Source: an uncultured Alphaproteobacteria bacterium (lineage in GTDB: Bacteria > Pseudomonadota > Alphaproteobacteria > Methylaequorales > Methylaequoraceae). From it: a stretch of DNA of 64,000 nucleotides. The stretch's first letter is position 1; every line of letters begins with the position of its first letter. The DNA lies in the NCBI GenBank assembly GCA_902613995.1, contig CACMJG010000003.1, positions 70,054-134,053 of the forward strand, written 5' to 3'. Position numbers and translations under genes: made by a program. Positions 1 to 64,000 of this stretch are shown here, piece after piece. Below the pieces are notes generated by a model. That model ran no database searches. It was not told the origin of the DNA and saw only the letters and a list, made by a program, of their open reading frames with translations.

Positions 1-29
1 TTAGATTTTTAAAGAAAATTTTCTACAAG

Positions 30-647
30 CTATCTTGAATAATATTCAATAACTAAGTTTGGCTCCATTACAACTGGATAAGGTACTTCATCAAGTTTAG
101 GACCCTTTACGAAGGTACCTTTAAGCTTGTCGTAATCAACCGATAAGTATTGGGGAGTCTCTCTTTCCGTAGAGCTAATAGCTTCTAATAAAACTGGGAT
201 TTCTCGACTTTTTTCTTTAACTTCAACAATATCTCCGTCTTTTAAAGAATATGATGAAATAGTTACTTTTTTTCCATTTACTAAAATATGGCCGTGACTT
301 ACAAATTGTCGGGCAGCAAAAATAGTAGTTGAGAATTTCATTCTGTAGACTGTAGCATCAAGTCTTCGTTCTAACAATTCTATAAGATTTTCACTTGTAT
401 TACCCTTAATCTTGGAGGCCTTAAAGAATAAATTTCTGAATTGTTTTTCAGTAATATATCCGTAATGGCATTTAAGCTTTTGTTTAGCCATAAGTTGTAT
501 CCCGAAATCAGAGGGCTTCTTTTTTCTACTTTGTCCATTTAGGCCAGGTGGATAATCTCTTCTATTAAATGGGCTTTTAGGTCTTCCCCATAAGTTACAT
601 CTGAGTCGTCTATCAATTTTATATTTTGATTTTAAAATTCTAGTCAT
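30..647 (-). CDS. rpsD: 30S ribosomal protein S4
   Basis: 205-aa ORF with a basic N-terminus and a C-terminal S4 RNA-binding domain ([11 protein letters not shown]...DGDIVEV), typical length for bacterial S4. Confidence 0.95.
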
Positions 648-689
648 CAGGTGAAATATACTTTTAATTTTTTTTATGTCAAATTACTT

Positions 690-1424
690 TTACTTGTTTT
701 TTCTTAAATTTTTAATTATTCCAAGAAGTGTTGAAATATCTCGCGATGTTAATTCGAGTTTAGTAAAAATGTTACGAATTTTTTGAACCAATATTTTTTT
801 TCTTTCCAATACTGAAAAAAAACCGTTTTCCTCTAAATGTTCTTGTAAAATTAATAGGAAATTGAAAAGCTCACCTTTGGTTGCTTGGAGATCACTTTTT
901 TTTTTAACATTCGAAATCAAAAGTCTTTTAGGAAAATTTCCACTCCATATTTCGTATGCTACTATTGAAACGGCATGAGAAAGGTTTAATGAAGAAAATT
1001 TTGGGTTTGAATTAATCTTTAAGAAATAATCACAAATTGATAAATGCTCATTTTCAAGCCCACTTTTTTCAGGGCCAAAAACAATTCCTACTTTATTTTT
1101 AGAATTTGAGATTATTTTATTTAATTTTTGAAAAGTTATTTGCTTCTTTTTAATTGACCTCAATCTGTTAGTTGTAGCAATGAGAATGTTAAGGTCTTTA
1201 ACAGAGTCTTCGAAAACGCTAAATTTTTTTATATTTTTTATAACTGAATCAGCACCGGCTGAAAGTGGAATAATCTTTTCATTCGAAAGTTCAAAAAGAG
1301 GAGATACAACTCGAAGGTTTTTAAGATTAAAATTTAACATTGCTCTAGCAGTTGCCCCTAAATTTTCTGGTATTTGGGTATTGACCAAAACAATTTCAGG
1401 CATACATGATTTTTTCATGATCAC
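690..1424 (-). CDS. SpoU/TrmH-family RNA 2'-O-methyltransferase (TrmJ-like)
   Basis: IVLVNTQIPENLGATARAM opening, GPEKSGL and LNLSHAV motifs of SPOUT methyltransferases, plus a C-terminal extension as in the TrmJ group. The true start may be an internal Met. Confidence 0.8.
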   Translation of the reverse strand: MIMKKSCMPEIVLVNTQIPENLGATARAMLNFNLKNLRVVSPLFELSNEKIIPLSAGADSVIKNIKKFSVFEDSVKDLNILIATTNRLRSIKKKQITFQKLNKIISNSKNKVGIVFGPEKSGLENEHLSICDYFLKINSNPKFSSLNLSHAVSIVAYEIWSGNFPKRLLISNVKKKSDLQATKGELFNFLLILQEHLEENGFFSVLERKKILVQKIRNIFTKLELTSRDISTLLGIIKNLRKNK

Positions 1425-3025
1425 TAAGATTTAAGAAGATGATATGTAATGCTGTCATTTAAGGCAATATATGAGGCATCAATGACATTATGAGAAACTC
1501 CGATTGTTGACCATTTTAATTTGTCATTTTTGGACTCGATTCTTACTCTTACAAGAGCTTTCGTACCGTCTTGAGGTGTTAAGATTCTGACTTTGTAATC
1601 AACTAAATTTAATTTTTTTATTCTAGGATAAAATTTTATTAAAGCATTCCTTAGAGCCATATCCAAAGCATGTATAGGTCCATTACCCTCTGCTGCACTG
1701 TAAAAGCTTTTCTTTCCAACAAAAATCTTTACTCTTGCTTCAGAAAACGGAACGAACTCATTTTTAATATTTTTTCTTTTTTCATCAGATACTTTAAAAT
1801 TTTCAAGATTATAAAACTCTTTAAATCTCTGAAACACTCTTTTTGCTAAAAGTTCAAAGCTTGCTTCAGCTCCGTCATACGCATAACCTAGAAATTCTTG
1901 TTCTTTAATTTTTTCTAGAAATTTAATAACTTTTTTTTCTTTATTTTGTACATTAATTTTTAATTTTTTTAGTTTGTTTATTATGTTACTTTTTCCAGAC
2001 TGATTAGAAACGACCAAAACTCTTTCATTCCCAATTTGTTTTGGGTCAATGTGTTCATAACATCTTGGATCTTTCTCAACTGCAGCAATGTGAAGGCCAC
2101 CTTTATGTGCAAATGCAGCTGAACCAACAAAAGGCAGGTTTCTTTGAGACTCTCTATTTAAAGTTTCATCAATAAATCTACTTGCAAATGTTAAGTTATG
2201 TATTTTTTTTTTTAAGCTACATTCGAAACCCATTTTTAATATTGCATTAGCAGCGACATTAATGAGGTTAGCATTTCCACATCTTTCGCCGAGACCGTTA
2301 AAAGTACCTTGAACTTGAGTAATTCCCTGCCTGATAGATTCTAGTGAATTGTACGTAGCGTTATCTGTATCATTATGAAAATGAACACCAATCATACTTT
2401 CTGGAACTACTTTTTTCACCTCATTAAAAATATTTTCTAACTCATGTGGTAATGTTCCACCATTTGTATCACATAGAATTATCCAATTAGCACCAGCATC
2501 ATAGGCTCTTTTAATGGAGTTTAATGAGTATTCTTTATTATTTTTGTACCCATCAAAAAAATGTTCAGCATCAAACAACACCTCATCAACTCTTTTACAT
2601 GCAAATGCAATAGTATCGCTTATCATATCCAAATTCTTATTTAAAGGGATCTTCAAAGCATTCTTTACATGGAAATCCCAGGATTTTCCAACCAAACAAA
2701 CTGTTGAAACGCCAGAATTAAGAACTGCATTAAGTCCGGAATCATTTTGAGAACTTTTTCCAAATTTTCTCATCATACCGAAAGCAACGGCTTTAGAATT
2801 ACGTAATTTTGGAAGTTTTTGGAAAAATACATTATCTGTAGGATTGGCTCCTGGCCAACCACCCTCAATATAATCAATACCAATTTCATCCAATAATGAA
2901 ATTATTTTTAATTTATCGTTTAAACTAAAGTTCACCCCTTTTGTTTGAGCACCATCTCTTAGTGTGCTGTCGTATAACTTAATCTTCTTCTTCACAATTT
3001 GATTCCACTCTTTTAATAATCTCAT
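1424..3025 (-). CDS. cimA: (R)-citramalate synthase / LeuA-family paralog
   Basis: LYDSTLRDGAQ DRE-TIM signature, HFHNDT metal site and a long C-terminal regulatory domain. Distinct from the canonical leuA at 60353-61933. Start uncertain: ATG 3025 overlaps gltX by 47 nt, and there is an in-frame GTG at 2995. Confidence 0.8.
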   Translation of the reverse strand: MRLLKEWNQIVKKKIKLYDSTLRDGAQTKGVNFSLNDKLKIISLLDEIGIDYIEGGWPGANPTDNVFFQKLPKLRNSKAVAFGMMRKFGKSSQNDSGLNAVLNSGVSTVCLVGKSWDFHVKNALKIPLNKNLDMISDTIAFACKRVDEVLFDAEHFFDGYKNNKEYSLNSIKRAYDAGANWIILCDTNGGTLPHELENIFNEVKKVVPESMIGVHFHNDTDNATYNSLESIRQGITQVQGTFNGLGERCGNANLINVAANAILKMGFECSLKKKIHNLTFASRFIDETLNRESQRNLPFVGSAAFAHKGGLHIAAVEKDPRCYEHIDPKQIGNERVLVVSNQSGKSNIINKLKKLKINVQNKEKKVIKFLEKIKEQEFLGYAYDGAEASFELLAKRVFQRFKEFYNLENFKVSDEKRKNIKNEFVPFSEARVKIFVGKKSFYSAAEGNGPIHALDMALRNALIKFYPRIKKLNLVDYKVRILTPQDGTKALVRVRIESKNDKLKWSTIGVSHNVIDASYIALNDSITYHLLKS

Positions 3026-4313
3026 CTTTTCTGATTAATGTCAGTAAGTCATTCATACTTGGTCCATATTTTTTTCCAGTTAAGATCTGTCTTAGAGTAA
3101 TATAAAGAACTTTTGGTTTAATCTCAAAATTTTCTAAAATCTTATTAGTCCAGACAGACCATAAATCCTTGTCTACTTTTTCGGGAATAAATTTAAGTAT
3201 TATGGATTTTAAAGGTTTTTTTAAAATTATTTTATTCTCTATCAAGAAATTATTTTGTACCAAATCAAACCATTCTTTAGCTTCATCAATTGAATTGATA
3301 TTAGATCGAACAATCAACCAAAATTTATTTTCAAAATTTACGTTAAAAGTTTTTTTCACAGTTTCAATATCTAAGTTTTTCAAATATTTTGAATTTATTC
3401 TCTCGATATCATTAGGATCAAAGAAAACTGAATTTTTTGAAAAATTGTTAATGTTAAAATTTTTATATAAGGTTTTCATATCATCTATACTTTCAAATGA
3501 TTGGTTAGTTCCTATTTTTTGAAGATAATTAATTAAAACTAATTGTGAAACTTTTTGTTTTCTAAATTCGCGAACTGAAAAATCGTCTGATCTTTTTGAT
3601 AAACCCTGTCCAGAAATAGATTTAATAAGTGGAAAATGTCCAAATTCAGGTATTTTGGCATCAATAAGTTTAAATAACTTTATCTGAGCTGCTGTGTTTG
3701 TAATATGATCGTCTCCTCTAAAAATATGTGAAACTTCGGTGTCAGCATCGTCAACAACAGATGTAATAGTGAATAAAGGCATTTCATCTGATCGAAATAC
3801 AACAGGATCAGAAACTGACAAGTTTGAAAAAATAATTTTTCCGTGAATCATATCAGACCATTCAATAGTTTCATCATCTAACTTTAGTCTCCAGTGAGGT
3901 CTTTTGCCAGACTGGATTAATGAGTGTATTTCACTTTTTTTTAGTCTTAGAGATGTTCTGTCATAGATTGGCGGTTTCCCCTGTTTTAAAAGAATCTTCC
4001 TTTTTAAGGAAAGTTCATCTGCTGATTCAAAACAAGGATAAATAAAATTTTTATTTTTCAAGAAATCAAAAATTTCCTTATATTTAGAAATTCTCTCTGA
4101 CTGTTTTATTACTTTTTTATAATGAATCCCCAACCACTCTAAATCTTCAATTATTGATTCTATGAATTCAACTTTTGACCTCTCTTGATCAGTATCATCA
4201 ATTCGAAGAAAGAAGTTTAAATTATTTTTTTTTGCATACAAATAGTTAACTAATGCAACCCTAATGTTACCCATGTGTAAGAAACCAGTTGGACTTGGAG
4301 CAAATCTCAACAT
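2979..4313 (-). CDS. gltX: glutamyl-tRNA synthetase
   Basis: FAPSPTGFLHMGN (HIGH-type) and LSKRS (KMSKS-type) class I motifs; 444 aa. Confidence 0.93.
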   Translation of the reverse strand: MLRFAPSPTGFLHMGNIRVALVNYLYAKKNNLNFFLRIDDTDQERSKVEFIESIIEDLEWLGIHYKKVIKQSERISKYKEIFDFLKNKNFIYPCFESADELSLKRKILLKQGKPPIYDRTSLRLKKSEIHSLIQSGKRPHWRLKLDDETIEWSDMIHGKIIFSNLSVSDPVVFRSDEMPLFTITSVVDDADTEVSHIFRGDDHITNTAAQIKLFKLIDAKIPEFGHFPLIKSISGQGLSKRSDDFSVREFRKQKVSQLVLINYLQKIGTNQSFESIDDMKTLYKNFNINNFSKNSVFFDPNDIERINSKYLKNLDIETVKKTFNVNFENKFWLIVRSNINSIDEAKEWFDLVQNNFLIENKIILKKPLKSIILKFIPEKVDKDLWSVWTNKILENFEIKPKVLYITLRQILTGKKYGPSMNDLLTLIRKDEIIKRVESNCEEED

Positions 4314-5938
4314 TATAGATCAAATTTATTGGTAATTGGAAATCTTCTATCCAGTGATAATGACATTTTAGATACTTTTGGACCAATAGCAGATTGATAT
4401 CTTTTGAATTCAGAATTTTTAATCATTTTCCATATTTTCATTACATCATCTTTGATAAACCCTTTTTTAATAATAAATTTAACATCGCGATTCTCATCAA
4501 TCAAATATGACAGAATTTTATCTAAAATTTCATAAGGCGGTAATAAATCAGAATCTTTTTGATTATATTTAAGTTCAGCTGAGGGTTCCTTTGTTAAAAT
4601 TTCTTCTGGAATTATATTGTTTCTTTTTACTTTAAAATAGGACAACATATTTTTATTTCTCCATCTACAAAGTTCAAACACGTCAGTTTTATAAACATCT
4701 TTTAACAAGGAATAACCTCCACACATATCACCGTATAGGGTTGAATAACCAACAGCAAGTTCAGATTTATTTCCGGTTGTAACAAGCAGAGAATTTAATT
4801 TATTAGACAATGCCATGAGGATGAGACCTCTTAATCTGGATTGAATATTTTCTTCAGTAACATCCTCCTTAAATTTTTTAAATATAGGGTTTAAATGTTT
4901 TATAACAGTGTTTCGCAAAATTTCGATTGAAATTTCTGATGTTTTTATACCAACATTTTTGGAAAGAGCTTCTGCATCTTTTTTACTATCGTTACTAGAG
5001 AATTTAGAGGGAAGATAGAAAGAATGAATATTCTCACTATCAATTGTATCTGCTAAAATAGCCAAAGTTAATGCTGAATCTATTCCTCCTGATAACCCAA
5101 GATGAGCAAAACGAAAACCGTTATTAGTCATATAATTTTTCAGACCTAACATTAAAGCTCTGTATAAATTTTCAAACTTATTAATTTTCTTAATTTGTTT
5201 TTTTTTAGTTTTTGAATCTAAAATAAAATGAGTTTCAGACTCTTCAAAAAATTTTTCTTGTATTACAATTTTACCTAACTTATCCATAACAAAAGAACCT
5301 CCATCAAAAATGAGGTCATCTTGCGATCCGACCAGATTGACATAAACTAAACTGGATTTAAAATATTTTGCCCTTTTTGATGCATGACTTTGCCTCAACT
5401 TAAACTTCCCTATTTCAAACGGAGAGGCATTAATAACAACAATAAGATCTAACTTTTCCTTTTTTTTTTTTGTAAAATCTTTGGTCCACATGTCTTCACA
5501 TATTAAAAATTCAATTTTTTTATTTCGGTAATTGAAATATTCAGTTTTTATTTTGGTTGATGAAAAATACCTTTTTTCGTCAAAGACTCCATAATTCGGT
5601 AAGATCTTTTTTTGAACTGTATATATTATTTTTCCTGATTGAACTAAAAGCAATGCATTTGTAATTTCATTTATTTTCGAAAGTGGGATACTTAGTGCAA
5701 AGATTGTTTTTTTATTCTTAGTAAGATTTATAATTTTTTGTTTGAAGATCTGCACCTTCTTTAAGAAATCTTTTCGAAATAAAAGGTCTTGAGGAGGATA
5801 ACCAGTTAGAGACAATTCAGATGTCAAAAAGAGATCACAGTTTTGTGAAACTGCCTCACTGTAAGACTTTTTTAAAATCTCAAAATTACCCTCGATATCA
5901 CCAACTATTGTATTTTTTTGAGAAACAAAAATCTTTAT
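4313..5938 (-). CDS. nadE: glutamine-dependent NAD+ synthetase
   Basis: N-terminal nitrilase-like domain (ELSLTGYPPQDL) and C-terminal NAD synthetase with the SGGIDS PP-loop. The frame is open upstream of the track start (TTG 5827) and encodes the expected first strand/helix. Proposed ATA start at 5938 behind an AGGAGA SD (see findings). Confidence 0.85.
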   Translation of the reverse strand: MKIFVSQKNTIVGDIEGNFEILKKSYSEAVSQNCDLFLTSELSLTGYPPQDLLFRKDFLKKVQIFKQKIINLTKNKKTIFALSIPLSKINEITNALLLVQSGKIIYTVQKKILPNYGVFDEKRYFSSTKIKTEYFNYRNKKIEFLICEDMWTKDFTKKKKEKLDLIVVINASPFEIGKFKLRQSHASKRAKYFKSSLVYVNLVGSQDDLIFDGGSFVMDKLGKIVIQEKFFEESETHFILDSKTKKKQIKKINKFENLYRALMLGLKNYMTNNGFRFAHLGLSGGIDSALTLAILADTIDSENIHSFYLPSKFSSNDSKKDAEALSKNVGIKTSEISIEILRNTVIKHLNPIFKKFKEDVTEENIQSRLRGLILMALSNKLNSLLVTTGNKSELAVGYSTLYGDMCGGYSLLKDVYKTDVFELCRWRNKNMLSYFKVKRNNIIPEEILTKEPSAELKYNQKDSDLLPPYEILDKILSYLIDENRDVKFIIKKGFIKDDVMKIWKMIKNSEFKRYQSAIGPKVSKMSLSLDRRFPITNKFDL

Positions 5939-5954
5939 ATCAAATCTCCTTTTA

Positions 5955-7304
5955 TTATTTGATTTTCTTTAAATGAGAAGCTATCAGGAAAGCCAATTCA
6001 ATTGATTGGGAAGCATTTAGTCTTGGATCACAATGCGTATGATATCTACTGCTTAGATCTTTATCAGAAATTTTCTGCATGCCACCCATGCATTCTGTAA
6101 CATTTTGTCCTGTCATCTCTAAGTGTATACCGCCAGCATATGAACCTTCGCTTTTGTGAACTTTGAAGAATGATTTTACTTCAGATAAGATATTTTTAAA
6201 ATTACGTGTTTTATATCCACTTTTTGCCTTCTCTGTGTTGGCATGCATTGGATCGCATGACCAAACCACTTTAAGTTTATTTTTTTTTATTGCTTTTATA
6301 ATTGGTGGATATAGTTTTTCAATATTCCCAACTCCCATTCTAACAATCAATATAATTTTTCCTGCTTCATTTTTTGGATTAATTCTATTAATAACCTTTA
6401 CCAACTCATTATGTTCTGTTGTTGGTCCAACTTTAATTCCAATAGGATTACTTATTCCTGAACAGAACTCAACATGCGCACCATTTAAATCTCTTGTTCT
6501 ATCACCAATCCATAACATATGCGCACCGACATTATACCAATCTCCAGTTGTACTATCTATTCTTGTAAATGCAGACTCATATGGTAGAAGCAAAGCTTCG
6601 TGAGAAATATAAAAGTTTGTTTCTGAGAGTTGTCTTACATTATGGTTGTTCACACCACAGGCATTCATAAAATTTAAACATTCTGAGATTCTATTTGCTA
6701 AGTTTTTAAAATTTGAACCCTGTTTTGATTTTTTTACAAAATCAAGATTCCAACTCTGGATAGTAGACAAATCAGCGTAGCCACCATAAGCGAACGCCCT
6801 CAATAGATTCTGAGTTGAGGCTGCTTGATTGTAAGCCTGAATCATTCTTTCGGGGTCAGGTTCACGTGCTTTTTTTGAAAAATCAATGCAATTAATCATG
6901 TCACCCAAATAGCTTGGAAGTTCTAAGTCACCTTTTTTTTCAATTGGAGATGATCTTGGTTTGGCAAATTGACCAGCTAGTCTGCCTAATTTCACAACTG
7001 GAACTCCTGATGCAAATGATAAAATTACTGCCATCTGCATTATTACTCTAAATGTATCTCTAATGTAATTTGGATGAAATTCAGCAAAACTTTCTGCACA
7101 ATCTCCAGCTTGAAGTAGAAAACCTTTTCCATCAGCACATTTTGCTAATTCGCATTTCAGTTCCCTGACCTCACCAGCAAAGACCAAAGGTGGAAGTTTT
7201 TTCATCTTTTTTGTTATTTTATTCAACTTTGGAACATTATCATATACGGGCTGATGTAAAGCTTTCTTAAATTTCCAAGATTGAGGCGACCAATTTTCTT
7301 TCAT
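5955..7304 (-). CDS. 3-deoxy-7-phosphoheptulonate (DAHP) synthase, class II
   Basis: 449 aa; the WSPQSW opening and overall pattern fit class II (plant/actinobacterial-type) DAHP synthases. Confidence 0.88.
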   Translation of the reverse strand: MKENWSPQSWKFKKALHQPVYDNVPKLNKITKKMKKLPPLVFAGEVRELKCELAKCADGKGFLLQAGDCAESFAEFHPNYIRDTFRVIMQMAVILSFASGVPVVKLGRLAGQFAKPRSSPIEKKGDLELPSYLGDMINCIDFSKKAREPDPERMIQAYNQAASTQNLLRAFAYGGYADLSTIQSWNLDFVKKSKQGSNFKNLANRISECLNFMNACGVNNHNVRQLSETNFYISHEALLLPYESAFTRIDSTTGDWYNVGAHMLWIGDRTRDLNGAHVEFCSGISNPIGIKVGPTTEHNELVKVINRINPKNEAGKIILIVRMGVGNIEKLYPPIIKAIKKNKLKVVWSCDPMHANTEKAKSGYKTRNFKNILSEVKSFFKVHKSEGSYAGGIHLEMTGQNVTECMGGMQKISDKDLSSRYHTHCDPRLNASQSIELAFLIASHLKKIK

Positions 7305-7356
7305 AATCTTAACTTTATAATAACTTAGTAATTAAAATACAAATTAATATTCTATA

Positions 7357-8694
7357 TTACGTTTTTAAAGTAACGACCTCCTCTGCACATGTTGGGTGGA
7401 TTCCAATTGTTTTATCAAGTTGACTTTTTGTCAAGCCATTTACAACAGCAACTGAAAAACCTTGTATTATCTCCGCAGCATTTTCTCCTGCATAATGCAA
7501 ACCAACTATCTTGTCATTTAAAGCGTTAGTAATTAGTTTAATAAGAACTTTTTCCTTTGAATTTGACATTGAGAATTTAAGAGATCGAAATTGAGATTTA
7601 TAAACTTTGATTTTTTTATAAATCTTTTTAGCTTCATTTTCAGAGTAACCAACAAAAGCATAATTTGGATTAGAAAATACAGCAGTTGGAATATTTTTGT
7701 AGTCAAACTTCTTTTTATTGTTGGATTTAAGATTATTTACAAAAGTCATTGCTTCTGAAATAGCAACCGGTGTAAGTTGAACTTTGTCTATGACATCCCC
7801 AATAGCATAAATATTTTTAGCGGATGTTTTAAATAAATCATCAGTATGAATGGCACCTTTAAAATTGAGTTTAATTTTTGCATTTTCAATTTTCAATTTT
7901 GATATGTTTGGAACACGGCCCAAAGCTCCCATAACTTTTTCATATCTTCTGGTTTTATTTTTAAAAAAAACTTGATAATCTTTTTGTTTTAATTGAATCT
8001 TCTCGGGAAAATCTTCTACTATTATTTTTACACCTTTTTCCTGCATTTGTTGCATTATAAATTCAGATATCTCTTTATCAAAATCACTTAATATCCTTTT
8101 ACCTCGAACACATAAAGATGTGTTAACACCTAATCCATTAAAAATTGAGGCAAATTCAACTGCAATATATCCTCCCCCCATGATTAAAATATTTTTGGGT
8201 AATTTTTTTAAATCAAATGCCTCATCTGAAGACAAGATACTTACATTACTAAATTTATTGAGTTCTCTTGGTTTCGTCCCAACTGCAATCAAAATATTTT
8301 TTGAGTGAATATATTTATTGCCAACCTTTAAGGTGTTTTGATCCACAAATTCTGCATAATCTTCAAAGATTTTTACTTTTGAGTTTTCAAGTAAATTTTG
8401 ATAGATATTATTGAGCCTAAAAAGTTCTTTCTTTTTATTTTTAACAAGTTTGTTCCAACTAAATTTTGACTTATCGATTTTCCAACCAAATGATCTCATT
8501 AAGTTTAATTCCTCACTGTAATGAGAAGCAAATGAATATAGTTTTTTAGGAATACATCCTTTATTTACACAAGTACCTCCAAGGCGAGACCCCTCTGCTA
8601 TTCCAGTATTTATTCCAAGCGAAGAAGCGTATCGAGCTGCCCTTACGCCACCCGATCCACCACCAATTACAAATAAATCAAACTTTAAAGTCAT
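7357..8694 (-). CDS. gor: glutathione-disulfide reductase (pyridine nucleotide-disulfide oxidoreductase)
   Basis: GGGSGG FAD motif, redox-active CVNKGCIPKK and C-terminal GIHPTCAEE dimerisation motif. Confidence 0.85.
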   Translation of the reverse strand: MTLKFDLFVIGGGSGGVRAARYASSLGINTGIAEGSRLGGTCVNKGCIPKKLYSFASHYSEELNLMRSFGWKIDKSKFSWNKLVKNKKKELFRLNNIYQNLLENSKVKIFEDYAEFVDQNTLKVGNKYIHSKNILIAVGTKPRELNKFSNVSILSSDEAFDLKKLPKNILIMGGGYIAVEFASIFNGLGVNTSLCVRGKRILSDFDKEISEFIMQQMQEKGVKIIVEDFPEKIQLKQKDYQVFFKNKTRRYEKVMGALGRVPNISKLKIENAKIKLNFKGAIHTDDLFKTSAKNIYAIGDVIDKVQLTPVAISEAMTFVNNLKSNNKKKFDYKNIPTAVFSNPNYAFVGYSENEAKKIYKKIKVYKSQFRSLKFSMSNSKEKVLIKLITNALNDKIVGLHYAGENAAEIIQGFSVAVVNGLTKSQLDKTIGIHPTCAEEVVTLKT

Positions 8695-8767
8695 AAAATT
8701 TTGTTCTTTTTATAAGTCAGATAACACTTATATTATTCTGTTTCACTAAGAAATTCATTAGATATAC

Positions 8768-8801
8768 AAAAAAAAAGGGGTGTTACCACCCCTTTTTTGC
8801 A
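8768..8801 (-). terminator. rho-independent (bidirectional-type) terminator hairpin
   Basis: GGGGTG (8777-8782) / CACCCC (8787-8792) perfect 6-bp GC-rich stem with a 4-nt loop. It has an A-run on one side and a T-run on the other. It lies about 70 nt downstream of the 8864-9382 gene on the minus strand. Confidence 0.7.
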
Positions 8802-8863
8802 GTTAATGGAAAGCAAGCTTGCATAGTATTAAACGACTTAAAAAAAAATTCTTTACCACTTTT

Positions 8864-9382
8864 TCAAATATTTTTACAAAAACTATCTAAGACCGAACAG
8901 AATTCTTCTTTTTGAATTTCTTTAGATTTTGTCTGAATCAATGATTCTCCAAAAACCTTGGATCCAAGGTAATTTAACTGTATTCGAAATCCCTCAATAA
9001 AATTTTTTCCATTTCCTCCAGAAGAAGTACATATAAGTGACGGTTTATCTTTAAACCCTTCTTTCCAATCTTCAGTAGCTCTGCTAATCCATGCTATTGC
9101 GTTAGTAACAATAGGTGAAATCCCTCCATTATACTCTGGACTACACCATATGATTGCATTTGAGGCGCAAATCAAATTTTTAGATTTCTCAATATTTTGC
9201 GGAAAAGACTGATTTTTTTTAAACTTTTCTTCAAGTGTTGGGGTGTAAAGAGGTAAATCGAAATCTTCTAATGAGACAACTTCGCAATTCAAATTTTTTG
9301 TTTCTTTAATATAACTCTTAATACTTTTGGACAAATCAAAGTTGGAGTTTTTTGTAGATGAAATTATTAACAGTTTTGACAT
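8864..9382 (-). CDS. NADPH-dependent FMN reductase family flavoprotein
   Basis: Flavodoxin-like 172-aa ORF with the WCSPEYNGGISPIVTNAIAWIS motif typical of the FMN_red family. Confidence 0.75.
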   Translation of the reverse strand: MSKLLIISSTKNSNFDLSKSIKSYIKETKNLNCEVVSLEDFDLPLYTPTLEEKFKKNQSFPQNIEKSKNLICASNAIIWCSPEYNGGISPIVTNAIAWISRATEDWKEGFKDKPSLICTSSGGNGKNFIEGFRIQLNYLGSKVFGESLIQTKSKEIQKEEFCSVLDSFCKNI

Positions 9383-9397
9383 TTCAAGATAATAATT

Positions 9398-9775
9398 TTA
9401 GTTTAAATCTATTGCAAACTTTTTTAATATTTTAAAGTCAATAATTTTTAAAACGTCGATGTGCGTTGCTGCAAGAACTATAGGTGTTGCACTGGATTGG
9501 TTGTACGCCTCCACCCACCTTCCGGCGCATACACACCATCTATCTTGAGGTTTCAATCCAGGAAAGTTTATTTCTTTTTTTGGAGTAATCAAGTCATTTC
9601 CTTTGGAGAATTGGAATTCTAAAAATTTTTCATTCAAAATAGCACAAATCAGATGTTTGCCATAATCGCTCTCATGAGCATCACAACAACCATTTCTTCT
9701 ATATCCAGTCAGAGGTTCTTTTGAGCAAGTAATTAATTTATCACCTAAAACATTTAATTGAATTTTCTCCTTCAT
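9398..9775 (-). CDS. DUF2237 family protein
   Basis: PLTGYRRNGCC...HLICA...FPGLKPQDRWCVCAGRWVEA pattern characteristic of DUF2237. Confidence 0.8.
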   Translation of the reverse strand: MKEKIQLNVLGDKLITCSKEPLTGYRRNGCCDAHESDYGKHLICAILNEKFLEFQFSKGNDLITPKKEINFPGLKPQDRWCVCAGRWVEAYNQSSATPIVLAATHIDVLKIIDFKILKKFAIDLN

Positions 9776-10441
9776 TTACAACTTTCTTATTAACTTTTTA
9801 TGATCACCTAGAAAATTTATACTAAATTTTTTACCAATTTCTTTGAATTTATTCTTCTTATAAAAATCAATTACATTAATTCTTGAATTACACCAAATTA
9901 AATTTGTGTTTTCTTTTTTTAATTTAAAACTTACTTTATCTATTAAAATAGAACCATAACCTTTTTTCAATTCTTTTTGTACAGTAAACATTCCTCTTAA
10001 CTGAGCTGATTTTTTTTTATTTGTTGTACGCTCAATAATTGTAAGAGCTGAAACTACGCTTTCGTTTTTAAGGATGGCATAATGTTTGGTATTTGGATAA
10101 TTGTCCTCTTTATAATCTGCTAAGGAATTTGGAAGATCTCTGTATAAGTTTTTCTGTCTTAGTTTTTTTATATGCGAGGATGTTACTCTTTTAAATTTTA
10201 TATTTTCTTTAACTGGATCAAAACCACTTTTACCAAAAGGATGACAGTCCTTAATTCTCATAAAACTATAAAAAATCCCTTTAAAAAAACCAAATCTATT
10301 TAGAGACTCCAAACAATATTGTGAACAGGTTGGATAAAATCTGCAATTATTTGAGAGAAGTGGAGAAATAAAAATTTGATAAAACTTTATAGAAAGAATT
10401 AATACCGAAATCAAAGGGTTCTTTATTTTGACTTTGTCCAT
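9776..10441 (-). CDS. yidD: YidD (membrane protein insertion efficiency factor) fused to a GNAT acetyltransferase domain
   Basis: The N-terminal ~80 aa carry the YidD signature (YQIFISPLL..CRFYPTCSQY...CHPF..GFDPV). The C-terminal ~130 aa carry the GNAT motif A region (QLRGMFTVQKELKKGYGSILID). Single uninterrupted frame. Confidence 0.75.
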   Translation of the reverse strand: MDKVKIKNPLISVLILSIKFYQIFISPLLSNNCRFYPTCSQYCLESLNRFGFFKGIFYSFMRIKDCHPFGKSGFDPVKENIKFKRVTSSHIKKLRQKNLYRDLPNSLADYKEDNYPNTKHYAILKNESVVSALTIIERTTNKKKSAQLRGMFTVQKELKKGYGSILIDKVSFKLKKENTNLIWCNSRINVIDFYKKNKFKEIGKKFSINFLGDHKKLIRKL

Positions 10442-11802
10442 ACTGTTCCGTCTTTGGTATCTTCTATTTCTATATTTTTATTTTTTAAGTTTTGGCGAAT
10501 TTCGTCAGCTTTTTCAAAATTTTTTAGTTTTCTTGCTTCATTTCTTTCATTTATTAACTTTTTAATTAAGGTGTCATCAAAATCTTCGTCATTTTTATTC
10601 TCTTTATACAATCCTAATAAAGTCAAAGCTTCAAAAGTAGCATGAGTAATCTTTTGTCTGTCTTCATGATTTTTTTCTTTTATTTTATTTAGATTTTTTC
10701 CAATGATGCTTAGGGCTTTTGGAGTATTCAAATCATCAAAAAGAGAATTTTGAAATTCTTCATAAAATTCATTTTTATTTATGTCAAATATTTTAAAATC
10801 TTTAACTTTAATTTTTTCAAATTTTTTTTTTATTCTTAATAATGTTTTTTTGGATTGCTCAAGAATATCCTTATTCCAATTCAATGGCTGTCTGTAATGT
10901 GCACTCAAGAGACTTAATCTTATAGTTTCTCCGTTATATTTCTTTAGCAAATCATTGACTAGTTGGATATTTCCAAGAGATTTTGACATTTTTTCTCCGT
11001 TCAATGTCACAAACCCATTATGAAACCAGTATTTGCTAAAATTTTCAGGCTCAGAATTAGGTTTAAATGCAGAACAACTCTGTGCAATTTCGTTCTCATG
11101 GTGAGGAAAAGTTAAATCAACACCTCCACAGTGAATGTCAAACGGAGTATCAAGACATTTTTTAGACATTGTACTACATTCAATATGCCAGCCAGGTCTT
11201 CCTCTTCCCCATGGTGAGTTCCAACCTGGTTGTTCATCTTTACTTGGTTTCCACAAAATAAAGTCTCTAGCATTTTGTTTAAAATCTGCAATTTCTATTC
11301 TTGATCCTTCCAATTGTTCTTGGAGAGTTCTTCTTGAAAGTTTTCCATAATGTTTGTAACTTTCAACTTTAAACATAACATGATTATTCATTACATAAGC
11401 GCATTCATTTTTTATAAGTTTTTCAATCATTAAAATCATATCATCTATATGATCAGTTGCCTTTGGCTGAATATCTGGGGGACCAACGTTTAGCGATAAC
11501 ATTTCGTTGTTATAAATTTTGCTAAACTTATTTGTTAATTCTTTGAAAGGAATTTTCAATTTTTCCGACTCATTTATTATTTTATCATCGATATCAGTAA
11601 TATTTGAAACAAATAATACATTTTTGTATTTTTTTTTTAATACCCTCACTAAAAGATCGGTAACAACTGCCATCCTAGCATTTCCAATATGTGCATAATC
11701 ATATACAGTAGGCCCGCAAGCATAAATCCTTACCTTATTGGCATCAATGGGAATAAACTCTCTTTTCTTTCTTGAAAGACTATCAAAGATAAAAATATCC
11801 AT
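10423..11802 (-). CDS. cysS: cysteinyl-tRNA synthetase
   Basis: YACGPTVYDYAHIGNAR (HIGH) and KMSKSLGN motifs; 459 aa. Confidence 0.95.
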   Translation of the reverse strand: MDIFIFDSLSRKKREFIPIDANKVRIYACGPTVYDYAHIGNARMAVVTDLLVRVLKKKYKNVLFVSNITDIDDKIINESEKLKIPFKELTNKFSKIYNNEMLSLNVGPPDIQPKATDHIDDMILMIEKLIKNECAYVMNNHVMFKVESYKHYGKLSRRTLQEQLEGSRIEIADFKQNARDFILWKPSKDEQPGWNSPWGRGRPGWHIECSTMSKKCLDTPFDIHCGGVDLTFPHHENEIAQSCSAFKPNSEPENFSKYWFHNGFVTLNGEKMSKSLGNIQLVNDLLKKYNGETIRLSLLSAHYRQPLNWNKDILEQSKKTLLRIKKKFEKIKVKDFKIFDINKNEFYEEFQNSLFDDLNTPKALSIIGKNLNKIKEKNHEDRQKITHATFEALTLLGLYKENKNDEDFDDTLIKKLINERNEARKLKNFEKADEIRQNLKNKNIEIEDTKDGTVWTKSK

Positions 11803-11807
11803 CAGAA

Positions 11808-12032
11808 TTACTTTGTACTTAATTTTTTTATTTTTTCTCTAAAAAAATCATCAATTTGAAAAAAAAAACCGTTCTCCTCATGAATTGACACGCCATGAGC
11901 ATGATACTCATTTATATGACTTGCAAATTGATCAATATCATCTATTAAATAGATCCTATCATTTAGATCTTTAATTTTTATACTTTTACTCATTTTTTTT
12001 AAAAATATATCTAAACCTAGAGCTTTTTCCAT
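11808..12032 (-). CDS. hypothetical small protein
   Basis: 74-aa ORF in a compact same-strand gene string. The likely true start is the internal MSKSIKI (about 11993). No recognisable motif. Confidence 0.4.
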   Translation of the reverse strand: MEKALGLDIFLKKMSKSIKIKDLNDRIYLIDDIDQFASHINEYHAHGVSIHEENGFFFQIDDFFREKIKKLSTK

Positions 12033-12237
12033 CTTTGTTAGTATTATTTTCTCCCATATCTATTACTTCAATTAATTCAAAGCCCTGATTTCCAAGTTCG
12101 TTAATAAATTGCTCTACACTTGAATAATCATGATGATCAATATTAACATAATCTACAACTTTATATTGAAATCTGTCTACCATTGTTCTTGATAAGAAAC
12201 TCCTTTTTTTATTTATACTATCATTTACATTTACCAA
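11986..12237 (-). CDS. small protein, DUF4177-like
   Basis: The FQYKVVDY....FINELGNQGFELIEV pattern resembles DUF4177. The likely start is the internal ATG at 12183. Confidence 0.45.
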   Translation of the reverse strand: MVNVNDSINKKRSFLSRTMVDRFQYKVVDYVNIDHHDYSSVEQFINELGNQGFELIEVIDMGENNTNKDGKSSRFRYIFKKNE

Positions 12238-12712
12238 TTAAAGAATGTAATGTTTTATTATTTCTCCCATTTTTTTTAAATTCTTCAAACTTTGAAGAAT
12301 ACATAAAATTACCATTAAAATCCAAACTAAGAACTTTGTCATTCTCTGGAATACCAATACAATTAAAATCGTTATCTTCTATCTTAGAGTTCCTTAAATC
12401 ATGAACCCAGGAACAATGCATTGGAATAGGGTAACCAGAAGACTTTATAATAACAATCTCAAAAAAATGAGAAGTTTTAGGAGAATGATTTTTTTTTAAT
12501 TTATTCTTTTCCTGTAAAATAATATCACTTCGATTTCTTGATAGTTTAATTTTAAATTTTTTTAGATGTAAATAATCTATTATCATTTCATTATCTTTAC
12601 CTAAGAAGTTTAAACCTATGTTACTTATTGTATTGCAGTTCAGTATTTCCTCAGAAAAAACAAACGGTGAAAGAAAAAAAAGTGGAATTAAAAATTTAAC
12701 AAACAGAATCAA
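12221..12712 (-). CDS. hypothetical secreted protein
   Basis: 163-aa ORF with a hydrophobic N-terminal signal-like segment. Its TTG start forms a TTGA overlap with the upstream stop. Confidence 0.5.
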   Translation of the reverse strand: MILFVKFLIPLFFLSPFVFSEEILNCNTISNIGLNFLGKDNEMIIDYLHLKKFKIKLSRNRSDIILQEKNKLKKNHSPKTSHFFEIVIIKSSGYPIPMHCSWVHDLRNSKIEDNDFNCIGIPENDKVLSLDFNGNFMYSSKFEEFKKNGRNNKTLHSLIGKCK

Positions 12713-13119
12713 ATCCTATTTTTTTCCTTCCTGTCTTCTTTTATACTTTTAATTCTTTCTTGTAATAAAATTAAGGGATCTCCAAGTACAATCTTACACG
12801 ATTTATTTCCTAAAACTAACCTTGATCTATTAATTATAAATTCAATTTTGTTATTTTTACTAATTATTATATTTCTGATATTTGTTCTGTATTTTCTATT
12901 ATATTGATAGATTTCATAGATTGATTTATTTAATGAATACATCTTTACTTCATTATTTTTCAAAAACTTTATACCCCAATCTTCAACACTTAGAGAGTCG
13001 TTGTAACAAATTAAATTTTTTCCTTTTAAATTATCATCGTGTGGATCTTTAGGCTTATCCTTTGCTTCTAAAATACTGAATGAAAAAATAAAAGATGTTA
13101 GCAATATCAATAATTTCAT
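12709..13119 (-). CDS. hypothetical secreted protein
   Basis: 136-aa ORF with the signal peptide MKLLILLTSFIFSFSILEA. Confidence 0.55.
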   Translation of the reverse strand: MKLLILLTSFIFSFSILEAKDKPKDPHDDNLKGKNLICYNDSLSVEDWGIKFLKNNEVKMYSLNKSIYEIYQYNRKYRTNIRNIIISKNNKIEFIINRSRLVLGNKSCKIVLGDPLILLQERIKSIKEDRKEKNRI

Positions 13120-13205
13120 CTAATTATAATTTATCTTTTTTTTTTTTGTGTCAAGTTTACATATATTTGTTTGAAAAAATTACAAACATATTTTAATCTC
13201 TAATA

Positions 13206-13601
13206 ATGAAAAAATTTATTGTACTTCTTTTCCTAGTGTGTTTTTTAAACCCGATGTCTTCAAATGCAGAGTGGATTAAACTTTTCACAATAAGTGAAGG
13301 AGATTTGTTTTTAGACAGTTCGTCGATAATAAGGAAGAAGAATCGAATTTTTTACAGCCAGCTTGTCAATTATAACAAAAAAAAAACAAATAATGTTTTT
13401 TCCTTTATATCTCATTCAGAGCTTGACTGTGATAGTTTAATGATTAGAGACTTAAACTATGAAACTTATAGTAAAAAAATGGGACAAGGTAATAATTTTT
13501 ATACTGGAAACCCTAGTAAAAAGTGGAAGAAATTTGCAAATGGTACTAGTGCTCACTTTGTAAATAAATTGCTTTGTGAGAGAGTTTATAAAAATAACTG
13601 A
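13206..13601 (+). CDS. hypothetical secreted protein (surface-adhesin-E-like pattern)
   Basis: Signal peptide ending SSNA/EW. The W..L....GDLFLD..SI....N....Q.V......ELDC pattern is reminiscent of the adhesin-E family; weak. Confidence 0.45.
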   Translation: MKKFIVLLFLVCFLNPMSSNAEWIKLFTISEGDLFLDSSSIIRKKNRIFYSQLVNYNKKKTNNVFSFISHSELDCDSLMIRDLNYETYSKKMGQGNNFYTGNPSKKWKKFANGTSAHFVNKLLCERVYKNN

Positions 13602-13631
13602 TTTATAAACATACTTATAAATTTTAGTTAA

Positions 13632-14021
13632 ATGACACAAGAAAATTTTGCAGATTTAGTTTTAATTTTTCATTTTGGAATAGTCATTTTTATCATCAGT
13701 TTATTTGTAATTATTCCTGTCGGATATAAATTTAAATGGAACTGGGCCAGAAATAGGAAATTAAGATCAACTCATTTATTTTTAATCTTTCTCGTCACAA
13801 CAGAAACAGTTTTTGGTCTTACATGTCCATTGACATTAATTGAACATAATTTACGGGGTATATATATTTCTAATACATTTGTAAATAGTTGGTTGCAAAA
13901 CTTACTTTATTGGGATTTTCCAAAAGAATTCTTTTTAATTAGTTATATTCTTTGTCTGATGTGGACAATTTTTATGTGGAAGAGGTTCCCTCCTAGTAAT
14001 AAAAAAAATGTAACCAGATAA
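13632..14021 (+). CDS. DUF2784-like membrane protein
   Basis: Multi-TM 129-aa ORF with the FADLVLIFHF... and LTCPLTLIEHNLRG motifs typical of DUF2784. Confidence 0.6.
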   Translation: MTQENFADLVLIFHFGIVIFIISLFVIIPVGYKFKWNWARNRKLRSTHLFLIFLVTTETVFGLTCPLTLIEHNLRGIYISNTFVNSWLQNLLYWDFPKEFFLISYILCLMWTIFMWKRFPPSNKKNVTR

Positions 14022-14029
14022 GGAATAAT

Positions 14030-14146
14030 CTATATTTTCTTATTAAATAAAGGTTGTTCCATTCTGTTAATTTTTTTTATTGTACTACTGTAAATTCCGT
14101 AAATTATTAATATGAGAATTATAATTAATGGTAAAAACTTTTTCAC
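14030..14146 (-). CDS. candidate 38-aa single-TM peptide
   Basis: GTG start 8 nt after AAAGGAT; encodes KKFLPLIIILILIIYGIYSS... Sub-threshold ORF in the largest non-coding gap; speculative. Confidence 0.2.
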   Translation of the reverse strand: MKKFLPLIIILILIIYGIYSSTIKKINRMEQPLFNKKI

Positions 14147-14218
14147 TTTAATATATCCTTTTCATTATTACCTAAACTTTGCTCTTTAAAACAAAAAAAA
14201 ATTATTTATCATTTAGTC

Positions 14219-14398
14219 ATGGATAATAAAATTTCATTAGACAAATTTTGTGACATTCTTGTTAAAATAAACTTAAATTTTACTGACTATATACTAGAGG
14301 ATTGGGAATCTGAAGAAACCGGTAATACCAAGCTTGAGGGTTTAACTGAAAATGAATGGCTAAATTTATATATAAATTATATCAAAAAAGAACGATAA
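14219..14398 (+). CDS. candidate 59-aa hypothetical protein
   Basis: ATG-initiated ORF (MDNKISLDKFCDILVKINL...) just below the 60-aa track threshold, inside an otherwise empty 563-nt gap. Confidence 0.3.
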   Translation: MDNKISLDKFCDILVKINLNFTDYILEDWESEETGNTKLEGLTENEWLNLYINYIKKER

Positions 14399-14584
14399 CT
14401 TTTTGACTTTCATGAGTTTTTTATTGAAGTATAAAGATACTTAAACAAAAATCTATGTGTTAAAGCTTTGAATGTGGCTTTTACTAAATATATTTAAACT
14501 TTGCTAGGCTTTGCAAATTTTGTAAGATTACAAATTGCATTATGAGATACTTTTTAATTATAATTTCGGTCTTTATAAATTAGA

Positions 14585-15031
14585 TTATAATGATCCTTCT
14601 AAAATATATTTCAAAATTCTTACAACTTGATGTTGATCTTCCGCCACTGCAGAGGCTGAAGCATCAACTTCTTTTAGTGCATGTTGATGTTCATCATTAT
14701 GAATAACAATGATAGACTTATTTAAAGCTGAAGCATAACCTGCATCAAACGCAGCATTCCATTGTTTATATTTTTCTCCGAATTTTACAACAACAACATC
14801 ACAATCTTTTATTGACTTTTTTGTTTTAATAGAATTAATTTTGGCACCTTTATTATCTTTCCAAAAGTTTTTTTCTTCAACACCTAAAATTTCTACACCA
14901 CAATTGTCTGAAGCATCGTGATTAGTAACAGGTGAAGAAAACTTTATTTTTAAATCTTCTTTTTGACAAAGATCAATTATTTCTTCACGCCAATTAGTAT
15001 GGATTTCTCCTGATAGATAAACACTTAACAT
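14585..15031 (-). CDS. YtoQ family protein (nucleoside 2-deoxyribosyltransferase-like fold)
   Basis: The VYLSGEIHTNWREEI opening and overall 148-aa pattern fit the YtoQ family. Confidence 0.8.
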   Translation of the reverse strand: MLSVYLSGEIHTNWREEIIDLCQKEDLKIKFSSPVTNHDASDNCGVEILGVEEKNFWKDNKGAKINSIKTKKSIKDCDVVVVKFGEKYKQWNAAFDAGYASALNKSIIVIHNDEHQHALKEVDASASAVAEDQHQVVRILKYILEGSL

Positions 15032-15138
15032 CTAATAAGCCTTTCAAATTAATTCTGCAGCTTTTAAATTTTAATTTTTAATAGAAAACTAATTTAATTC
15101 AATCAATTTTTTCTTTATAAAGTTAATATAAATCTTAT

Positions 15139-15939
15139 ATGAATATAATGAAGTCAATTAGAAATTTAAACTGTCTCTGTCTATATTTCTTATTTATACC
15201 AATTTTTTTCTTTTTATCATTTTCATGTTTGCTTGCAAATGATGATAAAAATCAATACAAATTAAATGATATTCCGGCACAGTGTAAAAATTCATTAGGA
15301 TGGTATGACGATCACCCAGGTTATGTAGGTGAGTTTAATAGAATTCTCGAATATTGTAAACAATACGCTAAAGACGTGAGTCCAGAAGGCTTCGAAGTTA
15401 ATCCAATACTTTCAGATTTTGGAAGTATGAGTGGAGTAAATACGCGACCAAGGGACACTATTCATCAGGGCATAGATATTATTGGTTTTAAAAATCAACC
15501 TATAATTGCAATTGCTGATGGAAAGGTTTTAGAAACAATAGTCGAAGATTGTTGGGGTGCTACGATAGTTATCGATCACGGGAAAGCTCTAGATGGAAAA
15601 AATCTTATCGCAATTTATGGTCACGTTGGTGAATTTAAAGTTAGTGAAAATGATATTGTAAAACGAGGAGATGTTATTGCAAAATTACCAATAAAAGTTA
15701 AATATCGTTGCATGGCAAGAGTTCGTCATTTACATCTCCAAATTGGGCAAGAATATTGCGAAAAAAAAGATAATTGGGGATGTAAATATTTTATTAAGGA
15801 TTTTTATAGATCACTTGACCCCCATAAGTATTGGGCCAACGGACCTAATAACATTTCATGTTTCGAAAAAGATAAACCATTTAAAGAAGGGGTTATTACA
15901 TATCCTTTCGAATGCGAAAAAAGGGTTGAGCTTCAATAA
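15139..15939 (+). CDS. secreted M23 family metallopeptidase
   Basis: N-terminal hydrophobic signal, then HQGIDI, IDHG and HLHLQI (HxxxD / HxH) M23 motifs. Confidence 0.85.
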   Translation: MNIMKSIRNLNCLCLYFLFIPIFFFLSFSCLLANDDKNQYKLNDIPAQCKNSLGWYDDHPGYVGEFNRILEYCKQYAKDVSPEGFEVNPILSDFGSMSGVNTRPRDTIHQGIDIIGFKNQPIIAIADGKVLETIVEDCWGATIVIDHGKALDGKNLIAIYGHVGEFKVSENDIVKRGDVIAKLPIKVKYRCMARVRHLHLQIGQEYCEKKDNWGCKYFIKDFYRSLDPHKYWANGPNNISCFEKDKPFKEGVITYPFECEKRVELQ

Positions 15940-16162
15940 CTAATAATAAAATACTCATTAAAATTGAATCTAGATTAAAAAAATAATTTAGAAATTTACA
16001 TAAATATCAATAAAAAAATTCTTGTTCTTCATCACATCATCAAAATTATTAATGAAATAATTGTTCCAATTATTATGAATCTAAATAACATTTAAATAGT
16101 TTCAGTAAAATTAATATTAATTAAATCGGTACAAATAAGAATTTTCTTCATTGTTAAAAATT

Positions 16163-16405
16163 TTAACGTTTTTTAAATTTTCTTCTTAAATTTAAATTTT
16201 TATTTTTATTTCTTTTATTAATTTCATTTTTGTCTTCACTACTGAACACACATATTCTATTTCTTACACCTCTTGTTCTTTCAAAAGAATTTTTCGGTGA
16301 TTTACATTCATAATATACTCCATCAATATTTATTCTTTTTTTTCCGTAAGATTCATCATTAAAAAAAATGATTATAAAAATTATAAAAACATAATACGGC
16401 ATCAT
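16163..16405 (-). CDS. hypothetical 80-aa protein coupled to glmS-tail relic
   Basis: Its ATG overlaps the TGA of the relic glmS tail (ATGA). Hydrophobic N-terminus and a very basic C-terminus. Confidence 0.35.
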   Translation of the reverse strand: MMPYYVFIIFIIIFFNDESYGKKRINIDGVYYECKSPKNSFERTRGVRNRICVFSSEDKNEINKRNKNKNLNLRRKFKKR

Positions 16406-16455
16406 TCAACTGTAATCTTTTTAGTCAAACTTCTAGGTTGATCATCTATTTTCAT
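16402..16455 (-). pseudogene. relic copy of glmS 3-prime coding end (copy 3)
   Basis: Translates as MKIDDQPRSLTKKITVE*, compared with the glmS C-terminus DQPRNLAKSVTVE*. Shares the TTCTAGGTTGATCA core. Confidence 0.75.
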
Positions 16456-16529
16456 TACTCACTTCTTATCAATATTTGTAATAAAATATACACAAAAGTT
16501 TTATAATATAATTATTAATAAAGGTTTAA

Positions 16530-16652
16530 ATGAATAAAATTATTGTTGTACTATTCATGGTTTTAGTTACATCATGTGAAGAAGAACAGGTAAAGGATTG
16601 GACTGATGATCCTAAATATGATCCTAAACCAAACTCTTTATTAAGGTTCTAA
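16530..16652 (+). CDS. candidate 40-aa lipoprotein
   Basis: MNKIIVVLFMVLVTSCEEEQ...: a signal peptide plus a lipobox-like LVTSC. Sub-threshold ORF. Confidence 0.3.
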   Translation: MNKIIVVLFMVLVTSCEEEQVKDWTDDPKYDPKPNSLLRF

Positions 16653-16778
16653 AAAAAATAAAAAAAAAACATCATGGTGGATAAATCCCAAGAGGATTAT
16701 TTAACTTCAAAGAAATTATCACTTATGTGTCATAAAATTTAAACAATTTTTTTTATTAAATATAAATCCTTTCCTTAT

Positions 16779-16808
16779 AAATCCTCTGAATGAATATTCA
16801 GAGGATTT
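16779..16808. repeat. perfect 13-bp inverted repeat (hairpin, 4-nt loop)
   Basis: AAATCCTCTGAAT gaat ATTCAGAGGATTT, 14 nt downstream of the stop of the 88-aa gene. No adjoining U-tract. Confidence 0.8.
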
Positions 16809-16821
16809 CCTAAATTACCTT

Positions 16822-17076
16822 TCATTTTTTATAAACTAAACAAGTACCCTCGTTACCTGTCAAATGTAACTTATACATTTTGTCATCATTATAAAAATAC
16901 AAATGAAGGTCACCTGATTTCCTATTGATTGTTGAGTTTACTATTTTGGTATCATTATCTTCTAATTCTTTCATACACTTTTCATAATCAATAAGTTTTG
17001 TTATTGATTTTTTATCTTTTGACTTCACTTCAAAAGAGACAAACAAACAAATCAATATCAATAATAGTTTTTTCAT
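16822..17076 (-). CDS. small secreted protein
   Basis: Signal peptide MKKLLLILICLFVSFEVKS. Start placed at MKK; the track start at 17088 adds 4 codons. The signal-coding DNA is near-identical to 17874-17929. Confidence 0.5.
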   Translation of the reverse strand: MKKLLLILICLFVSFEVKSKDKKSITKLIDYEKCMKELEDNDTKIVNSTINRKSGDLHLYFYNDDKMYKLHLTGNEGTCLVYKK

Positions 17077-17078
17077 AC

Positions 17079-17500
17079 AAAAATCCATAATGATCCAAAT
17101 ATAAGAATATCTATTAAAATCACTTTTGTAAAACTACTCATAAACCAACTCACTACTTATTATTTCACCTAACTTACTTTTATTCTTTTCTAAATGTCTA
17201 TTATGTTTCTTTATTAACTCAAACACTAAACTTGGAGAAAACCTTTTTCCTCTATAACTCAGTATATTAATCTGATTAAAATATTGACTTATCATTTTAT
17301 AAGTATGACCACATTCTCTAAAAAAAATAATCTTATCAATCAACATTTTTTGATAAGGAGAGTATGGATAAGAATTCAGTCTTATGTTTGATATCTTATA
17401 GTGAATTTTAAGGATGATGTTTGTATAATCTCTAAAACTATACATACAAAACGAAATCATTCCACGGTAATCTTTTTTGTCAAATTTCTAGGTTGATCAT
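17079..17500. repeat. ~420-bp direct repeat, copy A (pairs with 19217-19640)
   Basis: By-eye alignment gives roughly 85-90% identity. It covers the 108-aa gene plus the glmS-tail copy. Confidence 0.85.
17134..17460 (-). CDS. 108-aa cassette protein with resolvase-like helix-turn-helix region (paralog of 19276-19602)
   Basis: ATGA-coupled to relic glmS tail. GHTYKMISQYFNQINILSYRGKRFSPSLVFELIKK resembles the HTH/recombinase-domain segment of serine recombinases, but there is no catalytic domain. Confidence 0.55.
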   Translation of the reverse strand: MISFCMYSFRDYTNIILKIHYKISNIRLNSYPYSPYQKMLIDKIIFFRECGHTYKMISQYFNQINILSYRGKRFSPSLVFELIKKHNRHLEKNKSKLGEIISSELVYE

Positions 17501-17510
17501 CTATTTTCAT
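17457..17510 (-). pseudogene. relic copy of glmS 3-prime coding end (copy 2)
   Basis: Translates as MKIDDQPRNLTKKITVE*. 33 of the last 42 nt are identical to the functional glmS tail. Confidence 0.8.
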
Positions 17511-17563
17511 AACTCACCCCTCATCAATATCAGTAATAGTTTTTTCATTATTTGAAATTATTC

Positions 17564-17929
17564 CTAATCTTTTTGTTTCCTATTAATATCAAATTTCAAA
17601 CAACCAATATAAGATAAACCTTCTTTTTTTGAATCAGATTGTTTTTTTCTTGTATTCACCATTATGAGATAAGTCTTCCCCTTATAAACAAACACTGTAT
17701 CAATTCTATTTCCAAGACTACCTACCTTATTTGACCAAGAACTAATTGTTTTACCTTTTTCAAAATACTTCAAACACTCTTGTGTTTGGATATTTTCAGT
17801 AGGATAATACTTTGATAGACGTTTACGTTCTTCCTCTAACTCAAAAATGTCATTTAAATTTGGTCGTGACTGTGACTTCACTTCAAAAGACACAAACAAA
17901 CAAATCAATATCAGTAATAGTTTTTTCAT
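17564..17929 (-). CDS. secreted 121-aa protein
   Basis: Signal peptide MKKLLLILICLFVSFEVKS. 4-nt overlap with the upstream 107-aa gene. Confidence 0.55.
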   Translation of the reverse strand: MKKLLLILICLFVSFEVKSQSRPNLNDIFELEEERKRLSKYYPTENIQTQECLKYFEKGKTISSWSNKVGSLGNRIDTVFVYKGKTYLIMVNTRKKQSDSKKEGLSYIGCLKFDINRKQKD

Positions 17930-18249
17930 TTTTGTAACTTTCTTAACTCAGTCCAAACATTTAAATACGAATTATGTCTCTCTGATTGATCAGGAGAAAT
18001 TGAGTTTTTAAAATTATCGTAATTTATGTCTTCAACTATATTCTTCAGTTTACTAGATACATCAGTCTTTTTTATGAAAGAACGATACTTATAATCTGAA
18101 TTTTCCATTTCAAAAACATCTGAGTCTGGAAAAACTTTTTCTATATCACCTTTGATTCTTGAACGAACTAATAACTCGTCTTTATTATTTCTATTTTCAA
18201 CTATTGATAAAAAAGAATTATTTAGAAATACCCACATTATACTTTTCAA
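17926..18249 (-). CDS. 107-aa hypothetical protein (operon partner of DUF3427-HNH)
   Basis: ORF with 4-nt overlaps on both sides. No motif I can name. Confidence 0.55.
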   Translation of the reverse strand: MKSIMWVFLNNSFLSIVENRNNKDELLVRSRIKGDIEKVFPDSDVFEMENSDYKYRSFIKKTDVSSKLKNIVEDINYDNFKNSISPDQSERHNSYLNVWTELRKLQK

Positions 18250-19205
18250 TTATTTTTAATTTCATTTTTTTCATTAAATTTTTTTCTATGTCTTGTTAAG
18301 TATTTAATCATTCCTTTTGAAACATTTATTTTTATGTCTTTTCTTAGACCTAATTTTATCACATTTTTTTGGTTTAATTTTTTTGAAATCAAAAGTTCAC
18401 CATTATCTTTAAAAGAAATTAAATATCTATCAAAAAGAGAGTCAAAAATCGGTGATAATAATATTCCATTTTCAGGATCCAATCTCTCCTTATCTGTTGA
18501 TTCTGACCAACGGACAATATGAGATGAAATTAAAATGGATTTAATATCTATTCCTGTAATTGGACACATTCCGTTCCATTTATCTATTATTTGTTGTCTA
18601 TAATAACCTTGACCAACTCTTGATGTAACCATTCCTTTTCTTTCAGTCTTATCAGGTTTTTTATATTCTTTTTTTCTTTTATCTGAAATAATTCCTTTCA
18701 TTGATATTTTTGAACTGGTTTTCATTCCTATTTTTGAGGGGTTCCATAGGTAAATATCAATTAGGTCATCGTTTTCAGTAAAGTCATCATAATCAACACT
18801 TTGAAAAACTATGTGAACAGGATTTGATGTTTTTTCTTCATGAGAATGATAAATCAACTTCCCACAATAAATAAAAGGTAGAGTTACATTTTTAGTTTTT
18901 GGATTAACTCTTACGAATAAATGTGGTGTAACTTTTCCACTCACAATTTCTTGTATTTTAGGACTATCGATATTTTGTGTTGTTTGAGAGTCCCAATGAA
19001 AAAAATCTCCTTCAAAAAAATCATTAAAATGAAATTTTTTTTCTTTATCTTTTTTTTCAAGGTCAACAAAGAAAAGTGATGAACTAGAATTTTTACAATT
19101 AAAAATTCCTTCCCGAACAAAAGAAAGATTTGGTTGATCTAACAAACTTGATAGATCCTTTTTGGAATATTTACTTCCTAAATCTAAAACTTTCTCAGGT
19201 TCCAT
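18246..19205 (-). CDS. DUF3427-HNH nuclease (putative modification-dependent / type IV restriction endonuclease)
   Basis: The N-terminal ~170 aa follow the DUF3427 pattern (YSKKDLSSLL...LFFVDLEK...FNDFF..FFHWDSQ...HLFVR...FIYCGKL...PVHIVF). The C-terminus carries an HNH_2-type motif (VGQGYYRQ...CPITG....L.SSHIVRWS....LDPENGILLSP.FD.LFD). Confidence 0.8.
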   Translation of the reverse strand: MEPEKVLDLGSKYSKKDLSSLLDQPNLSFVREGIFNCKNSSSSLFFVDLEKKDKEKKFHFNDFFEGDFFHWDSQTTQNIDSPKIQEIVSGKVTPHLFVRVNPKTKNVTLPFIYCGKLIYHSHEEKTSNPVHIVFQSVDYDDFTENDDLIDIYLWNPSKIGMKTSSKISMKGIISDKRKKEYKKPDKTERKGMVTSRVGQGYYRQQIIDKWNGMCPITGIDIKSILISSHIVRWSESTDKERLDPENGILLSPIFDSLFDRYLISFKDNGELLISKKLNQKNVIKLGLRKDIKINVSKGMIKYLTRHRKKFNEKNEIKNN

Positions 19206-19216
19206 TTTCTAATCTC

Positions 19217-19640
19217 AAAAATAAATCCACAATGTTCCAAATATAAGAATATCGATTAAAATAACTTTTGTAAAACTACTCATAAACCAACTCACTCCTT
19301 ATTATTTCACCTAACTTACTTTTATTCTTCTCTAAATGTCTATTATATTTCTTTATTAACTCAAACACTAAACTTGGAGAAAAATTTTTTCCTCTATAAC
19401 TCAGTATATTAATTTGATTAAAATATTGACTTATCATTTTATAAGTATGACCACATTTTCTTAAGAAGATAATCTTATCGATTAACTTTTTTTGGTATTC
19501 AGAGTATGGATACGGGTTAAGTTTTATGTTTGATATCCTATAGTGAATTTTGAGAGTAAGTTTTGTGATGTTTTTATTTTTATACAGACAATTGAAACTC
19601 ATTCCACAGTTACAGATTTAGCTAAATTTCTAGGTTGATC
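19217..19640. repeat. ~420-bp direct repeat, copy B (pairs with 17079-17500)
   Basis: Covers the 108-aa gene and the functional glmS 3-prime end. Confidence 0.85.
19276..19602 (-). CDS. 108-aa cassette protein with resolvase-like helix-turn-helix region
   Basis: Its ATG overlaps the glmS TGA (GAATGAGT). About three-quarters identical to the 17134-17460 product by eye. Confidence 0.6.
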   Translation of the reverse strand: MSFNCLYKNKNITKLTLKIHYRISNIKLNPYPYSEYQKKLIDKIIFLRKCGHTYKMISQYFNQINILSYRGKNFSPSLVFELIKKYNRHLEKNKSKLGEIIRSELVYE

Positions 19641-21419
19641 AACATCGGTACCTTTCAAGACTCCTACAAAATAAGATAGTAGTTGAACTGGTAAAGTAAA
19701 AATTATTGGTTGTACAAACTCATGAAGGTTCTTTAAAACTAATCTTTTGAGATTTTTGTCATCGATCTCTTTGTCGCCGTTAGTATCAGTAACTAATATA
19801 ACTTTACCTCCGCGTGCTAAAATTTCTTGCATATTAGAAATATTTTTCTCAAATAAACTATCTTTAGGTGCTAATACAATTACAGGAACTTTATCATCAA
19901 CCAGTGCAATTGGACCATGTTTCATTTCGCCAGAAGCGTATCCCTCAGCATGTATATAAGAAATTTCTTTTAATTTTAATGCACCTTCCAGTGCAATTGG
20001 AAACAAATGACCTCTTCCCAAGAATAAAACACTTTTTGCATTAACTATTTGCTTACTTAATTTCTTGACTTGCCCTACTAAATTAAAAACAGATGACATA
20101 TTTGAAGGGATTTCCAAAAGTTTTTCAGTTAATTTTTGCTCATTGGAACTATTAATTGTTTTTCTTTCTCTTCCAGCTATTAAACATAAGCACGCTAAAA
20201 CACTAAGTTGCGCAGTAAACGCTTTAGTTGATGCGACGCCAATTTCTGGGCCCGCTTCTATAGTTATGAAATTGTGCGATTCTCTTGCAATACTACTCTC
20301 TGAATTATTGACAATACTAAATATTTTACTGTCGTTTTTCTTGGCAAATCTTAAGGCAGCTAACGTATCTGCTGTTTCACCAGATTGTGAAATAAATATT
20401 GAAAGTGTATTCTTCGATTTAATGTACGTTTTGTATCTAAATTCGGATGCTAGATAAGAATTTGCATTCAAATTTAAATATTTTTCAAACCAATAAGTTG
20501 CGGTTTGACACGCAAAATATGATGTTCCACATGCAATAAAATCTATTTTTGAAATTTGTTTCCAATTAACTTTTAAATCAAGAATATTTATTTTTTTTTT
20601 TATAGGATCAAGAAATCTTGATAAAGAGTCTCCAATAATGAGTGGTTGCTCAAAAATTTCTTTTTGCATGTAATGATCAAAATTTCCTTTATCAAGATTT
20701 GATCCAGTGAACGAAGATAATGTTATATTTCTCTTCACTTTTTTAAAATCTTTATTGTAAATATCAAATTTGTCTTTCTCAATAATAACGCTATCTCCTT
20801 CATCCATAAATATAATCTTTTGAGTAAAAGGGGCTAGAGCTAATGAATCAGAACCTAAATAAGTGGTTTTATCTGACAAACCAAGTGCTAATGGACTTCC
20901 TCTCCTTGCGCCTGCTAATAAATTAAAGTTTTTAAAAATTATTGCTATAGCAAATGCACCCTCTAAATATTGTAAAGTATTTTTTATTGCATTTCTTGGA
21001 GTATTTACTCTTAACTCATAACTTAGTAAATGAGCTATAACTTCACTATCAGTTTGAGATTTAAAAATAAATCCTTTATTTTTTAACATTTTCTTGAGTT
21101 GTGAGTAATTTTCTATTATTCCATTATGAACAATCGAAACATTTTCAGAAACATGCGGATGAGCATTAATTGTGGATGGTACACCATGGGTAGCCCATCT
21201 TGTATGACCAATTCCAATATTTCCAAATAGCTCATTTGTTTTTATTTTTTTATTTAGATTCTCTAACTTACCTTTAGCTCTTACAGTTATGATAGAGTTA
21301 CTATTATCCAGAACTGAGATACCAGATGAATCATACCCCCGATATTCAAGCTTCGAGAGTCCCGTTAAAATTGGATTAATAACTGGATTATTAGAGAAAA
21401 TACCAAAGATTCCACACAT
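19599..21419 (-). CDS. glmS: glutamine--fructose-6-phosphate aminotransferase
   Basis: MCGIFG Ntn-glutaminase start, two SIS domains and the canonical C-terminus DQPRNLAKSVTVE. Confidence 0.97.
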   Translation of the reverse strand: MCGIFGIFSNNPVINPILTGLSKLEYRGYDSSGISVLDNSNSIITVRAKGKLENLNKKIKTNELFGNIGIGHTRWATHGVPSTINAHPHVSENVSIVHNGIIENYSQLKKMLKNKGFIFKSQTDSEVIAHLLSYELRVNTPRNAIKNTLQYLEGAFAIAIIFKNFNLLAGARRGSPLALGLSDKTTYLGSDSLALAPFTQKIIFMDEGDSVIIEKDKFDIYNKDFKKVKRNITLSSFTGSNLDKGNFDHYMQKEIFEQPLIIGDSLSRFLDPIKKKINILDLKVNWKQISKIDFIACGTSYFACQTATYWFEKYLNLNANSYLASEFRYKTYIKSKNTLSIFISQSGETADTLAALRFAKKNDSKIFSIVNNSESSIARESHNFITIEAGPEIGVASTKAFTAQLSVLACLCLIAGRERKTINSSNEQKLTEKLLEIPSNMSSVFNLVGQVKKLSKQIVNAKSVLFLGRGHLFPIALEGALKLKEISYIHAEGYASGEMKHGPIALVDDKVPVIVLAPKDSLFEKNISNMQEILARGGKVILVTDTNGDKEIDDKNLKRLVLKNLHEFVQPIIFTLPVQLLSYFVGVLKGTDVDQPRNLAKSVTVE

Positions 21420-22723
21420 TATTTTTTCTTATTTTTTTTGATTAATTCAGACTTTCGATAAACAACAGTTCCTATCGGAATATCCTTATTAACAACGGTT
21501 CCAGCCCCAACTACAGATCCTTTTTTTATTTTTAATGGGGCAACTAGAGAGGTATTAGATCCAATAAAACAGTTTTTACCAATGATGGTTTTATTCTTTT
21601 TAATACCATCATAGTTGCAAGTAATTGCACCAGCACCAATATTACTATCACTATTAATAATTGAGTCTCCAATGTAGGAAAGGTGAGCAATTTTTACATT
21701 TTTATCAACTTTTGATTTCTTTATTTCAACAAAATTTCCAATTTTGGAGTTTTCTTTAATTTCAACGCCGTCTCTAATTCTCGCATAGGGACCAATGACA
21801 GAGTCATTGGAAACAATTACATTGTCAAGATAACTAAAACTTCTTAAAGTCACCCGATCTTTGATTTTAACTTCCAAACCAAAATAGACATTTGGTTGGA
21901 TAGTAACATCTTTACCAATTTGAGTATCGTAACTAAAAAAAATTGTTTCGGGTGCAACCATTTGAACTCCTTTAGATAAATAGTAATTTCTTTTTATCTT
22001 CTGAAATTCAAAATTTACTCTCGCCAGATCCTTCATACAATTGACACCTAATGTCTCGGTAAAATCACAGGAAAAGTGATCGATTGAAAGATTTTTTTTA
22101 TTAAAGATTTCAACCAGATCTGTTAAAAAATACTCTTTTTTTTTATTTTTATTTTTAATTAATTTTAAATTTTCAATAAGTCTTTTTGTTTTAAAAATCA
22201 TTATTCCGGAATTACATATATTGGAGTGTTTTTCGTTTGTAATTTCACTGTCTTCGACTATTCCAGTTAATTTTTTATTTTCAAATTTTAATTTTCCATA
22301 AGAGTTGGTCTCATTATCTGGGATCATTGAAATAACACATAAATCTAAATTATCTTTATGAAATTTTTTCAAAGATTTTTTTAACGTCTTTTGTGAAATT
22401 AATGGTGTGTCTCCACATAAAACTAAAGTGGTATTAGAATTCTTTGTACTTTCATCTAATGAAGAATTTACAGCATCTGCTGTACCATTTTGTTTGATCT
22501 GTGTTGAAAAGGTTATTTTTTTATATCTACTTTTTATTTCACTTTTATATTGTGAAAATGAACTTGAAATTACAACCTTTACCGTAGCATCTTTCAAAGA
22601 ATTTATTGAATCTAGAATATGAAAAAGCATCGGATAATTTCCAACATCATGTAAAACTTTAGGTTTTGCAGATAGCATTCTTGAACCTTTTCCTGCTGCT
22701 AAAACAATTATAGATAAAGACAT
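21419..22723 (-). CDS. glmU: bifunctional GlcNAc-1-P uridyltransferase / GlcN-1-P acetyltransferase
   Basis: LAAGKGSRM nucleotidyltransferase motif and C-terminal hexapeptide-repeat beta-helix. TAATG junction with glmS. Confidence 0.95.
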   Translation of the reverse strand: MSLSIIVLAAGKGSRMLSAKPKVLHDVGNYPMLFHILDSINSLKDATVKVVISSSFSQYKSEIKSRYKKITFSTQIKQNGTADAVNSSLDESTKNSNTTLVLCGDTPLISQKTLKKSLKKFHKDNLDLCVISMIPDNETNSYGKLKFENKKLTGIVEDSEITNEKHSNICNSGIMIFKTKRLIENLKLIKNKNKKKEYFLTDLVEIFNKKNLSIDHFSCDFTETLGVNCMKDLARVNFEFQKIKRNYYLSKGVQMVAPETIFFSYDTQIGKDVTIQPNVYFGLEVKIKDRVTLRSFSYLDNVIVSNDSVIGPYARIRDGVEIKENSKIGNFVEIKKSKVDKNVKIAHLSYIGDSIINSDSNIGAGAITCNYDGIKKNKTIIGKNCFIGSNTSLVAPLKIKKGSVVGAGTVVNKDIPIGTVVYRKSELIKKNKKK

Positions 22724-22790
22724 TAAGTAAACTTGAAATTAAAAATTAAGTTAATATTATAACATTTTTCTTACAGAAAAAGTTCTTTTT

Positions 22791-23447
22791 ATGAATAAAA
22801 AAATAAAATGCATACTAATTGACTTAGATGGTACAATTATAAATAGCGGACCTGATCTTATTGATTCTTTAAATTTTGTTTTAAGAAATCAAAATATGAA
22901 ACCCATTGAAAAAAGAATTATTGGTTCATTAGTAGGTGGTGGAGCCAAAGCAATGATAACTAGGGCTTATCAAAATCTGAAACTTAAACCTCCTCCTTAC
23001 ATAGATTCATTAGTAGAAGAATTTTTAGAATTTTATTTTGAGAATTGTAGTAACAGATCATTTTTATATCCCAATGTTTTTGACACTCTTAAAAAGCTAA
23101 AATCAAAATTCAGGATTGCTCTTTGTACTAATAAAAAACAATTTATTACTGAAAAGATTCTTATAGATTTTAAAATTAAAGATTTTTTTGACTGTGTGTT
23201 AGGTTCGGACTCCAAAATCAAACTCAAGCCAGACACAGAAATGTTGGAATATTGTTTAAATGAATGTGATGTCGTACCTGAACAGGCAATTATGATTGGA
23301 GATAGTAATAATGATATTATACCTGCAAAGACTTTAGGTATGAAATCAATTTACGTAACTTATGGTTACGGAAAAATAGAAAAGTCAATCAAGCCAGATT
23401 ATGTTATAGATTGTTTTAATGAAATATTGAGAGTTATCAAATTTTAA
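22791..23447 (+). CDS. gph: HAD-family phosphoglycolate phosphatase-like hydrolase
   Basis: LIDLDGTI (motif I), CTNK and GDSNNDI (motif IV). Confidence 0.75.
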   Translation: MNKKIKCILIDLDGTIINSGPDLIDSLNFVLRNQNMKPIEKRIIGSLVGGGAKAMITRAYQNLKLKPPPYIDSLVEEFLEFYFENCSNRSFLYPNVFDTLKKLKSKFRIALCTNKKQFITEKILIDFKIKDFFDCVLGSDSKIKLKPDTEMLEYCLNECDVVPEQAIMIGDSNNDIIPAKTLGMKSIYVTYGYGKIEKSIKPDYVIDCFNEILRVIKF

Positions 23448-23577
23448 TTCTTTCAGTAAAAAAAAGATTAATTTCATTTAAACCCTTATAAATAGTTAGA
23501 ACAGCAATAATCAATGCGCAAATTGCTATCATATATAAATATTTATGAAATCTAGGGTCCATTTTTTTAGTATCCAT
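23437..23577 (-). CDS. candidate 46-aa single-TM protein
   Basis: MDTKKMDPRFHKYLYMIAICALIIAVLTIYKG...; a sub-threshold ORF in a 222-nt gap that overlaps the gph end convergently. Confidence 0.3.
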   Translation of the reverse strand: MDTKKMDPRFHKYLYMIAICALIIAVLTIYKGLNEINLFFTERIKI

Positions 23578-23669
23578 ATAAAATGATTAAATGTAAGTGA
23601 ATTTTTATAAAATTAAGTAATATTGAATATAAGCTTTAAAGTTATTTTATTTTTTCATATATTAGCTCA

Positions 23670-24632
23670 ATGAGAAAAAATGTTTTAAAAGAGTCTGAAG
23701 ATTCACTTAAAAAAGCAGTTTTATTTCTTAAAAATGAAAAATTAGTTGCTATTAAAACTGAGACTGTTTACGGGCTAGCTTGCGAATCAAGTAGTAAAAC
23801 AGCAATACAAAAAGTTTATGGTCTAAAGCAAAGACCATTATCAAATCCATTAATCATTCATGTTGACTCAATTGACTTAGCAGACAAAATTTCGGTTATA
23901 AACAATGATTCAAGAGAAATAATGAAAGAATTCTGGCCAGGCCCTGTTACATTGATTTTAAATAGAAAAAAAAATAATCTAGTTCATGACTTTGCACTTT
24001 CTGGACTTGATACCATTGCTATCAGAATTCCTTCCTCAAAGTTTGTTTTAAAATTAATTAGTAAACTTAACAAACCAATTGCTGCTCCTAGTGCAAACGA
24101 AAGTGGATATATCTCAGCTACAGATGCTGATCATGTAGTTGATTCATTTGGTGAAAAAGTTGATTTGATTATTGATTCAGGAAGAACCGAACATGGAGTA
24201 GAGTCGACTATTTTAGATATGACAACCAATCCTTACGAAATAAAAAGGTTGGGTGTCATAGATTATGAAACAATCAAGAAAAAATTAGGAAAAAAAGTAA
24301 AAAACTTAAATTTCAATTATAAACGAATATTACGTCCAAATTCACCTGGGCAAATGCTGAAGCACTATTCTCCAAAAACTCCACTAGAATTAAATATTGA
24401 TAAACCAAATTTGGATGATGCCTTTCTTGATTTTGGAAATAGCAAAATAATCTCACATCAACCAACGTTGAATCTTTCAAAATCTTCTGATTTAAAAGAA
24501 GCTGCATTCAACTTATTTTATTTTCTAAGAAAATTAGACAAATGTTCAAAACAAAGAATTGTTGTTGCTCCTATTCCAAATAAAGGTATTGGTAAAACAA
24601 TTAATGAAAGACTGAAGAGAGCCGCATTGTAA
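23670..24632 (+). CDS. tsaC: L-threonylcarbamoyladenylate synthase (YrdC + Sua5 domains)
   Basis: The KTETVYGLA YrdC motif and a ~120-aa C-terminal Sua5 domain. Confidence 0.9.
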   Translation: MRKNVLKESEDSLKKAVLFLKNEKLVAIKTETVYGLACESSSKTAIQKVYGLKQRPLSNPLIIHVDSIDLADKISVINNDSREIMKEFWPGPVTLILNRKKNNLVHDFALSGLDTIAIRIPSSKFVLKLISKLNKPIAAPSANESGYISATDADHVVDSFGEKVDLIIDSGRTEHGVESTILDMTTNPYEIKRLGVIDYETIKKKLGKKVKNLNFNYKRILRPNSPGQMLKHYSPKTPLELNIDKPNLDDAFLDFGNSKIISHQPTLNLSKSSDLKEAAFNLFYFLRKLDKCSKQRIVVAPIPNKGIGKTINERLKRAAL

Positions 24633-26027
24633 ATGGAAAAAAATAACCTTATTAAACTCATAAAAAAACTTCATCCCTCCGAGTATTCCACTGAGTCTAG
24701 AGTTTTAAAAAACCATTGTATTGATTGGAGAGGAGAATATGAAGGCAAATCACATTTGATAATTTTTCCAAGATCTGTAAAAAAAATTTCAGAAATTTTA
24801 AGTTTTTGTCAAAAAAAAGCTATTGCTATTGTACCTCAAGGAGGAAATACTGGATTAGTTGGTGGGGCAGTCCCAAGAAAAAGTGGAAAAGAAATAATAA
24901 TTAATTTATCCAATTTAAATAAAATTAGAAATATTGATCTTGTTGGAAATACTGTAACAGTAGAAGGGGGCTGTATCTTAGATATTATTAAAAATAAATT
25001 GGAAAAGTATGATCTTGAATTTCCTCTATCTATGGGTTCACGAGGGACTTGCCAAATAGGAGGTAATATTGCAACTAATGCTGGTGGTTTGAACGTAATA
25101 AAATATGGAACAATAAGACAAAATATTTTAGGTATAGAAGCCGTTCTTCCTGATGGAAGAATTTACAGCTCTCTTAAAAATGTAAAAAAAAATAATACCG
25201 GTCTTGATTTAAAGCATCTTTTAATTGGTTCGGAAGGAACGCTGGGAATTGTTACCGCCGCAACTATTCAATTATTTCCGTTGCCTAAAGAAAAAACAGT
25301 TCTTTGGGCTTCGTTTAAAAATTTTTCAAAAGTCTTAACTTTTTACAAATATATCAATAATAAATTTAAAGATTTAATAACAAGTTTTGAATTCATGAAT
25401 AAAGAATCGATTGAAGTTTTGGAAAAACATGAATGTGAAGTTGCTAATTTAAAAAAGAATCAATGTTACTGTCTTGTTGAATTTTCAAACTTTAATAAAA
25501 TAAATGACTTTAACGACTTTATTTTTGCAAAAATTGATTTTAAAGATTTAGATACTGATGATTTAATTTTGTCAAAGTCTGATAGTGAAAATAAGAAACT
25601 ATGGAATTACAGGGAATCTATTCCACTTGCTGAAAGAAAGGAGGATTTTATAATTCCACATGACATTTCAATTCCACTAACTAATATTTCAGAGTTTGTA
25701 AAAAAAACTACAAAATGTATTAAAGAATATTTAGATGGTTCCAAAATAATTAATTTTGGTCACCTAGGAGATAATAATTTACATTTCAACGTTTTGATTA
25801 ATGAACAAAAAAAATTGTCAAGAAAGTCAATATGTAAATCTATAAACAAAATAGTTTTTGATAATGTTAAGATTTTTGACGGAGCAATCAGTGCTGAACA
25901 CGGAATAGGCCAACTCAGAAAAGCAGAGTTAAGAAGGAATAAAGAAGTTTTTGAATTAAATAGAATGAGAGATATAAAAAAAATATTTGATCCTCAAAAC
26001 ATTCTGAACCCTGGGAAAGTTTTTTAA
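24633..26027 (+). CDS. FAD-linked oxidase (GlcD / D-2-hydroxyacid dehydrogenase-like)
   Basis: PCMH-type FAD-binding domain (PQGGNTGLVGGAVP) and a C-terminal FAD-oxidase domain ending FDPQNILNPGKVF. Confidence 0.85.
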   Translation: MEKNNLIKLIKKLHPSEYSTESRVLKNHCIDWRGEYEGKSHLIIFPRSVKKISEILSFCQKKAIAIVPQGGNTGLVGGAVPRKSGKEIIINLSNLNKIRNIDLVGNTVTVEGGCILDIIKNKLEKYDLEFPLSMGSRGTCQIGGNIATNAGGLNVIKYGTIRQNILGIEAVLPDGRIYSSLKNVKKNNTGLDLKHLLIGSEGTLGIVTAATIQLFPLPKEKTVLWASFKNFSKVLTFYKYINNKFKDLITSFEFMNKESIEVLEKHECEVANLKKNQCYCLVEFSNFNKINDFNDFIFAKIDFKDLDTDDLILSKSDSENKKLWNYRESIPLAERKEDFIIPHDISIPLTNISEFVKKTTKCIKEYLDGSKIINFGHLGDNNLHFNVLINEQKKLSRKSICKSINKIVFDNVKIFDGAISAEHGIGQLRKAELRRNKEVFELNRMRDIKKIFDPQNILNPGKVF

Positions 26028-26932
26028 TCTAAGAAATCATTATAAATTTCATTTGCTTTCTTACAGTTTCCTAAAACATTTGAATTCAAATAAAAAAATC
26101 CTTTGAGATACAAAAGAAACCACTTTGAAAAAAAGCTGGACTTTTTAAATCTTTTTGCAAATCTCCAGGCTCTTGCTGTTAACCTTCTTTGTGCATAAAG
26201 TTTATATTTACTCTCTAATTCAGGATTGTCTTCAAGAAAAAGTTCTAGAGCTTTTGAAACCCTATATATTTGATTATTTTTTTTTTCAGAAATTTGTCCA
26301 GGTGCAGCTGATGGAAGTATAGCTGTCGGAAAATTTAGCTTCGCAAACTTTCCTAATATTGAAAGTTTTAGTGTAAGAGAATATTCTTGACTAAATTTTA
26401 TTCTCTCGTCGCAACCACCTACTTTTTTGCACAACTCTGTTCTAGCTAAAAATTGCGATGGATTGAACATTGAATTTCTCATTGCCTTTTTGATAGGATT
26501 ATGAATGACCGTGTAGTTTTTTTTATCAAAATTTTCAAAAATATTTATGTCGTTTAAATTTTTTACTTTTCTTTGAAGACCATAAACTAATACCAGATCT
26601 GTATCAGTCTCAAGAATATTTAATAGAGCATCGGTTGTTTCACTTAAAATAATATCGTCTGCGTCAAGAAATTTTAAATATTTCATTCGAGCACTCTTTA
26701 TTCCTCTATTAGTTGCATTAGCAGATCCAAAATTTTTTTGTCTCAAAATTCTTGTATTCTCTAAATCTTTTGTTAAGGATAAAATTATCTCATATGAATT
26801 GTCAGTTGATCCGTCATCAACAAAAATAAATTCGCGTTCAAAGTCCCCTGACTGATTTTTGAGACATTTGATTACATATTTTAAAAAAGACGATTTGTTA
26901 TATACAGGTATTATAAAAGATACAGAACTCAT
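26024..26932 (-). CDS. glycosyltransferase family 2
   Basis: SFIIPVYN, DDGSTD and LDADD motifs. Confidence 0.8.
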   Translation of the reverse strand: MSSVSFIIPVYNKSSFLKYVIKCLKNQSGDFEREFIFVDDGSTDNSYEIILSLTKDLENTRILRQKNFGSANATNRGIKSARMKYLKFLDADDIILSETTDALLNILETDTDLVLVYGLQRKVKNLNDINIFENFDKKNYTVIHNPIKKAMRNSMFNPSQFLARTELCKKVGGCDERIKFSQEYSLTLKLSILGKFAKLNFPTAILPSAAPGQISEKKNNQIYRVSKALELFLEDNPELESKYKLYAQRRLTARAWRFAKRFKKSSFFSKWFLLYLKGFFYLNSNVLGNCKKANEIYNDFLD

Positions 26933-27628
26933 CTATTTAAAACTCATCAAGTTTTTGGTTAAAGTCATATTACCAAAAGCTGAAGCATTCGTATTTTCGG
27001 TACGAACCTGCTGAATCAATCCAATATTATTACAAAGAATTTCCTTATTCTTAACCTCCACATTTATAGGACCAGATCGTGTATCTCCAATAAACTTTGT
27101 GTTTCCTGTACCTTCAATCTCAATACAATCTTCATATGTAGTCTTATTAAATCTTACTTTTTTGTGTCTTTTTTTTATTTTATAATTCATTTCCAATTGT
27201 GACCTTGGCCTAACATTCAATAACGGAGGTTGAAAACCTCTTACTAAAAATAGTTGTTCTTTAACTTTCCATTCTTTCTGTTTAAAATTAAGGTCTGGAT
27301 AAATAATTTTTTTTACAGGTTCGTCAATGCCGTCTGAAAAAGTAAGTATTACTGAAGTCCTTTCAACCTTTCGATCTTTAATTTCATATGAATAATAACT
27401 ACCATCAGAATAAAGTTTTGAGAATTCCTCAACTTTATTTTTTTTTGACTGATGAAAATTTGTTATCATGACTCTTTTATTACTACTTTTACCAGTATAC
27501 GACGATTTAATTGCAACCGAGTATACCCACTTTAGCCCGTAGGTTGAGGGGAAATAATTTTTTTGACTAAATTCACAGGACTGAATTAACACAAGAAATA
27601 TAATTACAAGAAATTTACTGTATAACAT
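26933..27628 (-). CDS. hypothetical lipoprotein (paralog of 53356-54051)
   Basis: Start moved to MLYSKF... because the track start overlaps tRNA-Phe. Lipobox-like LIQSC. Shares GTGNTKFIGD and other blocks with the 231-aa lipoprotein. Confidence 0.55.
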   Translation of the reverse strand: MLYSKFLVIIFLVLIQSCEFSQKNYFPSTYGLKWVYSVAIKSSYTGKSSNKRVMITNFHQSKKNKVEEFSKLYSDGSYYSYEIKDRKVERTSVILTFSDGIDEPVKKIIYPDLNFKQKEWKVKEQLFLVRGFQPPLLNVRPRSQLEMNYKIKKRHKKVRFNKTTYEDCIEIEGTGNTKFIGDTRSGPINVEVKNKEILCNNIGLIQQVRTENTNASAFGNMTLTKNLMSFK

Positions 27629-27634
27629 AAATAG

Positions 27635-27710
27635 TGGTGCCCAGGGGAGGAATTGAACCACCGACACAGCGATTTTCAGTCGCTTGCTCTACCAACTGAG
27701 CTACCTGGGC
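27635..27710 (-). tRNA. tRNA-Phe (GAA)
   Basis: Canonical 76-nt cloverleaf GCCCAGGTAGCTCAGTTGGTAGAGC...CTGAAAA...GGTTCAATTCC...CTGGGCACCA. Confidence 0.95.
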
Positions 27711-27770
27711 AAAATAATTAATTAAATAATAAGATTGTTTAGCATTTTAATGCATTTTTAGAAACAAAAA

Positions 27771-28349
27771 TTATAACTCTGGATTTTTTAATATTTTATA
27801 TAATTCTGGAATTGATATTCCAATAACGTTTGTATAGCAACCACGAATTTTTTTTACAAATCGCGAACCAAAATTTTGGAGTGCATATCCACCTGCTTTG
27901 CCTACGCCGTCTTCTAAAACTTGTTTTGTAATTTCGTTATCTAAAATTTTATTAAAATAAACCTCGGTTTTTGAAAATTTTCTAAAAGCTTTTCCAGAGG
28001 TTGACAAAACACACAAACCACCATAAACGAGATGTTTTCTTCCCGAAAGAGTTTGTAAATAACTTTTTATCTTACTTATAGAGTTTGTTTTATGAAAAAT
28101 TTTTCCTGCACGTATCACCATTGTATCACCTGCAATAACAACTGAATTTTTATTATTTGTTGTTTTTACGGAGCGAGCTTTAAGTTCTGATAGATCTAAG
28201 ACTGATTTTGAATAGGGTTTTTTCCATTTAAAATTTTTTTCATCAACCTTATGGCTTTCGCACACTATATTCGTCAATCCCAAGAGGTTAATAAGTTCTA
28301 TCCTTCTCTGAGATTGAGAGGCTAGAATTATATTACGATTAACTATCAA
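27771..28349 (-). CDS. maf: Maf-like nucleoside triphosphate pyrophosphatase
   Basis: The ILASQSQRR opening and the GKAGGYALQ motif. Confidence 0.9.
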   Translation of the reverse strand: MIVNRNIILASQSQRRIELINLLGLTNIVCESHKVDEKNFKWKKPYSKSVLDLSELKARSVKTTNNKNSVVIAGDTMVIRAGKIFHKTNSISKIKSYLQTLSGRKHLVYGGLCVLSTSGKAFRKFSKTEVYFNKILDNEITKQVLEDGVGKAGGYALQNFGSRFVKKIRGCYTNVIGISIPELYKILKNPEL

Positions 28350-28353
28350 AAAA

Positions 28354-28572
28354 TTATTTGTGTCTAAATGTGATTCTACCCTTTGTTAGATCATAAGGGG
28401 TCATTTCTACTGTTACACGATCACCAGCAAGAACTCTAATCCTAAATTTTCTCATTTTTCCAGCCGTGTGGGCGATTATTTCGTGATTATTATCAAGTAG
28501 GACTCTAAACATAGCGTTTGGTAACAGTTCTTTAACTGTTCCTGTAAATTCCATTAATTCGTCTTTAGCCAT
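28354..28572 (-). CDS. infA: translation initiation factor IF-1
   Basis: 72 aa; [15 protein letters not shown]...AH..GKMRK..IR.L.GD.V.VE..PYDL.KGRI..R. Confidence 0.97.
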
Positions 28573-28580
28573 ACAAATAA

Positions 28581-29876
28581 TTATTTAATAATTCTGCATT
28601 CTATTGATAAAGCATGAGCTTGTAAACCCTCTTCATATGCAAGATTAATTGCATCTTTTCCAATTCTGCTTAAATTTCTTTTGTTACATTCAACTACTGA
28701 CGATCTCTTTAAATAATCCAATAAATTTAATCCAGAAGAAAATCTTGCGGTTCTATCTGTGGGTAAAACATGGTTAGGACCGGCAACATAATCACCTACC
28801 GCCTCTGGTGTGTAACGTCCTAAAAAGATAGCACCGGCATTCCTGATTTTTTTGAGAAACTTTTTTGGTTTTTCAACTGCAATTTCTAAATGTTCAGGTG
28901 CAATTTTATTTATTAATTCAACTGATTTATTTAGATCATCACAAATAATAACTGCTCCAAAATTATTCCAACTTGAACTTGCAATCTTTCTTCTCTTTAA
29001 GTTCTGAAGAAAATTATTGATACTCTTAATTACTTTGTCACAAAAATTTTTATTATCAGTAATTAATATTGATTGAGCTAATTCATCATGTTCAGCTTGA
29101 GCTAGCAAATCTATGGCTATGTGGTCAGGGTTATTTTTTGAATCAGCAACAATCAATACCTCTGATGGTCCCGCAATCATGTCAATTCCGACAGTTCCAA
29201 AAAATTGTTTTTTGGCAGATGCAACATAAGCATTGCCTGGACCAAAAATTTTATCGACCTTTTTGATTGTTTCGGTGCCTAAGGCCAGAGCCGATATCGC
29301 TTGTGCACCCCCAATTTTATAAACTTCTTTTATTCCTAAAAGTTTACAGCAAGCTAAAACTAAGGAATTAGTTTCGCCATTTACAGCTGGAACTGTAACG
29401 ACTATTCGTTCAACTCCAGCAACAATGGCAGGAACTGCGTTCATTATCAAAGAAGACGGATATGCCGCTTTACCTCCTGGAACGTAAAGACCAACTGATT
29501 CAATAGGATTCCAAATACCTCCAAGAACCACACCCTCCTTATCTTTATACATTATGTTCTTAGGCATCTGTTTTTTATGATATGACTTAATCCTACTTAT
29601 TGCTTTATTCAGAGAAAACTTTATGCTAGTCGAAAGATTTTGAAAACATTTTTCAAATTCAGAGTTTTTGACAGCCAAATCTTCAATCTTTTTAAAATTA
29701 GATTTATCGAGTTTATTTGTTAACCTTAGTAAAGCATTATCTGAGTTTTTGCGAACATCAAGAATTATTTTTGATACAATTTTGTCTATTTTTTCATCAT
29801 CCTTATCACGTTTCTTTAGCAAATTATCAAATTTTATTTGAAAATCACTTTGTTTTGTATTTAAAATTTTAACCAT
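28581..29876 (-). CDS. hisD: histidinol dehydrogenase
   Basis: 431 aa with the conserved GPGN.YV, QAEHD and [12 protein letters not shown] blocks. Confidence 0.95.
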
Positions 29877-30516
29877 TAATTATCCTTGAAAATTTATTAA
29901 TTATTTTTGAAATTTCTGAATTCATTATTTTGTAAGAAATTTTATTTACAATTAATTTAGATGTGATCTCAAGCAAGACATCAGATTCTTTTAAATTGTT
30001 TTCTTGCAGCGTTCTACCTGTTGAGACTAAATCCACGATTGTCGAACAAATTCCTAATCTTGGTGCAAGTTCGATTGCTCCATTTAATTTAATACATTCA
30101 GCTCTAACACCCTTATTAGCAAAAAAATTGATTACTGTATTTTTATATTTTGTAGCAACCATGATATGACCATTACTTTGAAAGTTTTCTTTATTAACGT
30201 TAATTTTTTTTGCTACTGACAATCTACATTTTCCAATTCCTAAATCTAAAACATTGTATATTTCATCGTAATCAAACTCATTGAGGACATCATCCCCTGC
30301 TATTCCTATTTGTGCCGCTCCTAATGCCACAAACGTTGCAACATCAAACGCTCTAACTTTTATTATTGATATGTTTTTTTTATTTGTACGAAACATAAGC
30401 TTCCTGCTTTTATCATCAAAAAATTCTTGTTCTGGTTCAATGTCAACTTTTTTCAAAAGAGGGATAAGCTCATTTAAAATTCTTCCTTTTGGAACTGCTA
30501 AAATAATATCCCTCAA
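29869..30516 (-). CDS. hisG: ATP phosphoribosyltransferase (short form)
   Basis: LAVPKGRI opening. The probable TTG start at 30516 forms TTGA with the murA stop; the track's ATG at 30546 adds 10 unconserved residues. Confidence 0.88.
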   Translation of the reverse strand: MRDIILAVPKGRILNELIPLLKKVDIEPEQEFFDDKSRKLMFRTNKKNISIIKVRAFDVATFVALGAAQIGIAGDDVLNEFDYDEIYNVLDLGIGKCRLSVAKKINVNKENFQSNGHIMVATKYKNTVINFFANKGVRAECIKLNGAIELAPRLGICSTIVDLVSTGRTLQENNLKESDVLLEITSKLIVNKISYKIMNSEISKIINKFSRIING

Positions 30517-31781
30517 GACTTCACCCTTTTTATTTGTGCACCACACAATTTTAATTTTTGTTCCAAATTTTCATATCCTCTGTCTAAATGATAAACTCTA
30601 TTAATTGTTGTTTTGCCATCAGCCATTAAAGCTGCTATTACAAGACATGATGAAGCTCTAAGGTCTGTTGCCATTACCTCTGCACCTCTAAGTTTTTTAC
30701 ATTTCTTCACAATAACTTTTGAACCAATTTGCTTTACATTTGCTCCCATTCTAATTAATTCACCAATATGCATAAACCTATTTTCAAAAATATTTTCAAC
30801 AATTTCTGAGCGCCCTTTTGTTTTAAGCAATGAAGAAGTTAATTGTGCTTGCAGATCCGTTGGAAATCCAGGGTATTCTTTTGTTTTAACTATTAAGGAA
30901 AGTTCTGAATTTTTTTGTTTTTTTATCAGCAAATTTTTACCATTATCTTTTTTTTTAAGTTGAAGTGACTTTAGTTGTTTAAAAATTTTAATCAAATGAT
31001 CACAGATTTCGTTATTAACATTTTCTAGTTTTACTATCCCTCCACAACCAAAGACGCATAATAAATAAGTGCCTGATTCAATTCTGTCAGGCATAATTTC
31101 ATAAGAACAACTTTTAAGTTTTTTAACTCCATTAATTACAATTTTTTTTGTACCAAAACCTTTTATATTCGCTCCCATTCTAATAAGTAATTTTGACAAA
31201 TCAGATATTTCAGGTTCTTGTGCAGCATTAGTAATGACAGTTGTTCCTTCAGCCAATGTAGCTGCCATAATAAGGTTTTCAGTTGCACCAACAGAAATTT
31301 TATTTAGATTAATATTTGCACCTTTCAATCTCCCATCTATAGACCCAGTTACATATCCATCTTGAATTTTAAAGGTAACTCCCATTCTTTCTAGGCCGTC
31401 CAAATGCAGGTTTACTGGTCTATTCCCAATTGCACAACCTCCGGGAAGAGAAACTTTAGCTTCACCGTATCTAGCTAGTAATGGTCCTAATATTAAAAAG
31501 GAAGCTCTCATTTTTCTAACTAAGTCGTAATGAGCAAGGAGTGATCTTGGAGTTGAGGATATTAAATCTATTTTATCCTTCCTTTTGCTTATTTTTACAT
31601 TCAAAGACTTTAATAACGCAAGCATTGAAAAGATATCAGATAGATTCGGAACATTTGAAACTGAAATTTTCTCTTCAGTTAATAAAGAAGCAGCTAAAAT
31701 TGGGAGTGCAGAGTTTTTTGATCCACTAATTCTTATTTTTCCATTAAGGGATTTTCCTCCAGTTATTTCTATTTTATCCAT
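30513..31781 (-). CDS. murA: UDP-N-acetylglucosamine 1-carboxyvinyltransferase
   Basis: MDKIEITGGKSLNGKIRISGSKNSALP is the canonical MurA N-terminus. The track's extra 39 codons overlap dcd and are unlikely to be translated. Confidence 0.95.
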   Translation of the reverse strand: MDKIEITGGKSLNGKIRISGSKNSALPILAASLLTEEKISVSNVPNLSDIFSMLALLKSLNVKISKRKDKIDLISSTPRSLLAHYDLVRKMRASFLILGPLLARYGEAKVSLPGGCAIGNRPVNLHLDGLERMGVTFKIQDGYVTGSIDGRLKGANINLNKISVGATENLIMAATLAEGTTVITNAAQEPEISDLSKLLIRMGANIKGFGTKKIVINGVKKLKSCSYEIMPDRIESGTYLLCVFGCGGIVKLENVNNEICDHLIKIFKQLKSLQLKKKDNGKNLLIKKQKNSELSLIVKTKEYPGFPTDLQAQLTSSLLKTKGRSEIVENIFENRFMHIGELIRMGANVKQIGSKVIVKKCKKLRGAEVMATDLRASSCLVIAALMADGKTTINRVYHLDRGYENLEQKLKLCGAQIKRVKS

Positions 31782-31782
31782 T

Positions 31783-32337
31783 TTATAATTTCGGAAGAGT
31801 AACGCCCTCTTGAAACATATACTTTCCTTTTCTGTCTGCATAGGACAAATCGCAAACATTTTCTCCTCTAAAAAATAAAAATTGAGCTGCACCTTCATTT
31901 GCGTATATTTTGGCAGGTAGTGGAGTAGTATTTGAAAACTCTAATGTTACATGACCTTCCCATTCAGGTTCAAGAGGTGTTACATTAACAATTATTCCAC
32001 ACCTTGCATAAGTTGATTTGCCAACACATATAACGAGAGTTTCTTTTGGAATTTTAAAATACTCGATAGTTTGCGCTAGTGCAAAACTATTTGGCGGTAT
32101 AATACAAGCGTCAACATTTCTATCAACAAAGCTTGATTCTGAAAAACTTTTTGGATCAACGGTTGCGGAATTAACGTTAGTAAAAATTTTAAAATTCTTA
32201 GAAACTCTAGCATCGTAACCATAAGAAGAAAGACCATAAGATAGGACATTTTTTTTTTCCAATTTATCTATAAATGGATTAATCATTTCTTTTTCTTCTG
32301 CCATTTTTTTTATCCAAGAATCAGGCATTATCCCCAT
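31783..32337 (-). CDS. dcd: dCTP deaminase
   Basis: 184 aa; the GYD.R.. and [17 protein letters not shown] blocks fit the Dcd/dUTPase-like trimeric family. Confidence 0.92.
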
Positions 32338-32433
32338 TTTTTTTCTCCTTTCTTTTTTTTAAATTTTTTCTTAAAGCAGCAGATAGTTTTTCAAATTTGT
32401 TCTTATTCTTCTGCATCTAAAACTCTTTTGAAA

Positions 32434-32784
32434 CTATCTTTTTAATTTATTGTATTTTGTTGATATTCCTCTGGATAAACTAATAGGGTACTTTCTTTTA
32501 TTTTTTTTTATTTTTTCAATACATACCTTCTCTAAATCAATTTTTGCAATATCTACGAACCTTAGTAAATATAACATAACGTCTGCAACTTCTTCCTCAA
32601 TAAGACTTTTTATTTTTTTCTTAAACCAAAAATTGGAATTTTCATTTTCCCATTGAAAGATTTCTAGAAGTTCTGACGATTCTAAATTTATTGATATTGC
32701 AATATTTTTAAGGTTATGAAACTTTTCCCAGTCTCTTTTCTTAGCGAATTCTCTTAATTCTTTTTGTATTTTCAGTTCATTCAT
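32434..32784 (-). CDS. MazG-like nucleotide pyrophosphohydrolase (dCTPase-type)
   Basis: F...R.W.KFH....IA..I..E..EL.E.FQW and EE.ADV..YL motifs of all-alpha NTP pyrophosphohydrolases. Confidence 0.8.
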   Translation of the reverse strand: MNELKIQKELREFAKKRDWEKFHNLKNIAISINLESSELLEIFQWENENSNFWFKKKIKSLIEEEVADVMLYLLRFVDIAKIDLEKVCIEKIKKNKRKYPISLSRGISTKYNKLKR

Positions 32785-32936
32785 TTATTAGAATTTTCGA
32801 TAAATATAATATAATGAGTATGATTGGTTATAGTTATACAACACTTAATCTAAAATATAAAATATAAAACATAAGTATAACCAAATATTAATTTAAAAAA
32901 TTGACTTTTAAAAAAATATTTTTTTTTTAAAAAAAT

Positions 32937-34571
32937 TTGTTAATGTTCAATTGTATGATCGATTTAATTTGGGGAAGATATTCGTTTCTGTTTTACTTTT
33001 TTTTACTATCAGTAATATCGGGTATTGCTGGATTTTTGAATTCAAGCTTCTTTGTAATATTCTTTTTTAGTTTTTTGTTATTTATTATTTCATTAAGAGA
33101 TTACATGCAAAAAAAAAGATCTATATTATCAAATTTTCCACTTCTAGGTAGGTTTAGATTTTTTTTGGAAAGTATAAGACCTGAACTAAGGCAATATTAC
33201 TGGGAAACCGATGATGAAGAGGTTCCATATTCTCGCAACCAAAGGAGTATGGTTTATCAAAGATCAAAAAATATTGACGGTGTACGACCTTTTGGTTCAT
33301 TAGAAAAAATGTATGATGACGATTTCGTTTGGTTAAATCATTCTATTACTCCATCCTCAATTTCAAATAGTGACTTTAGAACAAAAGTTGGAATTGGGAA
33401 AAATTCATACAACATGTCTGTACTAAATATTTCAGGCACATCCTTCGGAGCAATTTCGCCGCCAGCGATAACATCATTAAACAAAGCTGCAAAAATTGGA
33501 AAATTCGCACATAATACTGGAGAGGGTTCAATGTCAAAGTATCATGAAAAAGGTGGGGGTGATACCATATGGCAAATTTCATCAGGATACTTTGGTTGTA
33601 GAAAAAAAAATGGAGATTTTTGCCCACAAAATTTTTCAAACATAGCAAAAAAAGAACAAGTTAAAATGATAGAAATAAAAATCAGTCAGGGTGCAAAACC
33701 TGGACACGGAGGAATGCTTTTAGCGCCTAAAGTAACTAAAGAAATTGCTGAAACAAGAGGTATATCAATGGGAAAAGATTGTATATCACCAGCAAAACAT
33801 AAAGAATTTTCAAATCCAAATCAGCTAATAGATTTTGTTAAAAAACTTAGAAAACTCTCTGGTAATAAACCTGTAGGAATTAAGATGTGCGTTGGTCACC
33901 CTTGGGAATTAGTATCAATTGTCAAAACAATGTTTTTAAGAAAAGAATATGTGGATTTTATTACAATTGATGGTGCTGAAGGAGGGACAGGAGCAGCACC
34001 GGCAGAGTTTACTGATCACCTTGGATCACCACTTAAAGATGCTATAGTTTTTGTAGATAATGCTTTAGTTGGATCCAATCTCAGAGAAAGAGTAAAGATT
34101 GGAGTTTCAGGAAAAATAGTTTCGGCATTCGATATTGCGCATATGTGTTCTTTAGGAGCAGATTGGATAAATATGGCAAGACCATTTATGTTTTCAATTG
34201 GTTGCATACAATGCAGATCTTGTCACACAGGCGAATGTCCAACAGGTATTGCAACCATGGATCCAATGAGATATAGAGCAATTGATATTGATGATAGATC
34301 TCAAAGAGCTTTTAATTTTCATAAAAATACATTATTTGTGTTTAAAGAGTTACTGGAGTCAGTTGGAGTACAACATCCCTCAGAGCTTAATAGAAGGCAT
34401 ATTGTCAGAAGATTATCAGAGAGCGAAATTCGATTAGCTGATCAAATATACCCAAAAGCAGAAAAAGGTGAATTAACAAAAAAAGGTAAGCTAAATATTG
34501 AAGATCCAAGACTAAATGTATACTGGAACAAAGTTTCTACGAAAAGTTTTAATTACATTCAAAAAAATTAG
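32937..34571 (+). CDS. FMN-binding glutamate synthase family protein
   Basis: N-terminal TM segments followed by a GltS FMN-domain pattern (ISQGAKPGHGG, DGAEGGTGAAP, Cys-rich CIQCRSCHTGECPTG). Confidence 0.85.
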   Translation: MLMFNCMIDLIWGRYSFLFYFFLLSVISGIAGFLNSSFFVIFFFSFLLFIISLRDYMQKKRSILSNFPLLGRFRFFLESIRPELRQYYWETDDEEVPYSRNQRSMVYQRSKNIDGVRPFGSLEKMYDDDFVWLNHSITPSSISNSDFRTKVGIGKNSYNMSVLNISGTSFGAISPPAITSLNKAAKIGKFAHNTGEGSMSKYHEKGGGDTIWQISSGYFGCRKKNGDFCPQNFSNIAKKEQVKMIEIKISQGAKPGHGGMLLAPKVTKEIAETRGISMGKDCISPAKHKEFSNPNQLIDFVKKLRKLSGNKPVGIKMCVGHPWELVSIVKTMFLRKEYVDFITIDGAEGGTGAAPAEFTDHLGSPLKDAIVFVDNALVGSNLRERVKIGVSGKIVSAFDIAHMCSLGADWINMARPFMFSIGCIQCRSCHTGECPTGIATMDPMRYRAIDIDDRSQRAFNFHKNTLFVFKELLESVGVQHPSELNRRHIVRRLSESEIRLADQIYPKAEKGELTKKGKLNIEDPRLNVYWNKVSTKSFNYIQKN

Positions 34572-34677
34572 TTTATAATTTATTTCTTTTGTAAAAAAAT
34601 CTTTTAGTTAAAGCATAATTTTCTATGGGACATGATGAGTCAATTATTATTTAAAAAAAATTTCTTCATTTTTTCTT

Positions 34678-34751
34678 GCCCTCTTAGTTTAATAGTAAAA
34701 CAGGGTCTTGGTAAGACTCAGCCACTGGAGCGTAACCAGTAGAGGGCACCA
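34678..34751 (+). tRNA. tRNA-Thr(GGU)-like cloverleaf with non-canonical D and T loops (atypical tRNA or tRNA-mimic leader)
   Basis: 7-bp acceptor stem (GCCCTCT/AGAGGGC), 4-bp D stem (GTTT/AAAC), 5-bp anticodon stem, TTGGTAA loop, 4-nt variable region, 5-bp T stem (ACTGG/CCAGT), A73 and CCA. The D loop is AATAGTA (no GG) and the T loop is AGCGTAA (no TTC). Confidence 0.5.
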
Positions 34752-34753
34752 TA

Positions 34754-35965
34754 ATGAAGAAAAATTTAACAGAAAAAATATTTATTGGTTTTGTATCAGG
34801 AATAATTTTTGGTTTGTTATTAGGAATAATTTCTATCCCTTCATTATACGAAGACCCAATTATACTATTTCTTTCATTTGGTGGTGACGTTTTTCTCAAA
34901 TTGATCAAAATGCTTGTTGTTCCTATTGTTTTTTTTTCTTTGATTAATGGTGTCGCGAATCTTCAAAATATCAGTTCTCTTGGAAGAATTGGCATAAAGT
35001 CTATAACCATATATATTACTACAACCTTTTTAGCGATATCAATTTCTCTGTTTTTTGCAAACTTATTCCAACCAGGTAGTGAAATAGACACTAACTTTGA
35101 AGCAAATAATATAAATGTTTCTGATCCTCCATCATTTTTAGAAATTTTATTAAATATAATTCCAAATAACCCCTTTGATTCATTAGTAAGAGGAGAGATG
35201 TTACAAGTAATTTTCTTTGCAATTTTAATTGGGGGTGCTTTATCATCTACAAGAGAAAGCAAAACTTTAAAAAAATTTTTTGTTGATTTTAATAGTATTA
35301 TCATGAAGGTACTTTCCTTTGTAATGTTAGTTGCTCCTGCAGGTATTTTTTGCCTCATTGCTAAAACTTTCGCAACACAAGGCTTATCATCAATTATAGA
35401 ATTAATTAAATATTTTCTTCTTGTTATTTTTGTTCTTTTTTTTCATGCGTCGGTTGTTTACCTTCCAGTAATTAAATTCTATGGAAATTTAAATTTAAAA
35501 AAGTTTTTCTCTGGAATCAAAGAGGCATTATTGTTCTCTTTTTCAACATCTAGTAGCAGTGCAACAATACCAATCACACTACAATGTGTTAAAAATAAAT
35601 TTTCCGTAAGAGAAAATATAGCATCCTTCACAATTCCGCTCGGAGCAACAATTAATATGGATGGCACTGCAATTATGCAAGGAGTAGCAACAGTTTTTAT
35701 TGCGAATTTATACGGTATTGATTTGTTTTTTACTGATTATGTTTCGATAATATTAACTGCTACACTCGCTTCAATTGGAACTGCAGGAGTACCTGGTGTA
35801 GGTATTATAATGTTAGGTATGGTTTTAAATCAAGTTGGCTTACCATTAGAAGGTATCGCTATCGTTATGGGTGTAGATAGATTTTTAGATATGTTGAGAA
35901 CATGTGTTAATGTTACTGGTGATGCAATGGTCTCTATTGTAATAAATAAAAGTGAAAAAAAATGA
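34754..35965 (+). CDS. dicarboxylate/amino acid:cation symporter (DAACS family, GltP/GltT-like)
   Basis: SSSATIPITL, IPLGATINMDGTA and DMLRTCVNVTGDA motifs. The Arg of the last motif suggests an acidic substrate. Confidence 0.9.
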   Translation: MKKNLTEKIFIGFVSGIIFGLLLGIISIPSLYEDPIILFLSFGGDVFLKLIKMLVVPIVFFSLINGVANLQNISSLGRIGIKSITIYITTTFLAISISLFFANLFQPGSEIDTNFEANNINVSDPPSFLEILLNIIPNNPFDSLVRGEMLQVIFFAILIGGALSSTRESKTLKKFFVDFNSIIMKVLSFVMLVAPAGIFCLIAKTFATQGLSSIIELIKYFLLVIFVLFFHASVVYLPVIKFYGNLNLKKFFSGIKEALLFSFSTSSSSATIPITLQCVKNKFSVRENIASFTIPLGATINMDGTAIMQGVATVFIANLYGIDLFFTDYVSIILTATLASIGTAGVPGVGIIMLGMVLNQVGLPLEGIAIVMGVDRFLDMLRTCVNVTGDAMVSIVINKSEKK

Positions 35966-36141
35966 AATGGTTTGAGATTGAGTTGGAAATTCCTATTTAC
36001 GGAAAAAGCTTCGAAATTGTCCAAGCATTTGACTCTGAAACAGCAATTCAAATTGCAATCAAAAAAACCGTTAATCAATACGATATACTGAGTCAAGATG
36101 TTTCAATAGTTTTTGTTAAAGAAATTAATAATCAAATTTAA
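35962..36141 (+). CDS. candidate 59-aa protein, ATGA-coupled to the transporter
   Basis: Its ATG overlaps the transporter TGA. MKWFEIELEIPIYGKSFEIVQAFDSETAIQIAIKK... Just below the track threshold, and it overlaps the pyrC 3-prime end convergently by 17 nt. Confidence 0.3.
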   Translation: MKWFEIELEIPIYGKSFEIVQAFDSETAIQIAIKKTVNQYDILSQDVSIVFVKEINNQI

Positions 36142-37444
36142 GTTTTTTTCCCTGTGGGACAGGAATTACTTCATTTTCAGACATAGCTACCTTTCCATTC
36201 ACAATTGTGAAAATAGGCATACCTTTTACAACCACATTATCGTAGGGCGTCCACTTTGATTTACTTTGAATCCAATTATTTGTAATTCTAAATTTTTTAT
36301 TCATATCAATAACAGTTAAATCTGCATCATACCCGATATCAATTCTTCCTTTATTTAAAACTTTGTATATATTACAAGGATTGGTGCACAGCAATCTAAC
36401 TAAATCAAAAATTGAAAGTTTATTTTTGTTAACAAAATCAAGCATTATTGGAAGTAATGTTTGAACTCCTGGCATCCCGGATGGAGAGTTAGGATACTCT
36501 TTACTTTTTTCTTCTAATGTATGTGGGGCATGATCTGAACCAATTACGTCAATAACACCAGTTTGGACTCCTTGCCAAATAACCTTTGAGTGACTTTTAT
36601 CTCTTATGGGAGGGTTCATTTGTGCAAGTGTGCCCAACCTTTCATAACATTCTTGGCTATGGAAAAATAAATGTTGCGGTGTTGCTTCGCATGTAGCAAT
36701 ATCTTTATTGGATTTTAACAAATCAACTTCATTTGCGGTTGATAAGTGCAGGATATGTATTTTTTTTTTTGAAGTTCTTGCAGCTTTTAAAAGCCTGGTA
36801 GTACTCATTACAGCTGATTCAACATCTCTTAAAACGGGATGATCTGAAACTAAGATTTTTTTATTTAAAAAATCTTTCTTTCTTTGTTTTAATCTGTATT
36901 CATCTTCACTATGAACTGCAACTGTTTTTTTTGCTCGCTTTAAAATTTTAATTATGCTTTCATCATCTTCTACTAATAGATCACCTGTTGAGGATCCCAT
37001 AAAAATCTTTACACCGCAACAACCTGAGAAACTCTCTAATTCATTTATTTCCTCTATATTTTCTTTAGTAGCTCCTATAAAAAAACTAAAATTACAAAAA
37101 CCACTTTTTTCAGCAATTTTAAATTTGTTAGAAAGTTCTTTAAGATTTGTGGTAGGTGGTTTGGTATTTGGCATTTCAAAAATTGAAGTTACGCCACCTA
37201 AAACAGCACCCATTGTACCATGAAAAATATCTTCTTTGTGTGTTAATCCAGGTTCTCTAAAATGAACTTGAGTATCAATTGCACCTGGAATAACTAACAG
37301 GTTTTTTATATTGATAATCTTTTGAGATGAACTTCTACTTAAATCTCCTATCGCATTAATTTTGGAATCACAAATTCCAATGTCCAACTCTTCAATTTTA
37401 TTATTAGGTAAGACAACACTTCCACCCTGCAAAATTATATCCAA
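36125..37444 (-). CDS. pyrC: dihydroorotase (cyclic amidohydrolase)
   Basis: DTQVHFREPG metal-binding motif; 439-aa amidohydrolase pattern including GSDHAPH. Confidence 0.87.
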   Translation of the reverse strand: MDIILQGGSVVLPNNKIEELDIGICDSKINAIGDLSRSSSQKIINIKNLLVIPGAIDTQVHFREPGLTHKEDIFHGTMGAVLGGVTSIFEMPNTKPPTTNLKELSNKFKIAEKSGFCNFSFFIGATKENIEEINELESFSGCCGVKIFMGSSTGDLLVEDDESIIKILKRAKKTVAVHSEDEYRLKQRKKDFLNKKILVSDHPVLRDVESAVMSTTRLLKAARTSKKKIHILHLSTANEVDLLKSNKDIATCEATPQHLFFHSQECYERLGTLAQMNPPIRDKSHSKVIWQGVQTGVIDVIGSDHAPHTLEEKSKEYPNSPSGMPGVQTLLPIMLDFVNKNKLSIFDLVRLLCTNPCNIYKVLNKGRIDIGYDADLTVIDMNKKFRITNNWIQSKSKWTPYDNVVVKGMPIFTIVNGKVAMSENEVIPVPQGKKLKFDY

Positions 37445-37467
37445 TGAAACTCCTATTCTTATATAAC

Positions 37468-39210
37468 TTAGTTACAGTCCGCTAGAATATCAAAAAAATT
37501 ACCTCTTTTCTTTATACCTTTGATATTTACAAGATACCAAGAGGTAAAGAATATTATATGCCAAAGAGGTTTAACAAATTTTTTATTTATTCTTGTAGCA
37601 TTGCAAATTTTTACTATCTCGTCTTTTGAAAAATATTCTTTCAAAAAATCTTGTTTCAATAACAATTCCCGTAAAAAATTGATTTTCTTTGGAATCCATT
37701 CATGTATTGGAACGGTAAAACCTTTTTTTTTTTCAAAGAAATTATAATTTTGTATATTTGAATTTAGAAACTTCCTTATGTAAAATTTACTTACACCATT
37801 ATAAATTTTCTCTTTATCACTAATGTAAAAAAGTTTGTTAAACAATTTTTTATCGATAAATGGAGTTCTTCCCTCCATCGAAAATGTCATTAAGCATCTA
37901 TCTAATTTTACAAGAAGGTTATTAGGTAACCAATTGTAGTAATCAAAAAGTTGAAAACTTTGTAGTCTAGTAACCTTGTTCTTTAAAAAAAAACTATTAA
38001 GATTTTTTAACTCGTACTCCCAGTTTTGAAACTTTTTACTACCAAGTACATCATTAAATGCACCTTTTGGTAAATAATCTTTTTTCCCAAACAATACTCT
38101 TTGACTTTTTTTATAACGTCCGTACCCTCCAAACAGTTCGTCACCTCCTTCACCCGTCAAAGCAACTTTATATTTTTTTGAAGCGATTGAAGCTAGTTTT
38201 AGGGTTGGTAAAATTGCATAATCGGCAACTGGCTCATCTATTTTTTCAGCTGCTAAGAAAATCCAATTCCAAAAATCATCCTCAGAAAATTTCACCTTTA
38301 CTAAATCCACATTATATGTTTGTGTTATTTTCTCTAAACTTTTAGAAGTATCTTTATCAAAAGAGATTGAATATGCAGTAACATTCTCTTTTTTGAGTTG
38401 ATGTACATAATGTAAAAGGAGCATTGAATCAATTCCACCTGAGAAAAAAATACAATAAGGTACATCACTTCTAAGATGACTTGACACAGATTCTCTAAGG
38501 CTTTTGTCTAAAGAAGCAATTAATTCAGCATCATTTATACTTTTCTTTTTCTGAGTAAAAGAACTAAGACAACTTTTTATTATCTTACCTCTTTTAATTA
38601 CAAGAATTTGTCCAGGCGCAACTCTCTGAATTCCTTCATATAATGTTTCGGTTCCAGAAGAGTATTGCAATTGCATATATTCATATAATTTCCAAACATT
38701 AATATTAGGAATTGATTTTTTTAATGAAACAATTGGTTTAGTTTCTGAACAAAATGCAATTCCGTTTTTCATCAAACTGAAATAAAGTGGCTTGATGCCA
38801 AATTCATCTCTACCAATAATCACTTCGTCAAGTTTTTTATCATAAATTATAAATGCGTACATGCCTCTTAAAAGTTTTAATCCATCAATCCCATTGTGTT
38901 GATATAATGCCAAAATTGACTCAGAATCAGAATTTGTGACAAATTTATATGTTCGATTTTTTTTTCTTATTTCAGGGTCATTGTAAATTTCACCATTAGC
39001 CACTAAAACATATCTCTTATTTTGAATTGGCTGATTGCCTCCTTTTATGTCTACAATGGACAATCTGGTATGAATTAAATCTAAATGTGGATTTTTAAAA
39101 AATCCAGTGTTTTCTGGACCTCTATGAGAGAGATATCTTTCTGTATTAAAAAATCGTTTTGAAATTTTTTTATCAGGTTTGATATATGAAAAACCAGCTA
39201 TTCCGCACAT
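37468..39210 (-). CDS. asnB: asparagine synthetase B-like glutamine amidotransferase
   Basis: MCGIAGF Ntn start and the FFSGGIDS PP-loop. First gene downstream of the glycosyltransferase string. Confidence 0.88.
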   Translation of the reverse strand: MCGIAGFSYIKPDKKISKRFFNTERYLSHRGPENTGFFKNPHLDLIHTRLSIVDIKGGNQPIQNKRYVLVANGEIYNDPEIRKKNRTYKFVTNSDSESILALYQHNGIDGLKLLRGMYAFIIYDKKLDEVIIGRDEFGIKPLYFSLMKNGIAFCSETKPIVSLKKSIPNINVWKLYEYMQLQYSSGTETLYEGIQRVAPGQILVIKRGKIIKSCLSSFTQKKKSINDAELIASLDKSLRESVSSHLRSDVPYCIFFSGGIDSMLLLHYVHQLKKENVTAYSISFDKDTSKSLEKITQTYNVDLVKVKFSEDDFWNWIFLAAEKIDEPVADYAILPTLKLASIASKKYKVALTGEGGDELFGGYGRYKKSQRVLFGKKDYLPKGAFNDVLGSKKFQNWEYELKNLNSFFLKNKVTRLQSFQLFDYYNWLPNNLLVKLDRCLMTFSMEGRTPFIDKKLFNKLFYISDKEKIYNGVSKFYIRKFLNSNIQNYNFFEKKKGFTVPIHEWIPKKINFLRELLLKQDFLKEYFSKDEIVKICNATRINKKFVKPLWHIIFFTSWYLVNIKGIKKRGNFFDILADCN

Positions 39211-40280
39211 GATTTTATTATTCTCCTAAAAAAACTTAAATAATTAGAAACGATAACTTCTTCAGAATAACTTTTTTTGTAAACATTATAAGCATTCATA
39301 ATAATTTTTCTCTTTAATTTTTTATCTGAATTCAAATTCTTAATCTTACTCACCAAATCAAATGTATTATCTTTTTCAAATTTAATTCCAGTCGTTTTAT
39401 GTTTTACAATTCTACCTGGACCACCAACATCTGAAACAACTACTGGTATTTTATGCGCCCACCCCTCTATCACAATATTTCCAAATGGCTCATGTCTGGA
39501 CGGGCATACAAGAATAGAGCATTTATTTAAAAATTCTGATATGTTATCACTCCATTCGAAAATTTTAACTCTTGACATTAAATCAAATTTTTTAATTAAA
39601 ATTTCGTATTGAGATTTCAGTTCACCCTCTCCAACAATAAATAATCTGAATTTAGGTAAAAAAGGCATTGCCTTTATAAGAATATCTATAGCCTTATTAG
39701 GATGAAATCTACCCATACAAAGAATAATTCTATCTTTTCTATCTTTATTAATTTTTGATTTTGTTTTATCTATTTTATTCTGAGAAACAAAGTTAGGTAT
39801 AAATTCAACCTTATTTTTATCCCATCCCTTGGATATCACATATTTCTTCAAGTCAGAAGTATTTGTAATTAAATAATCACATTTTGTATAATTTTTAATT
39901 TTATAATATCCCCCTAATCTGCCAACAGTTATTTCATTGTTAATTTTTATATTAGGAATTACACTGGATGCCCTATTCATCCAACTTAAAAGGATATTTG
40001 GTTTGTATTCTCTGATAATCTTTTCAATTTTAAATGTACAAAATGGGTTTAATTTATGAAAAAAATTTATTTTCTCTATTTCATTTATTCCATCTATAAA
40101 TTTTTTCGATCTATTTCTATTGTTTCGTATTATTATTTTTTGCTCAATTTTGTTACATCTTTCAAAAGATAAAGCGAGTCTCTCAAAAAAAAGCTCGGCA
40201 CCTCCATATTTAGAACCAGACATTATATTTAATATTTTTATTTTAGGACTTTTAACCATTTTTTTGCAATTTGTGACCAA
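39198..40280 (-). CDS. glycosyltransferase family 1
   Basis: C-terminal GT-B motif EPFGNIVIEGWAHKIPVV. The start may be the internal MVKSPKIKIL. Confidence 0.8.
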   Translation of the reverse strand: MVTNCKKMVKSPKIKILNIMSGSKYGGAELFFERLALSFERCNKIEQKIIIRNNRNRSKKFIDGINEIEKINFFHKLNPFCTFKIEKIIREYKPNILLSWMNRASSVIPNIKINNEITVGRLGGYYKIKNYTKCDYLITNTSDLKKYVISKGWDKNKVEFIPNFVSQNKIDKTKSKINKDRKDRIILCMGRFHPNKAIDILIKAMPFLPKFRLFIVGEGELKSQYEILIKKFDLMSRVKIFEWSDNISEFLNKCSILVCPSRHEPFGNIVIEGWAHKIPVVVSDVGGPGRIVKHKTTGIKFEKDNTFDLVSKIKNLNSDKKLKRKIIMNAYNVYKKSYSEEVIVSNYLSFFRRIIKSCAE

Positions 40281-41272
40281 TTGTAATAATTTTTATGTTT
40301 TAGCGACTCAATATTCATTTTTTGCCATAAATTGTCGTTATTGAGTAAATTTATTGTATTCACACAGAAATCTTTATCATCTTCACATACAAAACCTGTT
40401 TTTTTATTTATTACTCTTTCCTTTAAACATCCATAATTTCTTACAACAGCAGGAACACCAAGCATTTGGGATTCTGCCACTGCCATGCAGAAAGTTTCAT
40501 CATCACTACCTTTATAAACAAATACTCTTGATGATTCTATTTCTTTAAAAAGCTTTTTTCTTTCAATTGGTTTATGAATAACAACTCCTTTATTTTTTAA
40601 TGATTTTGCTTTTATAAGAATTTCTTTAATCTTTTTTGAATGTTTTCTTCCAAAAGATCCATAAGTTTCAAAACCAGAATAGACTTTCAATTTTGCATTT
40701 TTACAATTTGGAAAAATATTTTCTTCCCATTGAGTTAATAACCATTCCAAACCTCTCATAGGATTAGATGTAAATATTGCGTCTTTATTTAAATTTTTAG
40801 TTCTTTTTTTTTGAAAAAGATAATCATCAATTCCATAAGGTATTACAATTCTTGCTTTAGCAGGAGCCCACCAAGGATAGGATTTTAGATGATATATACT
40901 TGAAAAAATAATTTTAAATTTATGTACAAATAATTTTGACAAATATCTGTATTTTAGAAGATATTTAGCAGGATTATGAATCCAAAAAATTCTTTGTTTA
41001 CATTCTTCTCTGAAATTAAGATATTGATCACCCCTATTAACCACCAAAACTTCAAAATCTTCATATTCCAATTCTTTTCCAATTCTTTTCCATTTAACAC
41101 CGTTTATTGAACCTTCGTTAATACAGTTATTATAAACAGTCACCTTTAACCCAAGTTTAGCTAAACTTTCTACAAGCGAAACAAAAGCTACTTCTGCACC
41201 ACCAAATGGCTTTTCTCTTAAAACTAGTGAATCAAATTCAATTCCATTATCTATAAACAAAACCCTAGTCAT
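40238..41272 (-). CDS. glycosyltransferase family 1
   Basis: MTRVLFID opening and the ETFCMAVAESQMLGVPAV GT-B motif. Start set at the internal Met (the track start is 41320). Confidence 0.78.
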   Translation of the reverse strand: MTRVLFIDNGIEFDSLVLREKPFGGAEVAFVSLVESLAKLGLKVTVYNNCINEGSINGVKWKRIGKELEYEDFEVLVVNRGDQYLNFREECKQRIFWIHNPAKYLLKYRYLSKLFVHKFKIIFSSIYHLKSYPWWAPAKARIVIPYGIDDYLFQKKRTKNLNKDAIFTSNPMRGLEWLLTQWEENIFPNCKNAKLKVYSGFETYGSFGRKHSKKIKEILIKAKSLKNKGVVIHKPIERKKLFKEIESSRVFVYKGSDDETFCMAVAESQMLGVPAVVRNYGCLKERVINKKTGFVCEDDKDFCVNTINLLNNDNLWQKMNIESLKHKNYYNWSQIAKKWLKVLK

Positions 41273-42017
41273 TCTTCTCTTTATATTTAAGATATGAAAA
41301 TATCGGATAAAGAGAAGCAACTAGTGCTATTAGAAATCCAATGTGTTTTTCTTTGTAGCCTTTTCTTAAAAAAAAACATTTCCAAAATCTCGAAAAAATT
41401 CTTCTAACATTTTTATTCAGTGATTCACTTTTTTTGTAGTTGACAAGATCTAATGCTTTTGCAGACGAATAAGAATCTAGTTTAACGAAAAGATCAAAAA
41501 CACTTTTACAATAGTAATGATGAAGTTTGTTTTTAAGTTTTTTTCCTTCTTTACCTACTAATTTTATTTTAGGGTGCACTCTTTGGTTTCCCCAGACTTT
41601 TTTGTTTTTTTTAAAAAGTCCAGAATAAGCAGATTTTCCAAAATAAGCTCCCCATCCATAGACAATTTCTTTCTTACCAAGAAAATTTTTCACTGGAATT
41701 GTGTGCCAATCACTATCACTTGAATTGATTGTTTCTAAAATTTCTTTTGAAAGCTTCTTCGGCACTCTCTCATCAGCGTCGATTTCTAAAATCCACTCCT
41801 TTGAGCATTTACTTATACCAAAATTTCTTCTTTTTCCCTCAATATTCCATTTTCCACAGAAAAATTTTCTTGTATATTTTTTTACTATTTTTTCTGACTT
41901 GTCTGTACATCTATCTAAAATTACAACTATCTCATCGGCAAATTTAACTGATTGCAAACATTCTTCTATTTGTTTTTCCTCATTATTAATTACAATTAAA
42001 ACTGATAATCTTTTCAT
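41265..42017 (-). CDS. glycosyltransferase family 2
   Basis: LSVLIVINNEE opening and the EIDADE motif. Confidence 0.78.
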   Translation of the reverse strand: MKRLSVLIVINNEEKQIEECLQSVKFADEIVVILDRCTDKSEKIVKKYTRKFFCGKWNIEGKRRNFGISKCSKEWILEIDADERVPKKLSKEILETINSSDSDWHTIPVKNFLGKKEIVYGWGAYFGKSAYSGLFKKNKKVWGNQRVHPKIKLVGKEGKKLKNKLHHYYCKSVFDLFVKLDSYSSAKALDLVNYKKSESLNKNVRRIFSRFWKCFFLRKGYKEKHIGFLIALVASLYPIFSYLKYKEKND

Positions 42018-42985
42018 TTATTATTCACTAAATTTTTCATAACATTTTCAAAAACTTTTTGTGTTTTTATATCCATCATCAATGAGCCACATTTCTTCGA
42101 ATCGAATCCTTCATAACCCATCAATTCCTGAGGAGTCTTTGTACTTGAAATGACAATATTTCCTTTTCCCCATGGTTTATATTTAAATTTATCACTTGGT
42201 CCAAAAAGACCAAATGTTTTAATATTTGCTAAGGAAGCCATATGCATTAATCCAGAATCATTTCCTATAAATAAATTACAGTGTTTCATAATATTAAATA
42301 TTTCAATAAGGGTAGATTTCCCAAATAAATCTAGAATATAATTCTTTTTCTTATCAAGTATATTTCTGACTAAATATTTCTCATTCGCTGGACCAACAAA
42401 TAAAAATAAAGATTTTCTGAAATAGGGTTGTTTGTGCAAAATATAAACTAATTCTAAGAACCTTTCAGAAGGCCAAGTCTTCCCAATCCAATTTGCAGTT
42501 GGAGCAATCATTATTAATTTATGATTTTTTCTTAATTTTTGAATTTCTCTGAGATTATCATCTTTAAAATTTAACATAGATTTAATTTTAATTGATGGAT
42601 TAATTATTTTACCTGTAACAGATTTAGTAATCTCTTCAACTTTGTGATTTTTTTTTGTTTGATTTTTTTTTTTATAAATATATTTGTATTTTGAAAATAG
42701 AAACAAACTTATACCTGTACCTCTTAAATCAATAATATACTCCCATTTAATAAAAATTAATTTAAACCATAATAAAAACCAGTGATATGCAAATTTTCTT
42801 TTGTTCAAAGTAATTAAATGATCTATATTTTCACAATACTTAAACAACTCTGATGGCACTTTCCCGCAAACTAACGTAATTTTATTGGTAACTTCTTTTT
42901 TAAAGAACTGATGAAGCCCAGACGACATTATTGAATCACCCAGCCTATTTGATGATATAATGAGTATCTTTTTAGTTTTATTCAT
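42014..42985 (-). CDS. glycosyltransferase family 9 (heptosyltransferase-like)
   Basis: RLGDSIMSS N-terminal motif and the GNDSGLMHMAS motif typical of RfaF/RfaC-type enzymes. Confidence 0.8.
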   Translation of the reverse strand: MNKTKKILIISSNRLGDSIMSSGLHQFFKKEVTNKITLVCGKVPSELFKYCENIDHLITLNKRKFAYHWFLLWFKLIFIKWEYIIDLRGTGISLFLFSKYKYIYKKKNQTKKNHKVEEITKSVTGKIINPSIKIKSMLNFKDDNLREIQKLRKNHKLIMIAPTANWIGKTWPSERFLELVYILHKQPYFRKSLFLFVGPANEKYLVRNILDKKKNYILDLFGKSTLIEIFNIMKHCNLFIGNDSGLMHMASLANIKTFGLFGPSDKFKYKPWGKGNIVISSTKTPQELMGYEGFDSKKCGSLMMDIKTQKVFENVMKNLVNNK

Positions 42986-43020
42986 ATTGTTAAATTGTAA
43001 AAATTTAATAAATTAGTATA

Positions 43021-43899
43021 ATGTTTAACAAAAAAGAATTTCACAAACTTGAAAATAAATCAATAATCAAAATCTTTGGTAGAGATAAATTCTCTTTTAT
43101 TCAAGGAATCATATCAAACGACGTAGAGATTTTAAAAAGAAAAAGTTCAGTTTATTCATCAATCCTCTCTCCTCAAGGAAAATTTATTGTAGATTTCTTC
43201 TTATCGATTTATAAAGAATTTATTTTATTGGAATTAAATGAAGATCAAAAAGATCACATTGTAAGAAAACTAGAAATTTACAAATTAAGGTCAGATGTTT
43301 ATATCGAAGAAGAGAGGACCATTAGTGTTTTTCTAATCTCAAATGATTCCGAAGAAAATTTAAAAAAATTAAAGAATGATTATTTCTGTTTTGAGGACCC
43401 TAGGTTCAAAAGTTTATTTAAAAGAATTTATATATTTGAAAATTCTAATAAAGTTAATTTAGATGAATATGATCTTAAGAAAATATCACATTCAGAATAT
43501 AACGATTTGAGACTCAAACATTCAATTCCCGACTTTAAATACGATATTATTAAAAATAAATCTCTTCTACTGGAGATGAGATTTGACGAGTTAAACGGTA
43601 TTTCTTGGACCAAAGGTTGCTACATGGGACAAGAAATAACTGCGAGAATGAAATACAGAAATCTTATAAAGAAAAAACTTTTTAAAATTAAAATAAACTT
43701 TAAAAAAAAGATTAGTGAGGAAATTAAGTTTAATGAGGAAGTGGTTGGTTATATAACGAGTCATAATTATAAAGAAGGTTTAGCTTATATTAATTTAAAG
43801 TCTATAAATGAATTGTTTAAAAAAAATTTAATTAGTGGAGACTCAACTATAAGGTTAGAAAAAATTTGGTGGAGTTGCGATCAACCACTTAAAAATTAA
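43021..43899 (+). CDS. ygfZ: folate-binding protein YgfZ (GcvT-like)
   Basis: WTKGCYMGQE signature motif. Confidence 0.85.
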   Translation: MFNKKEFHKLENKSIIKIFGRDKFSFIQGIISNDVEILKRKSSVYSSILSPQGKFIVDFFLSIYKEFILLELNEDQKDHIVRKLEIYKLRSDVYIEEERTISVFLISNDSEENLKKLKNDYFCFEDPRFKSLFKRIYIFENSNKVNLDEYDLKKISHSEYNDLRLKHSIPDFKYDIIKNKSLLLEMRFDELNGISWTKGCYMGQEITARMKYRNLIKKKLFKIKINFKKKISEEIKFNEEVVGYITSHNYKEGLAYINLKSINELFKKNLISGDSTIRLEKIWWSCDQPLKN

Positions 43900-44788
43900 A
43901 TTTACTCTTTAACTCTTTAAGCTTTGAAAAAGGTGAATTCTTATAAGAAACATTTTTTTTTATTCTTTCAAGTCCCTTGTCCCCAAAATCTTTTGATATA
44001 CAACTGTAAAGCCAATTAATATCCTGATTTATTCTTAACTTATCTAATCTTTTATTTTCATTCAACCACTTCCATCGTAAGTTTAACTCATCAAATAAAT
44101 TATCAAAACCAATATTTTGAGCAGATGAGGTTTTAATAATTTTTATTTCCCAATCATTTTGATTTTGGAAATAAGCTTTACTTCCTGATAAATCAGAGTA
44201 TGTAATTTCAGATAAATTCTTAATATCGCATTTTGTTACAACTACGATATCGGGAATCTCGAAAATTCCAGATTTCATGAACTGTATTGAATCTCCACTA
44301 CCTGGTTGTACCCCTAAAATTACAGAATCTGAAAGGTTTTTAATAAAGGTTTCTGATTGACCAACCCCAACGGTTTCAATAATTAGAAAATCAAACATTG
44401 CTCGCATTACAACCATTGAAGGATAAGTTAGTTCTGATATCCCTCCTAAAAAACTTTTTGATGCCATAGATCTCACAAATACATCATTATCAGAGGGATT
44501 TAACATTAGTCTGGTTCTATCTCCCAATAAAGCTCCCCCTGACCTTTCTGATGAAGGATCAATAGCAATAATTCCCACTGATTTATTCTTCTTTCTGATA
44601 TGCTTTACCAATTTATCAATCAATGAAGATTTGCCAACACCAGGTGATCCTGTAATTCCAATAACATGAGCTTTGGATTTAGAATGCAATTTATCAAGTT
44701 TAGAAATTATTTCTTTTGACTCAAAATTAGTCTCGACTTGTTCCAAGAGATTTGAAAGTTCAATTTTTTTTTTAAAATTATTGGCCAT
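43889..44788 (-). CDS. meaB: MeaB/ArgK family G3E GTPase
   Basis: GITGSPGVGKSS P-loop, ETVGVGQSE and VVTKCD motifs. Confidence 0.85.
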   Translation of the reverse strand: MANNFKKKIELSNLLEQVETNFESKEIISKLDKLHSKSKAHVIGITGSPGVGKSSLIDKLVKHIRKKNKSVGIIAIDPSSERSGGALLGDRTRLMLNPSDNDVFVRSMASKSFLGGISELTYPSMVVMRAMFDFLIIETVGVGQSETFIKNLSDSVILGVQPGSGDSIQFMKSGIFEIPDIVVVTKCDIKNLSEITYSDLSGSKAYFQNQNDWEIKIIKTSSAQNIGFDNLFDELNLRWKWLNENKRLDKLRINQDINWLYSCISKDFGDKGLERIKKNVSYKNSPFSKLKELKSKFNF

Positions 44789-46815
44789 TAAATTTCAAGT
44801 AAGGAAAACCTATAATTATCATTTAAAACTTGATGAAGCTTATTAACTAGAATTTTTCTATTTGTTCTAATTTTTACGTTATCATCATTAACTATAACAT
44901 TGTCAAAAAAGTTATTGATTGTTTCGCTTAATTGATAAAGATAATTAAAATTTTCAAAAATAAAGTCATGCTTTGATTCATCAACATTTTTTTTTATATA
45001 ATCAATTAGATTATAAAAATTTTTTTCTTCTTCTTTTTTTAACAGAGAAACTTCAACACTTTTATTTCCTACGTTTTCATTTAAAGAATTAAGTCTTTTA
45101 AAGGCTTTGAGAAAGTTTTTTCCATCTCTTGAATTATACAATTCTGTCATTTTCTTAGCTCTTATAATGATTGCATATGGATTAAACTTTTTGTCAATAG
45201 AAGCTATTATTATATCATTTCTGAATCCCATTTCCTTAAAAAGATTGACAATTCTTTTTTGAAAAAAGTCAAATAAAAAACCAAACTCAATTTTTAAATT
45301 TACATTTTGAACTAAATATAAGTTTTTATGAAAATCAAAAAGTTCAGAAAAATTTAGGTTGATCTTCTTATCTATGCATATCTTAATTATAGATAATGTT
45401 GATCGGCGGATACCAAACGGGTCACCAGCACCGGTTAAGCTTTCTTTTGTCACAAAATAACCAAGGATAGAATCAAACTTCTGGGATATTGAAAGAATAA
45501 AAGTTAAAAAATTATCATATGACTTGGAAAACTCGTATTCATATTGATCTGCGAAAGCTTGAGAAACAGTTTTTGGGAAATTTTCAAAATTTGCCAAAAA
45601 CCCTCCAACTTTACCCTGTAAAGTGGGGAACTCTTTCACTAATTCTGAAGCTAAATCAGTATTTGCATATATTAAAAAATTCTCAAATTGATCATCCTTC
45701 TTACCTAATTTTTCGTATATAAACTTTATAACACTTTTAATTCTTTTTGCTCTATCATAAAGTGATCCCGCTTGCTCATAGAAAACTATTTCTTTCAATT
45801 GATTTACTCTATTAATTAAACCTTTCTTTTTGTCTTCATTAATGAAAAAGGCTGCATCACTAAATCTTGCCTTCAGTACATTTAAGTTTCCTTCAATAAG
45901 TTTATTATGTTTTTTAACCTTGATTCCAGATACAAATCCAAAATAATTAGAAAGTTTATTATTTTTTTCTTCAAAAATAAAATAATCTTGTTTGTCTGAC
46001 ATAATATTTTTCAAAAGAAATTCTGGAATTTTAAAAAATTTATTATCAAAAGAACCAAAATATACATTAGGAAATTCAACGGAATTTGAAATCCGCTTTA
46101 ATAAAGATGAGTCATTGATAAATTTAAGATTATTTTTTTTACAAAAAACATCTATTTTTTTTAGAATATGTTTTTGTCTAGTTGACCTTTCGAGCATAAC
46201 AAAGGTTTTTTTTAATTTCGCTCGATAATTTAAATAGTTAGAATACTGAAATTTTCTTTCTTCAAAGTGATAATTTCCAAATGAAAAGTTATTAGAATCA
46301 AGGTTAGCAAATTTTATTTTTAATAATTTATTATTAAAAATGCAGAGTATATTTTTAATTGGTCTTATCCACCTATCATTATGGTTTCCCCATCTCATTG
46401 ATTTAACCCATTTTATAGATTGCAAAATTTTTGGAGTTTCTGTTTTGAGAATATCTGAAATATTTTGTTTCTTTGTCTTTTTCTTTAAGACAAAATAAGA
46501 TTTGTCCTTGATAACTTTTGTTTCTAATTTGTTTATATTTTCAAGATTATTTGACTTTAAAAAACCCTGGATTGCCATTTGACTAGCATCTACTTGCGGC
46601 CCTCTAACTTCGATTTGTTTAGAATTTATATAATTATTTAAACCATTAACATAGACTACAACTCTTCTAGAAGTTGAAAAAGTAAGTAAATCTTTATATT
46701 TAATTTCATTATCTTCGAGAAGATGACTAAATAATTTTTCAAATTGATTTTCAATTAAACTTTGTGCTGAAGATGGTATTTCTTCTCCATAGATTTCAAG
46801 AATAAAGTCAGACAT
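44788..46815 (-). CDS. glyS: glycyl-tRNA synthetase beta subunit
   Basis: MSDFILEIYGEEIP opening; 675 aa. Overlaps glyQ. Confidence 0.93.
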   Translation of the reverse strand: MSDFILEIYGEEIPSSAQSLIENQFEKLFSHLLEDNEIKYKDLLTFSTSRRVVVYVNGLNNYINSKQIEVRGPQVDASQMAIQGFLKSNNLENINKLETKVIKDKSYFVLKKKTKKQNISDILKTETPKILQSIKWVKSMRWGNHNDRWIRPIKNILCIFNNKLLKIKFANLDSNNFSFGNYHFEERKFQYSNYLNYRAKLKKTFVMLERSTRQKHILKKIDVFCKKNNLKFINDSSLLKRISNSVEFPNVYFGSFDNKFFKIPEFLLKNIMSDKQDYFIFEEKNNKLSNYFGFVSGIKVKKHNKLIEGNLNVLKARFSDAAFFINEDKKKGLINRVNQLKEIVFYEQAGSLYDRAKRIKSVIKFIYEKLGKKDDQFENFLIYANTDLASELVKEFPTLQGKVGGFLANFENFPKTVSQAFADQYEYEFSKSYDNFLTFILSISQKFDSILGYFVTKESLTGAGDPFGIRRSTLSIIKICIDKKINLNFSELFDFHKNLYLVQNVNLKIEFGFLFDFFQKRIVNLFKEMGFRNDIIIASIDKKFNPYAIIIRAKKMTELYNSRDGKNFLKAFKRLNSLNENVGNKSVEVSLLKKEEEKNFYNLIDYIKKNVDESKHDFIFENFNYLYQLSETINNFFDNVIVNDDNVKIRTNRKILVNKLHQVLNDNYRFSLLEI

Positions 46816-47653
46816 TTTTTTTAACTAATTTGCAACAACTTTGAACCAGAGATCTTATTCTTAAAATATATGCTTGTCTCTCTGAAACTGACACTAAACC
46901 ACGAGAGTCTAATAAGTTAAAAGAGTGACTTGCTTTTATACATTGTTCATAAGCTGGTATTGGTAGTTTATTTTCGATTAAGGTTTTTGCACTTTCCTCA
47001 TGGTATTTAAATGAATTGTACAAGTGGTTCTTTGAAGCAAGCTTGAAATTGAAAAAAGACATTTGTTTTTCATTCTCTAAATACAAGTCACCATAGGTTA
47101 CACCGGAATCGTTAACTTTGATTTTATAAACACTATCAACATTTTGAACAAAAGTTGCTATTCTCTCAAGACCGTAGGTTATCTCCAGACACACAGGATT
47201 AACGTCTATCCCCCCAATTTGTTGAAAATAAGTAAACTGGCTAATTTCCATTCCATTACATTGAACTTCCCAACCAAGCCCTGTGGCTCCAAGAGTAGGG
47301 CTTTCCCAATCATCTTCTATAAACTTAATGTCATTTAAATTCTTATCAATGTTTATGGATCTTAAACTTTCTAAATACATCGCTTGAGAGTCACTGGGAC
47401 TAGGTTTAATTAAAACCTGAAGTTGATAATAATGTTGAAGTCTGTTTGGATTTTCTCCATATCTTCCATCAGACGGTCTTCTACAGGGTTGAAGGAAAAT
47501 AGCACTCCAAGGCTCTTTATCTATTACTCTGAGCACTGTAGATGGATGAAAGGTGGCTGCTCCCATTTCCAGGTCATATGATTGAATCTGGATACAACCT
47601 TTCTTCTTCCAATACGAGTAAAGATTATCTATAATTTCTTGAAAAGTTAACAT
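46808..47653 (-). CDS. glyQ: glycyl-tRNA synthetase alpha subunit
   Basis: The MLTFQEII..L..YW...GC opening and the RPSDGRYGENPNRLQHYYQ block. Confidence 0.96.
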   Translation of the reverse strand: MLTFQEIIDNLYSYWKKKGCIQIQSYDLEMGAATFHPSTVLRVIDKEPWSAIFLQPCRRPSDGRYGENPNRLQHYYQLQVLIKPSPSDSQAMYLESLRSINIDKNLNDIKFIEDDWESPTLGATGLGWEVQCNGMEISQFTYFQQIGGIDVNPVCLEITYGLERIATFVQNVDSVYKIKVNDSGVTYGDLYLENEKQMSFFNFKLASKNHLYNSFKYHEESAKTLIENKLPIPAYEQCIKASHSFNLLDSRGLVSVSERQAYILRIRSLVQSCCKLVKKNV

Positions 47654-47759
47654 AATAAAAATTTATTATAAAATATTAATTTAAAATTCGATTTTAGAAT
47701 ACTATATCTTAAACCACTGTGATCAAAAAAAAATATTTTCAATTTTTTAAAACTTCAAA

Positions 47760-48770
47760 ATGAATATCATTAACTTAAAAAGAAAAAATCAAGATAATCC
47801 CCTTGATATCTTTATGAAATGGCTTGAGCCTGATATAATTGAAATAAATAAATCCATTCTAAATAATCTTTTAGGAAGCGAACCGCTTATCTCGGATTTA
47901 TCAAATCACATCATTGGTTCAGGTGGAAAAAGAATAAGGCCCCTATTAACCATCGCGTGTTCAAAATTGTGTAATTATATTGGAAGCAGACACATTGAAC
48001 TTGCATCGGTGATTGAGTTTATCCATACAGCAACTTTATTGCATGATGACGTGGTTGATGATAGTAAAAAAAGACGAGGAAAATCTTCAGCCAACTTTAT
48101 TTGGGATAACAAATCTAGCATCCTGGTAGGGGATTATCTTTTGAGCAAAGCTTTCAGATTATTAATAAACGAAGGATCAATTGCTTGTTTAGATATAATT
48201 TCAAAGGCTTCAGTCAAAATTTCAAACGGCGAGGTTAAACAATTGGTTTCAATTAAAAATCTTCACACAAACGAGTCTGAGTATCTAGATATTATAAATC
48301 ATAAAACCGCTGAATTGTTCTCTGCTGCATGCCAAATTGGCGGTGAAGTGAGTGAAATAAATTCGGAAAAGAAAAAATGTCTTGCTGAATTTGGAACTTT
48401 TCTTGGAATGGCATATCAAATTGTAGACGACTCTCTCGATTATTTCTCAGACTTTAAAACCTCTGGCAAAAGTTCGGGAAATGATCTAAAAGAAGGCAAA
48501 ATGTCCCTTCCTCTTATACTTTGTTACAAGAGATGTGATAAAAGTGAAAAAAAAATGGTAGAATTTATCATTAATAAAAACAAAACCAACAATAGTGATT
48601 TCTTGAAAATAATAGATTTAATGACAAAATATGATGTAAAGCAGGACTGTTTAAAGAAAGCAAAACATTTTTCTACTATGGCAGTGGATAGTCTGGGTAT
48701 TTTCGCAGATTCCACAGCGAAAGAAAAACTCGTAAACTTGGTGGATTATCTGACACATAGAACAAAATAA
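47760..48770 (+). CDS. ispB: polyprenyl (octaprenyl-type) diphosphate synthase
   Basis: Asp-rich motifs LLHDDVVDD and QIVDDSLD. Confidence 0.9.
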   Translation: MNIINLKRKNQDNPLDIFMKWLEPDIIEINKSILNNLLGSEPLISDLSNHIIGSGGKRIRPLLTIACSKLCNYIGSRHIELASVIEFIHTATLLHDDVVDDSKKRRGKSSANFIWDNKSSILVGDYLLSKAFRLLINEGSIACLDIISKASVKISNGEVKQLVSIKNLHTNESEYLDIINHKTAELFSAACQIGGEVSEINSEKKKCLAEFGTFLGMAYQIVDDSLDYFSDFKTSGKSSGNDLKEGKMSLPLILCYKRCDKSEKKMVEFIINKNKTNNSDFLKIIDLMTKYDVKQDCLKKAKHFSTMAVDSLGIFADSTAKEKLVNLVDYLTHRTK

Positions 48771-48798
48771 TTTGGAATGATAATTGCAAAAGTTTTTT

Positions 48799-48918
48799 AT
48801 GGACAAGTATAATCAGTTTGAACTATCAAGCTACTTCAAGGCAAAGACTCTGGAATTTCTTTCAAAGAATTATATATTTATTTCATTAATTTTTATTCTA
48901 TTAATTATTTTCGTTTAA
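48799..48918 (+). CDS. candidate 39-aa tail-anchored peptide
   Basis: MDKYNQFELSSYFKAKTLEFLSKNYIFISLIFILLIIFV; a sub-threshold ORF in the 178-nt gap between ispB and the ABC1 kinase. Confidence 0.25.
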   Translation: MDKYNQFELSSYFKAKTLEFLSKNYIFISLIFILLIIFV

Positions 48919-48948
48919 TTTTTTTTTTTTTTCATTAACTTATCACTT

Positions 48949-50280
48949 ATGGATGAGATTAATAAATTTTCAAAAAGAGTAGCAAGATACGCCAACCTAG
49001 GAACATCTGCTGGAAATATAGCTTTGAAGTTTTTAGGGACTAGATTATTAAATAAAGAGCATGAGAAAAATGCTGAGGACCTTAAAAATATTCTAGGAAG
49101 TTTAAAGGGGCCTATAATGAAAATTGCGCAACTTTTATCAACAGTTCCTGATCTACTACCAGAAGAATATGTAAATGAGTTAACTAAGCTACAGTCAAAT
49201 GCTCCTCCTATGGGTTGGAATTTTGTAAAAAGGAGAATGAAAAACGAACTTGGATTTGATTGGCTTGATTCTTTTGACTCTTTTGAAAAAGAACCATTTG
49301 CTGCCGCTTCTTTAGGTCAAGTTCACAGAGCTGTTTATAAAGGAGAAAATATTGTTTGTAAATTACAATACCCTGATATGAACTCTATTGTTGATGCAGA
49401 TGTAAATCAACTGAAGCTAATCTTTTCAATCTACAAGAAAATTGATACAAGTATTGACACCTCTGAAATTCAAAAAGAAATTAGCGATAGAATTAAAGAA
49501 GAATTAGAGTATAAACAAGAACAAAAACACATCCAATTATTCAATCTCATTTTTAATGAATTTAATGAAGTAAGAATACCTAACGTTTATAAGGAAATCT
49601 CTACTAATAGATTAATAAGTATGAATTTCTTGCCAGGAAATAAACTTCTTCACTTTAAAAAATATCCTCATGCTGTTAGACAAAAAATAGCTAAGAATAT
49701 GTTTACGGCATGGTACTATCCATTTTATAAATATGGTGTTATACACGGTGATCCTCATTTAGGAAATTATTCTTCAGATAAAAATGCAAATATAAATCTT
49801 TTAGATTTTGGCTGCATAAGAGTTTTCAAACCATCTTTTGTTAAAGGTGTTATCAACTTGTACCATGCAATTAAAAACAATGACACTGATTTAGCCATAC
49901 ATGCATATGAAAGTTGGGGATTTGAAAACATTTCAAAAGATTTAATTGATGTTTTAAATATTTGGGCAAAATTTCTTTACTCACCCTTAATGGAAAATAA
50001 ATTAAGAAAAATGCAGGAAACAAATTCTTCTACTTATGGAGCTGAAGCTGCTTCAAAAGTTCATAGGGAATTAAAAAAAATTGGAGGTGTAAAACCACCA
50101 AGAGAATTTGTTTTTATGGACAGAGCAGCTATTGGTCTCGGATCAGTTTTTCTGCATTTAGATGCGAAACTTAATTGGTATAAATTATTCCATGAATTAA
50201 TTGATGGATTTAACGAGGATAGTTTAAAAAAAAGACAAAGAGATGCAATCAAAGGGGTTAAAATGGAGTATACGTTTTAA
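48949..50280 (+). CDS. ubiB: ABC1/UbiB family atypical kinase
   Basis: The AAASLGQVHRA, HGDPHLGN and LLDFG motifs of the ABC1 domain. Confidence 0.85.
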   Translation: MDEINKFSKRVARYANLGTSAGNIALKFLGTRLLNKEHEKNAEDLKNILGSLKGPIMKIAQLLSTVPDLLPEEYVNELTKLQSNAPPMGWNFVKRRMKNELGFDWLDSFDSFEKEPFAAASLGQVHRAVYKGENIVCKLQYPDMNSIVDADVNQLKLIFSIYKKIDTSIDTSEIQKEISDRIKEELEYKQEQKHIQLFNLIFNEFNEVRIPNVYKEISTNRLISMNFLPGNKLLHFKKYPHAVRQKIAKNMFTAWYYPFYKYGVIHGDPHLGNYSSDKNANINLLDFGCIRVFKPSFVKGVINLYHAIKNNDTDLAIHAYESWGFENISKDLIDVLNIWAKFLYSPLMENKLRKMQETNSSTYGAEAASKVHRELKKIGGVKPPREFVFMDRAAIGLGSVFLHLDAKLNWYKLFHELIDGFNEDSLKKRQRDAIKGVKMEYTF

Positions 50281-50842
50281 AATCCAGTGCAATTTTCTCT
50301 GAAAAGGTAAGAAGCTTATCCAACTCAGACATAGTTTTTGATAACTCATCTGAATCGTCCTCGAGCCAAATCATAAAAATATAACTATAAATAAGAAAAA
50401 TTGATTTTTTCTTAAAGATATCTAAAAAGGAATCGTTATATGCATTTGTGAGCTCTAAATAAAAATCTAAAGAATTCATTACGTTTTTTGCTACAGATTT
50501 AGCTACTAGAGGATCAGACTTAAAAGAACTTTTAATACTTTTAAGGGCATTTCTATATGGTTGCATATACTCTAACCTTAGCATAATTAATTCAAATAAA
50601 TTGTCTTTTACTGAGGTGTTTGTTAACTCCTCATAATCGAAGCTTTTTTCAACTTTTATATCAATCATTTTTGAGAATCCGTCTAGAATCGTTATTTCAG
50701 ACTTAAAAAAAATTTTTATTTCATTTATTGGAATTTTTTCTGCGTATGAAAGTTTTTGTAAAGAAAATGACTTCCAACCGCTTTTTTCAATTATATTGAA
50801 AGAAGACTTAACTAATTTAAACTTTTTATCTGATGATTTCAT
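50258..50842 (-). CDS. TetR-fold protein, COQ9-like (ubiquinone biosynthesis accessory)
   Basis: The blocks EKSGWKSFSLQKLS, LRLEYMQPYRNAL and WLEDDSDELSKT parallel COQ9 blocks (HGW, RL....PY.....AL, DSSPDFEDT). Sits next to ubiB and ispB. Confidence 0.6.
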   Translation of the reverse strand: MKSSDKKFKLVKSSFNIIEKSGWKSFSLQKLSYAEKIPINEIKIFFKSEITILDGFSKMIDIKVEKSFDYEELTNTSVKDNLFELIMLRLEYMQPYRNALKSIKSSFKSDPLVAKSVAKNVMNSLDFYLELTNAYNDSFLDIFKKKSIFLIYSYIFMIWLEDDSDELSKTMSELDKLLTFSEKIALDFKTYTPF

Positions 50843-50978
50843 ACATTTAAGTTGTAAATGAAATATTTATATATATTCTCTATTTACAAATATTAATGTA
50901 AATTTATGGTATATTTCAATATTTTTTCAAATTTTACCAATTTTTTTAAGAATTTTTAATAACTTATATCTTGTAATT

Positions 50979-51491
50979 ATGCAAATCGAGGAAATTGAAT
51001 CTTGTATTAGTAAAGTCCCAGACTTCCCAGAACCTGGAATTCTTTTTTATGACATTTCTACTTTAATCTCTAACAATGATGCTTTTAAAGCCTCTATAAA
51101 ATATCTTGAAGCTCTCACCAAAAGCTATGAATATGACTTAATAGCAGGGATTGATGCGAGAGGATTTATATTTGCATCTTGCTTAGCATTAAACTTGAAT
51201 AAAGGAATAGTTATGATTAGAAAAAAAAACAAACTTCCCGGACAAGTTATTAGTTTAGAATATGATTTAGAGTATGGAAAAGACACTCTAGAAGTAAATT
51301 TAAAACTTCAAGCAAAGAAAATAATTATAGTTGACGATCTTTTAGCAACTGGTGGAACAGCACGAGCAGCTTGTGAAGTTCTAAAAAAAGCAGGAGCAAC
51401 CGTTTCTTGTTTTATTTCTTTAATTGAGTTAAATTTTCTTAATGGAAGAAAAAAAATTGATGTTCCAACTGAAACATTGATTAGATATTAA
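50979..51491 (+). CDS. apt: adenine phosphoribosyltransferase
   Basis: VDDLLATGGT PRPP-binding motif; 170 aa. Confidence 0.93.
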   Translation: MQIEEIESCISKVPDFPEPGILFYDISTLISNNDAFKASIKYLEALTKSYEYDLIAGIDARGFIFASCLALNLNKGIVMIRKKNKLPGQVISLEYDLEYGKDTLEVNLKLQAKKIIIVDDLLATGGTARAACEVLKKAGATVSCFISLIELNFLNGRKKIDVPTETLIRY

Positions 51492-51510
51492 ATTAACCTT
51501 ATTAGAAAAT

Positions 51511-52221
51511 ATGACTAGAGCACATAAACTATTCTTAAAATGGCTATTACAATTCAGCTTGATGTCATTTTTTATTTTTTTTATCTTTGATCAAGGACTA
51601 ATTATTAAAATATTAAGCTCTGATAAAAGTTATATTACTAGTTTTATATTAGTTCTATTTTTTGTGATTAGTATGCACTGCTTTTATCATACTTTTATTA
51701 TTTCAGATGAACTTAATAAGGCGCATATTATAAAAAAAAGTCTTTTGGACGAAAATGTTAAGTTAAGAATTATTGAAGGATCGTTAATTCTTACCTCAAA
51801 AGGTGAAATATCAAATGGAATTGTTAGAGATTATTTCAAAGACTTAATAGGTTTGAAAAAAAATGGAGCTACATCTCATGTTCAAATATTGGATAGTTAT
51901 ATAAAAAAAACAGTTGGATTTTATGAATTTGGATGGTTTTGTTCAGATATAATGCTAAAACTAGGCCTTATAGGAACAGTTATTGGGTTCATAATAATGT
52001 TAGGATCTTTATCAGACATAACAACTTTTGATGTTACTCTCCTTCAGGGAGTTCTTACAACTATGGGTAGTGGGATGGGAGTTGCCTTGTATACTACTTT
52101 ATCAGCGTTGGTGGCTGGTGTAATGGTAGCTGTTCAGTATTATAATCTTGAGAGTGGATGTGAAGAATTATTTTCAGTATTAAACCAAATTTCTGAAGTA
52201 AGTATAGATAATAGTTTATAA
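51511..52221 (+). CDS. MotA/TolQ/ExbB-like proton channel protein
   Basis: Two N-terminal TM segments and a cytoplasmic insert, then LGLIGTVIGF and MGVALYTTLSALVAGV segments resembling the MotA_ExbB signature helices. Confidence 0.7.
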   Translation: MTRAHKLFLKWLLQFSLMSFFIFFIFDQGLIIKILSSDKSYITSFILVLFFVISMHCFYHTFIISDELNKAHIIKKSLLDENVKLRIIEGSLILTSKGEISNGIVRDYFKDLIGLKKNGATSHVQILDSYIKKTVGFYEFGWFCSDIMLKLGLIGTVIGFIIMLGSLSDITTFDVTLLQGVLTTMGSGMGVALYTTLSALVAGVMVAVQYYNLESGCEELFSVLNQISEVSIDNSL

Positions 52222-52817
52222 TGTCGTATTCAGGAAGAAGACTAAGGGCTGACCCTTTCACTGATTTACTTTTCAATATATTATTATCTTTCACACTTTT
52301 AATGTTTCTTGCTATTATTTTCATGAACCCAATACCAAAAACGGGTGTTATAAATCCTAAGGCCGAATATATTATAACAGTGAGCTGGAAAGATAATAAT
52401 CCTGATGATGTAGACACTTATGTTCAGAGTCCAACTGGTGATCTGATATGGTTTAGGGGTAAAGAAGCAGGTTTCGTACATTTAGACAGGGATGACAGGG
52501 GTCTTTTAAACGATACAATTGAAATAAACGGAGAAAAAGTTCAGAATCCTCTAAATCAAGAGGTTGTAACAATAAGGGCAGTTGTACCAGGTGAATACAT
52601 AGTAAATATTCACTATTATGCAACCAAGACTAATCAACCAGTAGACGTAAACGTTAAAGTGGAAAAAGTTAATCCTCAGCTTGAAGTAATTTATTACGGA
52701 ACAATTAATTTAGAAAAAAAAGGTGTAGAAAAAACTGCTACAAGATTTAATATTACACAAAACGGTAAGGTAACTATTTCAGGTAATTTATTTAAAAAAT
52801 TAGTTCCTGAAAATTAA
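52221..52817 (+). CDS. ExbD/TolR-like single-TM anchor with beta-rich periplasmic domain (DUF2135-like pattern)
   Basis: The N-terminus RADPFTDLLFNILLSFTLLMFL resembles the ExbD/TolR TM region. The remainder is ITVSWKDNNPDDVDTYVQSPTGDLIWF...DRDDRG...VPGEYIVNIHYY. TAATG junction with the upstream gene. Confidence 0.5.
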   Translation: MSYSGRRLRADPFTDLLFNILLSFTLLMFLAIIFMNPIPKTGVINPKAEYIITVSWKDNNPDDVDTYVQSPTGDLIWFRGKEAGFVHLDRDDRGLLNDTIEINGEKVQNPLNQEVVTIRAVVPGEYIVNIHYYATKTNQPVDVNVKVEKVNPQLEVIYYGTINLEKKGVEKTATRFNITQNGKVTISGNLFKKLVPEN

Positions 52818-52830
52818 AGGAAAGGTCAAT

Positions 52831-53352
52831 ATGAATTCAGAAATTTTTTTAATTATAATTTGCTACATTATCCTAGCATTTTTATTACTGTTATTTAATT
52901 TAAGAACCAATTTTCATTGGATGATAAAATCAACAATGATTGTTTTAACAACGCTCTTTTATATTTTAACTTACGATTCTTTTAAAAATTTGATAGGCTG
53001 GCCTTCAAACGATCCCTTACCAGACAGATTCAGGTTGGTAGCAGCACAGATATATGAGCCAAATGCACTTTTAAATTCCGAAGGTTCCATCTTCTTATGG
53101 ATAACAGATATGGACGATTTAGCTGGACTAAGTACCCCAAGATCACATAGCTTAAAATATAACAAAGAGGTTCACGAACGAGTTTCAAAAGCACTTGTTA
53201 GTCTAAAAAATGGTGTTCCTCAGATGGGCGAAAATATAAACGAAAACAAGAAAAATATTATTTCTTCAATTTTAAAAAAAGAGAAAGCAGCTGCTGTAAG
53301 TTCAAAATTAAATTTTTTTGATATGCCAAATCAATTACTTCCAGAGAAATAA
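52831..53352 (+). CDS. hypothetical 2-TM membrane protein
   Basis: 173-aa ORF with two N-terminal hydrophobic helices, an AAGGAAAGG SD upstream and a 13-nt gap to the upstream gene. Confidence 0.55.
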   Translation: MNSEIFLIIICYIILAFLLLLFNLRTNFHWMIKSTMIVLTTLFYILTYDSFKNLIGWPSNDPLPDRFRLVAAQIYEPNALLNSEGSIFLWITDMDDLAGLSTPRSHSLKYNKEVHERVSKALVSLKNGVPQMGENINENKKNIISSILKKEKAAAVSSKLNFFDMPNQLLPEK

Positions 53353-53355
53353 ATA

Positions 53356-54051
53356 ATGAAATATATATTATTTCTTTTTATCTTAATTGGATGTTCAGAA
53401 AATAATCATACTTACTTTCCATTAGGAAAAATAAAATCTTGGTCTTATAAAATAGAAATTGAACCTGAAGTTGATAAAAAAACTGTATATAAAAAAACAA
53501 ATCTATCATTAGGGAAAAAAAAATTAGAATTAGAAGGAAAAAAGGAATCGTTCTATCCATTTCTTCGAGAGGACGGTTCCATATTCTTTTATAAGCTTAA
53601 GAAAAATGGTATCTTCAGAAGTGGCTTTGCTTTTGCAAAAGACCAAAATATTAATAAGGAGAAGCGAGAAAGAATGGTACTTCCAACCCCAATTAAAATT
53701 GGGAAAAAATGGTCAGTAGATAGCAAAACATATTTGATACTTAAAAGGTATCCTTACTACGATTACAGAGCTACAACAAACTTTATGATAGATTATGAGA
53801 TAATTTCAACAGATGAAATTATTTCTACACCAACTGGTAAATTTCGTAACTGCATCTTAATTAGAGGTATTGGAAATACTAAATTTATAGGTGATAGCGA
53901 AATCGGTTCAATCGCTATAAATATTCTGTCTGAAGAGTGGTATGCTAAAGGAGTTGGATTAATAAAAAGTGTTCGGGTTGAGAAAACAGATTCGGATTTA
54001 TTTGGAACAACAAAGATGACACAAGTTTTGGAAGGCTTTAAAGAAAATTAA
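53356..54051 (+). CDS. hypothetical lipoprotein (paralog of 26933-27628)
   Basis: Lipobox LIGC after the signal peptide. Full-length collinear similarity to the 26933 product (YFP..G..W.Y, GIGNTKFIGD, GLI..VR.E.T). Confidence 0.6.
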   Translation: MKYILFLFILIGCSENNHTYFPLGKIKSWSYKIEIEPEVDKKTVYKKTNLSLGKKKLELEGKKESFYPFLREDGSIFFYKLKKNGIFRSGFAFAKDQNINKEKRERMVLPTPIKIGKKWSVDSKTYLILKRYPYYDYRATTNFMIDYEIISTDEIISTPTGKFRNCILIRGIGNTKFIGDSEIGSIAINILSEEWYAKGVGLIKSVRVEKTDSDLFGTTKMTQVLEGFKEN

Positions 54052-54053
54052 AA

Positions 54054-55061
54054 ATGAAGTCTAGTTCTGTTCTTTTATTTTTTTTATTTTTATTTCTAAT
54101 TTTTTATCTTGGGAAATTTATTTTTCTCCCACTGTTTTTAGCACTGTTTTTTTATTTAATAATTAAGTCTGTAACTAATAAATTACTTTTATCAATTAAT
54201 TCAAAGTTTAGAGTCAGCTTAAGTAAATTTAACGCTATGGGTATAATGCTGTTCACAATTTCTATTTTTTCTTATTTTTTATGGATAATTCTTGAATTAA
54301 ATATTAATGCAGTCCTTGAGAAATCAAATATGTACCAAGATAACTTTGAAAAAATATTATCATACTTATCGAAAAAACCCTTTAATTTGTTTGTAGAAGA
54401 AAATGATTTTTTTGGTTCATTCGACATGTTAACAATTTTTTCAAATATCTTGAATAGTCTATCTTCATTTGCCGGCAACTTCGCTTTTGTAATAATTTTC
54501 ATTATTTTTTTAATTTTTGAAGAAAATCATTTGAAAAAAAAATTGAATTCTGTTTTGAGTTCTTCAAACATAAAAGTTCTCAACAGGATTAATTACGATA
54601 TTTTTTTTTATTTTCAACTCAAAACTATTACAAGTTTGTTAACTGGACTTTTTACTTTCATAATTCTTTTCTTTTTAGAAAACGATTTAGCTCCGACTTT
54701 CGGTATTTTCTCTTTCTTTCTAAACTTTATTCCTTTTATAGGATCTCTTTTATCTGTTCTTTTACCATTTATTTTTTCAGGCGTTCAATTTCTTAATTTT
54801 TTTGAACCTTCTTTAACTTTATTTCTTCTTTTAATTATTCAAATTTACATCGGAAATTTTTTAGAACCCAGGTTAATGGGTAAAACACTAAATATAAGTC
54901 CATTGGTGATGATAATTTTCTTAGCTGTAATGGGAAAAATTTGGGGAGTTGCTGGAATGTTTTTGAGTGTACCACTTTTAGTAATTCTTTTGATAATTTT
55001 AAGAAATATGAAATCAACCAAAAAAATTGCAATCATCTTGTCTGAAAGTGGTGAATTATAA
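54054..55061 (+). CDS. AI-2E family transporter (PerM/UPF0118)
   Basis: Multi-TM protein with the GNFLEPRLMGK...SPLV...GVAGMFLSVPL motif. Confidence 0.85.
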   Translation: MKSSSVLLFFLFLFLIFYLGKFIFLPLFLALFFYLIIKSVTNKLLLSINSKFRVSLSKFNAMGIMLFTISIFSYFLWIILELNINAVLEKSNMYQDNFEKILSYLSKKPFNLFVEENDFFGSFDMLTIFSNILNSLSSFAGNFAFVIIFIIFLIFEENHLKKKLNSVLSSSNIKVLNRINYDIFFYFQLKTITSLLTGLFTFIILFFLENDLAPTFGIFSFFLNFIPFIGSLLSVLLPFIFSGVQFLNFFEPSLTLFLLLIIQIYIGNFLEPRLMGKTLNISPLVMIIFLAVMGKIWGVAGMFLSVPLLVILLIILRNMKSTKKIAIILSESGEL

Positions 55062-56150
55062 ATAATTTGATCCACGGTCTAAAGATAAAATTATTCCAAA
55101 CCCAATAAAATAAGTCAGCATCGATGAACCACCGTATGAAACCAAAGGTAAAGGCAATCCAACAATTGGTAATATTCCAATTACCATTGACATGTTTATA
55201 AGTGAAGCAAAGAAAAAATTCGTTATAATGCCATATCCTACAATTCTATTAAAGTTATTGTGAACGAAGCTACTGGTAATATGGTATGTGATATATGTTA
55301 TTAGGCAAATCAAACCTATTACAGATAAGGTTCCTAAAAAACCAAATTCTTCACCTAACATAGAAAAAATAAAATCTGTATGCTTTTCAGGAAGAAAATC
55401 TAAATGAGATTGAGTCCCTTTAGTCCAACCTTTACCGAAAGTACCTCCGGAACCAATTGCAATTTGAGACTGAATTATATGGTAACCGGATCCTAAAGGA
55501 TCATTTTCGGGATTAAATAAGGTTAGTATTCTTTGTTTCTGATAATCTTTTAGTTCCCCCCATAAATAAGGTGTAACTACGATTGATACCAACCCAGATA
55601 ATGCAAAAAATTTCCAATTAATCCCTGATACAAAAAAAATCACAATACTCACAAATAATATTAACATTGCAGTTCCAAGATCTGGTTGTATGAGAACCAA
55701 GAGGAAAGGAATTGTGACTATTAATATAGGAAGAATAAGAAAAAAGTAATCTCTCGATTCTTGAAACTTCTTTTCATCAAAAAACTTAGCTAAAGAAATT
55801 ATTAAGAAAATCTTCATTATTTCAGATGGCTGAAAATTTAATCCATAAAAATTGATCCATCTTCTTGCTCCCTTTCCAAGGTCGCCATAAAAAGTTACCC
55901 ACAACAATAAAACTATTCCAATAAAGTAAAATAGATATGCGTTTTTTTTCCAAAATTCTACATCAATTAAACTAACCAAAATCATTAAAATAAAACCAAA
56001 TGTAACTTTATAGATGTGAGAAATAAAAATTTTTGATTCTTCACCAAATGTCGCACTGTAAATCATTACAAGCCCTACAAAAGACAAAAAAGATACCAAA
56101 AAAATGAATAGCCAATTTAAGTTTTTTAATTTGATTATAATTTCTGTCAT
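55056..56150 (-). CDS. rodA: rod shape-determining SEDS protein RodA
   Basis: 10-TM SEDS pattern (QPSE.MK, DLGTA, PE.HTDFIF, GLPLPLVSYGGSS), downstream of mrdA. Confidence 0.93.
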   Translation of the reverse strand: MTEIIIKLKNLNWLFIFLVSFLSFVGLVMIYSATFGEESKIFISHIYKVTFGFILMILVSLIDVEFWKKNAYLFYFIGIVLLLWVTFYGDLGKGARRWINFYGLNFQPSEIMKIFLIISLAKFFDEKKFQESRDYFFLILPILIVTIPFLLVLIQPDLGTAMLILFVSIVIFFVSGINWKFFALSGLVSIVVTPYLWGELKDYQKQRILTLFNPENDPLGSGYHIIQSQIAIGSGGTFGKGWTKGTQSHLDFLPEKHTDFIFSMLGEEFGFLGTLSVIGLICLITYITYHITSSFVHNNFNRIVGYGIITNFFFASLINMSMVIGILPIVGLPLPLVSYGGSSMLTYFIGFGIILSLDRGSNYL

Positions 56151-56153
56151 TTT

Positions 56154-57956
56154 TTAGTATTTGTTTAACGCTAATTCCATTATTCTTTTAGCAATAGGAG
56201 CAGCAACTTTTGAACCGCTTCCCATATGTTCTGCAATTACTGAAAGTGAATACTTTGGTTTGTCAAAAGGTGCAAAACATGTAAATATTGAATGATCTCT
56301 TAGTTTATAGTTCAACTCTTCATTTTTGATTACACCATCCTCCCTCTCCTCTAAACTTATTCTTCTTACTTGCGAAGTCCCGGTCTTGCCAGCCATTTTA
56401 TAATTACCAGGTAGTTTGGAATTGAATGCCGTTCCAGTACTACTATTTACAACTGAAAACATTGAGGATTTAATAAATTCTAAATTTTCATTTCTAATAT
56501 TTAAATTTTCAAACTCTTTCTTATTTGTAATAATAGTAGGTATTATTTTTTTCCCCGTTGCAATTCTTGCTGTCATCAATGTTATTTGAAGAGGAGTTGA
56601 CAACATAAATCCTTGACCAATAACAGTGTTTAGGGTTTCACCTTTTTGCCATTTTTCGTTTCTATTTTTGATTTTCCATTTTCTATCAGGCATAATACCT
56701 TTTAACTCATTTGGAATATCAATACCTGTTCTTTGTCCATATGAAAACAAATTTGAAAATTTTGCAAGATCGTCTATTTTTACGGTTTTAGCTAAGTTAT
56801 AAAAGTAACAATCGCAAGATTTTTCAATAGCTTCATGTAAATTTACATATCCATGACCTTCTTTCTTCCAACAATGAAATTTTCTATTTCCAAAAGATAC
56901 ATGCCCAGAGCATAGAAACTTTTTATTCTTATTAAATTTTTGATTTTCAATAGCATGTAACGCTGTAACTAATTTGTAGGTTGATCCAGGTGAATAAAGA
57001 CCTGCAATACACCTATTAAGGAGAGGATTAAATTCGTCAGCCAATAATTTATTCCATTTTTTTAAACTAACACCATCGCTAAATTCATTATTATTAAAAG
57101 CAGGTGATGAGTATAAACAATTTACACCCCCATTCTGACAATTAATCATTACAACTGCACCTCTGATTCCTCGCATTTCTTCAGATGCTTTATTTTGTAT
57201 CTCACTTATTAGATTTGTTTTAATGTTCCCACCAGGTACTGCATATTTTTTATTCAGTTCTTTTTTGACAGCTCCTTTAGAGTCAGTCTCGAATTTAATC
57301 CAACCGTCTTTACCCAAGAGCTTTGAGTCTAGTTTTTTTTCAACTCCTGCAATTCCAACTTTAAGGTTTGACAATTTCTTTTTAGTAACATTCTTTTTAA
57401 AGCCGACATAACCAAGTACATGTGAAAATATTAAATCGTTTTCATAGTTCCTAACTTTTTCTTTAGTAATAATTAAGAAAGGAAATTTATTTTTCATAAA
57501 TTCAAAAAATTCAAGCTCGTTCCAGCTCAAATTTCTTTTAATAGTAATGAAGTCTGAAAGGTCTTGCTCATTAAAGTTGTTTTTGATTAATTCTAAGTCC
57601 ATTTCGGAAAAATTTATATGACCTCTAAGTTTTTTCACATAATCATAAACTAAATTTTTCTTATCTTTAAATATGCTTAATTGATAATCGATTCTATTAG
57701 AAGCTATGGGCTTATCATATAAATCAAAAATTATTCCTCTTTCTGGATAAACAATTTTTAATTTAATTCTGTTTGTATCAGATAATTTTCCGTATTTGGA
57801 TTTTTGAAGAATTTGTAAATAAAAAAGTTTACCAAATACTAAAAAAGTAAAAAAGGTTTTTGAGAGTCCAAGTATAAGAGCTCTTCTTTTAATTTTTTTT
57901 TCAAAATTTACTTCTCTACTCATTATAACTTCTGAATCTATAGCTAAGTCTATCAA
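56154..57956 (-). CDS. mrdA: penicillin-binding protein 2 (elongasome transpeptidase)
   Basis: SPGSTYK (SxxK) and KTGTSQV motifs. The likely true start is the internal MSREVNF (about 57923). Confidence 0.93.
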   Translation of the reverse strand: MIDLAIDSEVIMSREVNFEKKIKRRALILGLSKTFFTFLVFGKLFYLQILQKSKYGKLSDTNRIKLKIVYPERGIIFDLYDKPIASNRIDYQLSIFKDKKNLVYDYVKKLRGHINFSEMDLELIKNNFNEQDLSDFITIKRNLSWNELEFFEFMKNKFPFLIITKEKVRNYENDLIFSHVLGYVGFKKNVTKKKLSNLKVGIAGVEKKLDSKLLGKDGWIKFETDSKGAVKKELNKKYAVPGGNIKTNLISEIQNKASEEMRGIRGAVVMINCQNGGVNCLYSSPAFNNNEFSDGVSLKKWNKLLADEFNPLLNRCIAGLYSPGSTYKLVTALHAIENQKFNKNKKFLCSGHVSFGNRKFHCWKKEGHGYVNLHEAIEKSCDCYFYNLAKTVKIDDLAKFSNLFSYGQRTGIDIPNELKGIMPDRKWKIKNRNEKWQKGETLNTVIGQGFMLSTPLQITLMTARIATGKKIIPTIITNKKEFENLNIRNENLEFIKSSMFSVVNSSTGTAFNSKLPGNYKMAGKTGTSQVRRISLEEREDGVIKNEELNYKLRDHSIFTCFAPFDKPKYSLSVIAEHMGSGSKVAAPIAKRIMELALNKY

Positions 57957-58413
57957 CTATAAAAAAAAATAAAGGGAATAACGCAATACTAAAAATAAAA
58001 CTGAGAGCTAAATTCTTTATAACTATCTTATTCTCGTTGAAGAAAATTATTGTTAGTGAAATAATAAATATATAAGCCGTTAAACTAATTATGTATTTAA
58101 TCCAAGTTTCTTTAAAGTCATTTGATATTAGATCATTAAATTTCCTTCTACATGAATAATGTAACAACAAAAAAAACAAACAAGTAACTCCTACAATTCC
58201 GCCTTGTATGAGATCATAAAGTGTACTTAAAAAAAAAATTGATATGGGTGAAAATTGTTTGAAGTTAGAGCATATCCAGCAGTAAAAAACTGTAAAAAAC
58301 ATATAAGGTTTTATCATTTCTTCTTGAAAAAAATAATTAGGTGTGGATTCAAAAAAAATGAAAAATAAAACAAATATATAGGGTGTTGATTTAGACACCA
58401 AACTATAAAGCAT
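57916..58413 (-). CDS. mreD: rod shape-determining protein MreD
   Basis: 165-aa polytopic membrane ORF between mreC and mrdA. Confidence 0.8.
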   Translation of the reverse strand: MLYSLVSKSTPYIFVLFFIFFESTPNYFFQEEMIKPYMFFTVFYCWICSNFKQFSPISIFFLSTLYDLIQGGIVGVTCLFFLLLHYSCRRKFNDLISNDFKETWIKYIISLTAYIFIISLTIIFFNENKIVIKNLALSFIFSIALFPLFFFIVDRLSYRFRSYNE

Positions 58414-58424
58414 ACATGACTTAC

Positions 58425-59264
58425 CTAATCTTCAAATACATTTGTAAAATTATATATTAAAACATTAACATAGATTGAATCCGTTTTTTTTGCAAATGGC
58501 AAAACAAAAACCTCATTTAAAGTTTTCACAACTCTGCCAATTTTGATTCCTTCTTTAAAATATCCAGCAGCATCAGTAGAGACTATAAGTTCACCGTGTT
58601 TCAGACCAAATTTTTTTTCAATATGCTTTAGTTCTAATCTTTTATTTCCTCCTTGTACAAAAAAAGATTGTTTAGTGTTGACCGAGACTACTGGAACAAC
58701 GGAATTTTCGTCAAAAATTGTAAGAACTTTTGAAGAGTTTTGTCCTAACTCAATTATTCTTCCCAACAAGCCATTTTCATTAAAAACAAGATCATTAATT
58801 TTCAAGCCATCTTTTTTTCCAACATCTATGTATATTAAAGATCCAGCGTCTTTGTAAGCATCAATTAAAATTCTAGCTGTTATTTTTTTTACATAATCAA
58901 CTTCTCTGATTTTCAATAAATTTTTCAACCTTTGGTTTTCAAGTAACAAAAAATTTTTCTTATCTAATTCTGCAGTTAATTTTTTGTTTTCTTCTAACAA
59001 TACTAAGTTTTTCTCTTTTGCTATCCTAATTTCGTTAACATAAATTAATGAATTATTAAAAATCTGAAAAGGCTTGCCCACGGCAATGAAAATTGGTTTA
59101 CAGAAAGAGATTGTTGAATATCTTAAGAACTGTACTGTTTTTGAATCAATAATTGAAAGTACAAAAAGTGTTATTGAAAAAGAAATGCAGAGAAAGACAC
59201 TTAATACATAGCTATTAAGAATACTGGAATTAAATCCTCTCCCAAAAGACGACTTGTATACCAT
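58425..59264 (-). CDS. mreC: rod shape-determining protein MreC
   Basis: N-terminal TM, a coiled-coil (ENKKLTAELDKKN..LENQRLKNLL), then a beta-barrel domain. Sits downstream of mreB. Confidence 0.88.
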   Translation of the reverse strand: MVYKSSFGRGFNSSILNSYVLSVFLCISFSITLFVLSIIDSKTVQFLRYSTISFCKPIFIAVGKPFQIFNNSLIYVNEIRIAKEKNLVLLEENKKLTAELDKKNFLLLENQRLKNLLKIREVDYVKKITARILIDAYKDAGSLIYIDVGKKDGLKINDLVFNENGLLGRIIELGQNSSKVLTIFDENSVVPVVSVNTKQSFFVQGGNKRLELKHIEKKFGLKHGELIVSTDAAGYFKEGIKIGRVVKTLNEVFVLPFAKKTDSIYVNVLIYNFTNVFED

Positions 59265-59267
59265 AAT

Positions 59268-60314
<1,047 letters not shown>

Positions 60315-60352
60315 TTAATTTTTTACATGCAAAATTCACAAAAATCAATAAA

Positions 60353-61933
60353 TTAAATCACATGCTTATTTAGTTTCTCGTTTGAAGTTTGAAAAACTGA
60401 TTTGGAGTCATCTGCTCTTTTTCTTTTCAGTATAAGCTTATTCATTGCATTTATGTAAGCTTTAGCAGAGGCAACCATTGTATCGATATCGCTTCCTTGT
60501 CCTTGAACAGAAATTGATTTTTCCTCTAGTCTAACATTAACCTCTGCTTGCGCATCCGTACCTTTTGTAATCGCATTAACCTGATAAACAATCAAATTAG
60601 CCTTATTTGGAATTAAAGCTTTTAAGGCATTAAAAATTGCGTCAATAGGCCCATTTCCAACTTCCTTTATTAACTTTTTTTCTCCAAAGATTTCTAATTT
60701 TAATTTTGCTTCTGCATTTTTACCTTGACCACACTTTAACGAAAGATCAATTAAATTAATTGGCATCTTTTTTTGAAAATTCTTTTCGCTTTCTACCATT
60801 GCATATAAATCTTCTTCAAAAACTTGTTTTTTCTTATCAGCTAAATTTTTAAACTGCTTAAAAAGTTTATTAATATTTTTTTCATCGAAATCATATCCTA
60901 ACTCATTAAGTTTAACTTTAAATGCATGTCTTCCCGAATGTTTACCTAAGACAAGTTCAGAAGAGGACAGTCCTATTGATTCTGGTGTAATAATTTCATA
61001 TGTATTAGCATTTTTTAACATACCATCTTGATGAATTCCTGATTCATGCGCAAAGGCATTCTTTCCAACTATTGCTTTATTTGGTTGGACTGGAAAACCG
61101 GTTATTGTTGAAACAAGATGAGATATAACAGTTATTTTCTTTGTATTAATATCTGTATAAAAAGGGAGCTTGTCAGCTCTGGTCTTAAGACACATTACTA
61201 TTTCTTCTAAAGCAGCATTACCTGCTCTCTCACCAATTCCATTTACTGTACACTCAACCTGTCTTGCTCCTTCTATTATAGCAGACAAAGAATTTGATAC
61301 TGCCAGGCCTAGATCATTGTGACAATGAACTGAAATTACTGCCTTATCAATGTTTGAAACATTATTTTTAATTTTTTTAATCAAAGATGCAAACTCTTTC
61401 GGGATCGCATAACCCACTGTATCTGGAATATTAATAGTCGTTGCGCCAGAACTAATTGCTACTTCTATACTTTTGTAGAGAAAGTCGAGGTTAGTCCTTG
61501 AGGCATCTTCGGGTGACCACTCGATGTCAGAGGTATATTTTGAGGCTTTAGTAATACTTTTCTTAATCGATTCAAGTACCTCTTTTTTAGACATTCTCAG
61601 CTTATATTTCATATGCAAGTCACTTGTGGAAATAAAGGTATGTATCCTTTTTCTTTCTGCCTGCGCAAGTGCTTCACCAGCAGTATCTATATCTTTATCC
61701 TGAGCTCTTGCGAGACCACATATAATTGAATGAGTAGATATCTCAGATACTTTTTTTACTGCTTGAAAATCACCTTTCGACGCAAACGGAAATCCAGCTT
61801 CAATAATATCAACTTTCATTTCATTAAGTTTTGTGGCTATCTCAACTTTATCTTCGATAGACATCGAAGCACCAGCTGATTGCTCACCATCTCTTAGGGT
61901 AGTATCAAAAATTATTATTTTATTCTTTTTCAT
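60353..61933 (-). CDS. leuA: 2-isopropylmalate synthase
   Basis: IIFDTTLRDGEQ, HCHNDLGLAV and the C-terminal LeuA dimerisation/regulatory domain. Confidence 0.94.
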   Translation of the reverse strand: MKKNKIIIFDTTLRDGEQSAGASMSIEDKVEIATKLNEMKVDIIEAGFPFASKGDFQAVKKVSEISTHSIICGLARAQDKDIDTAGEALAQAERKRIHTFISTSDLHMKYKLRMSKKEVLESIKKSITKASKYTSDIEWSPEDASRTNLDFLYKSIEVAISSGATTINIPDTVGYAIPKEFASLIKKIKNNVSNIDKAVISVHCHNDLGLAVSNSLSAIIEGARQVECTVNGIGERAGNAALEEIVMCLKTRADKLPFYTDINTKKITVISHLVSTITGFPVQPNKAIVGKNAFAHESGIHQDGMLKNANTYEIITPESIGLSSSELVLGKHSGRHAFKVKLNELGYDFDEKNINKLFKQFKNLADKKKQVFEEDLYAMVESEKNFQKKMPINLIDLSLKCGQGKNAEAKLKLEIFGEKKLIKEVGNGPIDAIFNALKALIPNKANLIVYQVNAITKGTDAQAEVNVRLEEKSISVQGQGSDIDTMVASAKAYINAMNKLILKRKRADDSKSVFQTSNEKLNKHVI

Positions 61934-61945
61934 ACTTATTAGATG

Positions 61946-62974
<1,029 letters not shown>

Positions 62975-63487
62975 TTATCTTCTTATGTAATCTTTACCTA
63001 ATGCCATTGATACTAAGCCGGATCTAGTTAACTCAACAATATTATACACCTTCATTTTTTTTATCAAACCGGAAATTTCAGTCGGAGTGCCTGAAAATTC
63101 TATAATTATAGTGGTTTTGTCCTCAAATAAAATCTTTGCTCCAATATTTTTTATATGTTTGTGGACTTCTAAAACTGTTTTCTGTTTTATATCCAATTTC
63201 ATTAAAATCAACTCTTTTCCTATAAAACTTTTTAACTCCGTTATATCTATTAAATTGTGAACGGGAATAAGCTTTCTTACTTGAGCTTTAATTTGATCTA
63301 TAATATTTTTTGTTCCTGAAGTTACAACAGTTACTCTAGATAGAAATTTATCAGAATCTACTTCAGATACAGAAAGACTTTCAATATTGTATCCTCTTCC
63401 AGAAAAAAGCCCTACAACCCTTGCCAAAACTCCTGGTTCGTTATCAACCATAATTGAGAGAATATGTTTGGAATGAGATTCTGCCAT
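62975..63487 (-). CDS. ilvH: acetolactate synthase small (regulatory) subunit
   Basis: The H.LS..V.NEPGVLARV.GLFSGRGYNIESL ACT domain. Confidence 0.93.
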   Translation of the reverse strand: MAESHSKHILSIMVDNEPGVLARVVGLFSGRGYNIESLSVSEVDSDKFLSRVTVVTSGTKNIIDQIKAQVRKLIPVHNLIDITELKSFIGKELILMKLDIKQKTVLEVHKHIKNIGAKILFEDKTTIIIEFSGTPTEISGLIKKMKVYNIVELTRSGLVSMALGKDYIRR

Positions 63488-63496
63488 TATTACATA

Positions 63497-64000
63497 CTAA
63501 ACAAGAACCATTCCTTCTTCTGAAATCTCCCCCTCTAATTTATCATTTGGACCAAGAAGCATTTGGTCATGTGTAGATCCTGAAGGTATCATTGGAAAAC
63601 AATTTTCTTTTGGATCAACCACGACATCGCATATAACTGGTCCTTTTATTTTGATCATTTCTTTTATTAGATCATCCATTTCCCCAGGTTTGTTTACACG
63701 AAGTCCGGTTGCTCCAAATGATTCAGCAAGTTTTACGAAATCTGGAAGTGAATCCATATATGACTCTGAAAGTCTATTCCCATGAAGTAGCTCTTGCCAT
63801 TGTCTGACCATACCCATGTAACGATTATTAAGAATAAAAATTTTTACAGGTAATCTATACTGTTTAATTGTTGACATTTCTTGAATATTCATAAGTATGG
63901 AGGCTTCTCCAGCAACATCTATAACTAAATCTTTTGGATGTGCAATCTGAACACCCATAGCCGCAGGTAATCCATAACCCATCGTACCTAATCCACCTGA
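63497..64000 (-). CDS. ilvB: acetolactate synthase large subunit, C-terminal part (continues beyond window)
   Basis: GTMGYGLPAAMG and the NN..MGMVRQWQ ThDP-binding region. The frame stays open to the window edge. Confidence 0.92.
   Translation of the reverse strand, partial: SGGLGTMGYGLPAAMGVQIAHPKDLVIDVAGEASILMNIQEMSTIKQYRLPVKIFILNNRYMGMVRQWQELLHGNRLSESYMDSLPDFVKLAESFGATGLRVNKPGEMDDLIKEMIKIKGPVICDVVVDPKENCFPMIPSGSTHDQMLLGPNDKLEGEISEEGMVLV

Follow-up and report, generated by a model that had tools for sequence, protein, structure and literature searches.

What has placed three copies of the 3′ end of glmS, an essential gene, one behind the other in the streamlined ocean genome of an abundant, AT-rich marine bacterium, and which enzyme could have put them there? 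The window (the whole stretch of DNA analysed, 64,000 nucleotides) carries behind this anchor gene a run of small genes organised as two cassettes, each beginning with a 108-aa gene that we call R108:

19599–21419, minus strand: glmS, 606 aa, the anchor gene (open reading frame; Pfam GATase_6/7 and SIS on homologues)
17469–19610, minus strand: cassette 1, 2142 bp from AC to AC
19276–19602, minus strand: R108a, 108 aa, recombinase-domain-like helix-turn-helix (Pfam Recombinase, E 0.019)
18246–19205, minus strand: DUF3427 and HNH_2 nuclease, 319 aa, cargo (Pfam; PADLOC HNH, E 1.3e-26)
17926–18249, minus strand: o107, cargo protein, recurring in cassettes of loci L002, L004, L008 and L025
17564–17929, minus strand: putative lipoprotein, 121 aa, signal peptide MKKLLLILICLFVSFEV, cargo (open reading frame; internal repeat match)
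16414–17468, minus strand: cassette 2, 1055 bp
17134–17460, minus strand: R108b, the other 108-aa gene copy, b-type over its first third
16822–17088, minus strand: putative lipoprotein, 88 aa, cargo, 100% identical in L001 and L003
16163–16405, minus strand: o80, conserved 80-aa host gene, right (B′) flank (synteny, empty sites)
15139–15939, plus strand: M23 peptidase, first conserved gene past the island and its right anchor (Pfam; synteny)

Cassette 1 runs from R108a through the nuclease, o107 and the lipoprotein to a truncated signal-peptide remnant and a type-B tail, and its cargo is also found in L002 with a different end. Cassette 2 consists of R108b, the 88-aa lipoprotein, o40 on the opposite strand and a type-B tail. 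The cargo is mostly of defence-type or surface genes; the nuclease is predicted from its domains to be of restriction or defence type.

The native glmS end, DQPRNLAKSVTVE and its stop (19599–19641, minus strand), recurs as MKIDDQPRNLTKKITVE-stop (17457–17510) and as MKIDDQPRSLTKKITVE-stop (16402–16455), both on the same strand. A repeat search of the window returned them as a 43-nt family with spacings of 1055 and 2142 nt and identities of 91% and 77%. In each case the next open reading frame (19276–19602 and 17134–17460, both 108 aa, and 16163–16405, 80 aa) takes its start from the ATGA that closes the tail before it, so that the R108a start codon lies within the ATGA of the glmS stop. The tails, their overlaps and their spacing all lie where the original prediction had placed them, and a statistical test of the alignments supports them: the 14-nt core TTCTAGGTTGATCA has three exact occurrences in 64 kb, where shuffled sequence would give 0.04, and a degenerate 43-nt tail pattern three matches against 0.00 in a shuffle comparison of the window. 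The non-glmS sequence said to be shared by copies 2 and 3 is present too, within 100 nt common to both at 83% identity. The direct repeat of about 420 bp also exists, but it is two-tiered, with some 300 nt at 92% identity (17073–17372 and 19215–19514) and an adjoining 125 nt or so that are more diverged.

With two copies of R108 and three tails all in the same orientation inside 3.3 kb, the repeats might simply stem from tandem duplication in place or from faulty assembly, without any mobility. Cassettes 1 and 2, however, align over just 520 of their 2140 and 1053 nt, which rules out the plain duplication that the prediction had named as its own alternative; occupancy is variable, with empty sites known; and each junction type turns up again in single-cell genomes, MAGs and polished long-read assemblies that are independent of one another. 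Duplication or artefact is refuted on these grounds and retains only a very slight probability.

Occupancy was established by junction-by-junction mapping of the stretch from glmS to o80 at 14 related loci. The arrays hold between zero and three cassettes each (19 in all, 237–4554 bp), and thus behave as the additive, site-specific array of variable number and content that had been proposed. The glmS gene of the window is 78–97% identical to those of L001 to L011. A search for empty sites found two, L006 and L032, in which glmS passes straight into o80; since o80 there directly overlaps the glmS stop, it is the right flank. Three loci with identical GlmS (L032, L033 and L034) have islands of 1.2, 3.1 and 3.7 kb. 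Cassette 2 has spread horizontally: it occurs in L001, L003 and L007 at 98.2–98.7% identity over its last 906 nt, with core genes there at 82–97%, and is 98–99% identical in genomes with core genes at just 82–91% (98.7% between the window and L007, against 85.7% for glmS and 84.4% for cysS).

At the 14 mapped loci every junction coincides with a single dinucleotide, AC, after which 10 nt remain to the end of the glmS stop codon. On the glmS strand of the window they are:

19582–19646, minus strand: junction 1, attL-like; glmS B half, AC at 19609–19610, then a P′ arm that is the first 27 nt of R108a (linkage mapping)
17440–17510, minus strand: junction 2; mini-ORF MKIDDQPRNLTKKITVE-stop, AC at 17467–17468, then the R108b P′ arm
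16385–16455, minus strand: junction 3, attB-like; mini-ORF MKIDDQPRSLTKKITVE-stop, AC at 16412–16413, then AGTTGAATGA and the o80 start

The exchange point so mapped lies outside the TTCTAGGTTGATCA core. The base to the right of AC tracks the right neighbour (T with R108a and R108c, C with R108b, and A beside o80 in 11 of the 12 arrays having such a junction), while the bases to the left track the left neighbour. The last 46 nt or so of glmS form the left, B-type half of the site, and in all genomes their native 30 nt left of AC remain attached to glmS. Tails of the LTKKITVE type are diverged copies and travel with the cassette, the same tail accompanying the 1055-bp cassette in four genomes, and the mini-ORF at junction 2 is a cassette-borne glmS-like B-type half. 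The downstream tails are therefore not older, displaced glmS ends, and the idea that an insertion brings a replacement tail holds for the final 10 nt (...VE-stop) and fails for the rest. Because AC lies so close to the stop, insertion keeps glmS intact and swaps only these 10 nt; the displaced originals now lie beside o80, where the right half of junction 3, AGTTGAATGA, agrees with the empty sites of L006 and L032. The cassette-distal type-B half-sites of the window are glmS-like and match the P′ arms at 13–14 of 40 positions, which is background. Since they do not mirror the P′ arms, the window junctions read attL-like, attL-like and attB-like. Canonical serine integrases do not recombine such pairs, and the series counts against the serine-integrase reading.

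The conserved 3′ end of glmS is also the safe harbour of Tn7, and Tn7-family elements recognise its C-terminal coding sequence. A Tn7-like transposon at this classical attachment site has nevertheless practically no probability, being contradicted by the junction anatomy: insertion occurs inside the reading frame rather than about 25 bp downstream of it. Neither the TnsABC+D transposase system nor insertion downstream of the stop codon nor the 5-bp target duplication of Tn7 is present here, and Pfam scans of the cargo ORFs, together with precomputed Pfam assignments for the relatives' flanking genes, gave no transposase or other Tns family.

As the original prediction stated, the array contains no integrase or transposase; no recombinase was found in it or within about 10 kb, and neither the window nor any of the arrays examined encodes a large serine recombinase (LSR). 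Beyond the array, an LSR adjoins the same site in relatives. In two metagenomic elements, L018 and L020, its gene directly precedes an imperfect palindrome that is centred on AC and whose arms show compensating changes; in L018 the order is LSR, AC site, R108 homologue, and the L020 layout is identical. The L018 enzyme (546 aa) has Resolvase, Recombinase and Zn_ribbon domains and matches the phrog_95 integrase (E 2e-80). From AC onward, 31 nt of L018 are those of window junction 1, the remaining R108 being 76% identical. The terminal copies of L018 (about 420 nt, 6050 bp apart) are 96% identical and not exact, so its circular form is putative. L039 carries an identical LSR and P arm, fused there to the 3′ terminus of the HNH gene of the window. 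LSR relatives at 37–39% identity have ACNGTNGARTRR, the T-V-E-stop codons, 20–70 nt past their stop codon, for which we estimate a chance of about 0.004 per locus. Imperfect palindromes centred on AC also occur in the 237-bp cassette of L005 and the 4.55-kb restriction-modification cassette of L010. Among the arrays examined, no full-length LSR element integrated at glmS was found.

These sites bear on whether homologous recombination alone, with foreign DNA replacing the stretch from glmS to o80/M23 and with R108 and the tails as internal crossover points, could dispense with a site-specific enzyme. The island flanks are highly conserved, the R108 copies have 300 nt in common at 92%, and replacement islands driven by homologous recombination have been described in aquatic bacteria (PMC4033161). 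An a/b mosaic switch also occurs within the first 150 nt or so of R108 in cassettes otherwise 98–100% identical, from which it follows that homologous recombination also reshuffles the array. As the sole cause it is unlikely: the same 2 bp are the meeting point of unrelated sequences in dozens of junctions, palindromes centre on AC and the LSR gene adjoins it in relatives, 43-nt tails at 77% identity to glmS are too short and too diverged to drive exchange, and one cassette occupies position 1 or 2 with different neighbours.

A tyrosine recombinase encoded elsewhere in the genome, either integron-like (IntI acting on attC hairpins) or a phage- or tycheposon-type integrase, would suit the layout of additive, small, mostly promoterless cassettes with their own sites in a recombinase-free array, and other streamlined plankton have additive islands at tRNA genes with repeated partial targets. 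We regard it as quite improbable, as none was seen adjoining any site, whereas the only recombinase found abutting the site, in five independent lineages, is a serine integrase. Exchange is moreover limited to the non-palindromic 2-bp centre of a palindrome of about 55 bp, a serine-integrase pattern; an Rfam search of the array region gave no match; and the accessory gene R108 appears related to the serine-integrase DNA-binding domain.

R108 has a dN/dS of 0.1–0.3 and is modelled as beta-HHH-beta (pLDDT 75). The family to which it belongs has 121 representative clusters, almost all with lengths of 55–180 aa. Eight of nine distant small members match Pfam Recombinase positions ~6–51 and four reach or exceed the curated cut-off, whereas R108 itself stays below it (E 0.02–0.06; hhalign probability 1%) and gave no Foldseek match in the PDB. 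These properties argue that R108 is a real gene, not neutral cargo, and that its family is related to the "Recombinase" helix-turn-helix of serine integrases.

We consider it probable, from sequence comparison, that the locus is a hypervariable mini-island at the glmS 3′ end, built by site-specific recombination with an LSR acting in trans as the putative catalyst, most probably contributed by full-length relatives within this element family. Both cassettes of the window open with R108, whose first codons form the right arm of the site, and close with a short glmS-like half-site. This half-site doubles as a mini-ORF with ATGA at its end, which restores the overlap of stop and start codon with the following gene and suggests a role in translational coupling. 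R108 appears to be the DNA-binding helix-turn-helix of the integrase in free-standing form and probably binds the arm that encodes it, modulating recombination.

By analogy, the array may be described as SCCmec-like or integron-like, anchored on glmS and served by a serine integrase in trans. SCCmec and SCC composite islands of staphylococci lie at rlmH (orfX), are moved by the large serine recombinases CcrAB/CcrC and include recombinase-less units (pseudo-SCC) relying on enzymes in trans. Shared features are a serine integrase at the 3′ end of a conserved housekeeping gene whose reading frame is kept intact, tandem pile-up with short direct repeats of the target end between elements, recombinase-less units, and restriction and defence cargo. 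The target (rlmH rather than glmS), the host (here an AT-rich marine alphaproteobacterium) and unit size (20–60 kb against 0.24–4.6 kb) differ; unlike SCCmec, the present units open with a stand-alone recombinase-domain helix-turn-helix gene on the site arm and carry diverged glmS-like half-sites, and the LSR, of 546 aa, belongs to an element of about 6 kb. With integrons and CALINs (attC clusters without integrase) the array shares additive small cassettes with their own sites, a single fixed anchor and a recombinase that may be absent. Integrons, however, use the tyrosine recombinase IntI on folded single-stranded attC hairpins, with crossover at G/TT and attI as anchor, in contrast to double-strand palindromes with a 2-bp AC centre, the end of a protein-coding gene as anchor and a serine integrase adjoining the site in relatives.

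Tycheposons and other tRNA-anchored additive islands of Prochlorococcus and Methylophilaceae (10.1101/2020.12.28.424599; PMC10872708) likewise involve streamlined marine plankton, serial site-specific insertions, repeated partial target copies and cargo-only remnants, but target tRNA genes, mostly with tyrosine recombinases; the Methylophilaceae island is anchored on tRNA-Met, and glmS only bounds it on the far side without serving as an attachment site (PMC10872708). VEIMEs, small virion-encapsidated integrative mobile elements of marine bacteria whose hosts include Pelagibacter and other Alphaproteobacteria (PMC9618062), resemble the present elements as small integrase-bearing concatemers, some with serine recombinases or HNH nucleases. 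L018, a 6.05-kb unit with non-identical terminal copies, could be one; the main text of the VEIME paper does not mention glmS and places serine recombinases mainly in a cyanobacterial/Verrucomicrobia module (PMC9618062). Scans of viral_contigs found nothing.

No prior description of a glmS-anchored cassette array was found in the searchable literature. The tiny gene cassettes behind glmS are a fast-changing stack with a common joint at two bases near the stop codon, and this stack offers a concrete candidate for the mechanism by which a streamlined ocean genome turns over genes on a small scale.

The glmS gene of the window, whose GC content is about 28%, ends in a sequence that recurs twice on the same strand:

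19599-21419, minus strand, glmS, downstream of glmU
19599-19641, minus strand, native glmS tail, encoding DQPRNLAKSVTVE and a stop codon
17457-17510, minus strand, tail 2, encoding MKIDDQPRNLTKKITVE and a stop codon
16402-16455, minus strand, tail 3, encoding MKIDDQPRSLTKKITVE and a stop codon

A repeat search of the window recovered these segments as a 43-nt family in three copies with spacings of 1055 and 2142 bp, in agreement with the positions and distances of the original prediction. Their 14-nt core is present three times in the 64 kb, where shuffles predict 0.04 occurrences, and the 43-nt tail pattern has three matches against 0.00 expected. The predicted stop/start overlap is also present at all three tails: the TGA of each lies within the ATGA which starts the next ORF (108, 108 and 80 aa). 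Each tail is a mini-ORF with a purine-rich stretch ahead of its ATG and ends in ATGA, and so re-creates for the next gene the overlap which glmS and o80, the conserved 80-aa gene to the right of the array, display at empty sites. We infer that the mini-ORFs serve translational coupling. The glmS-like half-sites ending the window cassettes, called type-B tails, also include a sigma-70-like match on the minus strand (17456-17483 and 16401-16428; TTGACA or TTGACT, a 16-nt spacer and (TG)GAATGAT; 10 and 9 of 12 matches), whose significance is doubtful since promoter-like sites in the region are at background level (28 against 26.7 expected in a promoter scan). No Rfam family was matched between 15000 and 22000, an interval which includes the island.

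All junctions were aligned and the bases around AC, the dinucleotide joining all units, were compared with the neighbour on each side. Right of AC, AGTTGAATGA or AGTAGAATGA pairs with o80, both empty sites included, TGTGGAATGAGTTTCA with type a of R108 (the 108-aa cassette gene), CGTGGAATGATTTCG with R108 type b and TGTGGA(A/G)TGAGTTCG with R108 type c. Left of AC, GTA, GTT and GTG pair with glmS, GATT with type-B tails and GGATG with type-C tails. Since the flanking bases follow the neighbour on their own side, exchange is confined to AC. This dinucleotide is located 10 nt before the end of the glmS stop codon and, in the window, lies inside ACNGTNGARTRR (19609-19610, 17467-17468 and 16412-16413). 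The shared core TTCTAGGTTGATCA is therefore not the crossover, an inserted unit supplies only the last 10 nt of glmS, and the 30 nt left of AC are always native glmS. Nor can the downstream tails be regarded as older glmS ends displaced by successive insertions, as had been proposed, since the 1055-bp cassette closes with one and the same type-B tail in each of four genomes, and the tail moves with it. These downstream tails have diverged from glmS, and LTKKITVE would probably not function as the end of GlmS.

A glmS-based scan with one genome per species provided 11 related loci (GlmS identity 78-97%) from single-cell genomes and MAGs of Alphaproteobacteria. Searches for exact protein matches provided more assemblies, among them polished long-read contigs of 1.1-1.6 Mb. 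All relatives share the synteny of the flanks, with glmU-glmS on one side and o80, an M23 peptidase and YtoQ on the other, while the content between them varies from genome to genome. As the original prediction had anticipated for a cassette array, both number and content differ among the 14 arrays mapped, which carry 0-3 units each (19 units in total, 237-4554 bp). Two sites are empty (L006 and L032, the latter in a polished long-read assembly) and here the glmS stop directly overlaps the o80 start. Three loci with identical GlmS (L032, L033 and L034) have islands of 1.2, 3.1 and 3.7 kb. These differences in island content rule out an invariant arrangement; a simple duplication is ruled out because the two window cassettes (2142 and 1055 bp) have only 520 nt in common, and an assembly artefact by the variable islands and empty sites of the relatives, including that of the long-read assembly. 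Homing by the HNH nuclease found among the cargo was also rejected, its gene being absent from most cassettes. We are confident that the locus is a site-specific cassette array exchanging at AC.

The 1055-bp cassette, composed of R108, an 88-aa lipoprotein gene, o40 and a type-B tail, occupies position 2 in the window and position 1 in three relatives (L001, L003 and L007), and its right neighbour is different in every case. Over the last 906 nt, the copies of the four genomes are 98.2-98.7% identical, whereas identity is only 82-91% in the core genes that flank it in L007 (glmS 85.7%, cysS 84.4%), which indicates recent horizontal movement. The first ~150 nt of the cassette are of type a in some copies and of type b in others (64-82% identical). 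As this switch occurs within R108, homologous recombination also reshuffles the units. The cargo includes a restriction-type HNH nuclease (PADLOC E 1e-26), methyltransferases and several small lipoproteins and, elsewhere, a type II restriction-modification system (L010) and a candidate defence gene, PDC-S26 (L025). A lipoprotein signal peptide, MKKLLLILICLFVSFEV, is shared between two otherwise unrelated cargo ORFs (17020-17076 and 17873-17929; 57 nt, 96% identical), is found as a truncated third copy (MKKLLLILMRGEL followed by a stop codon, 17507-17548) just ahead of tail 2, and also heads different cargo proteins in L001, L004 and L008. This repeat may provide a second anchor for recombination or an export module common to several cargo genes. 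Another cargo gene, o107 (17926-18249; 103-107 aa), occurs in cassettes of five genomes at 92-99% identity and, wherever its downstream neighbour was checked, is followed through an ATGA overlap by a lipoprotein gene (17564-17929 in the window) or, in L002, by a remnant of one. The two may form a two-gene module.

The array was predicted to carry no integrase, and this has held: Pfam identified no recombinase among the window cassette ORFs, tblastn with a large serine recombinase (LSR) as query gave no match either to the window or to any of the glmS arrays, and the Pfam tables of the syntenic loci include no recombinase within ~10 kb of the array. Since an LSR was encountered only in three related elements (L018, L020 and L039), the window units are at best non-autonomous relatives of LSR elements. 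The first of these, L018, is a 6480-bp TARA scaffold with an R108 homologue (65% identity), whose ends repeat with a 6050-bp period at 96% identity and which is thus a circular, concatemeric or tandem element. Its LSR (546 aa; Resolvase, Recombinase and zinc-ribbon domains; PHROG integrase E 2e-80) lies ahead of the site and is followed by a mini-ORF encoding MKIVQTIETHSVTVE and a stop codon, the ATGA of which starts R108. The site itself is an imperfect palindrome, TACAGACAATAGAAACTC-(18 nt)-GAGTTTCAATTGTCTGTA, whose axis falls exactly between the A and the C of AC. L020 has an LSR 59% identical to that of L018 and the same layout; the arms of this element differ from those of L018 and have changed in step (ATACAGACAATACGAACTC ... 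GAGTTCGTTTTGTCTGTAT). Two cassettes are also symmetrical about AC, L005 cassette 1 (237 bp, with 15 perfect pairs) and L010 cassette 1 (4.55 kb, with restriction-modification genes), so that four units possess a ~50-bp inverted repeat centred on the crossover. In the window cassettes, the type-B half and the P' (right element) arm show 13-14 matches in 40 positions, which is background. L018 and window junction 1 have the same 31 nt beginning at AC, while the R108 genes are only 76% identical.

A 2-bp non-palindromic crossover centred in a ~50-bp imperfect palindrome is a signature of serine integrases, and a shared non-palindromic central dinucleotide, a feature of LSR elements, was observed across the mapped junctions. 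In L039, from another TARA sample, an LSR and left arm identical to those of L018 are joined through the AC site (1700-1804) to the 3′ end of the window HNH gene (its last 58 nt, window 18257-18314; 96.6% identical). A deletion at a 9-nt microhomology, GGAATGATT, would seem to have produced this join. The contigs of five LSR homologues (P0054, P0072, P0100, P0091 and P0052) were searched for an integrated full-length element, with glmS, then R108 through to the LSR and its left arm P, then o80, and none carries such an element; L039 provided no more than this variant junction. No viral_contigs entry matched the LSR, R108 or two att-site DNA patterns. LSR relatives with 37-39% identity to that of L018 occur on other marine contigs (L021, L027 and L028-L031) and carry ACNGTNGARTRR, the T-V-E-stop codons, 20-70 nt past their own stop codon:

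L021, position 11769, ACNGTNGARTRR after the LSR stop
L027, position 11655, ACNGTNGARTRR after the LSR stop
L028, position 2484, ACNGTNGARTRR after the LSR stop
L029-L031, ACNGTNGARTRR after the LSR stop

We estimate the chance rate of ACNGTNGARTRR in this position at ~0.004 per locus. A broad LSR clade, including these distant relatives, may be specific for the glmS end. An LSR acting in trans is probably responsible for the cassette array.

The C-terminal two thirds of R108 have a dN/dS of 0.1-0.3 with dS up to 1.5, and its first third, which doubles as a site arm, is under more relaxed selection. An AlphaFold model has a beta-HHH-beta fold (pLDDT 75). Matches to the Pfam Recombinase domain (PF07508) are weak (E 0.02-0.06), the two window copies scoring 15.6 and 14.1 bits against a curated cut-off of 21.1; hhalign aligned residues 21-74 with the start of the LSR recombinase domain (E 0.046, at a probability of only 1%). 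R108 and the LSR show no significant BLASTP similarity, Foldseek of the model against PDB gave no match with E <1, and no meaningful hit came from searching PDB sequences with an HMM. The resemblance is stronger at the level of the family. A profile search assembled a family of 121 representative clusters, nearly all of 55-180 aa. Among its distant small members, 8 of 9 match Pfam Recombinase positions ~6-51, four reach or exceed the curated cut-off (21.4-26.7 bits) and one also matches 'Recombinase-like HTH'. The relatives always adjoin the site, with R108 itself on the right arm. One distant relative of 111 aa (pairwise E 2e-6 to R108) is inverted on the left arm of a cassette, the mirror of the usual R108 arrangement:

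L025, 129-464, minus strand, 111-aa R108 relative in the cassette family with a restriction-modification system
L010, 16022-16348, minus strand, 111-aa R108 relative in the same cassette family

A metagenome scan with the R108 alignment yielded only two loci, L025 and L026. In the latter (1-402), from another organism with 32% GC, a glmS end encoding DKPRNLAKSVTVE and a stop codon is followed by a 91-aa R108-like gene, and a second AC-type site lies 2.5 kb downstream, at 2605; the association of glmS with R108 therefore crosses lineages. The palindrome of L026 does not exceed shuffles. We interpret R108 as a stand-alone version of the integrase DNA-binding HTH, probably acting on the arm which encodes it.

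Written toward the centre, the half-sites fall into two classes. The symmetric P and P' arms carry TAYAxxACAA... at 21-26 nt from AC. In every one of the glmS-like halves, which comprise native glmS and types B, C and D, GATCAACC lies exactly 30 nt from AC, the middle diverges freely, and a related motif is displaced by 4 bp toward the centre. In serine integrases, the attB and attP half-sites differ in the spacing of the zinc-ribbon motif, a difference which the two classes recall. With B and B' as the left and right target halves, the window junctions read B to P', B-like to P' and B-like to B', and may thus be regarded as attL, attL-like and attB-like. The window contains no P to B' junction (attR), and hence not the flanking attL and attR expected of an integrated LSR element, so that a canonical serine integrase would neither excise these cassettes nor insert them as circles. 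The half-sites could reflect non-canonical pairings, perhaps licensed by R108, or descent from elements in which an aberrant excision had captured the glmS end and whose integrase was subsequently lost. It is also possible that the glmS-like half of a cassette restores an attB-like site at the distal end and so regenerates the landing pad. The array would then be a serine-recombinase counterpart of the integron, a reading we put forward only tentatively and consider rather improbable as a whole. Cassettes down to 237 bp, devoid of recombinase, would carry a B-type half-site and a P' arm; a glmS-specific large serine integrase would act in trans to insert and reshuffle them through non-canonical pairings (attL-like with attB-like or attL-like); cassette-encoded R108 would license or restrain these reactions; and with each insertion a landing pad would be renewed, as would the translational coupling of the gene that follows.

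The glmS array does not belong to any of the known systems with which it was compared. The closest in mechanism are SCC composite islands, in which a serine integrase targets a housekeeping gene at its 3′ end, the units stand in tandem and pseudo-elements without a recombinase occur; these use a Ccr-family LSR on the rlmH 3′ end, whereas the target here is glmS, and the array is analogous to them and not a member. It resembles integrons and CALINs in layout; no tyrosine recombinase of the IntI type, with attI and a Pc promoter, was found within ~10 kb of the array, and the junctions at AC in ACNGTNGARTRR are not attC sites (R''-L''/L'-R', crossover between G and TTRRRY). It is similar in ecology to VEIMEs and to tycheposons and other tRNA-anchored additive islands. 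Tycheposons, however, integrate at tRNA or tmRNA 3′ ends with partial tRNA repeats, while the repeats here are glmS ends and the only window tRNAs (27635-27710 and 34678-34751) are far from the array. The second of these, tRNA-Thr(GGT), was called by ARAGORN; an Rfam gathering-threshold scan of the whole window gave only tRNA-Phe (27638-27710). Tn7 carries TnsA/B/C/D and terminal repeats and generates a 5-bp duplication ~25 bp downstream of glmS. It was rejected since insertion here occurs inside the glmS ORF and no transposase or Tns match was found among the cassette ORFs scanned with Pfam. Literature searches provided no description of glmS-anchored serine-integrase cassettes, and a survey of 2026 covering 135 Pelagibacter genomes contains no mention of glmS.

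Streamlined marine bacteria show huge strain-level variation in gene content. To our knowledge, recombinase or mobile-element genes are rarely located next to their variable regions, and the mechanisms of this variation are therefore debated. At the glmS locus, a mechanism of micro-scale gene turnover can be read from the sequence, on the basis of a 2-bp exchange point, a matching serine-integrase element and both empty and occupied alleles in cells with identical GlmS. The 1055-bp cassette has crossed between lineages which are ~15% diverged and, given the HNH, restriction-modification and PDC-S26 cargo, defence genes appear to be traded as units of less than one to a few kilobases. A serine-integrase clade with apparent specificity for the T-V-E-stop end of glmS, which is near-universal, could serve as a useful tool for safe-harbour integration. 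Serine integrases would also gain a new kind of accessory factor in a recombinase-domain protein that stands alone and is encoded on the site arm.

Follow-up and report, generated by a model that had tools for sequence, protein, structure and literature searches.

A DUF3427-HNH_2 nuclease gene in a glmS-tail cassette, a candidate stand-alone restriction enzyme for modified cytosines

The window (the whole stretch of DNA analysed, 64,000 nucleotides) contains a cassette of 2.1 kb inserted at the 3' terminus of glmS; coordinates written with two dots refer to features of the minus strand. The proximal boundary of the cassette is the true 3' tail of glmS (DQPRNLAKSVTVE, 19599..19641) and the distal boundary is a second, relic tail (DQPRNLTKKITVE, 17457..17499). 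A third copy of the tail is found at positions 16402-16444. These copies constitute the repeat family D3, with identities of 91% and 77%, and delimit the cassette behind glmS in which an earlier note, made from the letters of this DNA, had placed the genes discussed here. The first gene of the cassette is p108a (19276..19602), whose start overlaps the stop of glmS. It displays a weak match with the Pfam family "Recombinase" (E-value 0.019), has a paralogue at 17134-17460 and belongs to a family that adjoins glmS tails in at least 11 loci. The gap between p108a and the following gene is occupied by a hydrophobic mini-ORF of 22 aa, read from the sequence (MSSFTKVILIDILIFGTLWIYF, 19215..19283). 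This mini-ORF is included in a 300-nt direct repeat (D1) and is present in a second copy at 17073-17141, the differences between the two copies being synonymous or conservative. Then come three co-oriented ORFs, found where the earlier note had described them: a nuclease gene encoding 319 aa (18246..19205), a gene encoding 103 aa (17926..18237; "107-aa ORF" in the earlier note) and a gene encoding a protein of 121 aa with a signal peptide (17564..17929).

The 319-aa protein was annotated from its matches with Pfam, PADLOC and VcaM4I and from its AF2 model submitted to Foldseek. The alignment with VcaM4I (PDB 6yex) defines an HNH (beta-beta-alpha-Me) nuclease domain in residues 200-319 (18249..18608), where the Pfam family HNH_2 is recognised between residues 214 and 266 (E-value 7.5e-12, 45 bits for a cut-off of 21). 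The HNH model of PADLOC is also matched (1.3e-26). The HNH halves of the two proteins are homologous, with an E-value of 1e-23 that reaches 1e-33 by profile. The residues His229, Asn246, Asp255 and Asp259 are aligned with His224, Asn241, Asp250 and Asp254 of VcaM4I, which are essential in that enzyme (PMC7897488), so that the four active-site residues are identical. The domain therefore contains the catalytic His, the structural Asn and the acidic metal ligands of the beta-beta-alpha-Me HNH nucleases. Among 37 homologues, His229, Asn246 and Asp255 are invariant and Asp259 is conserved in at least 90% of sequences; the motifs CPITG, SSHIVRWS, ENGILLSP and LFD, on which the HNH_2 assignment had initially been based, are invariant or nearly so.

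The N-terminal half contains an SRA-like reader (residues 1-160; 18726..19205), delimited with the DUF3427 profile, the alignment with the target recognition domain (TRD) of SauUSI, and Foldseek. The match with DUF3427 (PF11907) is well above the Pfam threshold (E-value 3e-16, 60 bits for a cut-off of 27.7), but it does not follow the profile block by block as had been proposed: residues 6-125 cover only the positions 126-248 of the 280 in the profile. The part present is the SRA-like C-terminal half of DUF3427, and the half corresponding to the SauUSI coupler is absent. A profile restricted to the N-terminal domain is aligned with residues 801-923 of the SauUSI TRD with an E-value of 7.9e-4 (domain limits and pocket residues taken from PMC7913695). 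In this alignment, Tyr831, Phe841, Ile842, Asp858 and Trp868 of SauUSI correspond to Phe35, Phe46, Val47, Asp62 and Trp71, so that five of the six residues predicted to form the 5mC pocket are kept; the sixth, Met829, is replaced by Glu32. Position 35 is non-aromatic in some homologues, and the pocket of SauUSI is itself a model established without a co-crystal (PMC7913695). Phe35, Phe46, Val47, Asp62 and Trp71 are proposed as a putative flipped-base pocket, and the fold together with the pocket alignment (E-value 8e-4) places the domain among the readers of the PUA/SRA superfamily.

The AF2 model of the entire protein (pLDDT 85) retrieves almost exclusively modified-cytosine readers and nucleases with Foldseek. 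VcaM4I is found with an E-value of 3e-11, TagI, the third-best structural match, with 1.6e-6 and SauUSI with 7e-6; SUVH6, the SRA domain of UHRF1, MspJI, AbaSI and PvuRts1I are also retrieved. A search of the PDB sequences with the whole protein or its profile gives VcaM4I as the sole match and misses SauUSI. Pfam, the comparison with VcaM4I, Foldseek and the SauUSI pocket alignment thus agree with the modification-dependent reader-HNH architecture suggested in the earlier note, and profile searches, PADLOC and AF2/Foldseek together recover DUF3427 and HNH_2 with the catalytic residues kept. In architecture and fold, as in the residues of its active site and pocket, the 319-aa protein matches the modification-dependent (type IV) restriction nucleases, which supports its interpretation as a reader-HNH fusion.

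Several characterized enzymes share parts of this organization. The EVE-HNH enzymes VcaM4I, TspA15I and CmeDI have the same plan, a reader followed by a linker and an HNH domain, in a chain of similar length (309 aa against 319 aa), and their gene is likewise solitary, without a methyltransferase. Their reader is however an EVE domain and not the SRA-like module of DUF3427/SauUSI, and the N-terminal halves display no sequence similarity. TagI and ScoA3IV (type IV; PDB 6ghs) also associate a reader of SRA fold with HNH, but their similarity with the 319-aa protein is undetectable at the sequence level and their reader is a canonical SAD/SRA domain, whereas that of the 319-aa protein belongs to the DUF3427 lineage. 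In SauUSI (PDB 7clg), the TRD, of SRA type and homologous to the reader described here, is preceded by a PLD nuclease, an SF2 helicase-like ATPase and a coupler. These three elements are absent from the 319-aa protein and from its neighbours, which indicates an ATP-independent enzyme, cutting by HNH and having about one third of the size of SauUSI. Finally, the DUF3427-PD-(D/E)XK enzymes McaZI, BwiMMI and EfaL9I (Lutz et al. 2019) are small single chains with the same N-terminal reader family. They restrict T4gt in vivo, and the in vitro activity of the characterized members is low (PMC6765204). They differ by their nuclease, a PD-(D/E)XK domain of the DUF3883 family in place of HNH_2, and by their neighbours, which are methyltransferases there and Nudix or HIT proteins here; one relative of the 319-aa protein (L017) nevertheless adjoins a DUF2075/Schlafen helicase, as McaZI does. 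Type IV restriction is a known kind of phage defence, within which DUF3427-HNH_2 would represent a predicted combination. This combination had been flagged bioinformatically by 2017, and the searchable literature yielded no biochemical assay of any protein that has it.

The nuclease family comprises at least 886 homologues (more than 880 clusters), mostly of marine origin, and has almost no members in collections of phages and other viruses. Among the 120 matches listed, all share the two-domain architecture and the length of the nuclease. The comparison of the gene with its relatives gives a dN/dS of 0.06. No methyltransferase is encoded in the cassette and no recurrent methyltransferase neighbour was detected across about 110 related loci, a type of neighbourhood from which Lutz et al. 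(2019) have likewise argued for modification dependence (PMC6765204). These observations also bear on the idea of a sequence-specific enzyme of type II, comparable to the AlwI/HphI group of HNH_2, with a methyltransferase located elsewhere. The weaker PADLOC matches are indeed to models labelled as type II restriction enzymes, and group 6 of HNH_2 includes enzymes of this type (PMC5714182). Such an enzyme is extremely improbable here, considering the absence of a methyltransferase from the cassette and of a recurring one beside the relatives, the SRA-like N-terminal domain, and the movement between phyla of cassettes reduced to this single gene, which would be lethal in the case of an orphan type II enzyme.

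The position directly behind the nuclease gene could be read in 88 related loci. It is occupied by a Nudix gene in 22 of them and by a HIT gene in 15 (37 of the 88 in total), while the 103-aa family is found there in four. The Nudix partner resembles MutT, including MutT/NudG-like proteins, and a pyrimidine dNTP diphosphatase. This recurrence hints that many members of the family work with a nucleotide hydrolase, and it is an argument for a function in housekeeping or repair, where an SRA-like reader of damaged or aberrant bases and a nicking HNH domain would sanitise the genome together with the MutT/NudG-like or HIT hydrolases present in relatives. Nicking is documented for some PUA-HNH enzymes (ScoA3V, PMC6765204). 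On the other hand, the copy of the window has neither a Nudix nor a HIT partner, the pocket residues agree with those of 5mC readers, and the gene is patchy, strain-specific, located in flexible islands and horizontally transferred. We therefore consider that a repair enzyme is very unlikely.

Concerning the two genes that follow, the earlier note had joined them to the nuclease in a defence module of three genes linked by 4-nt overlaps. The overlap between the second and third ORFs (ATGA, 17926-17929) is real, but that between the nuclease and the second ORF requires a TTG start at 18249. In an alignment of more than 200 homologues of the 103-aa protein, the sequences are 101-103 aa long and start with MW, and the nucleotide homology of this region with an island lacking the HNH gene starts at 18240. 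The homologue starts and the extent of the homology indicate that the true start is the ATG at 18237, 8 nt past the HNH stop, a distance also found in L010, L011 and L050. Moreover, the ATGA overlap between glmS and p108a and the mini-ORF that fills the next gap show that such tight packing is not specific evidence for a unit of three genes. The nuclease may be co-transcribed with both downstream genes. A promoter and terminator scan found 24 promoter-like sites for 25 expected and no intergenic terminator, this AT-rich DNA being uninformative in that respect. The module of three genes itself is not supported and was rejected on co-occurrence, the earlier note having named a lack of joint occurrence elsewhere as a ground for refutation: among the 88 loci, the 103-aa family accompanies the nuclease in four and the 121-aa gene in none outside this genome, the three genes are not found together elsewhere, and the synteny with the nearest relatives L010, L011 and L050 stops at 17921 (blastn), exactly where the 121-aa gene begins. 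This last gene, located past the synteny breakpoint, has only 17 homologues in all, and its first 57 nt correspond to a repeated signal-peptide module with copies at 17020-17076 and, partly, at 17523-17559. It is a variable secreted-protein cargo unrelated to the nuclease.

The 103-aa protein has 242 homologues, mostly of 103 aa, in a family of 5346 clusters at 50% identity. No match was obtained with Pfam, PHROG, NCBIfam or PADLOC, and the Pfam search was likewise empty for ten longer relatives. Its AF2 model (pLDDT 91) corresponds to no PDB fold (best E-value 0.38). Resemblances to MotA and LAGLIDADG proteins were insignificant and these candidates were dropped, as was that of a cryptic Nudix/HIT analogue, since the protein lacks a Nudix box and matches no profile. 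Structure and sequence both retrieve viral relatives, and the family is mostly phage-borne, in neighbourhoods of the head module where it adjoins MuF-like/ADP-ribosyltransferase proteins. In phages of about 90 kb it lies directly behind a Nudix gene. One could imagine a two-component unit, in which the 103-aa protein is an immunity protein, an antitoxin, a regulator or a specificity partner filling the slot of Nudix and HIT. The gene is indeed behind the nuclease in L010, L011 and L050 and also in the divergent L030 (nuclease 55% and 103-aa protein 51% identical), the HNH domain of VcaM4I shows toxicity in isolation (PMC7897488), and the gene order of the phages connects HNH, Nudix and the 103-aa family in a three-way link. 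This phage synteny nevertheless counts for approximately one observation, because it comes from a single group of related phages. A two-component unit is nevertheless improbable. The supposed partner accompanies the nuclease in no more than 4 of the 88 loci, and its family, which exceeds 5000 clusters and belongs mostly to the head-module neighbourhoods of phages, is found alone, at 85-92% identity, in nuclease-free glmS islands (L219, L042, L223). Furthermore, a recent recombination block ends within the 103-aa gene, and dS is fivefold higher in this gene than in the nuclease gene (0.6 against 0.12). A toxin-immunity or toxin-antitoxin pair in particular was rejected, most nucleases being without the small protein, most copies of the small protein being without the nuclease, and the dS values being discordant. 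The 103-aa gene is an independent module of phage type and not a dedicated partner of the nuclease.

The block just mentioned was delimited by sliding identity and blastn at 18100..19460. It contains the 3' part of p108, the mini-ORF, the whole HNH gene and the 5' third of the 103-aa gene, and it displays 94-100% nucleotide identity with single-cell genomes (SAGs) whose GlmS protein is only 61% identical; in L010, the HNH is 98% identical for 61% in GlmS. These values indicate a recent exchange of the nuclease gene among divergent SAR11-like genomes, through recombination in the conserved flanks. In four marine metagenomes, many differing continuations start at 19601 and the depth of the nuclease is far under that of glmS, on contigs that are too fragmented over this region for the phasing of cassette variants.

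Small cassettes with a copy of the glmS tail on each side carry the nuclease repeatedly, in SAR11, Methylophilaceae, Dehalococcoidia and Marinimicrobia. Cassettes with this single gene are found in Dehalococcoidia and Marinimicrobia, a cassette with the nuclease and HIT in Methylophilaceae, and a larger nuclease-bearing cassette in SAR11. A fuzzy search for the 45-nt glmS-tail repeat found none in the related loci, whereas a strict 15-nt pattern (...VTVE*) gave about 35 relic matches for less than one expected; the relic tails of the window read ITVE* and escape this pattern. The end of glmS is also exploited by Tn7-like elements (attTn7). The cassettes share this target with Tn7, but they measure 1-2 kb and contain neither Tn7 genes nor an integrase. 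They also resemble the additive flexible islands marked by repeats of the 3' end of a gene, such as fGI-2 of Methylophilaceae with its tRNA-Lys repeats (PMC10872708): the nuclease lies in an array of small insertions, each delimited by a copy of the terminal 15-43 nt of its target, with repeats that belong here to the coding tail of glmS and not to a tRNA.

This distribution raises the question of whether the nuclease serves the cassette itself. HNH nucleases are common homing enzymes, and a homing-like nuclease would cleave in or close to the glmS tail, driving the insertion of its own cassette instead of acting in phage defence. The association with glmS tails is strong: of the 27 nuclease loci with enough flank, ten adjoin either the 3' end of glmS or a p108 gene. 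In four loci, L016 (Dehalococcoidia), L034 (Marinimicrobia), L013 and L051, the whole interval from tail to tail is filled by the nuclease, by itself or accompanied by HIT, and the nuclease frequently comes first, 20-70 nt past a tail. The reader is however an SRA-like base-flipping domain with the residues of a 5mC pocket and not a binder of long sites, and the nearest solved relative, VcaM4I, is a restriction enzyme of low specificity. Cassettes with the same boundaries exist without the nuclease (17457-16444 in the window, L219 and L042), the copies of L004 and L007 adjoin tyrosine integrases far from glmS, and the duplicated tails point to site-specific recombination and not to homing. Homing has thus little chance of being the correct explanation. 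The related proposal that the nuclease gene is the selfish core of a cross-phylum cassette, promoting its own insertion or retention at the universally conserved ...SVTVE* end of glmS, appears to us a long shot as well. The interchangeable slot (Nudix, HIT or 103-aa) may then be an accessory that handles nucleotide products, and the whole, if true, would constitute a new kind of site-specific element without integrase.

From the evidence as a whole, we conclude with a probability of about 0.75 that the 319-aa gene encodes a stand-alone restriction nuclease for modified cytosines, carried as cargo by a glmS cassette, and that the two downstream genes are not dedicated components. According to the mechanism that we propose, the 160 N-terminal residues (SRA-like, equivalent to the TRD of SauUSI) would receive a flipped 5-substituted cytosine in a pocket of aromatic residues and Asp, the base being 5mC, 5hmC or a related base of phages. 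A flexible linker would join this reader to the HNH domain of VcaM4I type, which would cleave DNA close to the modified base and probably act as a dimer, with His229 as the general base and Asp255 and Asp259 binding the metal ion. No methyltransferase would be needed because unmodified host DNA would not be a substrate. The domains, the fold, the catalytic and pocket residues, the distribution, the neighbours and the mobility are shown by the analysis; we infer the nature of the modified base, the dimerisation and the role in phage defence.

The DUF3427-HNH protein, a representative of an abundant combination of reader and nuclease, is a clonable candidate for testing, which pairs the reader of SauUSI with the cutter of VcaM4I in 319 aa, and it could provide a compact tool enzyme dependent on 5mC or 5hmC. 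Two by-products of the analysis are possibly of greater interest than the gene itself, namely the recurrence of Nudix and HIT genes behind the nuclease and the presence, in several phyla, of tiny glmS-tail cassettes with this nuclease. Classical defence systems are considered to be few in the streamlined genomes of SAR11, and we know of no pelagiphage with modified bases. If true, the existence of a horizontally exchanged type IV nuclease in a SAR11 glmS island would mean that modified cytosines are present in some pelagiphages or in other DNA that enters the cell.

The 319-aa protein encoded at 18246-19205 (minus strand) had been read from its motifs as a DUF3427 domain fused to an HNH nuclease, and this reading was correct: DUF3427 (E 3e-16, 60 bits) and HNH_2 (E 7.5e-12, 45 bits) both score above the curated Pfam cut-offs (27.7 and 21, respectively), and the HNH model of PADLOC matches the protein at 1.3e-26. 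A whole-protein sequence search recovered VcaM4I (6yex) as the sole solved relative (E 1e-23, residues 184-308), a match that improves to 1e-33 with the family profile. VcaM4I is an EVE-HNH type IV enzyme whose activity needs H224, D250 and D254, N241 being structural (Pastor et al., PMC7897488). The HNH catalytic residues are retained, since H229, N246, D255 and D259 of the nuclease align to H224, N241, D250 and D254 of VcaM4I. Among 37 homologues the first three are invariant and D259 is conserved in at least 90%.

An AlphaFold2 model built on the alignment of these 37 homologues (mean pLDDT 85, pTM 0.80) displays two well-defined domains and a low-confidence linker (residues 185-198). With Foldseek, the PDB entries matched were almost exclusively modified-cytosine-reading enzymes or domains: VcaM4I (E 3e-11), TagI (1.6e-6), SauUSI (6.6e-6, 141 columns), the SRA domains of SUVH6 and UHRF1/UHRF2, MspJI, AbaSI and PvuRts1I. 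The TRD of SauUSI (residues 806-953) has an SRA fold and is preceded by a helical coupler (PMC7913695). This layout accounts for the match to only the second half of the Pfam domain (profile positions 126-248 of 280): the nuclease lacks the coupler, the part that communicates with the ATPase. A profile built from the first 165 residues of the nuclease matches SauUSI residues 801-923 (E 7.9e-4). In this alignment, the predicted 5mC pocket of SauUSI (Y831, F841, I842, D858 and W868) corresponds to F35, F46, V47, D62 and W71, and the sole difference is the finger residue M829, replaced by E32. F46 is invariant among homologues and V47, D62 and W71 are nearly so. A repair role or a homing or mobility role for the HNH enzyme is made less probable by the nature of this reader domain.

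The nuclease had been proposed to form a defence module of three overlapping genes. Three ORFs of the same orientation are indeed present on the minus strand, the nuclease being followed by a 107-aa ORF with a TTG start (17926-18249) and by a 121-aa ORF (17564-17929). Of the two overlaps, the ATGA shared by the 107-aa and 121-aa ORFs is real, but that with the nuclease is not: the 107-aa ORF has more than 200 homologues of 101-103 aa with the N-terminus MW, and nucleotide homology to a nuclease-less island begins at 18240, so the gene (103 aa) starts at ATG 18237, 8 nt 3' of the nuclease stop. Close packing is general at this locus, where the start of p108a, the first gene behind glmS (19276-19602, minus strand), overlaps the glmS stop. 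Each p108 copy has its stop overlapped by a hydrophobic mini-ORF of 22 aa (MSSFTKVILIDILIFGTLWIYF / ...GSLWIFV; 19215-19283 and 17073-17141, minus strand), the first of which occupies the gap 5' of the nuclease gene. All differences between the two mini-ORFs are synonymous or conservative, and they may encode a small membrane peptide or serve as a leader.

The three genes were not found together elsewhere, and the proposed module is not a conserved unit. A search with the nuclease gave at least 886 relatives, mostly from marine metagenomes; the 120 listed all have both Pfam domains, 311-333 aa and 61-98% identity. On genome contigs the family occurs in Alphaproteobacteria, Methylophilaceae, Gammaproteobacteria, Flavobacteriaceae, other Bacteroidota, Dehalococcoidia and Rhodothermales, and as the HNH half only in Verrucomicrobiota and Marinimicrobia; it is essentially missing from the viral collections searched. 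All neighbouring ORFs were clustered from 32 genome loci, 80 metagenome loci and the contigs of three homologues. For 88 loci the downstream sequence extends 450 nt or more; there the next gene encodes a Nudix hydrolase in 22, a HIT protein in 15 and the 107-aa family in four; the 121-aa gene is never found there (0/88), and 47 loci have another gene or nothing recurrent. No recurrent methyltransferase was detected among the clustered neighbours, which weakens the possibility of an orphan type II enzyme.

The gene for the 103-aa protein is genuine and under strong constraint (dN/dS 0.05-0.07) but is not tied to the nuclease. It occurs at 85-92% identity in the nuclease-less glmS islands L219, L042 and L223. 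L219 has the order glmS, decayed p108, two small ORFs, the 103-aa gene and an M23 peptidase core gene, and in L223 the gene adjoins an N6/N4 methyltransferase. Less similar copies occur at other sites, including a defence-like island (L046). A functional pair of the nuclease with the 103-aa protein is weakened by these co-occurrence data. The family comprises 5346 clusters at 50% identity by profile search, and no Pfam model was found for it. The predicted structure of the 103-aa protein (pLDDT 91) consists of a five-stranded sheet and then three helices; no PDB fold matches it, but predicted viral proteins do (E 8e-7). By tblastn the family was detected in nine phages; in a group of 86-95 kb (L131-L135) the gene is always directly 3' of a Nudix gene and beside a large ADP-ribosyltransferase/MuF-like protein. 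In 80 viral contigs (L137-L216) it lies mostly in head-module neighbourhoods. The family is common in phage genomes, near MuF-like minor capsid/ADP-ribosyltransferase proteins. Concerning the 121-aa protein, 17 relatives were found, mostly on tiny contigs. Its gene opens with a 57-nt signal-peptide module, which recurs at 17020-17076 and in truncated form at 17523-17559. The three closest loci (L010, L011 and L050) keep nucleotide synteny with the window as far as 17921, at the start codon of the 121-aa gene.

The Nudix or HIT gene lies directly 3' of the nuclease gene in 37 of the 88 loci, in several phyla and often overlapping it (for example, Nudix: L001 6920-7318, L021 6861-7259, L019 8911-9288, L025 8923-9318; HIT: L013 2048-2437, L051, L064). 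This may be a two-gene module of nuclease and nucleotide hydrolase, which we did not find described in the literature searched. The Nudix partner is closest to the MutT and pyrimidine dNTP diphosphatase NudG models, and 5-methyl-dCTP is a substrate of E. coli NudG. A Nudix gene also lies downstream of HNH_2 nucleases whose N-domain is different (L033, L039). In Marinilabilia rubra (L017 5727-8927), overlapping genes encode, in this order, a Nudix protein, a Schlafen-group-3/DUF2075 helicase (608 aa) and the DUF3427-HNH protein; the same helicase association was described for McaZI, a DUF3427-PD-(D/E)XK enzyme (Lutz et al., PMC6765204). The copy in the window has neither a Nudix nor a HIT partner.

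The location in a variable cassette behind glmS was borne out. Two further copies of the final 43 nt of glmS (19599-19641) lie at 17457-17499 and 16402-16444; of the three copies, the first two are each followed by a 108-aa gene. The nuclease therefore lies within a 2.1-kb cassette (p108a, mini-ORF, nuclease, 103-aa and 121-aa genes), after which comes a 1.0-kb cassette; conserved core genes resume past the third tail. The window (G+C about 28%) is closest to L010 and L011, marine single-cell genomes labelled uncultured Alphaproteobacteria, and we infer a SAR11-like host. Between L010 and the window, the GlmS proteins share 61% identity whereas the nucleases share 98%. In a sliding comparison, identity reaches 94-100% over a block that starts near 19460 (near 19300 in L050) and stops near 18100, within the 103-aa gene; in the 3' part of that gene it is only 79%. 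The nuclease has a dS of 0.12, the 103-aa gene one of 0.6. These contrasts indicate that the nuclease was recently exchanged by recombination in conserved flanks. The mini-ORF lies within the conserved segment forming the left homology arm of this exchange. In four marine metagenomes, many different continuations begin at the glmS stop (19601) and the depth of the nuclease is far below that of glmS: it is a flexible gene. Per run, 6-10 contigs leave the window exactly at 19601, with poor mutual agreement (about 0.55), and two runs contain the joint 17143->19603. This divergence and this joint are consistent with population-level presence/absence of the cassette with the nuclease.

The strict 15-nt tail pattern GTNACNGTNGARTRR (...VTVE*) was searched in 0.96 Mb of fetched loci and occurs about 35 times outside glmS (less than one expected). 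Tail-bracketed cassettes of 1-1.5 kb are found in Dehalococcoidia, Marinimicrobia, Methylophilaceae, Gammaproteobacteria and SAR11-like genomes. In L016 (Dehalococcoidia; tails 7918-7932 and 9104-9118) the nuclease is alone, before bacA and other housekeeping genes; tails at 7508 and 8435 bracket it in L034 (Marinimicrobia), and tails at 1048 and 2468 in L013 (Methylophilaceae) and at 64 and 1486 in L051 enclose nuclease and HIT. Relic tails bracket nuclease cassettes in L058, L098 and others, and cassettes in L032, L036, L065, L087 and L094. Several of these cassettes carry the nuclease alone or together with HIT, and lack a recombinase. Together they form a cassette system at glmS that spans phyla and has no integrase; the glmS end or a p108 gene is the site of the nuclease in 10 of the 27 loci flanked on each side by 2.6 kb or more. 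In several islands, the neighbour of the glmS tail or of a p108-family gene encodes a small serine recombinase of about 200 aa with a Resolvase domain (L001 3113-4115, where a p108-family gene overlaps its start; L022 6621-7217; L014 10636-11247; L035 3539-3949); this recombinase is a candidate for the enzyme that acts on the cassettes in trans. The p108 protein has a weak match (E 0.019) to 'Recombinase', a domain of large serine recombinases. Four p108-family genes in a row in L029 (1907-7324), on the strand opposite to glmS and nuclease, suggest that a tandem run of cassettes can have the orientation opposite to that of glmS. Convergent arrangements of glmS and nuclease also occur in L019, L088, L115, L117 and L124.

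A solitary type IV restriction endonuclease is the interpretation with the best support; pairing with the 103-aa protein, homing or mobility, repair and orphan type II activity together retain about a quarter of the probability. Reader-HNH (EVE, SRA) and DUF3427-PD-(D/E)XK enzymes are already characterised (PMC6765204, PMC7897488, PMC6212794) and the co-occurrence of DUF3427 with HNH_2 is recorded in a His-Me finger survey (PMC5714182); no experimental work on this combination was found in the literature searched. The nuclease would join these enzymes as a predicted further member. Its fold, conserved residues, distribution and mobility have been shown; the substrate, the oligomeric state and a role in defence are predictions. 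The SRA-like reader would flip a 5-substituted cytosine into the F35/F46/V47/D62/W71 pocket, and the VcaM4I-type HNH domain, probably dimeric and probably restrained by the linker as in VcaM4I, would cut near the modified base. Unmodified host DNA would be spared, so that no methyltransferase would be required. That a Nudix or HIT gene so often lies alongside points to removal of modified nucleotides as well in many relatives. Such modification-dependent cutting would allow a single gene to move between phyla without killing its recipient.

What the first reader, a model, noticed from the sequence alone, without database searches (positions are those of the whole stretch)
34678..34756. tRNA-geometry cloverleaf lacking GG/TTC loops, containing the SD of the downstream transporter and ending 2 nt before its ATG
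Seen directly, the 74 nt fold with exact tRNA spacing:
- acceptor stem 7 bp, perfect
- 2-nt linker (U8, A9)
- D stem 4 bp
- 1 nt
- anticodon stem 5 bp, with one G-U pair
- 7-nt loop U-U-GGU-A-A
- 4-nt variable region
- T stem 5 bp, including G53-C61
- discriminator A, then CCA

G1-C72, C2-G71, G35-U36 and A73 match the identity set reported for E. coli tRNA-Thr. However, the D loop (AAUAGUA) lacks G18-G19. The T loop (AGCGUAA) has A54/U58 swapped and G55 in place of the universal U54-U55-C56...A58.

The acceptor 3-prime strand AGAGGGC contains GAGGG, the only SD-like element for the DAACS transporter gene, 7 nt before its ATG (34754).

Possible readings:
- an atypical but functional tRNA-Thr co-transcribed with the transporter;
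- a tRNA-mimic leader whose closing helix sequesters the SD, giving translational control by RNase P/Z processing, by ThrRS or another tRNA-binding protein, or by a ligand.
Basis: partly seen in the sequence, partly recalled or inferred. Interest (0 to 1): 0.6.

Follow-up and report, generated by a model that had tools for sequence, protein, structure and literature searches.

The report
Real threonine tRNA with altered elbow
This is very probably the bacterium's working threonine tRNA for ACU/ACC codons, not a regulatory tRNA mimic. It is unusual in that its "elbow" replaces four near-universal nucleotides with a conserved alternative set, and in that it sits 2 nt from the next gene, which is common in this very compact genome.

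Summary
Window 34678-34751 (+) folds into a 74-nt cloverleaf with anticodon GGU, an encoded CCA, D loop AAUAGUA and T loop AGCGUAA. It ends 2 nt before the ATG of a DAACS (PF00375) transporter gene.

ARAGORN calls it tRNA-Thr(GGT). The Rfam tRNA model gives 49.4 bits against a threshold of 29.

- **Sole decoder.** It is the only GGU-anticodon tRNA in the 1.36-Mb genome, and ACU plus ACC make up 48% of Thr codons.
- **Conservation.** The same RNA, nearly identical, occurs across its whole order-level lineage. A related form occurs in a Pelagibacterales (SAR11) lineage.
- **Covariation.** Among 11 distinct sequences, 11 of 21 stem pairs show compensatory double changes, while all loops are invariant.
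- **Elbow.** D-loop A18 always goes with T loop AGCGUAA; GG D loops go with UUCRAUU or GUCAGUA. The G19-C56 pair is kept. The same elbow occurs in phage tRNAs of 15 anticodons.

The riboregulator reading is not supported:
- the same RNA sits in other gene contexts;
- orthologous tRNA-DAACS junctions with other acceptor stems lack any SD;
- SD use is rare genome-wide;
- 11 of 32 tRNAs abut a downstream ORF within 17 nt.

Metatranscriptome contigs span the junction, which fits co-transcription, but processing sites could not be mapped.

Verdict: a genuine tRNA with an alternative elbow. I found no description of this elbow in the paper library searched.

The parts
34678..34751 (+). tRNA-Thr(GGU) gene, 74 nt, with encoded CCA (34749-34751) and discriminator A at 34748
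   Evidence: ARAGORN. Rfam tRNA 49.4 bits. The minimum-free-energy fold is the cloverleaf. Identical sequence in at least 26 species genomes of the order. Covariation in all four stems.
34691..34697 (+). D loop AAUAGUA: A in place of G18, G19 kept, A14 and A21 kept
   Evidence: Sequence. Always paired with T loop AGCGUAA, in 11 of 11 distinct sequences. Invariant apart from position 20, which is U or C.
34708..34714 (+). Anticodon loop UUGGUAA, anticodon GGU at 34710-34712
   Evidence: Invariant in all 11 AGCGUAA-type sequences.
34729..34735 (+). T loop AGCGUAA: A54, G55, C56, G57, U58, A59, A60, closed by G53-C61
   Evidence: Sequence. Invariant across two orders. The same loop occurs in phage tRNAs of 15 anticodons.
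34742..34746 (+). SD-like GAGGG inside the 3' strand of the acceptor stem, 7 nt before the ATG. Most likely a by-product of the acceptor sequence.
   Evidence: Sequence. Not conserved at orthologous junctions: UAGUGGC plus an A-rich spacer in genus g6, UAAGAGC in g2. SD use is rare in the genome.
34754..35965 (+). DAACS / sodium:dicarboxylate symporter family transporter gene, 403 aa. Closest models are GltP, then DctA, then SstT, all below their cut-offs.
   Evidence: ORF. PF00375 428.9 bits. NCBIfam. Follows the tRNA by 1-8 nt in 27 of 27 contigs of the own-order type.
34552..34677 (+). AT-rich region upstream of the tRNA, holding a sigma-70-like site (ATTACA-16-TATAAT, 34552-34579) that overlaps the end of the upstream gene (stop at 34571). 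Candidate promoter and 5' leader of the tRNA-transporter transcript.
   Evidence: Consensus scan only. RNA contigs run from 34500/34543/34628 into the tRNA. The region is not conserved outside the genus.
34661..34670 (+). UUUCUUCAUU, perfectly complementary to AAUGAAGAAA (34753-34762), which includes the start codon. Predicted to form a 10-bp helix around the tRNA in the precursor. Probably fortuitous.
   Evidence: Fold. Present only in the own genus, and weakened without compensation in two species. Cognate versus non-cognate duplex energy is -7.2 versus -6.4 kcal/mol.

Best explanation
The element is the genome's single, functional elongator tRNA-Thr(GGU) gene. It decodes ACU and ACC, which make up about half of all Thr codons.

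**Cloverleaf and identity positions.** The cloverleaf, anticodon loop, Thr identity positions (G1-C72, C2-G71, G35, U36), discriminator and CCA are canonical.

**Elbow.** The elbow is built from an alternative, co-varying set of nucleotides:
- A18 with G55, instead of G18 with pseudouridine 55;
- A54 with U58, instead of T54 with A58;
- G19-C56, G53-C61 and purine 57 are kept.

Because G19-C56 forms the outer face of the elbow, the surface used by the ribosome and RNase P is probably preserved (inferred).

**Transcription and processing.** The gene is transcribed on the same strand as the DAACS transporter gene that starts 2 nt after the CCA, and most likely on the same transcript. As for a third of the tRNAs in this streamlined genome, the tRNA acts as a punctuation mark. 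RNase P is expected to cut the 5' side, and RNase E/G plus exonucleases the 3' side (the genome has an RNase E/G gene and no clear RNase Z). This would release the tRNA and leave an mRNA with almost no leader.

**Translation of the transporter.** Translation does not depend on a Shine-Dalgarno sequence. The GAGGG is a by-product of the acceptor-stem sequence.

**Shown:** tRNA membership by two programs, sole-gene status, conservation, covariation, D-loop/T-loop co-variation, conserved synteny, rarity of SD, and RNA contigs spanning both junctions.

**Inferred:** aminoacylation, the geometry of the elbow, the processing route, and how the transporter mRNA is initiated.
For: **It is a tRNA.**
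- ARAGORN calls tRNA-Thr(ggt).
- Rfam tRNA scores 49.4 bits against a gathering score of 29.

**It is needed for decoding.**
- It is the only GGU tRNA among the 32 tRNAs. The other Thr tRNA is a canonical UGU.
- No family genome that carries the AGCGUAA form has a second Thr(GGU) gene.
- ACU is 36.7% and ACC 11.7% of Thr codons, together 21.8 per 1000 codons.

**It is conserved as a structured RNA.**
- It is 100% identical in 16 of 17 genomes of 3 genera in a first look, and 36 of 42 family genomes have a match.
- 69 GTDB species contigs carry the same T loop with a GGU anticodon: 27 are the own-order type and 42 come from Pelagibacterales-labelled lineages with different stems.
- Across the 11 distinct AGCGUAA-type sequences, 99.6% of cells are paired, 11 of 21 pairs change on both sides, 0 of 500 shuffles reach the observed score, and slid controls give 0-1 such pairs. 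The D, anticodon, variable and T loops are invariant.
- D-loop AAUAG(U/C)A goes with T-loop AGCGUAA in 11 of 11 distinct sequences. GG D loops go with UUCRAUU or GUCAGUA in 35 of 35.
- The same D-loop plus T-loop pair occurs in at least 38 ARAGORN-called tRNAs of 15 anticodons in phage tRNA arrays.

**The junction to the transporter is ordinary for this genome.**
- 11 of 32 tRNAs are followed within 17 nt by a same-strand ORF of at least 100 aa, and 9 of those 11 have no SD 4-mer.
- The tRNA-DAACS synteny holds across the order whatever the T loop.
- No promoter-like or terminator-like site lies in the tRNA or the junction.
- Metatranscriptome contigs cross the tRNA-ORF junction in 8 of 8 runs, and cross the leader-tRNA junction in 3.
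- The genome has an RNase E/G gene (326 bits) and no RNase Z above the cut-off.
Against: - Four positions usually described as near-universal in elongator tRNAs are not met: G18, U54, U55 and A58. PMC7912444 describes the canonical loop.
- The Rfam score of 49.4 bits is well below that of the neighbouring tRNA-Phe (69.2 bits). With default filters the whole-window scan misses this tRNA altogether.
- No direct evidence shows that a mature, charged 74-nt RNA exists. The public runs are held only as assembled contigs.
- Contig ends at 34678 are assembly artefacts, because a DNA run has a unitig at 34678-34753.
- DNA contamination of the metatranscriptomes cannot be excluded.
- tRNA-Thr(UGU) could in principle read all four ACN codons, so indispensability is inferred, not shown.
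Confidence: 0.87

Rival explanations
1. Processing-coupled control. It is a real tRNA, but the arrangement is also a regulatory device. In the unprocessed precursor the start region is masked by the tRNA fold, with the SD in the acceptor helix and the AUG 2 nt from it. In this genus it is also masked by a 10-bp leader-AUG helix. Under this reading, RNase P and RNase E cleavage, or the tRNA maturation rate, sets how much transporter is made.
For: - The AUG lies 2 nt from a -24.5 kcal/mol structure.
- The precursor fold predicts a 10-bp helix pairing 34661-34670 with 34753-34762, which includes the AUG.
- The tRNA-DAACS linkage is conserved across the whole order.
- In 4 of 8 RNA runs (X1, X5, X6, X8) no contig covers the leader although the tRNA and ORF are covered; a fifth (X4) starts 10 nt inside the tRNA. 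All 4 DNA runs cover the leader.
Against: - The leader-AUG helix is confined to one genus. It is weakened without compensation in two species, and is no stronger than for non-cognate flanks.
- The junction length varies from 1 to 12 nt, and one clade has an 80-aa ORF inserted between tRNA and transporter.
- Ten other tRNAs have the same kind of junction with unrelated genes, so nothing is specific to this pair.
- Contig coverage is a poor measure of RNA abundance.
Confidence: 0.08
2. tRNA-mimic leader. The cloverleaf is not used in translation. It is a cis-regulatory 5' UTR that hides the SD and is opened by ThrRS, another tRNA-binding protein, a ligand or a nuclease.
For: - The SD-like GAGGG lies in the closing helix at good spacing from the ATG.
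- The elbow is non-canonical.
- The default-filter Rfam scan does not report it as a tRNA.
Against: - There is no other tRNA for ACY codons.
- The same RNA occurs in 42 contigs with other genes downstream.
- Orthologous junctions lack any SD.
- The anticodon loop, identity pairs, discriminator and CCA are all conserved, as expected of a decoding tRNA.
- The same elbow is used by phage tRNAs of many specificities.
Confidence: 0.03
3. A tRNA set aside for a non-ribosomal use, or a decaying gene. Like the non-proteinogenic tRNA-Gly species of staphylococci, the altered D and T loops could keep it away from the ribosome. Alternatively it could be a pseudogene drifting under AT pressure.
For: - Altered GG and T-psi-C elements are the hallmark of the staphylococcal cell-wall tRNAs (my knowledge; compare PMC4574755).
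- tRNA-Arg(CCU) in this genome is also AT-rich and variable.
Against: - It is the only cognate tRNA for 48% of Thr codons.
- It shows strict purifying selection with compensatory changes and invariant loops across two orders.
- The change from UUCGAUU to AGCGUAA does not lower G+C.
- It is as conserved as tRNA-Phe, tRNA-Asn and tRNA-Thr(UGU) in the same family.
Confidence: 0.02

Closest known systems
Canonical bacterial elongator tRNA-Thr(GGU), e.g. E. coli thrT in the thrU-tyrU-glyT-thrT-tufB operon (my knowledge)
   Same: Cloverleaf geometry, anticodon loop UUGGUAA, G1-C72 and C2-G71, A73, and an encoded CCA. It is also co-transcribed with a downstream protein gene.
   Different: The elbow has A18, A54, G55 and U58 instead of G18, T54, pseudouridine 55 and A58. 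The D loop is 7 nt with a single G, and the variable region is 4 nt. The protein gene starts 2 nt after the CCA rather than after a spacer that carries its own ribosome-binding site. The gene is not located in the tuf cluster: Tyr, Gly and Trp tRNAs sit together on contig C1 without it.
tRNA punctuation of animal mitochondrial transcripts, with mRNAs released by RNase P and RNase Z as near-leaderless messages (my knowledge; mentioned in PMC5474008 and PMC10941002)
   Same: tRNAs directly abut ORFs on the same strand, at 11 of 32 tRNAs here with junctions of 2-17 nt. There is no room for an SD. The tRNA lacks canonical D-loop/T-loop contacts, and the genome is AT-rich and compact.
   Different: This is a free-living bacterium with encoded CCA ends. 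It has an RNase E/G gene and no clear RNase Z. Only one tRNA has the odd elbow. Processing has not been mapped here.
Phage-encoded tRNAs in large tRNA arrays (IMG/VR contigs)
   Same: Exactly the same D loop (AAUAGUA) and T loop (G-AGCGUAA-C) module.
   Different: In phages the module appears on many specificities (Gly, Gln, Met, His, Asp, Lys, Val and others), on 1-4 tRNAs per array, with different stems and variable regions. The one phage Thr(GGU) with this elbow (L289) is a different sequence, so it is not a copy of the cellular gene.
tRNA-like translational operators and leaders: the E. coli thrS operator bound by ThrRS, T-box leaders, and the yjdF tRNA-like riboswitch (PMC9142559)
   Same: A tRNA-shaped RNA sits immediately upstream of a start codon, with the ribosome-binding region inside a helix.
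   Different: Those elements coexist with real tRNAs, mimic only parts of a tRNA or its overall shape, and are tied to one regulated gene. This one is a complete tRNA with a CCA end, is the only one for its codons, and is found in several gene contexts.
Non-proteinogenic tRNA-Gly of Staphylococcus (PMC4574755; details from my knowledge)
   Same: Bacterial tRNAs with replaced GG and T-psi-C elements.
   Different: Those are extra isoacceptors alongside proteinogenic ones. Here there is no canonical twin.

Membership tests
tRNA (Rfam RF00005), elongator tRNA-Thr | Cloverleaf with 7/4/5/5-bp stems, a 2-nt and a 1-nt connector, a 7-nt anticodon loop with U33 and purine 37, and a 7-nt T loop | tested here: met
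   Sequence, ARAGORN, minimum-free-energy fold
tRNA (Rfam RF00005), elongator tRNA-Thr | Covariance-model score above the curated threshold | tested here: met
   49.4 bits against a gathering score of 29, E = 5.8e-9. With default filters on the whole 64-kb window it is not reported.
tRNA (Rfam RF00005), elongator tRNA-Thr | Structure maintained by compensatory changes in relatives | tested here: met
   11 of 21 pairs change on both sides, 99.6% of cells are paired, 0 of 500 shuffles reach the score, and slid controls give 0-1 such pairs
tRNA (Rfam RF00005), elongator tRNA-Thr | Near-universal elbow nucleotides G18, G19, U54, U55, C56, A58 and G53-C61 | tested here: not met
   G19, C56 and G53-C61 are present. 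G18 is replaced by A, U54 by A, U55 by G, and A58 by U. The replacement set is itself invariant and co-varies.
tRNA (Rfam RF00005), elongator tRNA-Thr | Thr identity elements: G1-C72, C2-G71, G35 and U36 (E. coli set, from my knowledge) | tested here: met
   Present here. G1-C72 is found in 46 of 46 distinct relatives' sequences and C2-G71 in 45 of 46.
tRNA (Rfam RF00005), elongator tRNA-Thr | Needed for decoding: the only gene with this anticodon, and its codons are in use | tested here: met
tRNA (Rfam RF00005), elongator tRNA-Thr | A mature RNA accumulates, is aminoacylated with Thr and is used by the ribosome | not testable with these tools
   Only assembled contigs of metatranscriptomes were available
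cis-regulatory tRNA-like leader that sequesters the SD | The element is tied to the regulated gene and is absent from other contexts | tested here: not met
   42 contigs with the same T loop and a GGU anticodon have no DAACS gene downstream
cis-regulatory tRNA-like leader that sequesters the SD | SD or start-codon sequestration is conserved at orthologous junctions | tested here: not met
   Genera g6 and g2 have acceptor strands UAGUGGC and UAAGAGC with A-rich spacers and no SD. The leader-AUG helix is not conserved.
cis-regulatory tRNA-like leader that sequesters the SD | A separate genuine tRNA of the same anticodon exists | tested here: not met
tRNA-mRNA co-transcript (punctuated operon) | Same strand, with no promoter or terminator between tRNA and ORF | tested here: met
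   2-nt junction. No promoter-like or terminator-like site on the + strand in 34678-34760.
tRNA-mRNA co-transcript (punctuated operon) | RNA molecules span the junction | tested here: inconclusive
   Contigs from 8 of 8 metatranscriptome runs span it. These are assemblies, and DNA carry-over cannot be excluded. Their ends at 34678 are graph artefacts.
tRNA-mRNA co-transcript (punctuated operon) | Mapped RNase P and 3'-processing ends that release the tRNA and the mRNA | not testable with these tools
   No raw-read or end-mapping data were available

The most novel reading that the evidence does not exclude
The A18/G55 + A54/U58 + G19-C56 elbow (D loop AAUAGUA, T loop AGCGUAA) may be a discrete, self-sufficient alternative tRNA architecture rather than drift. 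On this reading:
- It works in translation without the T54 and pseudouridine-55 modifications.
- It is favoured because it is independent of, or invisible to, proteins that read the canonical T-psi-C loop.
- It moves between phages and streamlined marine bacteria as a 3'-half (T-arm) cassette, for example through integrative elements that rebuild tRNA genes.

The last point would explain why each T-arm variant is nearly identical in two bacterial orders while the other stems differ.
Probability: 0.15. Interest if true: 0.7.

Novelty: new variant of a known kind. Interest (0 to 1): 0.45.

Why it matters
**tRNA structure.** Textbook tRNA structure rests on the G18-pseudouridine 55, G19-C56 and T54-A58 contacts. 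Here an essential elongator tRNA of abundant ocean bacteria, and many phage tRNAs, use a different, conserved solution for two of these three contacts. This gives a natural test case for three questions: which parts of the elbow the ribosome, RNase P, EF-Tu and modification enzymes really need; whether Thr decoding in these cells proceeds without T54 and pseudouridine 55; and what annotation pipelines miss.

**Annotation.** The default Rfam filters missed this tRNA. Default ARAGORN missed the SAR11-lineage ortholog. Such genomes may therefore appear to lack a tRNA-Thr(GGU).

**Gene expression.** A third of the tRNAs directly abut ORFs. This suggests that SAR11-like genomes use mitochondrion-style tRNA punctuation and SD-independent, near-leaderless initiation, which has not been mapped in these organisms.

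Tried and rejected
1. **Contig starts as RNase P ends.** RNA contigs start exactly at tRNA position +1 (34678) in 5 of 8 metatranscriptome runs. I rejected this as evidence of RNase P cleavage. A DNA metagenome gives a unitig at 34678-34753, and upstream contigs stop at 34707, which is 30 nt past the variable base 34677. These are de Bruijn branch points at the edges of the fully conserved tRNA.

2. **Leader-AUG helix as a switch.** The predicted 10-bp helix is present only in the closely related species of one genus. Two species weaken it without compensation. Cognate and non-cognate flank duplexes have similar energies, -7.2 and -6.4 kcal/mol.

3. **Extra sequence constraint from a dual role.** The tRNA is 100% identical across genera, but tRNA-Phe, tRNA-Asn and tRNA-Thr(UGU) are also 99-100% identical across the family.

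4. **Internal promoter for the transporter inside the tRNA.** None was found.

5. **Threonine link through the transporter.** The DAACS protein scores best against GltP and DctA models and worst against SstT, all below their cut-offs. There is no support for a Thr-specific transporter.

6. **Copy of a phage tRNA.** The one phage Thr(GGU) with this elbow has different stems.

7. **Literature.** Seven searches and two papers read gave no description of this elbow or of an odd SAR11 tRNA-Thr. The library is incomplete, so this is not proof of novelty.

8. **Anti-SD sequence.** The rRNA operon is not in the assembly, so the anti-SD sequence could not be read.
Full report
**1.
Window 34678-34751 (+) reads GCCCUCU UA GUUU AAUAGUA AAAC A GGGUC UUGGUAA GACUC AGCC ACUGG AGCGUAA CCAGU AGAGGGC A CCA. 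It is followed by UA and then the ATG at 34754 of a 403-aa ORF.
- the stem lengths;
- the single G-U pair in the anticodon stem;
- the 4-nt variable region;
- the G53-C61 pair;
- the D loop with a single G;
- the T loop with A54, G55 and U58;
- GAGGG at 34742-34746, 7 nt before the ATG.

ARAGORN calls it tRNA-Thr(ggt). The Rfam tRNA model gives 49.4 bits (gathering score 29, E = 5.8e-9) when the region is searched with lax filters. The thermodynamic optimum is the cloverleaf, at -24.5 kcal/mol and z = -2.58. With Rfam's default filters on the whole window, only the neighbouring tRNA-Phe (69.2 bits) is reported. The element therefore sits near the detection edge of standard pipelines.

**2. The organism and its tRNA set.**
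The assembly is 1.36 Mb in 22 contigs at 30% G+C. It has a two-piece (permuted) tmRNA, which is typical of alphaproteobacteria, and 32 tRNA genes, all with an encoded CCA. Public records of relatives are labelled Pelagibacteraceae, Rickettsiales or Alphaproteobacteria bacterium; they are single-cell and metagenome-assembled genomes from seawater.

In the genome collection the lineage is an order with a single family of 42 species. There are only two Thr tRNAs: a canonical UGU tRNA and this GGU tRNA. It is the only one of the 32 with a non-TTC T loop. ACU and ACC are 36.7% and 11.7% of Thr codons, which is 21.8 per 1000 codons. The cognate decoder of about half the Thr codons is therefore this gene.

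**3. Conservation and covariation.**
The 74-mer is 100% identical in 16 relatives from three genera in a first search. A custom covariance model found a match in 36 of 42 family genomes, and in 9 of 9 of the near-complete ones. None of these carries a second, canonical Thr(GGU) next to the odd one.

A pattern that fixes only the GGU anticodon loop, G53, the T loop AGCGUAA, C61 and ACCA found 69 contigs among 185,579 species genomes:
- 27 are of the own-order type;
- 42 come from lineages labelled Pelagibacteraceae (for example AG-422-B15) with different stems, namely GCCCCUA UC GCUU AAUAGUA AAGC A GGUCA UUGGUAA UGAUC AGCC GCUGG AGCGUAA CCAGC UAGGGGC A CCA.

Across the 11 distinct sequences of this type:
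- 99.6% of pair cells are standard pairs;
- 11 of 21 pairs show changes on both sides, spread over all four helices;
- 0 of 500 shuffles reach the covariation score;
- sliding the partners by 1-3 columns leaves 0-1 such pairs;
- the D, anticodon, variable and T loops do not vary, except U/C at position 20.

This is the signature of a structured RNA under purifying selection, with the loops as constrained as the stems.

**4. The elbow is an alternative, not a ruin.**
A sample of 201 Pelagibacterales genomes gave a 74-nt Thr(GGU) in 165. Across 46 distinct 74-nt sequences from both orders, three T-loop types occur:
- the canonical UUCGAUU/UUCAAUU, found for example in a complete 1,308,759-bp genome;
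- GUCAGUA;
- AGCGUAA.

The D loop has GG in all 35 sequences with the first two types. It has AG (A at position 18) in all 11 with AGCGUAA. So G18 to A goes with U55 to G, and U54/A58 goes to A54/U58. G19, C56, G53-C61, purine 57, U8, A14 and A21 stay.

According to reviews, the G19-C56 pair is the flat outer face of the elbow that the ribosome, RNase P and T-box leaders dock on (PMC4810234, abstract). U54-A58 and U55-G18 shape the loop (PMC7912444). My inference is that the outer face is preserved and two inner contacts are replaced by a co-adapted pair of contacts.

The same two loops (AAUAGUA and G-AGCGUAA-C) occur in at least 38 ARAGORN-called tRNAs of 15 different anticodons in tRNA arrays of viral contigs, usually 1-4 per array. 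An earlier agent of this scan had claimed this, and I re-tested it here. The only phage Thr(GGU) with this elbow has different stems, so the cellular gene is not a recent phage copy. The module is thus a recurrent solution. I found no description of it in seven literature searches.

**5. The junction with the transporter.**
The downstream gene belongs to the sodium:dicarboxylate symporter family (PF00375, 428.9 bits). It is nearest to the GltP and DctA models and farthest from SstT, all below their cut-offs. There is therefore no sign of a threonine link.

The tRNA-DAACS order is ancestral to the whole order and independent of the elbow type:
- In genus g6 the tRNA has a canonical UUCGACU loop, and the ORF starts 11-12 nt later after an A-rich spacer.
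- In g2 (GUCAGUA) the ORF starts 5 nt later.
- In g5, g8 and g10 an ORF of about 80 aa for a membrane protein is inserted between the tRNA and the transporter.
- In the AGCGUAA genera the junction is 1-8 nt, and it is 2 nt in 17 of 26.

The acceptor 3' strands at these orthologous junctions are UAGUGGC, UAAGAGC, UAAGGGC and AGAGGGC. Only the last contains a core SD 4-mer.

Genome-wide, a core SD 4-mer lies at -18..-5 of 13.5% of 1103 long ORFs, against 6.6% of random 14-mers. G is barely enriched at -12..-8.

Eleven of the 32 tRNAs are followed within 17 nt by a same-strand ORF of at least 100 aa: Thr 2; Phe, Pro and Asn 6; Leu 8, 9 and 14; Arg 10 and 12; Val 12; Lys 17. Nine of these eleven have no SD 4-mer. 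So the tight junction is a habit of this genome, and the GAGGG is best read as a by-product of the acceptor sequence.

**6. Transcription and processing.**
No sigma-70-like site or intrinsic terminator lies within the tRNA or the junction. A promoter-like site (ATTACA-16-TATAAT) lies at 34552-34579.

Contigs assembled from eight seawater metatranscriptomes cross the tRNA-ORF junction in all eight runs; examples are 34678-34855, 34628-34847 and 34688-34949. In three runs contigs cross from the leader into the tRNA. One loose end shows the same for a relative with a 4-nt junction. This fits co-transcription, but contigs cannot exclude DNA carry-over.

Many RNA contigs start exactly at 34678. I first took this as a sign of RNase P cleavage. 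A DNA metagenome gives a unitig at 34678-34753, and upstream contigs end 30 nt beyond the polymorphic base 34677, so these ends are assembly branch points.

The genome has an RNase E/G gene (326 bits) and nothing above the RNase Z cut-off, in an assembly that is 89% complete. With CCA encoded in all tRNAs, I infer the proteobacterial route for the 3' end: an endonucleolytic cut just downstream, followed by exonucleolytic trimming. That would leave the transporter mRNA with at most a 2-nt leader. Whether translation starts on that product or on the precursor is unknown.

**7. Rivals.**
- **Pure tRNA mimic.** Excluded as far as sequence can exclude it: there is no other GGU tRNA, the same RNA occurs in other contexts, and SD conservation is absent.
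- **Processing-coupled control (weaker form).** The precursor fold pairs 34661-34670 with 34753-34762, including the AUG. This helix exists only in one genus, is weakened without compensation in two species, and is not stronger than for non-cognate flanks. I give this reading about 8%.
- **Decay or non-ribosomal use.** This does not fit the codon usage or the purifying selection. The tRNA is as conserved as tRNA-Phe, tRNA-Asn and tRNA-Thr(UGU) across the family.

**8. Comparison and novelty.**
By membership the element is a tRNA. It fails one classical criterion, the four near-universal elbow nucleotides, but replaces them with a conserved, co-varying set. It works like thrT in the E. coli tufB operon in being a tRNA co-transcribed with a protein gene. 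It resembles mitochondrial tRNA punctuation in leaving no leader. I file it as a new variant of a known kind.

Earlier agents of this scan reached the same reading for the same RNA in other genomes. I treated those notes as leads, and re-derived the tRNA status, the SAR11 distribution and the phage occurrence independently here.

**9. Verdict.**
Interest is moderate. The riboregulator idea falls away. What remains worth a targeted experiment is a conserved alternative tRNA elbow in abundant marine bacteria and phages, together with genome-wide tRNA-ORF punctuation and SD-independent starts.

Noticed in passing
Whole genome G000 (e.g. window 27635-27710 tRNA-Phe, minus strand; C6:32045-32120 tRNA-Asn; C1:197637-197715 tRNA-Pro): 11 of 32 tRNA genes are followed within 2-17 nt by a same-strand ORF of at least 100 aa, and 9 of these have no SD-like 4-mer. 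This suggests tRNA-punctuated transcripts and SD-independent, near-leaderless starts as a general feature of the genome.
   Followed up: partly
Relatives: G003:C2:60146-60196 vs 75889-75964; G014:C11:31315-31365 vs 16582-16657; G051:C3:135783-135833 vs 119679-119754; G045:C1:69364-69414 vs 41224-41299: Copies of about 50 nt of the 3' end of tRNA-Thr(UGU), 98-100% identical, lie 2-28 kb from the complete gene in several genomes of the family. These are probably att scars bounding islands integrated in that tRNA.
   Followed up: no
window 34678-34751; locus L102 (positions 2693-2766 of one strand): Standard detection is marginal. The Rfam gathering scan of the whole window misses the tRNA. ARAGORN at default settings misses the ortholog of the AG-422-B15-type lineage and finds it only with -ps90. 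Some SAR11-type genomes may therefore be annotated as lacking tRNA-Thr(GGU).
   Followed up: partly
Loci L019-L021, L031-L033, L111 (about 1584-1829): In three genera of the family an ORF of about 80 aa for a membrane protein (MNKKSKIDYWRWLGF...) is inserted between tRNA-Thr(GGU) and the DAACS gene. It abuts or overlaps the DAACS start.
   Followed up: no
Loci L019/L031 vs L144/L153; window 34720-34740 vs L102: For each non-canonical T-loop type, the T arm and variable region are nearly identical in the two bacterial orders (CCUG-GUCAGUA-CAGGG; AGCC-NCUGG-AGCGUAA-CCAGN), while the acceptor, D and anticodon stems differ. This could reflect lateral exchange of the tRNA 3' half or a tight structural constraint. 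It is unexplained.
   Followed up: no
G000 C2:22813-22888 (tRNA-Arg CCU); loci L037, L040, L041: tRNA-Arg(CCU) is AT-rich and resembles tRNA-Thr(GGU) closely enough to score 51-58 bits with the Thr model. Unlike the other tRNAs it varies within the genus, at 92-100% identity.
   Followed up: no
window 34661-34670 and 34753-34762: A perfect 10-nt inverted repeat would pair the 5' leader with the start codon region around the tRNA. It is genus-specific and probably fortuitous.
   Followed up: yes
G000 C1:182940-183570: tRNA-Tyr, tRNA-Gly(UCC) and tRNA-Trp sit together as in the usual tuf/secE-nusG neighbourhood. The tRNA-Thr(GGU) that accompanies them in E. coli is not there, and resides upstream of the DAACS gene instead (the E. 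coli gene order is from my knowledge).
   Followed up: no
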